NCBI GenBank assembly: GCA_030324005.1
Contig: JARDVH010000042.1
Coordinates: 76,403,695 to 76,467,694 of the forward strand
From: Negaprion brevirostris
Lineage: Eukaryota
Length of the DNA stretch: 64,000 nt
Direction of reading: 5' to 3'
Below the pieces are notes generated by a model. The model was given only the letters and a program-made list of their open reading frames with translations, was not told where the DNA came from and did not search any database. Within the stretch, counting starts at the first letter, position 1. Each line of letters starts with the position of its first letter. The translations under genes were made by a program, and so were the position numbers. Shown piece after piece: positions 1 to 64,000 of this stretch.

Positions 1-118
1 GTTATGGGGAGAGGGCGGGAGTGTGGAACTGAGCCACGACAGATCAGCCATGATCTTATTGAATGGCGGGGCGGGCTAGATGGCCTACTCCTGCTCTTAT
101 TTCTTATGTTCTTATGTA
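1..118 (+). mobile_element. 3' tail of a CR1-type LINE (5' part lies outside the window)
   Basis: GATCAGCCATGATCTTATTGAATGGCGGGGC...ATGGCCTACTCCTGCTCTTATTTCTTATGTTCTTATGT. A near-identical tail occurs at 24284-24368. Confidence 0.8.
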
Positions 119-1462
119 CTTCTGAAAACCTATCATGCCCTCACTAGAGGAAATGCTAGAATTTATAATAAAGGATGTGATAAGTTCAAAAATAATGGTA
201 GGATTGGGCAAAGTCACAGATTAATGAAAGTTAAATCATGTTGGAGTTTTTGAGAATGTAACTAGCAGAATAGATAAGGAAGAACCAGTTGATGTGGTAT
301 ATTTAGATTTTCAGAATGTTTTGTAAGGTCCCATACAAGAGATTAGTAAACAGAATTAGAGCTCATGGGATTGGGGGGAAATACTGGCACGGACTATGAA
401 CTAGTTAACGACAGAAAACAAAGAGTAGGAGTAAATGGATCATTTTCAGATTGGCAGGCTGTGACTAGTGGGGTACCACAATGATCAGTGACTGGGTCTC
501 AGCTTTTCACAATCTATATCAATAAATTGGATTTGGGGATTAAATGTAATGTTTCCAAGTTTGCAGATGACACAAAACGAGGTGGAAATGTGAGTTCTGA
601 GGAAGATGCAAAGACTCTTTAAGGAGATTTTGCGAGGCTAAGGGAGCAGATAAAAGTTGGCAGATGGAATACAACATGGAGAAATATGAGATTATCCACT
701 TTGGTTAATAAAAAGCAATACAGGCTATTTCCTAAATGGTGAGAGACTGGGAATTGTTGAACTTCAAAGGGACTTGGGTGTCCTTGTTCATGAGTCACTG
801 AAAGCTGACATGCAGGTCGAGCAAGCAATTTAAAAGGCATTTATTTCAAGAAGATTTGAGTATAGCAGTAAAGATACCTTACTGAAGTTATAGGGAGCCT
901 TGGTGAGATGGCACCTGGAGAATTGTGTGCAGTTTTGGTCTCTTCACCTAACGAAAGATATACATGCCACAGAAGGAATGCAACAAAGGTTCACCAGACG
1001 AATTACTGAGAAGGAGGATTGTCCTAAGAGGACAGATTAAGTAAACTGGGCCTTTATTCACTGGAGTTTGGAAGAATTAGAGGTGATCTCATCCAAACTT
1101 ATACAATTCTTCCAGGGCTCAACAGGTAGAGGAAGGAAGGATGTTTCATTTGGAAGGGAGGTCTATAATCAGGATATCCAGTGTCAGAGTAAGGGCAAGC
1201 CGTTTAAGACAGATGAGGAGGTATTTATTCACTCAGACAGTGATGAATCTTTGGAATTCTCTGTCCCAGATGTCTGTGGAGACTCAATCATTCAGTATGT
1301 TCAAGACCAAGATTGATAGATTTCTACAAAATAAAAAGATCTAGAGATATGGGGATAGCATAGGAAAATAGTGTTGAAGTAGAATGGCCATGATCTTATT
1401 GAATGACAGAGTGGGCTTGAAGGGATGGATTGCCTGCTCCTGATCCTATTTCTTATGTTTTT
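119..1462 (+). mobile_element. Decayed CR1-type LINE: ORF2 reverse transcriptase region plus 3' tail
   Basis: Frameshifted RT motifs DVVYLDFQ, SGVPQ.SV.G.QLF and SKFADDTK. Ends in a CR1 tail (GGCCATGATCTTATTGAATG...CCTATTTCTTATGTT). Confidence 0.85.
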
Positions 1463-2339
1463 ATTATGAAATATTTTTCTGTTCGAAGAAAAGCTCAGCA
1501 TATTGTGGTAAGCACACTAGGATTACAGGCAGCAGGTTAGTGTAGCTGCAGTTTCTTGAAGTCGTTGCTACGTGGTTTAAAGCATGTGGTTCACCAGCAG
1601 AAATTACACCTCTGATATTAGTTGAAGACAAATTATATGAAAGAGGAAACAAGTGCTATGAAAGGAAGTGTCTACTTCTTTGGTTTCGTTTCAGAGAAGA
1701 TAATGGCCCATGAAGGGGGAATCTTCCACTGCAAGATTTCATCTTCCAAAAGTAGCTTTGATCTCTCTCTCTCTAGTAACAAAACTGCTGACATCAAGTA
1801 TAGTTTAAAGTAATGATGCTGTTAGTCTATGCACAAAATCAATACATTCTAATGATGATAAAATTAACTGTCATTAAAAAGAATTGGTACATTGTTCCAG
1901 ATTGTTTTGCTTCAGTGTGTTTGGAACTAATTTTCATTGGAGTAACCAACTGTTCTAAAATCAATGTAATCTCAAGAATCACCCAAAGTTGTTGCATTTA
2001 AGCCATTTGTTGATATTTCCTCTCTCCAATCTCCCTTTTTTATGCAATTATTCTAATCAAACGTTTGTACAGTGGTTTTACATTTACTGAAAGGTTAAAG
2101 AAAATACACTGCATCTTTTATTCATCTGAACGTCTCTCAACATGCAGTAGGGCATTATCACAGAGTCTTTTCCTGTGAGTCGCACAAGTGTATGGACAAT
2201 AGCAGTTCATTTATAATAGAAAACATCCTGTCTGAGGGAAGCCAAACAATTTTGACATCACACAGGCATCTTTGTATGAAAGTGTGTAAATAAAGGTACT
2301 TCTGTCTTTAAAGCACATAAGATAGCTGCGTAAACAAAC

Positions 2340-2557
2340 TAGGGTTCGCCTCCAGATTGCCTTGGGATCTCCAGGAATTTAAGATTAAGCTCATAGGTGC
2401 TGCCACAAGCAAGCCTGGAAAAAATTCCTAGGAGCTTTAGAAAAATGGCAATATTTCATTTCCTTTGAACACTTGATTAATGGTTACTAAAATATTGGAG
2501 ATGGAAGGGTAATGATTGAATCTCCAGGAATACATCCCTTCAAAATTGGCAACTCAA
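2340..2557. mobile_element. Old MITE-like DNA element with TAGGGTT.../...TTGGCAAC termini (hAT-like)
   Basis: Degenerate terminal motifs. Internal sequence is visibly homologous to 43636-43931. Confidence 0.45.
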
Positions 2558-5500
2558 ACAGATAGCCCAAATTTTAAGCCTTATTTTCACAGACATGTTG
2601 CCAAAGCTATCTTGGACTTGTTCTTTTCTATTAAAAGTTAATATGTCCAAAATTTTCTGTTGAAACAAATGTTCACTGAGCTTCAGCAGCTGTGTGGAGC
2701 ACTTTTCACCAAGGCATGCCTAAACCCATTTGGGATTAAACACAACTTGAAAAATTCAACAACAATCCAGAAAAATTCAGGGAAAGTTGGAATTTGGGGC
2801 AGTGAAAGCTACATTATTAGTGGCCAAATTCAATGTATCAGTGAGACACGTTGTTCCAATTTTAAAAATCTCAATAAAATAATGGTCCATTAAAATATCT
2901 CAGAGGCTTAATTTCCTCAAACTGCATTTGCATAAAATTAATTTCACCCTTTTCCTGTGTTTTCAGTTTTGGACGGATGTGTTGGTCGACTAATAGCTGG
3001 AGGATGTGAGTCATGTGATGAACCTTCAGGAATATCTTCAAACACAGTTGGCAACGCAGGAATACCCTTGCAGCAGAGAGACAGGTGAGAGTTTATTTGG
3101 ATTTAATAAATCAGAGGATGAGAAAGGCCATTTTCCCACTTTAGTTACCCCCTCTGATATTCTGACGTTGTAGTTCGGCACGTCCACCATTCTGAATGGC
3201 AGATTATTGCTTATACAACATGCCTCTTTTGTTCAGTTCCAAACATTCAGAAACAATTAGGTAAATTGTTGCCTTCATCGTATGGGTGGTAATCTTATGG
3301 AACTGATCAATATCAGAGCCAATCATCTTCCCATTAAAATTAATGGATAAAATTAAAATGGGTATGTTCTATAATGAGAGAAATGAACTGCTCCTCAAGA
3401 TTAATGTACATGCAGTGAAGACAATGATTCATCTCACTGCCTCTTGTTTGTACAATAGATGGATCTCACTAATGGAATCAACAACAAAAACTGATCTCAT
3501 TCCAGCATAAACAAATCAATCACCAGCAGCCTGCTGCCTGTGATTTTAATTAAGTACAGATTGAGTCTAGCACTCCTTCTCATCACTGCTAAATCAAACT
3601 GAAATGAGGTGGTAACATGCAGAATAACTCACCTCTATTATTTTTGAGAAGTTTTTTTGCCTTTTTTCAATTTTGATTTATAAGGTGAAGAGACCTGTCT
3701 ACTCTTCACTTCATAAATCAAAGTTGAAAAACGGCAAAAAGACTTCTCAAAAATAATAAGGATGACTTGTTCTGTATGTTACCACTTCATTTCAGTTCGA
3801 TTTAGGGATGAACTTGACCTCTTAGATGATAAATGCACCGGAAGGTGTGATGTACAGATACCATGCAGATGGTCCAGGAGGCCCAGGTTAAATCCTGAGC
3901 TCTGCTGAGCTAGGTGATCTCAACTAGGTGGTAGTACTGCCTTTAGCCCCAGCATTGTCATCCTTCAAGGCTTGCATATTGAACGCTTAGACGTTAATCT
4001 CTATTAGAGCTTGCACATGTATGAATATCAAAGGATATAAGCACAACCACGCAGATTTTGGACAATTTGTCCTACACTTACTTTAATTTTTTAAATGGAC
4101 TTAGAGTTTTTCCTAGCAGGTCGAAAGCCAGCTCTGGAGTGCAGCTTAAAGTAAATCAGTGGATGTGGCAATACAGTTCAGCCCCAACTCACTCAGGGCA
4201 CAATTACACACTAACACTCAAGCTCTTGAAATAAGCATTCTTTTGCCTTCAAGTCTCATCTAATAACTTTGTTAGTAATGCTCTACTGAAGTTTCTAGAG
4301 GAAATAACAAATTAAATGTAGTTTTCAACTTTCTTGTTAAGAGAGTAATGCAGGGGAACTTTCGGTTTTCATATGACCAATGTTTCTATAAGATGCCAAA
4401 AAGCTATTCACACACTGTGATAATGAACCTTGCTCTTTTGAAGCTTTTAAAGACTGTTTCAAGGATTTGTATGTATATTTCAGCTAATCCATTGGTTGAT
4501 GGATGATAAAGTGTGGATTTTATATGTTGGACACCATTTACTTTGAGATTATCACCAGATTCTTGTGAAGTAAATCATGGACCATTATTGCTAACTATCT
4601 GTTCTAATTTACCAAATTTTGTAAAAAAAGTCATTAAGTTTTTTTAATGGTTCATTCAGATGTAGTGGATCTCATGAATACACCTTCTGGCCACTTTGCG
4701 CATCAATGATGACCAAGAACACGCAACCCTCAAATGGATCACCAGCATCTACATGCAAATATTGCAATGGCATTTTAGGCCATTCCCAAGGTTGTAAAGG
4801 AGATAACAATGGCATATTTCTTATTCATGCACAGGACTAACACTGTCCAACTTTTCTTCACCCTGAGAATCCAGATCAGGCCATTAAAAATAGCTACATG
4901 CTAATTACTTCATTGGACCACACCAGGATGTCCTTCATTTCAAGAACTCTTCCACGTGGAGTAGGAGGAATGATCGCTCTGATTCTCCACAATAGACATT
5001 CACCTTGGATGGTCAACTCAAGCTTCTTGACACATATCAAATGAGGATATGTAATGATGCGTTCCAGCTATTGTTCCTTTCAGTACCAGATCCATTACCT
5101 TCCCCTTCACAGCATTATTTGTGGTATGCCTCTGAACTTGAGAAGCTGTCACAGGCAAATGATCCACCAGCAAAAAATGAAGAATGTTAACAAAACTAGT
5201 TGGTGGAATTTGCTCAATAGGTAATGGTAAGCATGATAATGCATTAACATTAGACTCTGATTGATGGCACTTTATATCATAAGTGTGTGCAGATAAGATC
5301 AGTGACCATATTTGCAATTGGCTAGCAGATAATGGCCCAAATAGTTAAGGTTTGGTAATCAGTCAATAATGTTGCTAAGTTAGAAACAAATTTGCCATGA
5401 TAATTTACTCATCTTAGAAAGGACCTGAATTGCATCAATTTACTGGACGTGGTACTTCTAAAATATTTTTAGCTACTTTATGTAGCCTTCACTATCAATA

Positions 5501-5773
5501 ACATGACCCCAATACTGGACTGACGTCAGGAAAAAGTCACACATTTCTTTTTCATATGCAAACCATNNNNNNNNNNCTTCTAAATTATTCAAGTGCTCCT
5601 GTTCACTGGATTCTGAAATTAGAATATCACCCAGAGAGACCACTTAAAATCTGATTCATTGATCTTTGGAATAGGGCTGGTGTGGATTTTATGTCAAAAG
5701 GTTACCTTTTACAATGAAAAAGTCCTTTATGAGTAACAGTGGGAGCAATAGTTGTGGTTCAGGCTGTATGCAT

Positions 5774-6345
5774 CTACGAATATGCTTGTGAAAGATCAGT
5801 TTTGCTGAATTCCTGCCCACCCGATAACCCAGCAAACAAATCTTCAATTAAACGAAGCAGATATTGATTAGCACCAGCACACAATACTGGATTTATGGTT
5901 GTTTTAAAATTACCATAAATATGAACTGAACCATCTGATTTTGTGACATCTTCTAATGATTCACCAAACTTGCAATGTTGTGTCAGCCTTTCTAAGGTTA
6001 TCACTAAATGAGCAGTGATTTTGTCTTCCATTTGATTCCTTTGGTGGAACCTGAACCGTTCCGTGATGATCAGTGGCTTTGAAGAGTACTGCTCTTCAAG
6101 GATCTTTGTCAAATTATCATACATTATGGTTCCTGGCTTTGCTGGCTGAACTAAGCGTTGGAGAAAACTAAAGGTTTTACTTCCTATTGTTCTGGAAAAA
6201 AACTAGACGAGCAACTTGTTAGTAATTTTATTCATTTGTATAAAATACTGGAAACTCTCTCATAGGAACTCCATGATTCATTTTCCTCATATGGATTATT
6301 ATTATTATGGATCATAATGGACCCATCATTTCTCTTGCAGGCACC
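5774..6345 (-). mobile_element. Internally deleted Ty3/Gypsy LTR retrotransposon (gag N-terminus fused to an RT fragment)
   Basis: gag motifs IGSKTFSFLQRLVQPAKP and KPLIITERFRFHQRNQ...HCKFG, followed directly by RT motifs VTKSDGSVHIYGNFKTTINPVL and IEDLFAGLSGGQEFSKTDLSQAY. Confidence 0.85.
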
Positions 6346-6390
6346 AGAAAAAAGGTGACTGCTGAGTACTTTTTTCTTACTGTCTTCCCA

Positions 6391-6712
6391 GGGCAGCACG
6401 GTGGCACGGTGGTTAGCACTATTGCCTCACAGTGCCAGGGACCCAAGTTCAAATGGAGCCTTGGTTCACTATATGCGTGGAGTTTGCACATTCTCCCCAT
6501 GTCTGCATGGGTTTCCTCTGGGTGCTCTGGTTTCCTTCCACAGTCCAGAGATGTGTGGGTTAGTTTGATTGGCCATGCTAAATTGATCATAGTGTCAGGG
6601 GGATTAGCAGAGTAAATGAGGGTTACGAGAATAGGGCCTGGGTGAAATTGTGGTTGATATAGACTAGATGGGCTGAATGGGCTCCTTCTGTACCGTCAGG
6701 ATTCTTTGATTC
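6391..6712 (+). mobile_element. HE1-type tRNA-derived SINE with a CR1-like tail
   Basis: Head GGGCAGCACGGTGGCAC.GTGGTTAGCACT (A box), core GGGTTTCCTCTGGGTGCTCTGGTTTCCT, tail GATGGGCTGAATGG...GGATTCT. Confidence 0.85.
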
Positions 6713-6865
6713 TACTCCCCTTTTTACCCTGGAGATGGTCGATTTGATTGTTGACTTGACCCTGTTTCTTTGTTTTTGTCTGTGGGACCATTAGCTGGGC
6801 TGGCACTTTTGTTCTCCCCAATTGATCTTGCAAAGGCAGTGGTGGTGAATCATCTTCTTTGGCTT

Positions 6866-6875
6866 GCTGCCACCA
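6866..6875 (-). promoter_or_regulatory. Candidate primer-binding site of the Gypsy element
   Basis: TGGTGGCAGC on the minus strand, upstream of gag and in the same orientation. The HE1 SINE sits between it and gag. Confidence 0.4.
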
Positions 6876-7479
6876 ATCTGGTGTAGGTACATGCACAGTT
6901 CTGTTAGGAAGAGAACTGCAACTTTCTGACCCAGTGACAGTCAATTTCTATTACAATTCACATTGCCTGGCTGTCACCACAGTCACTGAGTGAGTCTGGA
7001 AATTGATTATCTCATACTGTACACTTCACATTTCAAGCCAGTTGATATTTCAGGCAAATTCAAACATATCAACTGATCTAGAAACACATTCTTCTTGAAC
7101 AAAGCCTCCCCCCCTCCTCTTTACATTGAAGCATTAGTCAAAGAGTTCAATGGCAGTGGCATCAAGCCCTGGAGAACACTGTGTTCCCAGGAATACCAGT
7201 CAGAGTTGGTGTAACAAAGGTGACCTGTGCAAACTTTACTGGCAGAGCAAAGGCTGTGCTGGAAAAATTTCCGGAACAGTTGAGCTTACTTACTGATGAT
7301 GAAACTGACTGTGACCATCACTCACACACTTCCAGTGGATATTAGACAACACTAAGGTCACCTGCCAGAAAGTCCACTAGTTCATCGTTACTTTGTTGGC
7401 CAAATCAACAACATGAACTCGAGCCACAAATGCTGAGGATGTTGGTTACTGTTAGCCTCCTGTTACAGATGTATTCAAG

Positions 7480-7916
7480 AAGGACTTAGAGAGAGTACAG
7501 GGCTAACATGTTCCAATAGAGAAAAAGGGTGGGACCAACGAATCCAGTGAACCCTGGATATTGAGGGTTAAAAGAGGAAAAGGATGGCTTATGGCAGACA
7601 TCGAGGGCACAAAACAGCAGAAGCCCGAGAGGAGTATAGAATATGCAAGAGGGAACTTAAAAATTGAATTAGGAGAGCAACATGGGGACATGAAAGGACA
7701 CTGGCAGGTAAAATAAAGGAAAATCATAAGTTGTTTGAAAAGTATGCTAAGGGTAAAAGGATAACTAGGGAAAGAGTAGGGCCCATTAAGCACTATAGTG
7801 GCAATTTGTGTGTGGAGCCAAAGGACGTAGGTAGAGTTCTAAATGGGTGCTATTCGGATTGGCGGTTGGTGACTAGTGGAGTGCCCCAGGGGTCGGTGCT
7901 GGGGCCTCAGCTATTT
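7480..7916 (+). mobile_element. CR1-type LINE ORF2 fragments running into an assembly gap
   Basis: KGKRITRERVGPIK...GNLCVEP and WRLVTSGVPQGSVLGPQLF. Confidence 0.8.
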
Positions 7917-8361
7917 NNNNNNNNNNNNNNNNNNNNNNNNNNNNNNNNNNNNNNNNNNNNNNNNNNNNNNNNNNNNNNNNNNNNNNNNNNNNNNNNNNNN
8001 NNNNNNNNNNNNNNNNNNNNNNNNNNNNNNNNNNNNNNNNNNNNNNNNNNNNNNNNNNNNNNNNNNNNNNNNNNNNNNNNNNNNNNNNNNNNNNNNNNNN
8101 NNNNNNNNNNNNNNNNNNNNNNNNNNNNNNNNNNNNNNNNNNNNNNNNNNNNNNNNNNNNNNNNNNNNNNNNNNNNNNNNNNNNNNNNNNNNNNNNNNNN
8201 NNNNNNNNNNNNNNNNNNNNNNNNNNNNNNNNNNNNNNNNNNNNNNNNNNNNNNNNNNNNNNNNNNNNNNNNNNNNNNNNNNNNNNNNNNNNNNNNNNNN
8301 NNNNNNNNNNNNNNNNNNNNNNNNNNNNNNNNNNNNNNNNNNNNNNNNNNNNNNNNNNNNN

Positions 8362-8508
8362 AACCATTATCTTATAATTGAGTTTGTGTCTATATATGCT
8401 CTGTTTGTGAACAGAACTCTTCACTCACTTGATGAAGGGGCAATGCTCCAAAAACTTGTGCTCCCAAATAAACCTGTTGGACTTTAACCTGGTGTTGTGT
8501 GAGTTCTA
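8362..8508 (+). mobile_element. Penelope-like element terminal repeat (family 1), degenerate
   Basis: ...TGATGAAGGGGCAATGCTCC...AAATAAACCTGTTGGACTTTAACCTGGTGTTGTG. Same terminus as the GIY-YIG-bearing copy at 19160-19540. Confidence 0.75.
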
Positions 8509-8509
8509 A

Positions 8510-9805
8510 ATGAACATTTTGTATCGGTGTTCACTAGTGAGAGAGATAATGTGGGTATAGATATCAGAGAAGGACGGTGATAAAATTAAATAACTTGATA
8601 TAGGCAGAATGAAAGTTCAGAGCGACCTGGCAGGCATAATAATAGATAAATCTCCAGGACCAAAAGAAATGTATCCTTGGCTGTTGAGTGAGGCAAGGGA
8701 AGAAATAGCAAGGGCTATGGCAATAATTTTCAATTCCTCTCTGACCACAGTAGAGGTGCCTGGGTGGGGAGGGGGCGGGATTGGTGCTAGAGGACAGTCG
8801 ATTTGGCACCATTATTCAAGAAAGAGAGGATGGGGTAAACCAGGAAACTGCACACCAGTCAGTCTAACCTCAATGGTGAGGTAAGTATTGGAAGCAATTC
8901 TGAGAAACAGGATTAATTTGCACTTGGAGAGGCAAGGATTAATCAAGAACACTCGGCATGGTTTTGTTAAGGGGGGTTCATATCTGACCAACTTGATTGA
9001 AGTTTTTGAAGAGTGGCCAGGTGTATAGAAGAGGGCAATGCATTTGGTGTAGTCCTTTTGGACTTCAGCAAGGTTTTTGACAAGGTCCCACATGGGACAC
9101 TGATAGTAAAGGTAAGAGCCCGTGGGATCCAAGAAAATTTGGCAAACTGGATTCAGAATTGGTTAAGTGGCAGTAAATGGACGGTGATGGTCAAGGGGTG
9201 TTTTTGTGACTGGAAGATTATCCAAAAATTTTGCGGATGATACGAAAATTGATGAGGTGGTAAACAATGAGAGGATTGTGTGCAGTTCTGGAACCCACAT
9301 TATAGGATGGATGTGATAGCAGTAGAAAGAATGCAGAGGAGATTTACCAGGATATTGCTTGGGCTGGAGAGTTTTAGTTATGAAGAGAGATTGAATAACG
9401 TATTGTTTTCCTTGGAGCATATGATGTGTGAGGTTGGGTGAGTATTATTGAGATGTATAAAATTATGAGGGGCACAGATAGAGTAGACAGGAAGAAACCT
9501 TTCCCCTTGGTGGGGGGACCATTGACCAAGCTTAATGATTTAAGCTTAAGGGGCAGAAGATTTAGAGGGGATTTGAGGGTAAACTTTTTCATCCAAAGGT
9601 TAGTGGGAGTCTGGAACTCACTGCCTGAAAGGACGTTGGCGGCAGAGACCATCGTAGCATTCAAGAAGTATTTAGACGAGCACTTGTGATGCTAAGGCAT
9701 ATAAGGTTATGCACCAAGTGCTGGAAAATGGGATTAGAATAGTTGGGTGGCACAGAAAAGGCCGAAGGGCTTTTTTCTATGTTGTACACTTCTAGGATTC
9801 TATGA
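8510..9805 (+). mobile_element. Decayed CR1-type LINE ORF2 and 3' end
   Basis: DKSPGP.EMYPWLL.EAREEIA, PGNCTPVSLTS, LDFSKVFDKVPHG, NFFIQRLVGVWNSLPE. Tail ends ...GATTCTATGACT. Confidence 0.85.
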
Positions 9806-10935
9806 CTGTACTTAAACTTCCAGACCACGTTTGATAAAGTGCCACATCAAAGGCTATTGTGTAAAATAAAAGCTAATGGTGCAGATGATAACATACTGGC
9901 AATGGATTGAAGATTGGCTTGCCTACAGGAAGCAGAGAGTAGACATAAACAATTCATTTTCTGGTTGACAAGGTGTAATGAGTAGTGTCCCAAAGGGATC
10001 AGTACTGGGCCTCAACTTTTTACAATTCATGTTAATGATTTAGATGAAAGGAGAAGTTGCTAAATTTGCTGATAATACCAATATAGATAGGAAAGCAGAG
10101 AAATACAGAGGTTACAAATGTATCCATGTAGTTTAATGAACAAAGGTTTGGCAAATGGAGTATAAAGTGGGAAAATATGAAATTGTTAATTTTGGCAGGA
10201 AGAATACAAAAGTTTATTAAAATAGTGAGAGATTGCAGAGATCTGACGTGCAAAGGGATCCGAGAGTCATATTGCACGAATAGCAAAAGGTTACCATGCA
10301 GGTACAGAAAGTAGTTAGGAAAGTTAATATAATGTTATCAGTTATTGCATGGAGAATTAAATACACAAGTAGAGAGGTTATGCTTCAGTTGTACAAGGCA
10401 TTGGTGAGACCACATTTGGAGTACTATGAACTGTCTTATTATGGAAGGATATAAATGAATCAGCAGCACTTCAGAGGCGTTTTACCAGATTAACTCATGG
10501 AATGGGCTTGTTGGCTTATGAGGAAAGATTGGAGAGGTTCGGCTTGTATCCACTAACGTTTAGAAAAGTAAGAGGCGGCTTGATTGAAACCTTTAAGATC
10601 CTGAGGGGCATTGACAGGGTGGATATGAAGAGGATGTTTCCTTTTGCAGCAAGATCTCAAACTGAGGCTCACTGTTTAAAAATAAGGGTAGCCTGTTTAG
10701 AAGAGAAATGAGGAAAGAAACATTTCTCAGAGGGTCATGAGTCTCTGGAACTCTTCCTCAAAGAGCAATGGAAGCTGAGTCTTTGAATATTTGAAGACAG
10801 ATAGATTCTTGATTAACAAAGGTTGGCAGGAAAGTGGAATTGAGGTTACATTCAGACCAGCCATAATTTTATAGAATGACGGAACAGGCTCAAGGGGCTG
10901 CGTGACCTACCCCTGCTCCTAATTCACGTTTCTAT
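9806..10935 (+). mobile_element. Second decayed CR1-type LINE (RT C-terminal half plus tail)
   Basis: FDKVPHQRLL, VPKGSVLG, AKFADNT, YEERLERFGLYPL. Tail CAGCCATAAT...CCTACCCCTGCTCCT. Confidence 0.8.
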
Positions 10936-12084
10936 ATGCAGGTATCTTATAGCTTCCCTCATAAAGTAAAACTATGTAATCCAGAAATACAGAATAGAGA
11001 TTCTGGGTGCAAAACCAATTACTGGAATGCTACTGAAGCCAGCTCAGATTTCATCATTTCTAGACTTGGACAAATGACACCTTCTTATGTTCAATTTTAC
11101 AGTTTCTCTCTGAATAACCATTGGGTCTAACTATTTGTGTGAATAATTTCTCAACATCTCACGCTTCATTTTTCAGGTTTAAATCCTGGATTTTCGGGTA
11201 GCTGATTGTCCCTCCCTCTCTCTCAGCTCTCAGCCTTATTTAGTCATTAGGTTTATCTAAAAACTACATTCATCAACAAACAAGGGTGTCAATAGGAAGG
11301 CTCTTCACTGCCTGTATAAACAAACATTTACAGCAGTCACACCCTTTTGAGTATCAGCTGGCTACGAATATTTCCTTTGTTCATGCTCGCTTCACAAGCA
11401 ACATTGTTCAGGCCTATGACATGTCCAATCTCATTCCGAAAGTGATCAGCCAGAAAAAAGTAAGTCAATCAGTTTGATTTCCATCACTGAAGTTGCTTGT
11501 GCAGCCTCCTGTCTCAATTTACCCCAGTTACAACTGACCTCACCAGGTAACCCTGCTGAGACAAACCATTCCATGTTCACTGTCTTCTGTCTAATCTACT
11601 GCGTGTTAATGTTGCCATTGATCTCAAAGTAAAGCTATTCAGTTCTCCCAGCTGACCACCTTCACACCTAGATAGATCAGCCAGATGGTCACAATTTTGG
11701 CTGTCCAATTTCTTTCACTGAAACTGGTTATGTAGGTTTCTACTTCAGATTTACCCAGTATCGAAACTATTGTAATGTCTGATCTCACTGCGATGCTCAA
11801 TGTGAAGATAAGACTTGCCCAGTCATGTCATGGTTAAACAGACTATACAGTTTAAAACTCCCTTGGATCTCACTTAAGCAACTATAACAGAATGAGCTGG
11901 AATTTAAAAACGGGGTTCCATGAAGTTACAACACAAAACATGGCAGGTGGGCAATGGTGATAGGATTGTTTGCTTTCTCTGAGCCCCCTTTTCTTGCTTA
12001 ACAATGTTTCCAAGGCTTCAATACCCTTTGAAACAGTGCTTGTGTCTCTTGGCTTCAGATCACTGTAGAATTATACGCTTCAGA

Positions 12085-12416
12085 TCATCATAAAATCATA
12101 GAATCCCTACAGTGCAGAAGGAGGCCATTCAGCCCTTCAAGTCTGCACCAACCACAATCCCACCCAGGCCCTATTCCTGTAACCCCCCTCATATTTACCC
12201 TGCCAATCCCCCTGACACTAGGGTCAATTTAGCATGGCCAATCAATCTAACCTGCACACTTTTGGACTGTGGGAGGAAACCGGAGCACCCAGAGGAAACC
12301 CACGCAGACACAGGGAGAATGTGTAAACTCCACACAGACAGTGACCCCAGGCTGCAATCGAACTTTGGTCCCTGGCGCTGTGAGGCAGCAGTGCTAACCA
12401 TTGTGTCACCGTGCTG
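12085..12416 (-). mobile_element. HE1-type SINE, full length, CR1-like tail
   Basis: Reverse complement of the HE1 head, core and tail seen at 6391 and 56830. Confidence 0.85.
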
Positions 12417-13489
12417 TCAGTGGTGCCGGATACCATTGATCAAAATCAGTTGATGCTGCCTTGGTGCCAAAGACAGGATAACCACTCAGTACTTTTGGGG
12501 GTTCTAGATGCAGCTGAGTCAAATTATTGCTGCATGGTGTGTGTTGTTGAAGTCAAGGCTTTTTAACAAGAACTGCCCAAGAGATGGGCCATGAAAGGTG
12601 AAACACTTTCTTGAAGCTCTATTCTGTCCATGCAGATAGCAAAGTGTAAATGTCTTCCTTGGAATGGGTAAAAAAAAATTGATTTTTTTCCAGAATATCC
12701 CATACAATGCCATGGAAGATCTGCCAGTGATGTTAAGGAGCTGACTATAGTCACGGAACATGGCATGACTACTAAACTTACAGATTGGCAGTGAGATGAT
12801 CAGTCAGGAACTTCGAGGAGGGACCTGAGAGAGGGTTGGATAACATCAGAATTGGTCCCAAGCACCCACTACCTCCTAGCAAAGGCTTGGAAGATTTACT
12901 TGTGGTAACAAACACAATTATTCCACCATACTCTGCAGCAGTATTATTGTATTTGACATTGTTTTCACAAATTACAATGTAAGATAATGATGTTGAGACA
13001 AACCATCAATATCTGCATTGAGTCTCCCAACTGATGACATTGTCATTATTCACGCTCGCCTCACAAAGTAAACATATACCGATCTTCTAGCTGGCCACAT
13101 GTTCTCCTAATTAGATCTTCAAGAGAGTAACAATCAATGCAGCTCCTTCTCCTTCATTCAAATTAATTGTGTAGCTGCATGTTCAAATTTATCCAGTTTA
13201 CAACCTATTGTGGTATCTGATCTCACTGTGATATGCATTGGCAGGGTGAACCTTGCCCTGTGATATCACAATCTACCTCTCAGTTAAAAAGACCAGATCT
13301 TAATGAAATCATGTTTGATCATTTCTTGGCTTCATTAGAGTTCAGTGACTGACTGTGCTAGAATGCAGTAAAACGTTTCCATGTGATCATGTCTTAGAGA
13401 GCAGGGAGTGCAGGCAATGGGCAGCAATGGGATTCTTTGGTTTCTGCCATTGATATTGAGTATTTGTACACATTTACAGCAATGGGGAT

Positions 13490-14046
13490 AATAGGCCATT
13501 CAGCCTTTCAAGCCTCTTGCATATAGATCATGGCGAATCTGCATTTCAATACACTTAATAAACTTAGGACAGGCATAATCCATTTAGCTCCTTGAGCTAT
13601 TCAATTAGATCACGTTTGATTTGTATTATATATTTACTTTTAAAGTATGCTCAGCCACTGTCTTGCTTTTGTGTCCCACAATAATTTAGCTAACATAAGT
13701 CTATCACTCTATTTAATTTTTTTCAACTGACCTAGGCTTTGAACTAGTTTTTGTGAGGAGAGAGTTGGTATGATGAAAAACTCCAGTACATCACCCCTGA
13801 ACTATCAAGCTCTAATTCTACGATTTTGCCATTGTTTTGAACCCCCTCATTGGAGGAAATAATCTCTCACTGCTTAATCTATCATATTGTCATATCGTGA
13901 TTAAATTTTGAACATCTCAACTACAACAACCCTTTAAACTTCTATACATAGAACATAGATCATTACAGTGCAGTACAGGCCCTTCGGCCCTCGATGTTGC
14001 ACCGACCAGTGGAACGAATCTAATGACCCTCTAACCTAAACTATTC
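13490..14046 (-). mobile_element. Old CR1-type LINE 3' region plus a younger CR1 tail entering the gap
   Basis: GGCCATTCAGCC...TAGATCATGGC (reverse tail) and CATAGAACATAG...CAGTACAGGCCCTTCGGCCCTCGATGTTG. Confidence 0.6.
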
Positions 14047-14872
14047 NNNNNNNNNNNNNNNNNNNNNNNNNNNNNNNNNNNNNNNNNNNNNNNNNNNNNN
14101 NNNNNNNNNNNNNNNNNNNNNNNNNNNNNNNNNNNNNNNNNNNNNNNNNNNNNNNNNNNNNNNNNNNNNNNNNNNNNNNNNNNNNNNNNNNNNNNNNNNN
14201 NNNNNNNNNNNNNNNNNNNNNNNNNNNNNNNNNNNNNNNNNNNNNNNNNNNNNNNNNNNNNNNNNNNNNNNNNNNNNNNNNNNNNNNNNNNNNNNNNNNN
14301 NNNNNNNNNNNNNNNNNNNNNNNNNNNNNNNNNNNNNNNNNNNNNNNNNNNNNNNNNNNNNNNNNNNNNNNNNNNNNNNNNNNNNNNNNNNNNNNNNNNN
14401 NNNNNNNNNNNNNNNNNNNNNNNNNNNNNNNNNNNNNNNNNNNNNNNNNNNNNNNNNNNNNNNNNNNNNNNNNNNNNNNNNNNNNNNNNNNNNNNNNNNN
14501 NNNNNNNNNNNNNNNNNNNNNNNNNNNNNNNNNNNNNNNNNNNNNNNNNNNNNNNNNNNNNNNNNNNNNNNNNNNNNNNNNNNNNNNNNNNNNNNNNNNN
14601 NNNNNNNNNNNNNNNNNNNNNNNNNNNNNNNNNNNNNNNNNNNNNNNNNNNNNNNNNNNNNNNNNNNNNNNNNNNNNNNNNNNNNNNNNNNNNNNNNNNN
14701 NNNNNNNNNNNNNNNNNNNNNNNNNNNNNNNNNNNNNNNNNNNNNNNNNNNNNNNNNNNNNNNNNNNNNNNNNNNNNNNNNNNNNNNNNNNNNNNNNNNN
14801 NNNNNNNNNNNNNNNNNNNNNNNNNNNNNNNNNNNNNNNNNNNNNNNNNNNNNNNNNNNNNNNNNNNNNNNN

Positions 14873-15160
14873 CCCACGCACCCGACATTCTCTCTTCCAC
14901 ATTCTTCCTTTGGAGAAAAAGATATAAAAGTCTGAGATCACATACCAACCGACTCAAGAACAGCTTCTTCCCTGCTGCTATCAGACTTTTGACTGTACTT
15001 ACCTTGCATGAAGTTCATCTTTCTCTACATCCTAGCTATGACTGTAACATTACATTCTGCACTCTCTCGTTTCCTTCTCTTTGAACGATATGTTTTGTCT
15101 GTATAGTGCGCAAGAAACAATACTTTTCACTATATGACAATAATAAATCAAATCAGATCA
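14873..15160 (+). mobile_element. Rex1/Babar-clade LINE 3' end
   Basis: Encodes HSLFHILP...RYKSLRSHTNRLKNSFFPAAIRLL, the typical Rex1 ORF C-terminus, and ends with AATAAATCAAATCA repeats. Confidence 0.75.
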
Positions 15161-15451
15161 TAATTTAACCCTCTAATTCTCAGTATAATTCTGGTGAATC
15201 TATGGCACATCCCCTCTGACACCAACATTACCTTCCTGAGATGTGGTTCCCAGAACATGCTCTAATATTCCCAGTCCACTTTAAACAGAGCATTGTACAA
15301 TTGTGGCATAGCTTCCAACCCTTCCAGCCCTTTAAGTCCAGCCCTGACAATTCTTTTGGTTTGAAGTATTTTTGGATTCGTTTCTCATGATTTAGAAAAT
15401 ATTCTGATATAACTTTCTTAGATAAGAGTCCTGCAATTGGGATTTTTTAAA

Positions 15452-15748
15452 AATTAATTTTATGGGAAGTGGGCATCATTGGCTGGGCTAGCATTTATTT
15501 CCCTAACTGTCCTCCATTTCAGAGGGCATTTGAGAGTCAGCCACATTAGCCAGATAAGGACGGCAGATGTCCTCCCCTAAAGAACATTAGTGAACCAGAT
15601 GAGTTTGTAATGATGACAATGGTCTCATGATCATCATTAGATGTTTAATTCCAATTTTTTATTGAATTCAAATTTCACCATCTGCAGAGCATAAACCTGG
15701 GTCTCTGGATTACTAGTCCAGTGACAATACCCTAGTCCACTGCCTTCT
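15452..15748 (-). mobile_element. Old SINE sharing its 3' tail with LINE family B
   Basis: The tail (reverse of ...AATAAATGCTAGCCCAGCCAATGATGCCCAC) matches LINE-B ends at 28500 and 53490. A tRNA-like head remnant CTGGACTAGTAATCCAGAGACCCAGG is present. Confidence 0.55.
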
Positions 15749-18334
15749 GTTAGTATCCATCAGGCTCCAAATGATCGATGAACAATTTTAGAGAAATTTT
15801 CATGGCAGTAAAGTATTCCCTATGACTGCACATCAACATTACTAGGTCTATGATACTATTCATATTCCTTGTTATGACTTTTAGAGATAATGATAGAAAA
15901 TAACCATGTTGAGACAAACATCTCAATGTCTGCAACCTTCTGTCTAATCTGCTGCTTTTCAGTGTTTGTGCTCATTCCAGAAAGGAAACATGTTGAGATC
16001 TCCTACCCGACTGCATTCACTGCTAGATAGATCATCCAGTTAACTACTTCCCGCAGCTCCCTTTCCTTCATTTGATTTGGTTGTGCAACGTCCTTCAAAT
16101 TTACCCATTTGAATCAATCGCGAGTGTGATGTCTGATCATACTATAATGTGCAATGTGAATGTATGGCTTGCTATTTGATGCCATGGTTGGACTCCACCA
16201 GTTAAAGACCTTGATGAAACATTGTATGCTGAATAAAAAATCAAAACAAACCATATAGGAGCTGATTAAGGAAGAATCTCTTCACATTAAGGGGAGCAGG
16301 AATCTAGAACTCCCCCCCCACTCTCCTCGAAGCCCTGTTCAATAAAAAAAAACCTGTTGATAGGGGAAGGGAGAAGGGGAAGTATGAGATGGATTGAAAC
16401 TAGCAAGACTTTAGATAGACAGTTATTTATTGGATAATAGAAACAAGAGATATACAGCACAAGTGTGGAAATGGAATTGAGGTGCAGGTCAGCCATAATT
16501 TAACAGAAAGGCATAGTTGGTATGAGAGGCTGATGGTTACTCCCATTCCAAATATTTCTGTGTAATACATGTTGAAATTTTGATTGATGTGCAGTTTCAG
16601 TGTGGACAGTCTAAATCTTTTCCTCATTGATCTCCTTTAAAAAAATCTAAAACGCAGAGGAACATTCATAGCAATTTCTGCACTCAGAATTTAGATTGAA
16701 GCAATCAAAAATACAGCTTTAAATATTCCTTGTCTGAAAGATAGTTATTAGTCATGAGCGTGTAACACATTTGCAGTCAAGGAGAATGAGAAACTGTGAA
16801 TTAGTACAGTTAGAAAGAGGCCAGTCATTAAATTTGTGCCAGCTCTTCTAAAGAGTAATCAGTTAGTCCAATCCCTTGGTTTTCCCCCATATCCCCACAT
16901 TTATTTTCTCCTTCAATTATTTATCTGAATTCCATTTGATAACTTCTCATAAATATGTTTCAATTACATTTATATTACATGACAATGATCCCAACTGTAC
17001 AGAAATATGTATGATCATTTATATTGTGGATATATGTCCATAATCTGTATATATCATCAGTCAGAATACGGTATCAGTTGTTGTGTGACATAGTGGTTGG
17101 AGTGTATTAGTTGATTAAGCAACACATTCCAGTAAGAACTGCCCAGCAACACATATATACCACTGACATTTTTGAATAAAGAACTCATAATATTACCAGT
17201 CCTACTTGAGTGACTGATGAGATGAAGTTTGAAGGATACAAGGAAACACAAGAGTTTACTTTGTATTTAACAAAGGTTTTGTACCATCCTGAATCCTTGA
17301 TGCCTCATATGTTGACTGAGCCTCTATCAATAATCATACAACTCAATCAACAGCTTCAAAATTACTTAAAAAATTAGAAACTACTTCAGAAATATAAACA
17401 CTCTTAACGTTTGCAGAAATTTTTACTCTATTGTAATAATGAGGAGAGAGATGAATCACTGGTGAATAGAATGTTTTCCCTTTTTTTCCATCCAGATTCA
17501 GTAAGTCAATCTTAGCTCTGGTTTTATATCGCCACAATGAGGTACAAAACCTCTGCATGGCCTTGTCAAGCTCTCTTGAATCAGGCTGTCTGAACAGCAC
17601 CTCATCCAGGGTGACATCTCTATGTCCTGCACTTATGAACCTATGCTGTTGACGTTGCTCTGCATCACTATCCTTTCATCTAAAGCTAAAGGGAAGATTT
17701 ACAATATCAGTGAGTGGGTATTTTGTTGCCCACTTATTGGCTGAATCTAATAAACGGGGCAGTGAATTGTCTGCTTCCAGTACAGCGACGGTTCAGTTTT
17801 TGAATGGGATGTGGAGAAATCTTTTGTTCTTTTCAGTCCTTTGGTGAGGCTTGCGAGTAGGATGGGCATTCTCAGCATTACTTGGTTTGAAAATGCTGGA
17901 GCCGTGAGATCCCAGCATTTTAGTGCAAGTCAAAGCACTGATAGAATTTTCTGTCTCCACTCAATCTCAACCTAATCTGCTATCAATTCCTCTTTACAGC
18001 CAAGTTGTGCTGCTGATTCTCAGCTATTAGCAACTAGCTTGCAAACACTCAGTCTGATTTCACTTTTCATAATGGCTCTTTAATGCATTCAAGACAGCAG
18101 GCAGCTATCCCACTAGAGCAGCCAAGAATTATAATCTGTAATCCAGAAATGAAAGCATGGTGTACTATTCCACTATTGTACCGAGTTTCTAGAGAGCTAT
18201 TACAAATATTCTCATTGAAACTTCGACAAGAACTATTCGATTGATCCTGTTTGCTATATTTAGTTCTTGAGTCAGGTTTTGCTGTGGGGTGTCTAATGGT
18301 GCTGGCTGTTAGTTAAAGTTTAAAATTTATAAAA

Positions 18335-18645
18335 AGTTTTAAAGTTAAAGTTTATTTATTAGTGTCACAAATACGCTCATATCGACACGGCACTGAAATT
18401 ACTGTGAAAATCCCCTAATCACTATACTCCGGTGCCTGTTCAGCTACACACTGAGGGAGAATTTAGCATGGCCAATGCACCTAACCAGCCCGTCTTTCAG
18501 ACTGTGGGAGAAAGCCAGAGCACCCAGATGAAACCCATGCAGACATGGGAAAAACATGCAGACTCTGCACAGACAGTGACCAAAGCTGGGAATTGAACCT
18601 GGGTCTCTGGCGCTCTGAGGCAGCAGCACCAATCACTGCGCCACT
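18335..18645 (-). mobile_element. HE1-type SINE with the alternative 3' tail (GGGGATTTTCACAGTAA...TGTGACACTAATAAA)
   Basis: Same head and core as the other HE1 copies but a different tail, shared with 54430-54703 and 55089-55340. Confidence 0.8.
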
Positions 18646-19159
18646 GAGGATCGCCCTTGCACCTTTTGCGTGGCTGAACAGTGAACGTGAGAGTTGATAA
18701 TGGCACAATGAGGTTAACAGGACCTGCAGAACTGGGCTGGGCAGAGCAATTAATTGCATGTNNNNNNNNNNNNNNNNNNNNNNNNNNNNNNNNNNNNNNN
18801 NNNNNNNNNNNNNNNNNNNNNNNNNNNNNNNNNNNNNNNNNNNNNNNNNNNNNNNNNNNNNNNNNNNNNNNNNNNNNNNNNNNNNNNNNNNNNNNNNNNN
18901 NNNNNNNNNNNNNNNNNNNNNNNNNNNNNNNNNNNNNNNNNNNNNNNNNNNNNNNNNNNNNNNNNNNNNNNNNNNNNNNNNNNNNNNNNNNNNNNNNNNN
19001 NNNNNNNNNNNNNNNNNNNNNNNNNNNNNNNNNNNNNNNNNNNNNNNNNNNNNNNNNNNNNNNNNNNNNNNNNNNNNNNNNNNNNNNNNNNNNNNNNNNN
19101 NNNNNNNNNNNNNNNNNNNNNNNNNNNNNNNNNNNNNNNNNNNNNNNNNNNNNNNNNNN

Positions 19160-19540
19160 GCCTCAACAGGGATCTTGGGTTCATGTCACACTATCTGTAA
19201 CCCCCATGACTTGCTTGGGCTTGCAAAATCTCACTAACTGTTCTGGCTGGAGACAATACACATCTATTTAACCTGTGCTTAATTCTCTCTCCACTCACAT
19301 TGTCTGTACCTTTAAGAATCGATGACCTGTAAAGACTCACATTCCAACCATTATTTTGTAAATTGAGTTTGTGTCTTTATATGCCCTATTTGTGAACTGA
19401 AATCCCACTCATCGAATGAAGGGGCAGCACTCCGAAAGCGAGTGGCTTGTGCTACGAAATAAACCTGTTGGACTTTAACCTGGTGTTGTGAGACTTCTTC
19501 CTGTGTTTACCCCAATCTAACACCAGCATCTCCACATCAT
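19160..19540 (+). mobile_element. Penelope-like element (family 1) 3' end with terminal repeat
   Basis: ORF end LNRDLGFMSHYL* (typical C-terminus after the GIY-YIG domain), followed by the terminal repeat and the tail ...GCATCTCCACATCAT. Confidence 0.8.
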
Positions 19541-20114
19541 GGGAATTGAACCCATACATTGGATGTTACTCCAGATCACTAACCAACTGTCCAGCCAGCT
19601 GAGCTAAACCAACCTCCAAACAAGGACTGACACAGAATTGAATTCTCCCATTTTCATCTACAATGTCAATTCAGGTGCAGAAAGAGAAATAAAGAATGGG
19701 GTTAAAAAAAATTGCTTACATTGTGATAGTTTCATAATCTCCTGTAACTAAAACCTGAAGGAATGCAACTCTACACTCCTAGTCATTAATTTTCTGTCCC
19801 AGGATGGTTAATTGGCCGTAATCAAGACTTACTACAAAGTTAGAAGGGCATTTAGATTGAAATGGATGAGATTTAACATTCTACAACAAATGTGTCTCTA
19901 TCTACTTTATAAATACATCAACTGATCACTGTTCAATGCATTTATATATGAGGCAGACAATAAAATGCCATTTTCACAAAGTTAGCAAGTAGAACTGAAT
20001 CTTTTGAATTTTTCAATTTAATGTTGCATCTGCCCCTCTCTGGAATCTTCTCTATTATTTGTGTATAAAATGCCATTGACTTCATTGTTATTTTGACGGG
20101 AAATTCTGGATTTT

Positions 20115-20845
20115 CCTTAAAAGTCACCATTGTATCTGCTTCCACTACCTCCCTCGGTGGTGAATTCCAGGCACTCACCACCCTCTATGTAAAAAACTTA
20201 CCTCGTACATCTCCTTTAAACCTTGCCCCTTGCATCTTAAACCTATTCCCCTCTAGTAATTGACTCTTCCACCCTGAGAAAAAGCTTCTGACTATTCACC
20301 CTGTCCATGCCCCTCATAATCTTGTAGACTTCTATCACGTCGCCCCCTCAATCTCTGCCATTCCAGACAGAACAAACCAAGTTTCTCCAACCTATCCTCA
20401 TAGCTAATGCCCTCCATATCAGACAGCATCCTGATAAATCTTTTCTGTACCCTCTTCAAAGCTTCCACATCCTTCTGATAGTGTGGCGACCAGAATTGAA
20501 CACTATATTCCAAGTGTCTAACTAAGATTCTATAAAGCTGCAACATAACTTCCAATTTTTTAACTCAATGCCCCGGCTGATGAAGGCAAGCATGCCGTAC
20601 GCCGTCTTGATTACGTTCTCCATCTGTATTGTCACTTTCAATGACCTGTGTACCTGTATACCCAGAGCCCTCTGCCGATCAATACTCTTAAGGATTCTGC
20701 CATTTACTGTATATTTCCCATCTGCATTAGACCTTCCAAAATGTATTACCTCACATTTGTTCAGATTAAACTCCATCTGTCATGTCTCTGCCCAAGTCTC
20801 CAACTGATCTATATCCTGCTGTATCCTCTGATGCTTCTCATTACT
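20115..20845 (-). mobile_element. CR1-type LINE ORF2 C-terminal fragment
   Basis: MEFNLNKCEVIHFGRSN, LEYSVQFWSPHYQKDVEAL.RVQKRF, VSAWNSPPREVVEADT. Confidence 0.85.
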
Positions 20846-22344
20846 ATCCCCTATGCAATATAAATCGAGTATTTGAGGATTTTATTTGCTCCTTGTAGAA
20901 TGGTGTAATTCTGTAGACTGAGATGCTTCCATAGGATTGACATTAGCAGGAACTATAAATAACACTTCTGGCACAGCAGTTCATTATTACTTGTGGCTCT
21001 CAGTGGGCCCCTTCTTCCTAATTCCTAATCCTTCAATCAGACACTGAGTGCTCTTGAACAAGGGACTTCCCTTGGGAGCCCACAAAATAATAGACCAGTT
21101 TATCGTGTTCCTATGTGGTGAGACCCCCATCCATCACAGGGTGAATACCATCAGTGGTGGATTGAAGCTCTTAAGTGGAAAATTAATGCTGACTTAAGGG
21201 CTTCAATTGGTGGAGAGGCAGGAAGGCTGTTCTCAAGCCTTCCTGTCGTGGACTTCACTGGGATGGGAAGGCAGCAGGGTCTACAACCAGCACCCTACCA
21301 CTTGATTAAACGTTCCCTACCACCAAACTCAGCAGTGAGGAGGACGAAAAGTTCAGCCCATTAACTCTGTTTCTCTTCACAGATCCTGCCTGGCCTGTTA
21401 GGTTTTTCCAACATTTTCTCTTTTTAGTCCACTTAATTGCTTTTGGGTCAAATCACATCCACTGGGCAACACTCTGTCCTACTTATTAAATATCATCTAT
21501 TGTCTCATTCTTTTTACCTTTTGGCCAATGACCGGGAAATATTCAGCACAATGTTCAAATCAAGATCAGAACATTTACTTTGTTATGAAGTTACAAAAAT
21601 TGGCAGCTTGAGTTGCTTGTGCTGCCTCTTCATGTTTCTGTGTTTATATCGCCGATGTTTATCCCTCTTATTCTTTCAAAATGATTCCCTTGTGGAATTT
21701 TGGGATTGCTCAAACAGGGCTTTGAATTGACAGCCCTTCCCGTGAATCAGTCATGTCTGAGATTGTGGTATCTGAATATCCTGACCTTCTTTAAACTACC
21801 TCCTCCCATTCCTGGTAACCTGGCATTTCTGGTGTCTTGTGTACTTCCTCTCAAGTCTTACTGTACAGGCTTGCAACTCTNNNNNNNNNNNNNNNNNNNN
21901 NNNNNNNNNNNNNNNNNNNNNNNNNNNNNNNNNNNNNNNNNNNNNNNNNNNNNNNNNNNNNNNNNNNNNNNNNNNNNNNNAACTCTTGATATGTAACATA
22001 GGCTTTCCTCTATCAGCAAAGCTCACTTCAGCAGCAGGTGTACAGAATAAACAGCTAGCTTTGCTTTCCTAATACTCTTTTGGTTGTTTGACTGGCTCTT
22101 AATTGCAGAGTTAGAGGATTACTACTGCTTCTGTCTCATTGGCTAGAAGAGAAAGCTCAAATTGAGCTCAGATGCTACTAAAGTGAGCCAGCAGAAAATT
22201 CTTCCACAAACCTACACTAACTCAAAAGTGAATTTTCCAGCAGTTTCCAGGCCATTATGTTTAATAAAAGGTGGATAACATTTCTCTGGGAAATTAAACT
22301 GTGATCGCAGGACAGTCCTTGTGCCTAAATGTACAACATTGGGT

Positions 22345-22530
22345 AGCAGAAGTATAACAGTGGTTCAAAGGGTGCAACAGTGGTTAGCTTGTGTATGAAA
22401 TAGTAGCAAACGTAACTGTAACAGTGGTTAGCAGAGGTATAGTAATGGGTTTGCAGGAGTCTAACAGTGGTGAGCAGAGGTGTAAAAATGTTTTGAAGAG
22501 ATGTAAGTTATTAGTAGAGGAGTATGTTGA
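22345..22530. repeat. Degenerate ~21-bp minisatellite
   Basis: AACAGTGGTTAGCAGAGGTGT-like units recur at about 21-nt spacing. Confidence 0.6.
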
Positions 22531-24283
22531 TAAGCTGATATTAGCATCCCTGTCATCTTTTTGGAAACATGGCCACTTTCTGAGTACTTGTTCCAAACTT
22601 GGCTGCAATCAGGAACACTCGTGCTGGGTATCTAAGTGGTACAAGTATTGCACTACCATTTATTTTGCATTTTATATTTTCCTCCAATGCTTTTATTGCC
22701 ACTAATGGTAGACAGACAATGAGCTTCTGTTAACTTTGGCATAACTAGAACTAATTGGCTGACCATATTTCTGCAAAACTAAACCAACTAAGTTTCACCA
22801 TCTGTTCCAAAACAGACATTTGCTTCTTTAAAGAGCTGCATCCAATGATCCAGGGCTAAATTGATGCAAGCTAAATTATTAGCCAAGGTTGGAATTTTAT
22901 CCCTAAACGTCTAGTTGAGATTTGCAGCTTGACCTGCTGAATACAATTGTTCATGTTTATTTTGCCAACTTGTTAAACATAAATACCATGGGGGGATTCA
23001 CTGGCCTCATTTGCTGCTGGTGGGAATCCTGACACCTCGCTGAATGGGGCATCAGGATTCCTGACATCCAGTTGCCATTCATCTAGGCAGCCCCTGATTA
23101 GGTTCCTACCCACACCAGGCTGGAACCCGTTGACTATGGACAACCACCAATTTTAATGAAATTAACGGGCATGAAGCCCGATTCAAAGCCTTCTCGCTGT
23201 TCACCAACCTCCCCAGCAGGATCGGCATCGGGCAGGCTTTGGTGCTGGTCATGAGCATCGTAGAGCTGGTGCGTTGGACCCCAAGGGGTCTTTTGGTTCA
23301 TAGCTGCAGGCAACTTCAAAGCAGCTAAGTTCTCTTCCCTATAAACATTGTGGTTAGGAACAATGGGGGGGTGGTGGTGGGGGGGAATAGAGGTGCATTC
23401 AAGCGTGAAGAGTAAGATAAACACTGCACATTGTTGAAAAACCAAAAGGTTGTCAATCAAAGGCCTGTTAGACTGCACTATGAAACTGAATGAAAGCAAA
23501 GGTTTTCAAAGGAAAACAAAGGACTTCAAATAATTTCCAAGGATCTGTGCTCGCTGGGAAGGGTCAGAGACTAGGGATACATGCTGTTATTAAAAATGGG
23601 GTTTAGGGAGCATCTGAAGATAAGGAAATCCTCTTTCCACAGTGGAAGTGTCTTCTCCTGGCTGTCAGAGGAGCTGAAAGGGGTCTTCTCATACTTGCAG
23701 CTTCTGAGAGAAAGGGAAATACCATCTGCAGAATGGAGAGCTGCTGGTATTTGGAAGCTTGCCAGTTGTCCAGGGGGCACAGAGATTAAAGTGATCAGCC
23801 CACTTCAAGGTTTTCACAGTATATAGACCAGAATGAAGGCTTTGATTGAGAAACACCAAAAATCACTAGGCCAAATGNNNNNNNNNNCCGCCACCGTCAG
23901 CATTTCCAGTGTGGGGCAGGGCCCGTCTGTCAGCGTGGAGAACAACCAGGCTAGTGGGAGTGTTTCCTGCAAAGCATTAATTTGCATCCCTCAGGTGGGA
24001 GAATCCCACCTCACAGCAACGATGGTGCCGGCAGGAAACATTCCGCTTTTCTTGCTGGCATAGGAACTCAAGATTCAAAGCAGGTGAACTGCAGCCCGCA
24101 CCACAGTTACTGTTCCATACTTCAGTATTGGAAACTGTCTTATTATGTCTAATTTTAATTCCCATTACAAGTAAGCCNNNNNNNNNNNNNNNNNNNNNNN
24201 NNNNNNNNNNNNNNNNNNNNNNNNNNNNNNNNNNNNNNNNNNNNNNNNNNNNNNNNNNNNNNNNNNNNNNNNNNNNNNNNNNN

Positions 24284-24368
24284 AGCCACGACAGATCAGC
24301 CATGATCTTATTGAATGGCGGGGCAGGCTCGAAGGGCTAGATGGCCTACTCCTGCTCTTACGTTCTTA
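24284..24368 (+). mobile_element. CR1-type LINE 3' tail next to a gap
   Basis: Near-identical to bases 32-110. Confidence 0.8.
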
Positions 24369-27300
24369 AAGTTGCTGAAGCTGCAAGACAGATTCACAAA
24401 GTATTTCATATTTATATATGTGTGTATCTTAAAAACCTAATTTATTAAAATAACGTGTGAACGCTTTGGAGTTCTATCAAGTCATCCCGCAAAATTGTAC
24501 AACACTTTGAACATTGTGCAATAAGGGTGTTAATAGCATAATTAAAAAAGGGCAACAAAGATAGCAAGCACAATTTCGTACAGCACGGCTAGAATAAATG
24601 TGAAAACATCTGGCAATACTTTAACCCCCTTAAATGTTAGCCTTGATTGCAATCAAATAACATACAGAGAATCAACAAAGCACATTCAGTAAGGGTTTAA
24701 TACAAGGTACACAACTACTGGTTACAAATAATTATCTTATCCTTATTGTGTTTTATTTGTACATATTCTTATATATGCATTCAGAACACACACAACACAA
24801 GTGAATACTCAAAGTAAAAAGACATTTAACTTGATACGCATATAAAAAATTAACACTAATAACCACAGTTTCTTGTTTTGTGAAAAGTGAGAAATATAAT
24901 TTAGTTGGAATACAGAAGTATTATTAGCTATCTGGAGGCTGTTAGGAGAGCTTGTATGCACAACGCACACATTGGGTGGCTGCCATTTTGGAAATCTTAC
25001 CTCCCACTATAGATTTGTTTTGTTGTTGTCAATGTAATACTTGGTATTTTAGATATTTATAATACGGATTAATCAAATATTTGATTGTATTACTGAAAAA
25101 TACAATTCTGGTCTGTTCAGGAACATTAGATGTAAATATTTCCATTTATTTGATATTCATTAAGTTGGACGAAAAACATGGCTCAATATAAAAAGGAAAT
25201 TTCTGCCTCGTACAAGCAGAGTGATTTGTGCCTTGTGTTCTCTGTAAGATTATTAATTCCATTTCACTCAGTCCACACTCAAAAGAATGCCAACAGTATG
25301 TCAGCTTTATGCAGGGCAGGACAATTGTGACTAACATGGTCCAAGTGCATATTGATAAACAACTTTTTCTGAATACTTAGGGCCTTTATTCTCATGTATG
25401 GGAAACACAGGGCTAGTTTATGCTTGTCACATCAAACAGTGCCTTTCAGATGGCACATGTTGATTATTGGACCTCAATGTGCATTATCTGAGTAAAATGT
25501 ACTTAATGAGATTTGGATTGCTTTTCACTTCCTTCACCTTGTAAACAGGAGGCACAAACTGGGGCTGATAGCCTTACCATTATGTTAATGCAACTGGTTC
25601 ATGGAGTTTAGATTGCTTTATCAAGTTTAAGGTGCAATATCAATGCAAGTTTATTGTTGTTGGCTCCACTTTGAAAGAAGCGACATGGTGGTTCAGGCAA
25701 TAGCATCAGGGATCAGAAGAGGCCTTTTGGCCCATCGAGTCTGCACCAACCTGAGAGAAACATCTGGCCTCCTACCTAAGCCCATAGCCTTTAACGTTAA
25801 GTGCTAAGTGCTTTTTGAAGGATGCTCCCAGGCAGCACATTCCAGACCGTCACCACACTTTGGTGAAAAAATATTTTGCTCACATCCCATCAATAGACAC
25901 TTTTTAATATGGAAATTGGAGTCTTAAGGCTTAAATGAAACACTCAACTGCCATTTTTTTGCTAGAGTTGGTTGGATTCTGTACCATCCACTCTGTGGAT
26001 GATGGAACTTAAGAGACCTGATAAATACAGGCATAAGATTGTTTTTGTGAGCCTTGGAGGTGTAGGGCTGCTGCTGCTCTAAGGCCCTCATTCTGCACAA
26101 CTCAATCCATCCCACTATGATAATCTATTATGCTCGAGGCTTAATCAACTTTGCCTTAAAACCACAATTCAGTGAACTGAATCTGGATACTATATGATAT
26201 TTTTCAACTCATCTGTCAAATTGAATTGAGCAGGGGCTCGAAAACATGGGGCTTCCACTGATTGTTGTGTAAAAGGCAAAATTAACCCCATTATATCTCC
26301 ATAGACTTACTATGGTTTCTCCTTGTTGCTTTTCTGAAACCAAATAGAGCTTATCTTTGTGTGTAATATTTACAAATAGCATTACAGGTAGTCTCAGTCA
26401 CTGTTTTTATATAATACGTACACCAGATCATCAAATGCCAATATTATTTGCATGATAGAGTCGTCAAATTCATTGCCTACTTTCTTTCTCAGAATTAAAT
26501 AACGCACACTGCTTAAAATAGTTTAAAACAACTTCTTCAAAGAGTTTGGTGCATTTTTGTAGTTATTTTGTGATCATGTTGGATGCATCCACTAATTTGC
26601 ACAAGTAATTGCTTAACCCTATAAGTCAAATGGAGAAAGTACTTATGCGATTGCTCTCTGCACGCTAAACTTCAATAAAACTTTCAAATCAAGTTTTATT
26701 TAACACAATATTTTTGTCTTCTGTGATGAAAACCAGATATTTTCTTTTAGGTCAAATATACAACCTAGGAAAACATACTTTAAGAAATACCTAGTCTGAA
26801 ATAGATGGTAAATTCAGGTGCTTCCTGTATGATGTATGACTAGAACCAGATTACAGAAACTGGAAATAAACTGTTGCAAGAGCTTTAAAAACTTAGATTA
26901 GTTTTGTTGCAATTATAACCCCTTTATCAGTCTTCCTTCCTCCATACTGCACTCCTAGGGTGGGAGTCTTTCATCCTATATTCCTCCATAGTTGCCATCA
27001 CTGTTTCCCCATGTAAAGCCATAGAAAGAATGATTTGCATGTTATACCTTCTTGGCCTTAAGTGTTTCCTCTGTTAAACTGGGCAAAATCCAGAAAACTG
27101 GTACTCTAAGGATCATTGACTTTGGGTACCATTTATGACTGGATAGTGACCCTATTTTAATGTATAATAGTCCTCCATGCCATCTGTAAAACAAAATAAA
27201 TTCTAGTAACTGTTCTTTATCCAAAGTTTCAGAACCAAATGTCCCATTGTCATTGTTTTTTTGATTAAATTGATTTGATTCAGTTAACATTTGAAAGGCT

Positions 27301-28304
27301 TGTATATTTTTTTCCTTCCTTAAGCTCTATTACCGTTACTAGTTTGAAGGTTCAGCCATGAAAATGAACAAAGCAGACAAATGAGCATTTATTTNNNNNN
27401 NNNNTTTATTTTAATGTCTAACAATATGCTTAATTTACTCCTTACCAATGTGATTTCATTAACCTGCCTTTTTCTCTAGAGTGGAGTTTTGTCTACACAG
27501 CAATGAGTTAAATCTATACCTAGAACACTGGATGCCCAGTTCACTAAGACTGTACAAACTACATCCTCAAGAATACTTATGATTCCAAATGTTGATGAAT
27601 GAAAATAAAAGCAATTGAGAAAAGGGGAGGAGCTGTGTCAAAGAACCAAAACAAAGAGAGTGGGGCCATGCCTTTCACATTATAAGATTGCCAAAAACAA
27701 AAGGAGATCAAAAATGTGATTCCTTACCCACCCCTAGATGGGAATCACTGACTTGCAGTGTAAGCTAGCTCTGTTAGGATCTTCAAGTCAGCGTCACTAC
27801 TTTTCACCAATTACATCAAAGGCACTTCAGCAAGGATTTGTCCTCACAGCTGATGTCTTAGCATATCATAATGAAAGCATTTGAAATAAATAAACTTCAA
27901 TATGGCAGGCTACTTCTTCAACTGACTTGCCATGTGATCTGACAAGCAGTTACTTTTTCCCTTGGGAGTGTGGATACATGGTACAACTAAACTCTCAATA
28001 ATTTATTCTAATGAAATTACAACTACCATTGGAAATGAGCTGTTCCTCTGTACAGTAAGCAACTGATGTTGGTGATAAAACTTAGTAACCAGGAATTATG
28101 CCAAGGAGATCTTGTGAGCCATTGCTTAGTGATGGCATAGTCCACTTTGTTAGCTTGATTTTTTAAAGCATAAAAAATTATTTGACTCTGTGATGTGATT
28201 GGATTAGAAAGGAAATTCTGTAGAATCATAAAATAGTGGATCATGGTGGAGTGTATTTTACAATTGAGATAAAGGAATTCTGACTCTTAAGAACTGCAGT
28301 TTCT

Positions 28305-28562
28305 TGGGAACACCATCACCTGCAAATTCCACTTCAAGCCACACACCATCCTGACTAGGAATGATATCTCCATTGCTTCACTGTCACTGAGTCAAAATGC
28401 TGGAACTCCCTCCCTAACAGCACTGTGGCTATGCCTACATCACATAGACTGCAGTTTAAGAAAGTGGCTCATTACCACCTTCTCCAGGACAATGAGGGAT
28501 GGGCAATAAAAGCAGATGTAATCAGTGATGCCCGCATTGTGTGAAAAAATATATAAAAAAAA
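28305..28562 (+). mobile_element. 3' end of LINE family B (CR1/L2-group)
   Basis: CACACCATCCTGAC...GTCAAAAT.CTGGAACTCCCTCCCTAACAGCACTGTG...GGGCAATAAA...poly(A). Matches 53320-53545. Confidence 0.75.
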
Positions 28563-28979
28563 CATTTAGCAGATGTGATATAGTTGCAAGATTGCTCCTT
28601 TCCATGAAATCATCTTAGTATCAAATTTAATCATGATCCTGTTGAATATTGTAGAGTTCAGATTTCATGCTGGTTGGACTACCAGACTGAATAAATGGGT
28701 GCCTTTAAAATGAGTTCACATGAAATGCCAATTTATTTTGTGAAAAGCAGACATTGTTGACATGCAGAACCTGAGAGAACTGACCTTCCCACCTAGATTC
28801 AATGTCCTGGAAAACACATCAGGAGAGAAGGTAGCAAATAGAATGTCAAATAAACAGATGATTAACAGAACAAAATACTGAATCTTTTCTACTTTGCATT
28901 GTCAAAAGAAAGCTTCATTGTACTGACTTGAAGAAGATGTTTTGTGCTAATGGCAGAGTATGAGATATCTAGATTGCTG

Positions 28980-29209
28980 CTGACAGTCAAGATGTGGAGA
29001 TGCCGGCGTTGGACTGGGGTAAACACAGTAAGAAGTCTGACCACACCAGGTTTAAGTCCAACCAATTTATTTGATAGTAAATTCACAAGCTTTTGGGGTT
29101 TGCCCCTTCATCATNNNNNNNNNNNNNNNNNNNNNNNNNNNNNGTTTACTATTAAATAAACTGGTTGGACTTAAACCTGGTGTTGTCAGACTTCTGACAG
29201 TCAAGATGT
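28980..29209 (-). mobile_element. Short Penelope-like insertion (family 1) with inverted terminal repeats and a 16-bp target-site duplication
   Basis: Terminal repeat in opposite orientations on either side of a small gap. CTGACAGTCAAGATGT occurs at 28980-28995 and 29194-29209. Confidence 0.8.
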
Positions 29210-29369
29210 CAGGGACAGATAATTCAAGATCAGATATAGTTTCCAATTTCTGGAGAAAAATTCTAATGCCAGGAAGCTTTCACAACCTGCTGATGGCCAG
29301 AATTTTAAGATCCAACAGTCACATTTTCCTGGGCAATAGTCACCTAAAGATGAGAAACATTTTGTGGGT

Positions 29370-29790
29370 GCCAGTCTTGGCTGCGTGGTAACAGTTTTAC
29401 CTTTGAGTCAGAAGGTAATGTATTCAAACACCATTTCAGAAATTTGAGTCCATAATCTAGGTTAACATTTCGGTACAATAATTGAGGCAGTGTTGCACTG
29501 TCAGACGTGCTACTTTTCAAATGAGATGTTAACCTGAGGGATCATCTGCCTTCTCGGGTGTAAAAGATCACGTGGCACTATTTTGAAAAGATAATTGTCT
29601 TATCAATTCCTCAATCAACATCACTAAGACAGATTATTTGGTCATTAACTCACTGCAAATGAGGGATCATCCTGTGCACAACTCGCTGCCATATATTCTT
29701 ACACCAAAGAATGCTGCAGAAATACTTAATTGCTATAAAATGCTTTGGCACACCCTGAGGTCATTAAAGGTACTGAGTGAATACAAGATG
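29370..29790 (+). mobile_element. SacSINE1/AmnSINE1-like DeuSINE, near full length and old
   Basis: Head TGAGTCAGAAGG, Deu-domain-like CCTCAATCAACATCACTAAGACAGATTATTTGGTCATT, tail GCTTTGG...CCTGAGGTC. Confidence 0.7.
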
Positions 29791-31921
29791 GTTATTCCTC
29801 TTGAACCATCAAATAACCGGCTGTAAACTCTGATGTTTTAAACTGGTGATGGACCCAGAAAGAATTAGAAGCTTTGTTCTTCTTAGTGCATTCAAGGATT
29901 ATTGTTATGGTGATGATTTAAAAAACAGGGTTTTTACTGAAGAATTTGCAATGATTGTATAAGGTTAATGTGAAATATATCTACACTAACCAAGATGCAT
30001 TGCATAATCTCTCAAAAGCATTACTGATATTGGGTTATTAATGAAAAGAAATTCCTGTCAGACACAACTTGTATACAATCATGAGTGGTACTGGAAAGCG
30101 TGATCTAGGGAGTATTTTCTTGTGAAGCAGTTATTGATACTGGCACTAACACGGCAGCAAAAACAGTCAATAAGTTCAGGTGACCTTGGTGGCACAAGGA
30201 AGGTCTCTGGTTAGTTTAAATTTTCTTAGAATGTGGTAACATGTCACATAACTGGCCATGAGGACTCCCTGGACTACAAGATTCTTCTAAATACATTCAT
30301 CAACGCGACCCCTATTTTATTCTGATTTTTTGAAGGACACCAACATACTGCATATTTTTATACGGATTTCAATATACCAAGGGCTTGACAGAACATCATC
30401 CTGAATGATCAAACAAGGAGGATGAGTAAGATTTGCTGAAGAATGCATTGACTTCTGAAGTCTTGCTCACCTGACATTGTAGAGTTCACATTGGCCAGAC
30501 TGTCCTAATTTATTTTCTTTTATTTCTAAGTTGTTCTCTCTCCTTGGTTTTGATTATAATTCAAAATCTCACATTGAGAGAAAGCAATGCTTCCAGACTC
30601 TGCTTTTACAGCGAAACTCCCAAGAGTGAATAAATAGAAAGTAGGCATAAAGGAATGTACTTGGGTGACATGGCAATTTAATGTTGCAAGCTTTGCTGTG
30701 AAAGCAACACTAACAATGCATTTTCTTACAATATTATTCATAAATATTTTTCCTGTGACTAGTGTCTTATCATTGAAATTGTGGGAATGAACTTCTGTAG
30801 CTCCTCTGCTAAACTAGGGCAAGGAGGAAACACCATTCTATTCTCTTGTCTTCCATATTTTTTTCACAGGTAAATTATGAAAACTCTAAGGAAAATCTTA
30901 TTCCATATTTCATCATTGAATGATTTGAAAAAGTTAAGAAACATAAAAGAACTTTCAAAGAAGATGTCCTGACTAGCTGCAGCAGAGTAGAAGAATGTCC
31001 TTGAACTAGGGTGATTATTAATATTGCATGTTATTTTAAAACCTGTGCTTTGGAGAGGCAGAAATATGCCATTCAAAAAAAATCTTTCTCCCCTGTGTCT
31101 TGATGCTCTTTACCATTCTCTATACAAAAGGGAGGGGAGGTGACAAGATTTTTTTCAATACTGCTCGAGAAGGCAGCTAAGAGGTGTGCGGGATATTTTA
31201 GATGTCCCTAACTTCAGATTCCTCCCCTTTCCCTCATCCTTCCCCCAGAAAGAATCTTCCATCCACCTAGACCTTGGTTGTAGGACCATTTTAGGAACTG
31301 AGGCTGCATCGAATTTATGAGACACAAGCATCCATTCTATCACTCTTTGCTATAGTGTATCTTAGCACCAATATATCATGTCAATGTGTATGATTTCCAG
31401 TCTTCCAGTCAATGGTGCACATATGAAGTTGATTTATGAGTCTGTAAGTACCAGATTAATTTGAATAAAAGTGTTTTCACATGAATCTGCAATCACCAAA
31501 CTGGGAAAGTACACTCTCCCTAGAATTTTTTAAATCAAATATCAGTTTAAAATATTTTGGAATAAACCTCAGTCAACAGTTTTGTGAAATTAGCTAACAG
31601 ATTTGTAAATTTTAATTTTTACTTCGATTTAGTGCATCTGTGTGGTGCTCTTTCAAGGTATAGGCATTCAATTCATGGATTGGCACGATAAAAGAAAAAC
31701 TGTAATTTGCACAACTAATGAAAGGTAATTAAAGCTTTTCTGTGTTATTCTTCCTAAATAAAAAGGCACTGTAAAAGAAAGAAAAAGAGTTAAAAGCAGA
31801 GGAAAGCACAGGAGGCAGGATTGAGATGGCACTGCAAGATTATGTGTCACAAAATACTATAGTCTGTCATAGACCATATGCTTCTACTTCCAGTTACTTA
31901 AAGAACAGCTTCCAAAAATTT

Positions 31922-31927
31922 TTTATT
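31922..31927 (-). terminator. Candidate polyadenylation signal of GNG7
   Basis: AATAAA on the minus strand at the end of a ~1.7-kb AT-rich, repeat-free tract downstream of the GNG7 stop codon. Confidence 0.45.
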
Positions 31928-33610
31928 GCACAACTACATTTTCAAATGCTTTAAGAATTTTAATATGAAAAATGATCTTGTTCACTGTGTACTTGGACAT
32001 TTGCAAAATGCATTTCATCATACAGTAACTTGTAGTGAAGTTTATGGTGGCGTTCGTTCTTGTGAGACAAATCTGGTTCTTAAAAAAGTTTTAAATATAA
32101 ATATGGCAGGCTTACCTAACACTTAACAGCTGAGAATAAAAAGGCAACAATGCAAGGCAGCTGAAAGAACAATGCACATGCAACCTGTTTAAAGATGTTA
32201 AACAGAAAAATCTTGGCAAATGTTTTAACACTTGTCTTCCAATACAATAATAAATGTTTTTTTAAAATCCTTCTAGTTTTTAAAGTTTTCTAACACTTCA
32301 CAATGACATAAGTCACTTGGCATTTTGATGGTTTTTGGCACAAGACTACAGTTTGTGATCCTCAAGAGGTTTCTTGTAATGAACAAGGACATGTGAAGAG
32401 CTGTGGCTCATTTGACACATAGGCAAATATTTCTTTCTCAACCTTTGCTTTAGTTTTAAACTGACACTTCCAGAGGTTTTATCAATCTGCAGCTGCTGGC
32501 ATGCCACTGAACAGATTTTTCTCTCTGCATGGTAAATGTATACTGTGGGTAATACTGCAAATAACAGATGAGAATTTAAGTTTCAAATAAAAATTCAATA
32601 AGCACGATTTCAAGGAGTTATAAATTAACAATATGAATGTGAAATATGTTGAAGTATACTACAGTTTAGTCTAGGATCTTCGAATATGGTGCGCATACAC
32701 TCTCATGGCAATAAAAATAAGTCTTATCCTTTGCATTGTTGGATAATTTGTTCACTTAAAGTGGAGTGAAGAAAATTTATGTTCGGGTAGATAGAACAAG
32801 TTACCTAAATCTACACAAATGCCATGAGCATCGAAATGGATTGTATGGGGACCCCTGGTGTTACTTTTGAGGGAATGAAATATTTGCATCCGCTGAGCAA
32901 AATATTTTCAATTTTACGTTATACTGTTTAGCAAAGACAACTATGAATCATCCTATAGTTTGGGCTGTTTGTCTATGGTTAACTACCAGGTCTTAAGAAA
33001 AACAGGTGAAGAATGAATGAATAAAACATTGATTATTTACATCAGTTTACCTTGGCAAATACTTTGGTAGTGTATGGAATTTAAAAGGCCAGGGAAGTAA
33101 AACTACACCGCTACACCAGCACATAACTAATTGCTAATGACAATAAAGATGAACAATGTGACATTTAAAAATGTAATGGATGCAGTCAATTGCTCCCCTT
33201 CATCTAATGTGTTATTGCCCAAACTATATTATCTTCCAAATGTACACTCTTTACACATACACTTTTAATTTTTTTAGAGAATTTTTAGGCAAAAATATTA
33301 TTCTTGCCGAGTTAGCTTTTTTAAACCTAAGATCTTAATATTACAATCAGAAAATCTATCATAAAAGTCCAAAATAGCAATCCTTTTTCAAAGCTCTTCA
33401 CCATAACATCTTCTTTCCTTCACTTCCATAAACATGCTTAGTTGACAAACAAACAGAATCCAACTTTTTTTCCTATTTTTTAAAACACATTTCCACAGCA
33501 GTCCTGCATTTCAGAAGCTGCATTTGCTTCTCAAGGTCTGATTACCAATAGAAATTCTTGGCAGGTCCTCTGATGCTGTGGTTAGTTTGTGAAAGGATGG
33601 CTGGCAGCAG

Positions 33611-33736
33611 CTATAGAATGGTGCAAGGTTTTTTATCCTTGAAAGGGTTTTCAGAGGCTGGCACTCCAACGAGCAATGGGTCATTCCGTGCATGCTGTTC
33701 ACAGTAGTTCATCAAATCTACAGCTGCCTTTGATAC
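33611..33736 (-). CDS. GNG7: G protein subunit gamma 7, last coding exon
   Basis: Acceptor TTGACAG|GTA. Translates to [41 protein letters not shown], with the GGL-domain DPLL and NPF motifs and a CaaX end. Joins 56047 in phase 0. Absent from the supplied ORF track. Confidence 0.96.
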
Positions 33737-34399
33737 CTGTCAAGGTTAAAGAATCATCAATGACATTGACTACTCATAATGATGTAACAGAGCACAGAAA
33801 AACATGGACTGCTTGCAGTGTTTTGCACATTCTGCAGCTTTAACCTCGGTCTTACAGCAGTAAAAGCATAAACATGGCATGAAACTACAAAATTATTACT
33901 TTCTTCAGAAAATATTTTCTCTCTAAATTGTATGTCTAGTTCATCCCCTTATTAGTCCTCAAGGTTGAAAAGTGAGATCAAAATCCTCCAACAGACCCAA
34001 ATTATTACCATAAATTAGTTGGCTATTTTCCTGAAAATGTTTATATTCTTTCTGTTGCAACAGTAACACAGATCTGACAAATAAGATGACATCAACCTGT
34101 ACATTTTTCTTTAACTTATTTGATAGTAAATAATCCTAACAATGACCTTGTGGAGTGTCACAGAATAAATATTTTAGAAAGTATGGAGAAAAATAAAATC
34201 TGTAATTTGTCTCTTTGGCCTGGAAATGATGCGCAGCAATATTAATAACATTCCTCTGTGCTACTCAGATGCATTTAAAGTAAATGGCTTAAATGTCTGT
34301 GTTAAAATAGTGGAGAAAAGAATTTGATATAAACATGTGAAGCATTTGTACAACATAACTCACAATAAACTTCCAGACTTATTTATTGTAAGCAAACAT

Positions 34400-34720
34400 A
34401 AGAAAGAGTGGAGTCCAATCTCACGGCTGCTCTCGAGGTAGCTGGAGCTGCATTATAAATTTATTTTCTCAGAAAGTACTTCTCTGCAGCCCGAAAAGAA
34501 CTCAGTCTCTGCTTTCTTCCCTTTAGCCACTTCTGTATCAATCCCTTTAATCCCAGTCTTTTTAATCCCATCAGCTTTAATTTTACATACAACTTTATTA
34601 TATGTCATGTTAGTCCATAGACATATCAACCACAGTACCCTCATCAAAGAACTCAATGTAATTAGTTAAGCATGAACAACCTTTAACAAATCTGCACTGG
34701 GTTTCCTTTAACAGCTCATA
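34400..34720 (-). mobile_element. Highly decayed CR1-type LINE fragment
   Basis: QCRFVKG.SCLTN.IEFFDEGT..VD..MD on the minus strand. Confidence 0.6.
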
Positions 34721-34804
34721 TATTTTCAGCAAATATATCTGTGCTGTGAGATCTCTACTTGAACTGACTTGTATTATTGGGACCTGCATTTTACTGTACA
34801 TGTA

Positions 34805-34950
34805 AGAAGGAATTACAGTTATACAGCACTTTTCATAGCCTCAAGGCATCCCAAAGCTTCACATTCTTTGAAATACTTTTGAAGTATGGTCACCATTGTA
34901 ATGTAGGAAAACATGACATCCAAGTTGCATAGAGCAAGATCCCATAAGTA
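34805..34950 (-). mobile_element. DeuSINE (SacSINE1-like) 3' fragment
   Basis: Reverse of TTTCCTACATTACAA..GTGAC.ATACTTCAAAAGTA...GCTTTGGGATG.CTTGAGG..ATGAAAAG.GCT. Confidence 0.65.
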
Positions 34951-36075
34951 TTAATTTCACTCTTCTGAAACAGGAGCCCAGAACTACTGAAAAAGCAAAA
35001 CCTTTTTAATCTATTATCTGCTTTTCCCTAAAAATAGTTGATAGGTTTAGCATTCCATTCAACCATTAGTAGTCTTCACTGGTTTTCTTCATAAATTCTC
35101 AACTAACAATTATGATTTAGCTTGAAACAGTATTCAGGATTTTTAAAAAATTCTCTTAATAGCTAAAATGTGGGGGCATGGGAGGGCAATGAGGGGAAGA
35201 CCACAGGTGCTAATAGGAACTAAAGTTAAACCTTCAATCAGCCACAGTGGATTCAAGATGGATAAGAGAGGGAGAGTTGGGCATTTTGCAGTATAGTTGA
35301 GAACAACCAGTGTCGGATGAAATTCTCCCACGCCTTCGCTGGTGGGGGACGGGGAGGGCGGGGTTCTTCCGTTGTGGTGGATCAGGAGTCCCATCGGAGG
35401 TCAATGTGAAACTGATTTCTATTCTGCTAATGGGATGCAGATGAAGGCCCAAATGGAATCTTCATTCCACATCTGATTCTCACAACACCATGGGAAAACA
35501 CATCAGCCCAGAATACATCTGGACCAACGTAGTGTGCATAAGACGCGCCTTACCCGAAGAAGGCCTTGAATTGCCTCTGGTGTTTGGGATGGGGGACGGA
35601 AGTGAACTTGGGCCCTGCAACATTAAAGCAGCAGATGAGGGCAGCATCTATCAGGTCGATCTTCCAGCTTCAGTGCCTTTGAGGAGGTCAATTTTCTTTC
35701 TTCAAGAGGCCCATCATCTTTCTTCAACAATGGGCTATTGATGTTGCATTTTAAACATGGCACCAAGATGTGATGGCAGGACGCATGCCATCAAGCTTGT
35801 CCTACTAAGAAGATGGTGCAAAACTCCCAGATGCATAATTAGTTGTGCCAGAAATAGAAGATATGGCATGGTTTCCCAATGGCAGCCACAGTGGGGAACA
35901 TTCCCTGTCCCTGCCATGGGACTTTGTCCCAGATTGAGAATTTCACCTGTCGATACTGGCAGTTTTCATCGCAGAGTATTGTAAGTACTTCCTTGATAGC
36001 ACAAAAAAAGTCACAATGCACAAGAAAGAACATACACAAATAGTCCATTAATAAAGGTATGGTGATCCACTAATG

Positions 36076-36753
36076 CAGGCTTTTTCAAAGTGGGGGTTGC
36101 AGGCTGGTGTAAGAAGAGTCACAGTGTTCCTTAAGCTCATCTGACTTAGGTATCAAGAATTGCATACACTATTCATAAACGCAACCAACCTCTCTGCCTC
36201 AATTTATACTCCCTTGGAACAATAGTCTCTGACCGCAAGAGGCAATAGTGAGCAGGTGAACACACCCGGCATGTATGCTTGGCGCCAAGCGCCCCATATG
36301 TTCATACGTTTGGCGCAAATTCACTTGGAGGTGAGCATTTTTTACTTGCAAGAAGACAAGAGGATTGTGGACATGGATTGTTTTGTTACAAGAGACAGCC
36401 AGAGTCACTAATGGGCAATGAACTTACTGGCCAGGATCTCACATTGGAATCTGCTGGAGAGAGCGGCTCCTGAGAATCCACAACAGGACACAGCAGTGCT
36501 ACTGTTAGCTGTGTACAGAACACCTGGTTACCTGGTGAAAGCCTACAAAGAAGATGCTAAAATTGGGAAAAAGTAGTATAAAAGTGATTTCTTGAAGTAT
36601 GGTTTTCTTAATTACATCAATGCACATCAGGATGCAAAGTCCATGTGTGTTATTTGTAGGGAAATACTGGCAAATGAGTGAATGTAGCGTGGATCCCTAA
36701 ATTTGGCCAGTTGGCAAAAGTGGGTCCCAGGAAAAAAAATTTGAAAAGCACTA
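36076..36753 (+). mobile_element. Non-autonomous hAT (Charlie/Buster-type) DNA transposon
   Basis: TIRs CAGGCTTTTTCAAA / TTTGAAAAGCACTA. Perfect 8-bp TSD CACTAATG (36068-36075, 36754-36761). Internal BED-finger remnant YKSDFLKYGF...CVICREILANE. Confidence 0.85.
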
Positions 36754-37458
36754 CACTAATGAACGGATTTCTGAAGGAACTGGCTGCATAGTTAGAAACT
36801 TGTGCTGCAGTTAATTAAGATTTATTTTCCCATGCGCTTTTCTTAATCAATGAGCAGATCATGGAAATGTATAAGTGAAGCTGGATTTAATCATTAATTA
36901 ATTTAGTTCCTTAATTTAATTCAGGCCAGCATTTATTGCCCATTCCCAATTGACCCCAAGAAGGTGATGGTGAGTCACCATTTTGAACAACTGCAGTCAA
37001 TGTGTAGGTGCACCCACAGTTAGTGAGGAAGTTCCAGGATTTTGACCCAGCGACAGTGAAGAACAGCAATATAGCTCCAAGTCAGGATGATGAGTGGTTT
37101 GGATGGGAACTTGCAGATGGTAGTGTTTTCCTGAATCTGTGCCCTTGTCCTTCCTGGGGATAGGGATTATGGGTTTGGAAAGTGCTGCAGGAGGNNNNNN
37201 NNNNNNNNNNNNNNNNNNNNNNNNNNNNNNNNNNNNNNNNNNNNNNNNNNNNNNNNNNNNNNNNNNNNNNNNNNNNNNNNNNNNNNNNNNNNNNAATCAT
37301 GCACTGCTGCTACTGTGCATCAGTGATGGAGGAGTGAATGTTGAAAGTGATGGATGGGGTGCCAATTAAGTGGGCTATTTTGTCCTGGATGGTGTGGAGC
37401 TTCTTGAATGTTGTTGAAGCTATAGTCATCCAGGCAAGTGGGAAGCATTCATCACACC

Positions 37459-39042
37459 AAAATAAAAGCAAAATATTGCAGATACTAGAAATATAAAATA
37501 AAAACAGAAGGTTGGGCAGCTTCTGTGGAGAGACAAACAGAGTTAAGGCTCTGAGTCCATATGACTTCTTCAGAGCCAAAGGGAGAAATGTAATGATTAC
37601 ATATTGTGTAAGAGGGACTGGAGCAGAGTAGTCAGTGATTGGTGGGAGCAGTATCTGCTGTATCTGCAAAGGGAGAGAAAAGGTAAGGAAAGGGAGGATA
37701 AAATAGGGGGAAAGACTGGGGGGGGAGAAGAAAAATAAAGAAGCAAAAAGTAGACAACAGTCAAAAATTATGTGAAATGAAAACAAAGGGGTTGAGGTGG
37801 GGTAGAGCTAATCATCTGGAATTGTTGAATTCAATGTTGAGACTAGAAGGTTGTAAAGTGCCTAGCTGGAAGATGAGATGCTGTTCCTCCAGTTTGCACT
37901 GAGCTTCACCTGAACATTGAAGCAGGTCAAGGACAGACATGTGGGCATGGGAGCAGGACTGTGTGTTAAAATGGCAAGCAACTGGACGGTCAGGGTCCTG
38001 ACTGCGCATAGACCAAAGGTGCTCAGCAAAACGGCCACCCAGTCTACGTTTGGTCTCTCCGATATAAAGAAGACCACATTGGGAGCAGCAAATGCAATAG
38101 ACAAAATTGAAAGAGGCAGAAGTGAAATGCTGCTTAACCTGGAATGAGTGATTTGGACCTTGGATGGTAAGCATAGAAGAGATAAAGGGGCAGGCGCTAC
38201 ACATTCTGCGATTGCATGGGAAGGTGCCATGGGCGATGGGAGAAGTGTTGGGTATAGTGGAGGAGTGGGCTAAGCTATCCCGGAAGGAATGAACTCTGTG
38301 GAACGCTGACAGAGGAAGTGAAGGGAAGATGTGTTTGGTGGTAGCATCATGTTGGGAGTTGATGAAAGTAGTGGAGGATTATGTTTTGCACGTGGAAGCT
38401 GGTAGGGTGAAATGTGAGAACAAGGGGGACTCTATCCTTGCACTGGGAGGGGGTGGGGGTCATGGCGCAGGGGATGGATTGCATGCTGTTGAAGGCCCTG
38501 TCGATAACTGTAGGTTGGAAACCACGGTTGAGGGAGAAGGAGCACATATTAGAAGCGCCACTTTGGAAAGTGGCATCATAGGAACAAATGCAATGTAGGC
38601 GAAGGAACTGAGAGAAAGGGGTGGAGTCTGTCTGGATGTAGGGTGCAAAGAGCTGTAGTCTCGATAGCTGTGGGAGTCAGTGGGCTTGTAATGGATATAG
38701 GAAGGTAGTCTATTGCCGGAAATGGAGATAGAAAGGTCTAGGAAGGATAGGGAAGTGTGTGAGATGGACCAGGTGAAGATGATGGAGGGTGGAAACTGGA
38801 AATAAAGTTGATCAAGTTTTTCAGATCTGGGTGAGAGCATGAAGCAGCACCAAAGTAGTCATTGATGTACTGGTAAAGAAATTGTGGGAGGGGACCCGGG
38901 TAGGCCTGGAACAAGGAATGTTCCACAACCCATAAGAAGACAAGCGTAGCTAGGACTCATGCAGGTACCCATTGCTACTCCTTTGATTTGAAGAATGTGG
39001 GATCTATTTCAGATTCCAGCATCCGCAGTAATTTGCTTTTAT
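37459..39042 (-). mobile_element. Penelope-like element (family 2): decayed RT plus GIY-YIG endonuclease, with terminal repeat and inverted 5' repeat fragment
   Basis: RT remnants YQYINDYFGA and FLDLSISISGNRL..IHYKPTDSHSY. GIY-YIG motif VYCICCSQCGLLYIGETKRRLG.RFAEH...PVA.HFN. Ends are inverted (AAAAGCAAAATATTGCAGAT / ATCCGCAGTAATTTGCTTTT). Confidence 0.9.
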
Positions 39043-39484
39043 CTAATGACTACTTATCCCCTCTTTCATGTTGACCCCAGTTTTGCTGGGACTCGATGCT
39101 ACACTTGGTCAAATGCTACCCTGAGATTGAAGGCTGTCCTTCTCACTTCAACTCTGGAATTCAGTTCTTTTGTCCATTCTGAACCAAGGCTGTAATGAAG
39201 TCAGGAGCTGAGTGACCCTGACAGAATTCATACTGAGTGTTAGTGAGCAGTTATATCTGACTAAATACCACCTGATAGCACTGTTGATGATCCCTTCCAT
39301 CACTTTTCTGATGACTGAGAGTAGATTAATCAGGTAACAATTGGTCAGGTTGGATTTGTCCTGCTTTTTGTACACAGGACATACCTTGGCAATTACACAC
39401 AATGTTGGGTAGATGCCAATGTTATAGCTAAACTGAAATAGCTTGATTAGGAATGCAGCTAGTTCTGGGAACACAAGTCCTTAT

Positions 39485-39848
39485 TGATTTTGATTTGATT
39501 TAATTTATTATTGTCACATGTGTTAGTATACAGTGAAAAATATTGTTTCTTGTGCACTATACACACAAAGCATACCATTCACAAAGAAGGAAAGGAGAGA
39601 GTGCTGAATGAAGTGTTACAATCATGGCTAGGATGTAGAGGAAGATCAACTTAGTGTAAGGTAGTTCATTCAAAAATGATGGCAGCAGGGAAGAAGCTGT
39701 TTTTGAGTCAGTTGGTATTTGTCCTCAGACTTTTGAATCCTTTTCCTTACAGAAGAGGGTGGAAGAGAGTATGTCCAGAGTGCATGAGGTCCTTAATTAT
39801 GCTGGCTGTTTTTCCTAGGCAGCAGGAAATGTAGACAGTGACAATGGG
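39485..39848 (-). mobile_element. Rex1/Babar-clade LINE 3' end
   Basis: Reverse homolog of 14873-15160 with a (TTTGA)n tail. Confidence 0.75.
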
Positions 39849-41759
39849 TATAAATTGCTGGAATATTATCAGAACTCATACCTTTGTAGTATCCAGTATC
39901 TTCAGCTGGTTTTTGATATCACATGGAGTGAATCAAATTGACTGAAGACTGGCATCTGTGATACTGGGGATCTCAGGAAGAGGCCAAGATGGATCATCAG
40001 CCAGGCACTTTTGGCTGAATTTGGCGTGCTGGATGGGGATAATTGTGGAGCCTCCTCATCCAATGAGTTTTATTGTCCATCACCGCTCATGACTGGACAG
40101 GGCATGATGTCAGAGCTTAAACCTGCTCCACTGATTGCGGAATCACTTAGTTCTCTTTGCTGCATGGGGCTGTTAGGCATGCAAATAGTCTTGTGTTGCA
40201 GCTTCAGCAAGTTGACATCTCATTTTTAGGTGTGTGGAGGGATGCTGCTAGCATGCCCTCCTGTACTCTTCATTGAACCATTAATTGATCTCTCAGCTTG
40301 ATGGTCATGGTAGACTGGGAGATATGCTGTGGTTACAGATTGTCATTGTATACAATTCGGTTACTGCTGATGATCTACAGCACCTCATGAATGCCCAGTT
40401 TTGAGTTGCAAGATCTGTTCATTGTCTATTACATTTAGCACTGCGGTAGTGCCACATGTGATAGACGGTATCCTCAATGTGAAGACGGGACTTTTTCTCC
40501 ATAAAGACTGTGCAACGGTAGCTCCAAACAATGCTGGACAGATGCCTCTGTGATGGGTAGATTGGCGAGGACAAGGTTTTTCTCCCCCGTTGGCTTCTTC
40601 ATCACCTATCGCAGGCCCAGTCTAGCAGATATGTCCTTTAGGACTCAGCCAGCTTGGGATAATGAGTTTGATATGTACAAGAAAAGGACAGAATTATTGA
40701 ATAGCTGTAGTCCTCATTGATGGCCAATGGAAACTCCTGTTATGAGATTGTTTTAGGCTTCATATAAGCAATCTACAGTTAGTTCTGGTCCTAATGATAA
40801 CAGCCTGAGACCTCCATGTTTACATGTGGATCTGCTGACAGAATATCTGAACTAGTATTCAAATAATAGTCCATTCCATTGGAACAGGAATTCAGCCCTT
40901 TGAGTTTATTCCACCATTCAATAAGATCTTTATTCTGATCTTTAACTGAACTCCACTTATTCATCTTTGTTCCATAGTGAGAAGTGAGTTTATTATTTGA
41001 AGTCTACATTTAAAGAGAAAATGATTGACACCTTCATTATCTATTGAAGAGAGAACAGTATAGCAATGTGTGTTGCACTTTTAAACCATTTACTATTAAT
41101 TTAGTTGCCTTATTTATATATACAAAACACCTTATTAAGTTGAGGGGCTGGGTTTCAGTTTGGTAAAAGTTCACATTCAATTTATCTTTCAAAAAGAGAA
41201 GGGTCATGTAGTGGTTCAAAATGCATTTCAATAGTTGGTCCTCTGGTACAGTCCTTGCAAGTTAATTATTATTTACCTAAATATTGGGCAGAAAAGAATC
41301 ATGCTCTGAATTATAGGGAACATAAAGTGTGCTTAATGGACTGCCTGATGATGACAAAACATGAGAAATTACCTCTTATAAAAACCCAAAAACATGACAC
41401 AAGCTGAAAAAAAATTGTAATCAAGTCAAATAAAAATAATATAACTCCCAGTATAAATAGTCTGAGAGAGACTTTTGAGATATCGATATTCCTTATGAAA
41501 GAATCATAAACAATATAGAGATCCTAGCAGGGAGAAAATAGCTGTTCATTTTCAATAAGAGTGACTGACTCCAGCACCAAAGATTCAATTATAAAGAGAT
41601 GACTGAAAGAACATCTTAAACAAGTATATAAAAGAATAACCAATTTAGACAAGGTTCAGAGTGAATTATTTTGATGTAAAATGTGAGGCTAGGACATGGG
41701 GAATAGATTCAAGTAAAATGAAAAGTTAGAACAGAAGCTGAGAAGATTTTCTTCATAAG

Positions 41760-41995
41760 GGAGGGGATAGTTTTCCCTATGCTGGCCAATATTTATTCTT
41801 CATTCAACATCATAAAGAAACAACTACCTGGTCATTGTTATAGTATTTTTTATGGAAGTTTGCTGTGCGCAAATTGACTGCCGTTTTTCCTACAGTACAG
41901 CAGCGACTGGAGTTCAAAAAGTACTTCACTGGGCTATAATTTGCTTTGAGATGTCCAATAGTTGTGCAAAATGCTATATAAACGCCACCCCTTCT
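41760..41995 (+). mobile_element. DeuSINE (SacSINE1/AmnSINE1-like) Deu domain and tail
   Basis: CTGGCCAATATTTAT...CAACATCA...CTGGTCATT...TTGCTGTGCGCAAATTGACTGCCG.TTTCCTACA...TTCAAAAAGTACTTCA...GCTATATAAA. Confidence 0.8.
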
Positions 41996-43635
41996 TTGTT
42001 TTTCTTGCATATCCAGTTTGATTTGCAAAGACACATACAGGTTGTTTTAGAGAGACAGAGATTATCAGAGGGGAGAATGGATAGCTATATATGTTCAGGT
42101 TTGGCAGCTAAGAAACTTAGAAAAAAATGGGAAATTGGAATATGGAATTGATATGGACTGAAGAATAAATGGATTGGATGTCACTAATCAAATTCAGGGA
42201 GCAGATTGTTTCATTAAGAGGATGGAGGTATAGAAATTTTCAGATGTTGCACCCAACTGAGGCCTGTTTACACCTTTCTAAGTCTTACGTCTAGAAAGAG
42301 TCAATATTAAGATGGGATCCAAATGAAATAGAGTGCCAAATAATTTATATTTTCTATGGCATTTGGCTCCGAGTGCATAGTCTCCTATGTTTGGGGATTT
42401 TCCCTGTGAGTGGATGCTGATACATCCAGTTGCATTTATGTCTTACAGCACATTTCACCTACACTGATATTCTGAAGTGTGGGTCAATGAAGTCAAGTGT
42501 ATCATACTCATTGCAATGACTTAATCAGAGACCTTCCTGAGATACTTCATTCATGGGTTGGTCAGTGCTGATGGGCTGTCAGTAAGGTTTAGTGCTGGTA
42601 GCTGTTCAAAATTCACTACAGTTAGTGGGTCAGGAAAGTTATATGGCTGTAGTTTGAAAATACTGTTGGGCATTGCCAATTTGGAACTGATATCAGATGG
42701 TACTGGCTTGGTATGGTGGCCGATTTCTTCAATGCACTCACCACTGTGTTGGATACTGAGGTGCAGCCAATGCTAGTGAGATGCAGCTAGCACTCACTGC
42801 TGTAAAGAGCGAGCATCAAGATAATGTAAATCAAAGTCTCTGGTATTGTCTTTGGAATGTTTCATGAGGGATAAGTGGAATGTTGGAACCTTGTAACTAT
42901 GCTTACAAACCAAGGGACTGGCGGCAAGATTACTGATGCTGCATTGTGGCAATACACATTCTGTACACTATTTATATCTGCTATTGCAACTTTTACGATG
43001 TTTAAACCAAATTACAGCTTTTGAGGCTATCATATTCTTTTGCATAAAAAGGTGAACAAGGTTGACAGAGAAAAAAATCAAGCAGGAGTGGGGAAAAGCA
43101 TTGGTGTCTGCCTCTACAGGGAGTGGAGCAGGTTCCATGTCATCACATGAAGTTGTGAGATTGTTCTGCAGCATACTGGACTCAGCAGTGTGTGCAGAAT
43201 ATCAAATGAAAAAGAGTAAGTATTAGCATTAGTAACTGGCTGTACAGATTGCCACACCATAAAATAAACTAGATTTACACTTACACTCTAAGCATTTGAA
43301 TTGAATTGAAACAACATTAGTAGCTGAAAGGAATTGTCTTGGTGTTGGTTAAACATGTATACTGTACTCTGCCCCTCATGAACACGCTTCTGCAATAGCA
43401 CTGGCAAAACACCAGAAACAGCATAGCTAATCTATCTCTAAATTATGGAATGAAGGCAAACTACGGAAAATCAGAAAATTACACTCCCTTAACGTGCTAA
43501 TGTGCTAACTTGAACTCTAAAAATTAATAGCAGTCCCCTATTATATGTAAGTAATGCCTTTTCAGTTTGTTTATATCTTGCGCAGTGAATAAACTACTTG
43601 GTTACCCCCTTAATCTGGGAATATTGATAGTTGGA

Positions 43636-43931
43636 TGGGGTTAACTCTCTAGAATTAAAGATTGACTTCCTAGATACTGCTCCCAGTAACCCTGGACAGT
43701 ATCTCAGAGCTACAATTTTTTTCCATTTTCTTTGGACATTGATATTTTACTTATACAAATATTGACTGCAAAATTCCTATTTGACTGACAGTCTGAAACA
43801 TCCAACAGGGTAAAGGAGCATCTGTTCACATTACTACTGGTGTGGAAAGGCATGTATCATGAAGGTGGTTGTGACAGGCAATGGCAGAAGTGGTTTGAAA
43901 CTGTGGGGTCAACAAATGTTGGCAAACCTAG
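43636..43931. mobile_element. Second copy of the MITE-like element at 2340-2557
   Basis: Collinear matches AGAATTAAAGATT, CCTGGA, CATTTTCTTTGGACA.TTGAT, AAATATTG. End GTTGGCAAACCTAG. Confidence 0.45.
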
Positions 43932-46134
43932 ATTAAGGAAGCAGAACAAAATGAACAACAAAATGTTAGAAAAGTTAAATAAAGATTGGGGGTCAGGTAT
44001 CTTTACTGTCTTCCCTTCCTACCTTAGTCATATACAGCACACAGAATCTAATTAAAAGGTAAATATTTCTACAACTTTTACAATGCACTCAGTAAAAGAA
44101 ATTACCTATCAAATTTCAGACAGAAACATGATGCATATCAACATCAATGAAGATTTGTTTAACCAGAGATGACAGCTGGTGATATCCACATTCAATTACT
44201 CAAATATCATTTCTTACATGTGTATGTATGCTTGTATTGAAGACACTTCCCGAATATTTTGTTGCATCATTAGCCAGGTTGCATGGCAAAGGGCATATTC
44301 ATGCACAGCAAGCAGCAACTGCTAATTTAAAACACAGTGTAATAGATTCTGAAAAAAGAGACAACTCTTTCGTTCCTAACACTTGCCACTGACCTACGAT
44401 CACAATGGTTCATTTTAAAATTAATTACAGAATACCTGACAATCATTAAATGGAAAGAAAGAGATCCTCTTCAGAACCCAACATATTATTGGTATATCAA
44501 TGCAAACATCTTAAAATATCGTTCAAGTATTCAACTGCACAGCCATTGTGGAGCAATGGATATGTTGGAGTAACATTGGGTTACATCTTAAATGTCAGCA
44601 GTGGGATTGGTGCATTTGCAGTCTGCCAAGAGACTGACTATAGGTCAATGACTCAGTTTCAGCTGATCATCTCCAAATTTGTTGTTTCTGGAAAATCTAG
44701 GTGACCAGTAAGTGACCCAAGTTTTCCTAGGTTTTCATTAAAGATAAATTAGTTAACAAAAAGTTAACAAAAATGTCAAGTCAAATCTTCCTCAGAAAAT
44801 AATGGCATATTAATACTGCAGGCCATTTTTAATGTGTAGATCATCCAGCAAATTCAAGGGTTTTAAGATGTGGTATAAACTGCAGATCTCCAGAACTTGT
44901 TGGGTCAATTTGTGCTGCTCCACTGATTGTTTTGCACAAACTACATCTTGCTTGTAGCCTCACTATTATTTTTAAGAACTTGTTGAATTTGCAAATTAAT
45001 CGCTTATTAAACTCACTGCACAAAGGTAGGGTTCATACTTAATACTGCACCTATCCTTTCAAATGAATGGCTCTGTTTAGTTTCCAAGTACATGCACCAT
45101 ACATTTTGCCTGTTCATAAAGTCTCTGAATGAGCTAGACTAAGTACTCCAAACATACTTGGAGATTTCCATAACTCTACATGGTGGACTGAATCAGAGGC
45201 CTTTGCGCTGTCTAACCATAAATTCTTTTCATTTTGCTTTTTGACATACTTTTCAATTACATTACGCAGACTAGAATAGCATCTGATATCCCTTTGCCTG
45301 TGGTGAAACTGAAGTGTTGCTCAGCTATTCCTGGTGTGATTAACTATGAAAGCCTTGGTCTGATCATTTCTAGCACTTTTGAGGCCCGGGTCCGGATTTT
45401 CATCTCAGTTGTTGCAAAATAGTGAAAGAAGCCTGATTAGGAAGTCCCCGTGGCACTGGCCATTTTTATGGACTTAAGAAATGGGCCTTGGTTGGGATTT
45501 GTGCAGGAACATTTCAAAGAAAACACTGCCCATAGAAATCATCACTTGTGCGATTTTGGCATGGGAGCTCCCTCCTTCTCCAGTATTGGTGCCAGAGCCC
45601 AATGAATTGAAATTCACTTCTCCTACACCATCTTTGAGTCACACATTCAACCTTCTGACCTTATTTATTCAATATTATTTACTCAATGTCAATTTACATG
45701 TGGCTCAGGTGGTAACCTAGAGATGATTACTTTTATGGTTCTGCCTTTTAATTTGGCAGTGGACATGTGGTCAAAAATTCATTTCAAGTTGCATATGACA
45801 TTAAGCTTGCAAACACACCTCAGACAGTTATCAGGAACAGGGATGGAGTCAATAACTGGGAACAAGTTTGTAGCCAGGACTGAAGACATAGCTTTAGTCT
45901 TTCAATATTTCATTGACAGATTTACTTTCATCCAATACTGAACATTGAACAACTGTGGAGTTGAGAGAGATGAGGCTGAGTAGTGCTGGGCATCCACAGT
46001 GTGAAAACTAACAATGTCGCCGAGGGGTATCACGTAGATGACAAATAGGAAGTATCCATGACACATCTGGGGGTGGGTGACACCAAGGATAACAAAGCTG
46101 GAATTCTTTATACAAGAGAATTGTGTATGTACCA

Positions 46135-46310
46135 TCAGTGGATGTATTTAAGGTTGAGTTAGGCAGGTTTGTGGTCCATCAGGGAATCAAGGGAAATGGA
46201 GAGTGGGTGAAAGAATGGAGTTAATGCTCAAGATCAGTCATGATCATATTGAATCATACAGCAAGATCGAGGGGCAGTACAGTCTACTCCTGCTCCTATT
46301 TCTTATGTTG
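46135..46310 (+). mobile_element. CR1-type LINE 3' tail
   Basis: AGGGAATCAAGGG...GATCAGTCATGATCATATTGAAT...CTACTCCTGCTCCTATTTCTTATG. Confidence 0.75.
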
Positions 46311-46618
46311 TTATGGAAGTGTGAGGAGTAGTCACTGCAAATGATGCTTTAACTATGATTAGATAGATAAGAATGGGACTAGGCGAGTGTAGAGCACTAA
46401 GGTAGGTAACCAGGAAGNNNNNNNNNNNNNNNNNNNNNNNNNNNNNNNNNNNNNNNNNNNNNNNNNNNNNNNNNNNNNNNNNNNNNNNNNNNNNNNNNNN
46501 NNNNNNNNNNNNNNNNNNNNNNNNNNNNNNNNNNNNNNNNNNNNNNNNNNNNNNNNNNNNNNNNNNNNNNNNNNNNNNNNNNNNNNNNNNNNNNNNNNNN
46601 NNNNNNNNNNNNNNNNNN

Positions 46619-46782
46619 TGACTGACCATTCTAAATTGCCCTTAGTGCCCTGGGATGCATAGGCTAGAGGGATTAGTGGGTAAATATGTAGGGATATGGG
46701 GATAGGGCCTGGGTGAGATTGTGGCTGGTGCAGACTCAATGGTCGAATGGCTTCTTTCTGCACTGTAGGATTCTATGATTTT
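46619..46782 (+). mobile_element. HE1-type SINE 3' half (head lies in the gap)
   Basis: CTAAATTGCCCTTAGTG...GGTGCAGACTC...CTGCACTGTAGGATTCTATGATT. Confidence 0.75.
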
Positions 46783-47455
46783 ATAGTCATATTGGATGTA
46801 ATTTCATGCATACATGCTATGAAAGCACAGCAAAGTCAATAATACTATCACTAATTTTTTTTGTCACCGTATCAAAGGAGAATCTTGACAACATTCTGAG
46901 GGTATGAATTGAAATAGGGAAATATACTGGGGCAAATGATGCAAAAAGTTTAAAGGACCTAAAATATGAAAAAACTGCAAACTAATGTTAAAATTATTAC
47001 AGTCCAATAAATAACAATTTAAGTAGGGTGTGTCAGTGCGGCAGAAATTTCATCTTCTGGAAGAAGTTGAAGAAGGGATGGAAAATGTGTGAATTTGACG
47101 ACACAAAAAAGGAATGGGGAATAGAAAGAAGAACTTTGAAGTACCCTTCTCATTCATACTGAGCTCCACTCCACCCTGCAAGCTAATTGGAGGAAGCATT
47201 TATTGTATAAAAAGTTAAGGACAAGGGCTGTCGTAACATTTCACCTAAGGCAAAACTTTTCTCCTACTTTTAGCTGGAGAATCACAGTAGGATCTCAAAA
47301 ACTTTTATTTTTCTAGTGGTTAGTTAACTCTATCAGAATGGTTTCACAATTTTGCAATTTATGAATGTATATAAATACAATAGTCTGATTTGAAGTAACA
47401 ACTATTTAGTATAGGTTTCTGACTCTTTTCCTTAGTTATCACTATACTGTGTATT

Positions 47456-48264
47456 TCCCTGCACAGTAAGAAGTCTCACAACACCAGGTTAAAGTCCAAC
47501 AGGTTTATTTGGTAGTAAACGCCATTAGCTTTTGGAGCGCTGCTCCTNNNNNNNNNNNNNNNNNNNNNNNNNNNNNNNNNNNNNNNNNNNNNNNNNNNNN
47601 NNNNNNNNNNNNNNNNNNNNNNNNNNNNNNNNNNNNNNNNNNNNNNNNNNNNNNNNNNNNNNNNNNNNNNNNNNNNNNNNNNNNNNNNNNNNNNNNNNNN
47701 NNNNNNNNNNNNNNNNNNNNNNNNNNNNNNNNNNNNNNNNNNNNNNNNNNNNNNNNNNNNNNNNNNNNNNNNNNNNNNNNNNNNNNNNNNNNNNNNNNNN
47801 NNNNNNNNNNNNNNNNNNNNNNNNNNNNNNNNNNNNNNNNNNNNNNNNNNNNNNNNNNNNNNNNNNNNNNNNNNNNNNNNNNNNNNNNNNNNNNNNNNNN
47901 NNNNNNNNNNNNNNNNNNNNNNNNNNNNNNNNNNNNNNNNNNNNNNNNNNNNNNNNNNNNNNNNNNNNNNNNNNNNNNNNNNNNNNNNNNNNNNNNNNNN
48001 NNNNNNNNNNNNNNNNNNNNNNNNNNNNNNNNNNNNNNNNNNNNNNNNNNNNNNNNNNNNNNNNNNNNNNNNNTAAACTGTGTGTGCCTTTATATGCCCT
48101 GTTTGTGATCAGAATTCCCCACTCACCTGACGAAGGAGCAGCGCTCCAGAAGCTAGTGGTGTTTACTACCAAATAAACCTGTTGGACTTTAGCCTGGTGT
48201 TGTGAGACTTCTTACTGTGTTTACCCAGTCCAATGCCGGCATCTCCACATCATGTCCCTGCACA
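47456..48264 (+). mobile_element. Penelope-like insertion (family 1) with inverted termini and a 10-bp TSD
   Basis: Inverted terminal repeats of about 85 bp flank a gap. TCCCTGCACA occurs at 47456-47465 and 48255-48264. Confidence 0.8.
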
Positions 48265-49750
48265 CTCAGAGGACTCAATTTTGGCTTGGGCACTTAAACC
48301 CATTATAATATTCACAAATTAATAATCACAAATTGGGTGAGATATAAAAGGATGAAACCTGTCTGTTGACCAGCACCCCAGGAAGGAGTTGACATCTTCA
48401 GGAAAGAAAAAATAAAGTGTTGAGGATGGGAGAAAGAATAGGTGAAATGTTCAAATGAACAAATGTCTTGCAACCATCCTTACTTGTTGTTCATTATTTG
48501 TCACGACCAATAGTATAAGGAATCCCGAAAGGCGTGAGGCAAATGCATTTGTTCTTATGTCTGGGTATAGTGGATTACTTGGGCACAGTGCACTGGAAAT
48601 TAGACAAGGAGCACCTGTGTGCTCATTTTGGAACCCTGCTGATTTTTTGTGTTCTTAAAGGAAAAAAAATGGGAAGTCAGGTGGATTGCCTTGTGGGGAT
48701 ATGTCTACCCTAACTGATTCTGAACTGGATTATAACTCGAGCCCCATTATTGACTATGTGTGATCGGGAGAACTCCCTTAACAATCACCTTCACTTGAGT
48801 TCAAGGCAACAACTTCACTTTTGTCTCTAAAATGAACCATGTATCCCCCAAGGAGAGAGACCATTAAGAGATGTTACCTTTCCACAGACAGCCTGTTAAA
48901 TATTTTGTTGCCGAAGTTATAATTACTCAAATACTATAAGGGTCCGGGGGTGTCGCTTCAAAAATTGCACCTTCCCGTTTTCAGGAAATACCAAGTGAGG
49001 AGGATTATTATACTGCGTGCAGAAGACTCAGAGACATTATACCTTACCAACTTATTTATAAGTTTATTATAGAACTATTTAACACCAAATACACTTTAAA
49101 GTGGATAAGTATATTGCAACAATTAGTTCTGATACAGAATCCAATAAAACTTCAAAAATACCACAGCTAATACTCATCAACATTTGAAGTAACGTTTTAT
49201 GTGAATCCCTGAGTGAATCAGTTGTTGGGAAGCTGGATAGAAAAGCTGCCTGCTTTACAATATCCAACTCCACGGCAACCAGAGAAATATTGAGGCAATG
49301 CTCCCAGTACCCTTCCACTATGTCTATAATGTTCTGAAAAGAAACTGGAACAGTTATATGTTCCTAAAGCAGATTACATCACTCGTTAGTAGTAATGGGT
49401 GTTGCCTCTTTGTTTAACTCCTCCTCTTGGATATGTTCCTTTTATTTACTAATTTAACTGTTAATATTAGCATGCACGCTTAACCCGTATATGATCATGT
49501 TTTTAAATATGTTCTTAATATCTTTCCTGTTTACCTCCAATTGCATCTATATTTTATAGCAGTTATCTTAAACTTTTAATAGAGGGCTGTATATAATAAA
49601 GTCAGTTTTGCTAATTTGTAAGATCTAGGAATGTCTCCTGAATAGGTAAGGAGAGAAAATACCATCATGAAAACTTTTAATGTAACTTTAAAAATGATTT
49701 TAGCGCTTTTTTGTATTTGTACTCAGTGCTAAGAGAACTTGAAAGACTTT

Positions 49751-50727
49751 GGGCCTGATTTTACCATTGTGTTGCACCCTTTTGCGGGCGCCAAAACTTG
49801 GTAAAGCCAGTCATGAGATGAGTAATGCAATCTGTGCCTACCTCTGCAGTGGTTCCCCTTTTACCAAGGCTTGAAAATGGCCATGATTGGGACTGCCCCC
49901 AAAAGAGGCGTGACGATCATTTAAATGCATTTCTGCATTTAAGTTGACTTAATGGGCTGCACACCCAACTTTACTGGCACTTCCACCTTTCCCACTGCGT
50001 TCACCTATTTGGAATTGGCACGAAACACACATGCTCCATACACATCTGATTCGGGTGCTCCAGTGAACATCTGAGGCTCTCTGCTTGAGACTGGCGNNNN
50101 NNNNNNNNNNNNNNNNNNNNNNNNNNNNNNNNNNNNNNNNNNNNNNNNNNNNNNNNNNNNNNNNNNNNNNNNNNNNNNNNNNNNNNNNNNNNNNNNGAGG
50201 CTCTCTGCTTGAGACTGGCGGGGAGATTTGGGGGGGTGGGGGATGGGAAGCAGGAAGGTGGGTCTGCTGTCACTCTGCCTGAGATCAGTGGAGGTGAAAG
50301 GGGGTCCGCTGCCACTCTGCCTGAGATCAGTGGAGAGGAAGGGAGCTCCACTGCCAATCTGCCCCAGATTGGTGGGGGGAAGGGTGCGGGGCCTGCAATC
50401 GGTCTGGGTGATGGGAGGATAAATGGGTTAGTAATGTTGTGGGGGAGGGGCAGTGTCTGTGGGGACCAAGGAAGGAAGTGACAAGGGGGCAGCATACTAT
50501 CATCTTTTTTCTACACATGCGCAGTTGGAGACGCCGATCAGAGCCGCAGGACTTTGTGTGCATTAAGCCCCACCCATGGGCTTGTGCAGCATGATTTGAA
50601 CTTGCTGACATTTTTGCAGGTAGAATGTATATGGGGGTGCCTCAGAACGGATCTAAAAGTGGGATCTGAAACACTCTCAGTTTCAAGTCCGCCCAGCACT
50701 TTGAATCAAAATGGTAAAATAGGGCCC
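49751..50727. mobile_element. Non-autonomous TIR transposon, PIF/Harbinger-like
   Basis: 18-bp imperfect TIR GGGCCTGATTTTACCATT / AATGGTAAAATAGGGCCC, 3-bp flanking duplication TTT, GC-rich interior with ~40-bp tandem units. Confidence 0.7.
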
Positions 50728-51412
50728 TTTATGCATGGCCCAGCCAATGTCGGTTTAACATCTGTTGAAACCAAAGTTGTCAGCTAGTGCTGCCATTACA
50801 CACTTTAAGGCTTCCAGGTAAAAATAGTTACTCATGAGTATGTGCTTACTTTCTCAATTCTAAAGTATAATATCCTAAATACATGTGAATTCTACCTATT
50901 CATTCATGCATTTCCTTCACACTATTATATGCCAAACGCCAGAGCAGGCAAGTCTGGCAAACTTGCAACCTTTATTTTCCATAGCAACTCTCAGACCTGA
51001 GTCCTTAGCCTTGCATTCCAAAGCTCAAGGGCATTTTTCAAGATCTCTGACTGGATATGGTTTCCAAGTGAAAGGAATGTAGAATTAAATCCAAAGCGCA
51101 CAATTCAATAATGTTTCATTAGTTTGTGCTATTTCCAAGGACTCAGGTATTCAATGTTTATAATTGCTTCTAAAAGTGTTATGAAATGCTTTAACGCAGT
51201 GTTCAGAAATATTCTCCTAATTTTCTCCAAAACAGGACTGTTTTATTTAATTCTGTGTAATGTTATGAATTTAGATTGTTCCTGTCAGCATGTCATAATT
51301 ACATACTTATAGTTGTGCAACCTATTCTTAAAAGAATTCAAACAATTCCTGTGCATTACTAATAGCATACAAACCAGTGCCTGGAAGGCCAAAGGACAAT
51401 TAAATAACACAG

Positions 51413-51535
51413 AGGGCGGCACGGTAGCACAGTGCTTAGCACTGCTGCTTCACAGCTCCAGGGACCTGGGTTCAATTCCCAGCTTGGGTGACTGTCGGTG
51501 TGGAGTTTGCACATTCTCCTTGTCTGCATGGGTTT
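51413..51535 (+). mobile_element. HE1-type SINE head running into a gap
   Basis: GGGCGGCACGGTAGCACAGTG.TTAGCACTGCTG...GGTTCAATTCCC (A and B boxes). Confidence 0.8.
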
Positions 51536-51984
51536 NNNNNNNNNNNNNNNNNNNNNNNNNNNNNNNNNNNNNNNNNNNNNNNNNNNNNNNNNNNNNNNNN
51601 NNNNNNNNNNNNNNNNNNNNNNNNNNNNNNNNNNNNNNNNNNNNNNNNNNNNNNNNNNNNNNNNNNNNNNNNNNNNNNNNNNNNNNNNNNNNNNNNNNNN
51701 NNNNNNNNNNNNNNNNNNNNNNNNNNNNNNNNNNNNNNNNNNNNNNNNNNNNNNNNNNNNNNNNNNNNNNNNNNNNNNNNNNNNNNNNNNNNNNNNNNNN
51801 NNNNNNNNNNNNNNNNNNNNNNNNNNNNNNNNNNNNNNNNNNNNNNNNNNNNNNNNNNNNNNNNNNNNNNNNNNNNNNNNNNNNNNNNNNNNNNNNNNNN
51901 NNNNNNNNNNNNNNNNNNNNNNNNNNNNNNNNNNNNNNNNNNNNNNNNNNNNNNNNNNNNNNNNNNNNNNNNNNNNNNNNNNNN

Positions 51985-53545
51985 ACAGGATATTACAAAG
52001 TCTATGGGGCCTGACAATAATACTGAAGACTTGTGCCCCAGAACTTGCTGCACCGCTAGCCAAGTTGCTCCATTACAACTGCAACATTGGCATCTACCTG
52101 ACAATATGGAAAACTGCCCTTGTGCATCCTATACACAAAATCTGGACAAATCCAACCCAGCCAATTAGCTCATTGGTCTATCTTCATCATCAGTAGAGTG
52201 ATGGAAGGGGTCATAAACATTTCTATCAAGCAGCACTTGCTTAGCAATAGCCTGCTCACTGATGCTCAGTTTAAGTTCTCACTCACCTGCTCAGCCCCTG
52301 ACCTCATTACAACCTTGGTTCAAACCTGGACAAAAAAGCAGAATTCCAGGGTTGAGGTGAGAGTGACTGCCATTGGTATCAAGGCTGCATTTCGCTGAAT
52401 ATGGCATCAAGGAGCACTGGCAAAACTGGAGTCAATGGGAATTGGGAGGAACACTGTCTGCTGGTTGAAGTCATACCTAAGTCAGAGGAGGGTAGTTGTG
52501 GTTGTTAGAGTTCAATTGTCTCAGCTCCGAGACTTTACTGCAGAGACAGAATTATATGCTGCCCAACAGCAGATTCTGAGGTGGGAGAACATAAAATTGA
52601 GTGGGTTGGGTTCCCCCAGGAACCAGACCACCAAATCCCAGGTGCAATTTCACATTTGGACAGGCAGAGCTTTGGGCAGGAAACCCGCCCATTCACATAT
52701 TATGGCCCTTAAGTGGCCATTCACTGGCTGGGAGAGGGGAGGGCGAGAAAACAACATTTACACATTTCCCCATCTCAGGCGTAAGGCCTCACTCTGAAGG
52801 CCGCTTTGGAGTTGGGATGCCCATCCTGCCAGGATGTTGGAGCTCTGGGATCCCCTTACCCTGTGACACCACATTCATCACTCCCTCAATCACTGAATCC
52901 CCTACTATAAATACCCTGGGGGTGGTTTCCAGTAATCAGAAAATTGAGCTTGACTAGACATAAAAATACCGTGGGTAAAAGAGTAGGTCAGAGACTAGGA
53001 ATCCTGCAGAAACTCACCTCCTGACTTCAGAAAGCCTGTCCACCATCTTCAATACACAATTCAGGAATGTGATGGAATACTCTCCATTTCCCTGGATCAG
53101 TGCAACTCCAGCAACACTCAAAAAGCCTGACACTATCCAGGACAAAGTAGTCCATTTGATTGGCACCCCATCCACAAACATTCATACCCTCCAACACTGA
53201 TGCACAGTAGCAGCAATGTGTACTATCTACAAGATGCATTACAGGAACTCAACAAGCCTCCTTACACAGCATCTTCAAAATCCACAATCACTACTAAGGA
53301 CAGCAGAAAGGTGAGAACACCACCACCTGAAAGTTCCCCATCAAGCCACACACCATCCTGACCTGGAATGATATCATCATTCCTTCACTGTCGCTCCCTC
53401 CATAACAGCACTATTGGTGTACCTACACCTTCCTACACCTTGGGGACTGTAGCAGTTCAAGAATACAGCTCAAGGATAAGTAGCAATGGGCAATAAATGT
53501 TGGCTGAGCCAGCAAAGCCCACATCCCCTGATAGAATTAAAAAAT
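51985..53545 (+). mobile_element. LINE family B copy (RT region to 3' tail), interrupted near 52545-52870
   Basis: LKTCAPELAAPLAKL, DKSNPAN, SRVMEGVINISIKQHLLSNSLLTDAQF, VRVTAIGIKAAF. Tail GGGCAATAAATGTTGGC...GCCCACATCCC. Confidence 0.8.
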
Positions 53546-54429
53546 CTTCAATTTTGCATAATGTAGTGCAATCACGGGAGCTCAGAACTGACTTGTTTAG
53601 GCAAATTACCTGGATTTGTGTTCACGTTATTCCCCTGATTTGATTAATTTTGACAGGGTCAGTAGTCTTTGCCAAACGGCCTGCTAAAAAGTGGTAAGGG
53701 TTTTCTGTAGAAAGTCTCATTAGCTGCAACTTAACAGCGCTGGTGGCAACTCTGGATGCTGAAGTTGTTGAAGTGGTCGTAAAGCCTTTTCATATACGCA
53801 AAGGTAAGCATTTAAAATTGACCTTTTCTGCCCTGACTATACCAGAAATCAGCGATGAACAGGTTTCCCTAGACCAGCCTTGCTATGATGCAAATGATGG
53901 GCGGCAGTTTGGGATGTCATATTTTTGTTGTTTACATATTAATACACTGCACCCCCTCATACTTGGACAGACATGTTTTATAACCTCTTTATCATGTCTG
54001 GTAACAAGTCCAAAAAGCAGCAGACTGAGTTGTTGGATTAGCTGAGCCACTCTGCCAGAAATATGAGAGGACACCTTTGGTCTTAATTTCTTCTTATCAC
54101 CCATTCATAACAAGTGGTTGGATAATGCAACCCACATGAACATCAGAATTTTTAGCAAGGAATACTATATAACTTCCTCTTCTACAACAATCGTATAACA
54201 ATATTACCTGATGAAGAAAGGAATAAATTTTGTAAAACTATTTAAGTTGTATTATAAACATAAATAGAAGATAAAACCTAGAAATACTGGAAATATATAA
54301 ATATTACAAAATGCTGGAAGCCTGCAAAATACAAGCTCATCAGTATCTGAAAAAAGTGACAGTTTAATATTTTAACTGTCGTTTATTAGGCCTATTGTGT
54401 GCTTCCAGCATGTTCTACTCCTTAATGTA

Positions 54430-54703
54430 ATTGCTACATCACAGCACCAGGGACACAGGTTCGATTCCCCTTTGGTTCACTGCGAGGAGTCTGCATATTC
54501 TCTCCATGTCTGCGTGGGTTTCCTCTGGGTGCTCTGGTTTCCTCCCACAGTCTGAAAAGCGTGCTGGTTAGTTGCACCGGCCATACTAAATTCTCCCTCA
54601 GTGTGCCAAACAGGCACTGGACTGTGGTAATTAGGTGATTTTCACAGTAATTTCTTTGCAGTATTAACGTAAGCCTACTTGTGACACTAATAAATAAACT
54701 TTA
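54430..54703 (+). mobile_element. HE1-type SINE, alternative tail
   Basis: GGTTCGATTCC B box, HE1 core, tail TTTTCACAGTAA...GTAAGCCTACTTGTGACACTAATAAATAAACTT. Confidence 0.8.
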
Positions 54704-54810
54704 ACTGCATGTGAGGAGAACTAGACTATATTTTGATTCCTTTAGTGGATTTCCAGAATCACACATACTTCAGTGAATGAATTGCAATTAAATAGATTTT
54801 TTTTTTAAAC

Positions 54811-55340
54811 AGAATCCCTACAGTGCAGAGGGAGGGCCATTTGGTCCATCAAATCTGCACCAACTACAACCCCACCCAGGCCTTATCCCCATAATCCCAT
54901 GCATGTACCCTAGCTAGTCTCCCTGGCACTAAGGGGCAATTTAGCATGGCCAATCCACCGAATCTGCAAATCTCTGAACTGTGGGAGGNNNNNNNNNNNN
55001 NNNNNNNNNNNNNNNNNNNNNNNNNNNNNNNNNNNNNNNNNNNNNNNNNNNNNNNNNNNNNNNNNNNNNNNNNNNNNNNNNNNNNNNNGTCACAAGTAAG
55101 GCTTACATTAGCAATGAAGTTACTGTGAAATTCCCCTAGTCGCCACAGTCTGGCACCTGTTCAGGTCAATGATTCTAACCAGCACATCTTTCAGATTGTA
55201 GGAGGAAACTAGAGCACCTGGAGGAAACACACACTGACACGGGGAGAGTGTGCAAACTCCACACAGACAGTGACCCAAGCCAGGAATCAAACCCAGGTCC
55301 TGTGAAGCAGCAGTGCTACCATTGTGCTCCGTGCCACCCT
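54811..55340 (-). mobile_element. Two adjacent HE1-type SINEs (CR1-like tail 54811-54988; alternative tail 55089-55340) separated by a gap
   Basis: Reverse-complement matches to both HE1 tail types and to the head. Confidence 0.75.
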
Positions 55341-56046
55341 TGTCCCAAGTACCTACCAATACTGCTATGAAATGTCTACAGATGGCATGGGATGACTGAA
55401 TCTCCCCCTCCACCAGGAAAGGAAGTGAGCATCACCACTTGCACTGAGAATGGTAGCCTGCCAAGTGTCAAGAAGTTTGGTGAGAACTATTTTCTACTAA
55501 CCTGTGGTGCAGTATGACAGGCCTTTGATACTTAGTGCTAATGTATGTGGTGGAGCTGCCATTTTTATCTATTATTTTAAATAGTGCAAAGATTGAAATG
55601 AGGAGAAATCACAAACTACACATTGCAAGATCCAGAGCTCAATTAAACTCAAAATCTGATTTGTGTAATCAAGAAAAGTTCCATCAATTCCAGTTGGCTG
55701 AGATTACTATTAATATTAACTTGAACTAAAGTACTAAAATGACCACCACATGGAGAAGGAAGTTGTGTGGTAGGTATGTGATTTCTCACACAGGCAGTTT
55801 TGCATCTGATTGAATGGAAGGAGATGGCGGTGCCTGAGAAAAATGATAACAGTTAAGCAGTCAGAGTCAGTTTTGTTAAAACTTCAAGCAACTGGTTATA
55901 GAATATCTTCAAACATGGGCCTCAAGAGAATGTACTGTCCATTTTCTGGATTGAATAAAAAATAATACATGGCATGTATTTTGGAAGAAAATATAATACT
56001 TTTTTAATGGAAAACCTTCGTCAACAGGCACATTTCTAAATCTTAC

Positions 56047-56124
56047 CTTGATCCTTTCAATACCAGCTTCAATCCTTAACTGTTCCACCATTTTCCTTGC
56101 CTGTGCTATGTTGTTCGTTGACAT
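56047..56124 (-). CDS. GNG7: G protein subunit gamma 7, first coding exon (the exon starts at 56153 with 29 nt of 5'UTR)
   Basis: [26 protein letters not shown] followed by donor AAG|GTAAGA. Upstream acceptor is a pyrimidine tract ending ATCCAG at 56154. Residues EQLRIEAG and VGVPAS match GNG7 rather than GNG12. Confidence 0.96.
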
Positions 56125-56829
56125 TATCACAGTTTATCCAATAGGCCAACTTTCTGGATAAAAAAGAAACAAATCATTAATTATCATAAAAGGCAGAAAC
56201 ACAAAAATATTTATGACAACAGAAATTATGGTATCAACTTTTATGGCAGGTTTAGTGGTATTCCTAAATATATATATTTTGAAAAAAATTGCAACTTAAA
56301 AATCACTAGGGTACTGGAAATTTGGCAGATTCCTACTCCTGTTAGCTATCTAATCATTCTTGATGGAAACTGGATGTTAGATGAGGACAGTCTAGCACTC
56401 AATTGTGAAAGTGTGTTGACCCTGTCTATCCTCAAAATACACAGAAAGTGCCCATTTACCTCAAAAGCAGGAAGAAAAGTCAGAGGAAAATTCAAAACAT
56501 CTTCTATTTTCTTGGAAAGATTAAAACCAAGGGCTAGATTTTGGGCTCTCCTGCTCACTCACTCTGTGTTTCAGGTGGGCGTCACTGTCTACCTGCCAGA
56601 TTATACCAGTGGTGAGATTTAATCCATGGTGGCAGAGACCTAAGCCATATGCCCTGCTTGGCAACATTCCATCTGCAGGACAGGGGGCGGGGTGTCCTTA
56701 TCCTGCTGATAGGGAGGGCCGTCAGGGTCCTTCCAGGTTCTCCTGCCTCCACCACCGGCCTTTTTACCCTGGTCCACCCTCACCAGAGCCAGCCATCCAG
56801 GTCTGGGCGAGATCCCCAACACTTACCTT

Positions 56830-57166
56830 GGGCGGCATAGTAGCACAGTGGTAGCACTGCTGCTTCACAGCTCCAGGGACCTGGGTTCGATTCCTGGGTT
56901 GGGTCACTGCCTGTGTGGAGTTTGTACATTCTCCTCGTGTATGTGTGGGTTTCCTCTGGGTGCTCCGGTTTCCTCCCACAGTCCAAAGATGTGCGGGTTA
57001 GGTTGATCAGCCATGCTAGATTGCCCTTTAGTTTGTGATGCTTAGGTTAGAGGGATTAGTGGGTAAATATGTAAGGCTATGGGGGTAAGGCCTGGGTGGG
57101 ATTGTGGTTGGTGCAGACTCGATGGGCAAATGGCCTCTTTCTGTACTGTAGGGTTTCTATGATTTC
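56830..57166 (+). mobile_element. HE1-type SINE, full length, CR1-like tail
   Basis: A box GGCATAGTAGCACAGTGG, B box GGTTCGATTCC, core and tail ...CTGTAGGGTTTCTATGATT. Confidence 0.85.
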
Positions 57167-57221
57167 TGTGCTGAATACTGGATCCAGAGCTGCATGCCTT
57201 CCTCTCTGCTTTCTACGGTGT

Positions 57222-57330
57222 CACAGTAAAAAGTCTGACAACACCAGGTTTTCGTCCAACCGATTTATTTGATAATAAACTCACAAGCTTTCGGGGTTAG
57301 CCCCTTCGTCAGGTGAATGGAGAGTTCTGG
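57222..57330 (-). mobile_element. Penelope-like terminal repeat (family 1) entering a gap
   Basis: CACAGTAAAAAGTCTGACAACACCAGGTT...GTCCAAC...TTTATTTG, homologous to 29025-29114 and 47462-47547. Confidence 0.8.
57280..57317 (-). ncRNA. Minimal type-I hammerhead ribozyme motif in the PLE terminus
   Basis: Minus strand reads TTCAC-CTGACGA-A-GGGG(CTAA)CCCC-GAAA-GC-TT-GTGAG: helix I, CUGANGA box, helix II, GAAA box and a UH cleavage site. Confidence 0.7.
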
Positions 57331-58415
57331 NNNNNNNNNNNNNNNNNNNNNNNNNNNNNNNNNNNNNNNNNNNNNNNNNNNNNNNNNNNNNNNNNNNNNN
57401 NNNNNNNNNNNNNNNNNNNNNNNNNNNNNNNNNNNNNNNNNNNNNNNNNNNNNNNNNNNNNNNNNNNNNNNNNNNNNNNNNNNNNNNNNNNNNNNNNNNN
57501 NNNNNNNNNNNNNNNNNNNNNNNNNNNNNNNNNNNNNNNNNNNNNNNNNNNNNNNNNNNNNNNNNNNNNNNNNNNNNNNNNNNNNNNNNNNNNNNNNNNN
57601 NNNNNNNNNNNNNNNNNNNNNNNNNNNNNNNNNNNNNNNNNNNNNNNNNNNNNNNNNNNNNNNNNNNNNNNNNNNNNNNNNNNNNNNNNNNNNNNNNNNN
57701 NNNNNNNNNNNNNNNNNNNNNNNNNNNNNNNNNNNNNNNNNNNNNNNNNNNNNNNNNNNNNNNNNNNNNNNNNNNNNNNNNNNNNNNNNNNNNNNNNNNN
57801 NNNNNNNNNNNNNNNNNNNNNNNNNNNNNNNNNNNNNNNNNNNNNNNNNNNNNNNNNNNNNNNNNNNNNNNNNNNNNNNNNNNNNNNNNNNNNNNNNNNN
57901 NNNNNNNNNNNNNNNNNNNNNNNNNNNNNNNNNNNNNNNNNNNNNNNNNNNNNNNNNNNNNNNNNNNNNNNNNNNNNNNNNNNNNNNNNNNNNNNNNNNN
58001 NNNNNNNNNNNNNNNNNNNNNNNNNNNNNNNNNNNNNNNNNNNNNNNNNNNNNNNNNNNNNNNNNNNNNNNNNNNNNNNNNNNNNNNNNNNNNNNNNNNN
58101 NNNNNNNNNNNNNNNNNNNNNNNNNNNNNNNNNNNNNNNNNNNNNNNNNNNNNNNNNNNNNNNNNNNNNNNNNNNNNNNNNNNNNNNNNNNNNNNNNNNN
58201 NNNNNNGCGTTGCTCAATAACATGCTATCAATCATATTTCAACTGGAATCATTTGTCTACGAAAGAAGCTATTTTAAAATCAAAATACTGGTTAGATAAG
58301 TTAGAATTCTCTGTGTAATTTTCAGCTGTGATTAAGTGGCTCTGGGTTTCACTACAAAAAACCTTACAATGAAATAACCTAATTTCAAAACCTCTCTGAA
58401 CATATTTGATAGTCT

Positions 58416-58502
58416 TTGTAAGTCTAAGTTAATAGCATCGCTTTACAATACAATATTTTGTAAGTCTGTGTCATTAGCATCGCTTTACAATACAATATTT
58501 TG
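58416..58502. repeat. Tandem duplication with a ~42-bp period
   Basis: TAGCATCGCTTTACAATACAATATTTTG is identical at 58433-58460 and 58475-58502. Confidence 0.85.
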
Positions 58503-59034
58503 AAAATTTAAGCAAAATATGATAATGAAAAAAAACAAAAAACTCAGTGGAACAATGTAACATTAAAAACTCCAAAGAAAGTGGATACAAAATTAACACG
58601 AACTGCAACTAGTAATCTGGTGTTGGAATCAACCCATTAGAACTCTATCCTTAACATTGAGTTCATTAACATGTATGATTCATGTCACAACAAACCCAGG
58701 TTAGAGTGAGTTTGTTAAGATACTGATGCATTAATACTTTGTATGAAACAATATGCTTCTTAAGATTTCTAACTTGTACCTAGACAGGTCTGCATTGCAG
58801 TTTTGTCTGATGAAGCAATAATGTTTCGTTGTGACTGCTCATTGTGTCATGATGTGTATAAGCGATATAAACTAGTAAAAATCATTATTTTTAGTGAGAT
58901 GCATACTAATGGGCTTGATTTTCAATCTGGGGTTAGAGATCCATTGCCCAGATAAATTTGGGGTTCTGACCCTGCAACTCTACCTTCAAATCATAATGCT
59001 CTAATTGGGTTGGAGGTGAACTTGGCATTCAGTT

Positions 59035-59290
59035 ACAAAAACAGAAAATGCTGGAAAATCTCAGTAGGTCTGACAGCATCTGTGGAGAGGAAGAGAGCCA
59101 ATGTTTCGAGTCTGGTTGACCCTTCGGCAGAGCTAAAGACAAAGAAAATAGAATGAGATTTATACTGTAGGAGAGGGGGAGGAAGGGGGTTGTGTGATGA
59201 CCAAAATGTCATAGACAAAAAGCCAAAGGGAACATAAATGAGTGGAGGGTGCTAATAGCATCCATTAAGAGATCGGAATGGCATTCAGTT
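59035..59290 (-). mobile_element. Penelope-like terminal repeat (family 2) with a near-intact hammerhead motif
   Basis: AAAACAGAAAATGCTGGAAAATCTCAG.AGGTCTGACAGCATCTGTGGAGAG, homologous to 37500-37580. Confidence 0.7.
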
Positions 59291-59892
59291 AGTGGTGCCG
59301 AGCTCCGTGAGGAGGTAGCAGCTGCCTGCAAGTGAAATGGCATCAAAAGCAGATGGCAGCCATGAAGAGGTACAATTGAGGAGGCTGTCCAGCACAAGAG
59401 AGGAGGCTGGAATTCGGAGGGCCTAAAGCCTCAGCATCAAATGGTCAGCCAAGTGCCCAATCTCACAGCGAAACCCCTGATTTAAAAAAATGTTGCAGCT
59501 TCCTGCATTAACTGCAACAGTTGTGCATTAATCTGCACCAAGTTGTTTTTGTTTTGCAAGTTCCTACTTGAAAATTGGCCCATGACCCTCCCTGGCCAGT
59601 TTATAATCTCTACAAACATCTTAAAAGGAAGGTATACTGGAGACGGGCCGGTTTGCAATCGCCCCCGTCCCCCCCCCCGCCCCAACTTTCTTTTGAAAAC
59701 AGCATTATGCTTTGCAGGAGTTAGAGTCCAATAACACTGTCCAGGTGTGAAAATTTCAGTGTGCACCTGCACTGCTATACACCTCTGTACCTCTAGTTGA
59801 AAATTCAGCCCATTAACTCAATGAAAGTACAATATGAATTAACATCTTTGTACATGACTAAAATAGTACAAAACTGTAAGAAAACATAAGAA

Positions 59893-60091
59893 CATAGACA
59901 TAGAAATCCTACAGTGCAGAAGGACGCCATTTGGCCCATCAAGTTTGCATTGACAACAGTCCCACCCAGGCTCTATCCCCACTNNNNNNNNNNCCCAGGA
60001 AACTCAGGGTTAATTTAGCATGTCCAATCAACCTAACCCGCACATCTTTGGACTGTGGGAGGAAACTGGGGCACCCGGAGGAAACCCACAC
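59893..60091 (-). mobile_element. HE1-type SINE, 5'-truncated
   Basis: CCTACAGTGCAGAAGGA.GCCATT...TTTGGACTGTGGGAGGAAAC...GCACCCGGAGGAAACCCAC. Confidence 0.75.
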
Positions 60092-60509
60092 AATGGCTTG
60101 ACCAGAGTAACATTCAAATCATTGCTTTTCTGTGTTACTCTGAATGTAACATAGAATTTGTAGTTTTTGATTAGACATTTCTCAGATATGGTACTGGAAT
60201 TTTATGTTTTCCCCAAGGGAGAGTGAGGAGGCCATTAAGTGGCCAATTAATGGAATTTACTAGCAGTGGGAAAGCCCAATGCCATATCTCCAGGATGTCC
60301 AGCAGGACCTGTCAGCCTGGTGGACAGTTCAGGGTGGATAGGGAATGGTGTGTTGGGGAGAGAGTCTGGGGGGCTTCTGGTAGGACATTCTGCCCATTGG
60401 CAGCCTGCANNNNNNNNNNNNNNNNNNNNNNNNNNNNNNNNNNNNNNNNNNNNNNNNNNNNNNNNNNNNNNNNNNNNNNNNNNNNNNNNNNNNNNNNNNN
60501 NNNNNNNNN

Positions 60510-62200
60510 AGCCTCCACCACTTCAATGGGCAAAGAATTCCAGAGATTCACCACCCTTTGAGTGAAGAAGTTCCTCCTCAACTCCGTTCGAAACTGGACC
60601 CCCCTTATTTTGAGGCTGTGCCCCCTAGTTCTGCTATCCTTTCTAAGCGGGAAGAATCTCTCTACCTCTACCCTATTTAGCCCCTTCATTATCTTAGATG
60701 TCTCTATAAGATCCCCCCTCAGCCTTCTAAAGTTTAATGAGTACAGGCCCATTGTGGGTGTACTTACACCATAAGGGCTGCAGCGATTCAAGAAAGTGGC
60801 ACACCAACACCTTCTGAAGTGAAATCAGGAATGGTCGAATGCCAGCCTAACCAGCAATGCCCATATCCTGTGAACAAATAAAACAGACCTTTTAAAAATC
60901 TATGCTGCACTTCTTCCAAGCCCAATATACCTTTCCTCAGATGTGGCAGCCAGAACTGCTCTTAACAGGGCTTTGCATTGCTAACACTTGACCTCCGCTC
61001 TTTTTACTAACCTTTTGATATTTTTTGTACCTTTCCATGACATTTTAATGATCTGGGATTCTTGGACCCCTAGCCGCTTTTCAGCTCCATTGCTTGTAGC
61101 TTTTCACCTTTTAGAAAGTACTTTGATCTATCCCTTTTAGGTCTAAATTGGATGACCTCACACTTGCTTGTAATGAAATCTATTTGCTCAATTTTTCCGA
61201 TTCACATATTCTATTAATATCTCTTTGCAATTTTACGTTTCCATTTACATTGCTTCGAATGTCACCTATGTTTGTGTCATTGGCAAACTTGGGTGTACGG
61301 CTGTCTATTCTGTATTCCAACTTGCTAATATAGATAACTATGGGACATTAATAGTCACATCTTGCTAATAAGGTTACCTACCCATTGTCCCTACTCAGCT
61401 GAGCCAATTTCCTAATTAGGTCAATTCAAAGATCTTCAACTTCAGTCACCAGTCTTTTCTTACAGACCTTATCCAAAACTTCTGGTAGTCTGCATTAATT
61501 AGATTCATCAGACATTGACCTCCACTTTACAAATCCACACTAGCTCTCTCTCTAATTAGTTGAAATTTTTCAATATTCAGTCTTCTATCCTTAATTATAG
61601 ATGCTGGTCATGCTCACCTGACTGGTTTATAATTCCTTTAATTCCCTCTTACCTTCCTTAAATAGCATAGTGACATGCAATTTTTCAATCTGAGGGAACA
61701 GTTCCTCAACTGAGAAAATCTCAGAAGATTATAGTTAGCGCAAGATGATCCCAGGATGAAAACAGTCTGGTCCTGGAGATTTGTCTTTCATGAACTGTAT
61801 TCTTCATTGCTATTAATTTCCTTACATTCATTACGATGAGTTTGAATTCCTGATTCAATGTTATATTCCTTGGGAGGTCCAGATTGCTGTTCTCTTCCTC
61901 TATTGTAAATAGTGATGCAAAGTAATTATTTCATAGGCTTGTCAATTCCTTATTTTTATTTAAATCACCATGATGAGATTTTAAGGGTCACATATTACCC
62001 TTAACATAACATAATTGCAAAAGTTTTTCAATTGATTTCGATAATGCTTGCTAGTTTATTCTTATATTTGCTTTTTGTAGCCTTTACTATATGTTTTATC
62101 AATCATTGCTGATCTACGCTTTTCTCTGATTCTGAGTTTTTTTCTACATTCATCTATGATTTTTCTTATGACTTGATATTGTTTGTGCCTTGTCTCTTTA
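60510..62200. mobile_element. Patchwork of LINE fragments: CR1 (minus, 60510-60750), LINE-B tail (plus, 60750-60885), older CR1 (minus, 60900-62200)
   Basis: GLYSLNFRRLRGDLIE..KIMKG...RTRGHSLKI...FFTQRVVNLWNSLP. LINE-B tail GCCAGCCTAACCAGCAATGCCCATATCC. Reverse KFANDT and KSPGPD remnants. Confidence 0.65.
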
Positions 62201-63689
62201 TTTCTCTATGGCTGTTTTTCTCAGCAAGAAGAGTTCATGTCCTTTAGAGATATAAACTTACAGCATAAATCCTCTTATGCAGTCTGTCACTGCCCTGGGC
62301 TCAGTATTTTACAAGCACAGAAATAAATAGTTTAATTAGAGCTTAAACGCCTTGTTAAGCTTCAATCCATCTCTAAAAATTGTACAATATGAACATAAAA
62401 CTGATGCAAAAATGTTAACAACGGCATCACTGAATAGCAGATCATGTAACGTACTGAATGTCTCTTATCTCTAGAAATATTTAACCTATGAGAGATACTC
62501 TCCTCACTTCTATCTTCAGCCTCACTGTTTTGCCTGACACAAAACAGACAACTTGTGTATGACTGCACAAATCTGATTCTTTACCTCGAAACGAACTCTG
62601 GCGTTTGCTTGGTCTGCAGTTACCATTGAAACAATGGATTTACAGATTCCTTCAACAGACTAAATACATTTTTGCTATTGGCCAACTCTTGTCCACTTAC
62701 AAATAGCACAAAATAAAAAAGTGAATCTTTTATCCCTTCCATCTCTCAGAGTTACCTATAAATTGTGCAACACTATCTTAGAGTTCCCTATTGTCAACAC
62801 TAACAGCAAGATAGAAGGTGTGAATTCTCCAGCTCAGTGCAATTATGCAGTTACTCAGATTAGGGAAATGCCCAGGTCTCTGGAGCAAAAACTAATTTAT
62901 CGGGGGTGTTTTGATGACACGGACAAATATGCTTTTTCCAAGCAATATTTCCTGTTTTTATTTGAGGATGAAATTCCTGGAATTTTAATTATATGGAAAA
63001 AGTACACACCAGTACAGAGGAATACCAGTTCATATTCGTGTCAACCTGTTTGCTAAACTCCAAGATTGCCGCAAAGTTTAGAATTGCAGGATAACGTCAA
63101 GTGAGGAGATACAGAAACAATTTAACGGTTTTATGCAGTGGGTAGGGAATATGTGGAATAGACCAACAAAGAGACAGACTGCAGAATTATTTATGGGAAA
63201 ACTGGATAGATGTTTGCGTGCTTTGGTGTTTGGGGAATATTCTGGGAATACCAATATGAGCTGTAGAGCCTTTTCCAGNNNNNNNNNNNNNNNNNNNNNN
63301 NNNNNNNNNNNNNNNNNNNNNNNNNNNNNNNNNNNNNNNNNNNNNNNNNNNNNNNNNNNNNNNNNNNNNNNNNNNNNNNNNNNNNNNNNNNNNNNNNNNN
63401 NNNNNNNNNAAGTTGGTGCTTCTGATTCATGGTACATCTAGACTAAAGTAATTCATGGAAAATTTAGTTGTCCATAATTTGAGTGCATTCATTCTCACCA
63501 TAGATACAAATATGTTTTTTTATATGCCAGTACAAAAATTTGATCATTTGATTACGACGATGAAAGATCTCAGGCCCTTACTGTTAACTTTGGCCCCAAA
63601 CTTATCTTTGGAGCAGGGTGGAGTTAGGAACACCCTGGAAGTACTGAGTTCTTGAATTTCAAGAAAGCCAAGCTGTAAGCAGGTAAAAT

Positions 63690-63950
63690 CAGAAAATAGT
63701 ACACCATAGTACAGTTTATTTGGCCCATCAAGGTTTGTTTTCGCTCTTGCAAAGAGCAATTCAGTTGCTTGTACTCCACTATTCTCAGCCCATGTCAAGA
63801 CTATTAGAGGATCTGTATCCACCACTCTTTCAGCCAGTGCATTTAAGCACTCATGAGTTTTTAAAAAGATTTTTGTCTTGTTTGGTACTTTGCCAAACAC
63901 CTTCAATCTATGCCCTCTGATTTACTCTTCCATCATCAAAGAGGGAAATT
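63690..63950 (-). mobile_element. Old CR1-type LINE 3' fragment
   Basis: TTTGGCCCATC...GTATCCACCACTCTTTCAG.CAGTGCATT...CTTCAATCTATGCCCTCTG, matching the reverse CR1 3' end. Confidence 0.55.
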
Positions 63951-64000
63951 CTACCAGAACTCCTAATCAGTTCCTTTGGGCCTGAATCCCGGACTTGATA

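Follow-up and report, generated by a model that had tools for sequence, protein, structure and literature searches.

Does a hammerhead ribozyme motif that a transposon presumably left in a host gene act on the transcript of that gene, or does it persist there as a relic? We met this question in a window of 64,000 nucleotides of the Negaprion brevirostris genome, to which all positions below refer. On the minus strand near 57.3 kb, a minimal hammerhead ribozyme (min-HHR) with an unmutated core lies in the same orientation as GNG7, a G-protein gene. The analysis presented here leads us to regard it as an intact min-HHR at the end of a dispersed repeat copy, likely a truncated Penelope-like element (PLE), likely situated in a 5' intron of GNG7 and probably inert.

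Structure of the hammerhead motif

Positions 57279-57318 of the minus strand make up a minimal type-I hammerhead motif in which both catalytic boxes and the UH site are unmutated. The six pairs of helix I join 57318-57313 to 57284-57279; one of them is U-G and one A-U. Its 5' strand leads into the first catalytic box, C3 (57312) to A9 (57306), which together with an unpaired A at 57305, bulged between 9 and 10.1, occupies 57305-57312. Helix II (57293-57304) is built of four G-C pairs, 57304-57301 with 57296-57293, around a 4-nt loop, with pair probabilities of 0.97-0.99. It opens with the G10.1-C11.1 pair (57304/57293), present in six of six copies with letters at this place. The second box (57285-57292) runs from G12 (57292) to A15.1 (57289), continues through a palindromic stretch 15.1-16.1 (U16.1 at 57286), which would form a 4-bp helix III in a dimer, and ends with H17 (57285); the predicted cut falls between 57285 and 57284. 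Positions 15.2-16.2 are palindromic too (G-C, 57288-57287) and give no helix III in a monomer. The sequence-only reading had already given this minus-strand sequence, its coordinates, boxes and 4-bp helix II, and our analysis bears it out, helix I being six pairs long instead of five. In folding calculations, the inner pairs of helix I and those of helix II reached probabilities of 0.75-1.0 in four sequence contexts, and a single copy was unable to form helix III.

Cervera and De la Pena (2014; PMC4209133), in the part of their article available to us, characterize metazoan Penelope min-HHRs by an additional base between 9 and 10.1, the G10.1-C11.1 pair, a palindromic 15.2-16.2 and variation at the level of families. 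The motif at 57.3 kb resembles these ribozymes in its type I arrangement, boxes, bulged base, G10.1-C11.1 pair, palindrome and lack of helix III. Judged by its sequence, it is a member of this class by every feature tested, just as had been claimed. Its helix II, four pairs closed by a tetraloop, is shorter than in the Schistosoma examples, where it measures 7-8 bp. Cartilaginous fishes go unmentioned in the part of the article available to us and may be covered by its supplements; these aside, we found no literature on elasmobranch Penelope hammerheads.

When both strands were scanned, the motif was the sole strict descriptor match in the window. Among 300 dinucleotide shuffles, a match occurred in eight when at least four pairs in helix I and at least three in helix II were demanded, and in three at the stricter setting of at least five and at least four. 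Folding energy of the 38-mer (z -1.97) is unremarkable by itself, the values with flanks being -1.02 and +0.51, and the bare box pattern with one mismatch allowed stays at chance level (6 observed vs 6.2 expected). The search with hammerhead models suggested by the sequence-only reading gave a divided answer: the strict descriptor matched, while Rfam, scanned over all of the window at E<=10, gave 13 matches, none of them a hammerhead. An absent Rfam match is no argument against a minimal form. With no hammerhead among the Rfam matches, weak z-scores and bare boxes at chance, it is the full descriptor that supports the motif, together with the repeat family in which it is embedded.

Host gene and position of the motif

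Both coding exons of the host gene are on the minus strand. The first (56047-56153) is preceded by an acceptor AG at 56155-56154, has its ATG at 56124 and is followed by a GT donor after 56047; the second, through the stop codon, covers 33611-33736. Together the coding stretches, 56124-56047 and 33736-33611, specify a G-gamma domain, which matches PF00631 with an E value of 1.6e-14. Among 68 matches, the best named one for the second coding exon is gamma-7 with 95% identity, vs 76-83% for proteins named gamma-12. At the level of sequence, identity of the host gene as GNG7 is confirmed. PDB matches, among which gamma-2 is named, were also tried for the paralogue call and did not resolve it.

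From the motif to the start of this first coding exon (56153) we measured 1127 nt, in agreement with the distance of about 1.1 kb given before, and the shared orientation of motif and gene, both on the minus strand, was confirmed as well. One further copy of a short repeat (see below) is located between them. A pyrimidine tract and CAG precede the start of the exon, which is only 29 nt ahead of the ATG. No CpG island was detected in the window, and the observed/expected CpG ratio in 56154-56820 is 0.16. A literature search on untranslated exons and introns of GNG7 found none. In mouse, exons 3-4 of Gng7 are the coding ones, and the three main transcripts described in the available part of PMC11100332 all begin at or before non-coding exon 2. 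The earlier judgement that the motif is probably intronic is in line with the acceptor, the missing CpG island and the mouse gene, and we grade a position in a 5' intron of GNG7 as likely.

Family A repeats and the anatomy of their insertions

The motif stands at the end of a dispersed repeat, here called family A, of which seven pieces are present in the 64 kb, at 8.4, 19.4, 29.1, 29.15, 47.5, 48.1 and 57.3 kb. Scans of the whole window and rescans of 57150-64000 and 1-56400 yielded the same seven. Pairwise identity ranges from 73 to 95%, and the nearest relative of the 57.3 kb copy within the window is that at 29.1 kb (88% identical). Over the copies of the window, every cell scored for helices I and II holds a pair (36 of 36). 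Covariation, evaluated over seven rows, showed two-sided change in one of eight pairs and is not significant, 188 of 500 shuffles scoring as high.

Two insertions of this family are fully resolved, and both consist of inverted arms around a gap within target duplications. The one at 47456-48264 (cores mutated) comprises a tail-less arm on the minus strand (47462-47547), a gap and a tailed arm on the plus strand (48074-48253); the arms, pieces 47.5 and 48.1 kb, are enclosed by a 10-nt duplication (47456/48255). The other, at 28980-29209 (core mutated), has a tailed minus-strand arm, a gap and a tail-less plus-strand arm (pieces 29.1 and 29.15 kb) inside a 16-nt duplication (28980/29194). A tail of 34 nt is found at 48220 (plus strand) and 29023 (minus strand), and the opposite arms are devoid of it. 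The plus-strand copy at 19160-19540, with a mutated core and a diverged tail, opens with 12 codons and a stop and has no convincing target duplication. Another plus-strand copy (8362-8512), tail-less and with a mutated core, closes an insertion on its right side. This insertion has a 12-nt duplication (7834/8501), begins on the left with another LINE piece and interrupts a LINE-like frame at 7668-8600 on the plus strand, which we take to be of CR1 type.

The repeat end that carries the intact motif (57222-57330, minus strand) lacks the 34-nt tail and stops at exactly the base where the inverted arm at 47462 ends. It runs into an assembly gap of 876 N (57331-58206), which starts 12 nt upstream of helix I and goes unmentioned in the sequence-only reading; this gap would contain the rest of the insertion and may hide an antisense or a tandem partner. 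Because this copy is tail-less like the inverted arms of the two resolved insertions, the gap may hide an antisense partner. Of the three tail-less ends that are resolved, two belong to inverted arms, and the third, at 8.4 kb, is not visibly of this kind. On balance we somewhat favour the view that the 57.3 kb copy is a tail-less inverted arm with its antisense arm within the gap. The search for its target duplication, in which the best match was 8 nt and none was convincing, counts against our explanation. Outside the gap, no other family A copy was found in 57150-64000, and head-to-tail tandem units were not visible in 1-56400 and 57150-64000, the interior of the gap excepted. Shortly past the gap, at 58430-58505 on the minus strand, there is a tandem duplication of about 42 nt.

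Each of the gaps 7917-8361, 18762-19159, 29115-29143, 47548-48073 and 57331-58206 is adjoined or enclosed by a family A insertion. As all five insertions touch gaps, short-read assemblies apparently conceal insertion interiors. According to the part of PMC8557442 at our disposal, Penelope insertions are troublesome for short-read assembly, PLEs often form partial tandems, and Penelope anatomy includes an inverted 5'-truncated copy and a tail of 30-40 bp at one end. PMC11167929 accounts for the tail by two sites at which reverse transcription can start, the tail reaching from one to the other.

Considering their anatomy together with the ribozyme, family A repeats are likely Penelope pseudo-LTRs. 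The proposal of a Penelope terminal repeat is supported by insertion anatomy, and an attempt to link it to an element ORF failed: when the 12-codon stub of the 19.4 kb copy was compared with 160 proteins related to family B (see below), 211 of 300 shuffles scored as high. The 12 codons and stop at 19160 may represent the terminus of this ORF, and we presume that they resemble Penelope endonuclease ends. The family A pattern gave no match in metagenome and viral contigs.

Other repeats in the window

A second family (family B), which does have the ORF, is represented at 37500-39010 on the minus strand by a decayed Penelope-like element. It lies in GNG7 sense within the intron that separates the two coding exons and comprises RT fragments and a GIY-YIG domain (37815-38378; Pfam E 4.4e-4, slightly under the curated cut-off). 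There are relatives that bear RT, the best named matches being in rays and a shark, which points to a cartilaginous fish as the likely source of the window. The GIY-YIG domain has a cysteine motif, C-x4-C-xx-C, of Neptune/Nematis type, as described in the relevant part of PMC8557442. A decayed hammerhead-like end is located near 37.56 kb. Another min-HHR relic, likely of family B, occupies 59094-59136 (minus strand); A6 is changed, the one change in its first box, and 15.2-16.2 is non-palindromic.

An abundant short interspersed repeat, presumably a SINE, occurs in both orientations at 6.4, 12.2, 18.4, 46.6, 51.4, 54.4, 55.2 and 60.0 kb (repeat groups D1, D3, D4, D6, D7, D12, D13 and D15). A 142-codon frame at 5774-6202 on the minus strand we take to resemble a gag/pol piece of an LTR retrotransposon. 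At 3589-3805 there is a long hairpin with 104-nt arms, 88% complementary, and a 9-nt spacer; it has sub-threshold matches to Rfam miRNA families and is possibly a small inverted-repeat element.

Decay of the catalytic core

Five family A copies have both catalytic boxes readable, and the core is unmutated in one of them. The claim that the 57.3 kb motif is the sole unmutated one in the window thus holds for readable copies, gaps masking parts of two more. G12, which is located within a CpG, reads A in four of the six copies where it is visible. Change of G to A at CpG is the usual outcome of methylation decay.

The probability that all 13 core sites stay intact was calculated as 0.45 at 6% divergence and 0.25 at 10%. 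Compared with the one in five actually seen, these values imply that selection is not needed to account for the intact core. The core would be intact since this copy is presumably only a few per cent away from its source. Its local CpG observed/expected ratio of 0.56, vs 0.22 for the window, is in keeping with youth, but retained CpGs fit constraint as well.

Discussion

How would an intact ribozyme come to be inert? In the parent element, as the literature suggests, two tandem copies would swap helix I strands, their palindromic 15.1-16.1 bases would pair to create helix III, probably aided by the element protein, and the dimer would then cut after H17. At the 57.3 kb site, a monomer is computed to form helices I and II without helix III. 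If the gap holds an antisense arm, transcription would reach this arm before the motif, and the two would pair into a long hairpin in GNG7 pre-mRNA. The motif would leave with the spliced intron and be degraded uncut.

Calculated energies are compatible with this course of events. Two copies of the 57.3 kb motif in the active double-hammerhead fold reach -22.3 kcal/mol, two monomers -23.2 and the best dimer -28.6, so that the active dimer has no advantage over two monomers and falls short of the dimer optimum by 6 kcal/mol. For a duplex of the motif with a same-subfamily antisense arm we computed -137.6 kcal/mol, and for the arm pairs actually present -164.7 (47/48 kb) and -77.3 (29 kb). On inspection, neither of two candidate dimer partners proved suitable. 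The family B relic at 59.1 kb shares the strand of the motif but has a change at A6 and helix strands that do not fit; in the arm at 47.5 kb the core is mutated and the helix I and III strands are mismatched.

PMC4209133, in the sections accessible to us, reports thousands of min-HHRs per genome, mostly single, with some opposite-strand pairs 100-700 bp apart; the monomer is inactive and dimers cleave little. The PAc ribozyme of the anole Poseidon element is uncut without its protein (Frangieh et al. 2024; PMC11167929); in the portion of that study available to us it is dispensable for insertion in vitro, and no RNA-seq reads ending at the cut site are reported. Family A resembles PAc in having a hammerhead near the element end and a tail of 34 nt, that of PAc being 30-40 bp between two end points. 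PAc, however, belongs to a complete element with its protein, whereas of the 57.3 kb insertion only an end fragment is visible, in which no ORF is seen. The significance implied by the sequence-only reading has not been borne out: chance suffices for the intact core, no same-strand copy that could serve as a partner is visible, and min-HHRs in the literature stay uncut as monomers or without element protein.

The gap might instead hold a tandem copy on the same strand, as a partial-tandem pseudo-LTR or a short retrozyme array, and a competent double hammerhead would then cut GNG7 pre-mRNA weakly, as an unselected accident. Beginning only 12 nt from helix I, the 876-N gap is roomy enough for a unit, and the palindrome required for a dimer helix III is unmutated. 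There are parallels too, partial tandems being frequent in PLEs (PMC8557442, as far as its text was available) and chondrichthyan tandem retrozymes having a mean unit of 363 bp (bioRxiv 10.64898/2026.07.22.740005, likewise in part). Non-LTR retrozymes share with our motif type-I hammerheads, dependence on dimers in vertebrates, kinship to PLE pseudo-LTRs and frequent intronic location, according to the same preprint and the pertinent part of PMC7229834. Yet retrozymes are tandem units of 170-400 nt with circular RNA, whereas family A has no visible tandem and both of its fully resolved insertions are inverted. A hidden copy would also need an intact core, seen in one of five, the active dimer is not the favoured fold in our computations, and published dimers are weak (PMC4209133, in the sections accessible to us). 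We regard such an arrangement as improbable.

Transcription of GNG7 might also start between 57280 and 56153, leaving the min-HHR relic outside the transcript. An upstream exon was not identified within the window, as one would expect in that case; the pyrimidine tract and CAG ahead of the ATG, the lack of a CpG island and the mouse transcripts, which start ahead of the coding exons, make so late a start unlikely. It would concern the position of the motif only and leave its reading as a relic unaffected.

Still less is to be said for the view that the 57.3 kb copy was domesticated and regulates GNG7 pre-mRNA, similar to the conserved intronic hammerheads of amniote RECK. Orientation, a distance of 1127 nt from the acceptor and the unmutated core would suit this role, and amniotes offer precedents for domesticated intronic hammerheads in the part of PMC6155905 available to us: like those of RECK, CTCL and DTNB, our motif is likely within an intron of a vertebrate gene. 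The amniote cases, however, are type-I motifs conserved across species, whereas the 57.3 kb motif, without helix III, sits in the unmodified repeat end of a decaying family, 88% identical to another copy. Nor does its intact core require selection, and intronic copies are common, comprising 42-44% of Xenopus retrozymes (bioRxiv 10.64898/2026.07.22.740005, in the part available). Domestication is thus very unlikely. Finally, a chance match, for which the missing Rfam hammerhead, weak z-scores and chance-level bare boxes could be cited, can practically be dismissed: the full descriptor appears in only 3-8 of 300 shuffles, other family A copies carry decayed versions with the same helices in the same place, and the family alignment thereby largely refutes it.

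The inert relic that we favour is, as found, one more copy of a class of RNA described in 2014. It would gain importance only if GNG7 pre-mRNA were cut, in which case a transposon ribozyme would be acting on a host G-protein gene and would offer a way to address the in vivo role of min-HHRs, which is still an open question. One may go further and imagine that element protein or a hidden tandem activates intact sense-strand intronic min-HHRs, so that the pre-mRNA is cut and GNG7 output becomes coupled to transposon activity, with inverted-arm insertions escaping purging by means of a silencing hairpin. We consider this highly speculative and hardly to be expected. A modest general question, testable across the genome, is whether intact sense-strand intronic min-HHRs are enriched in inverted-arm insertions.
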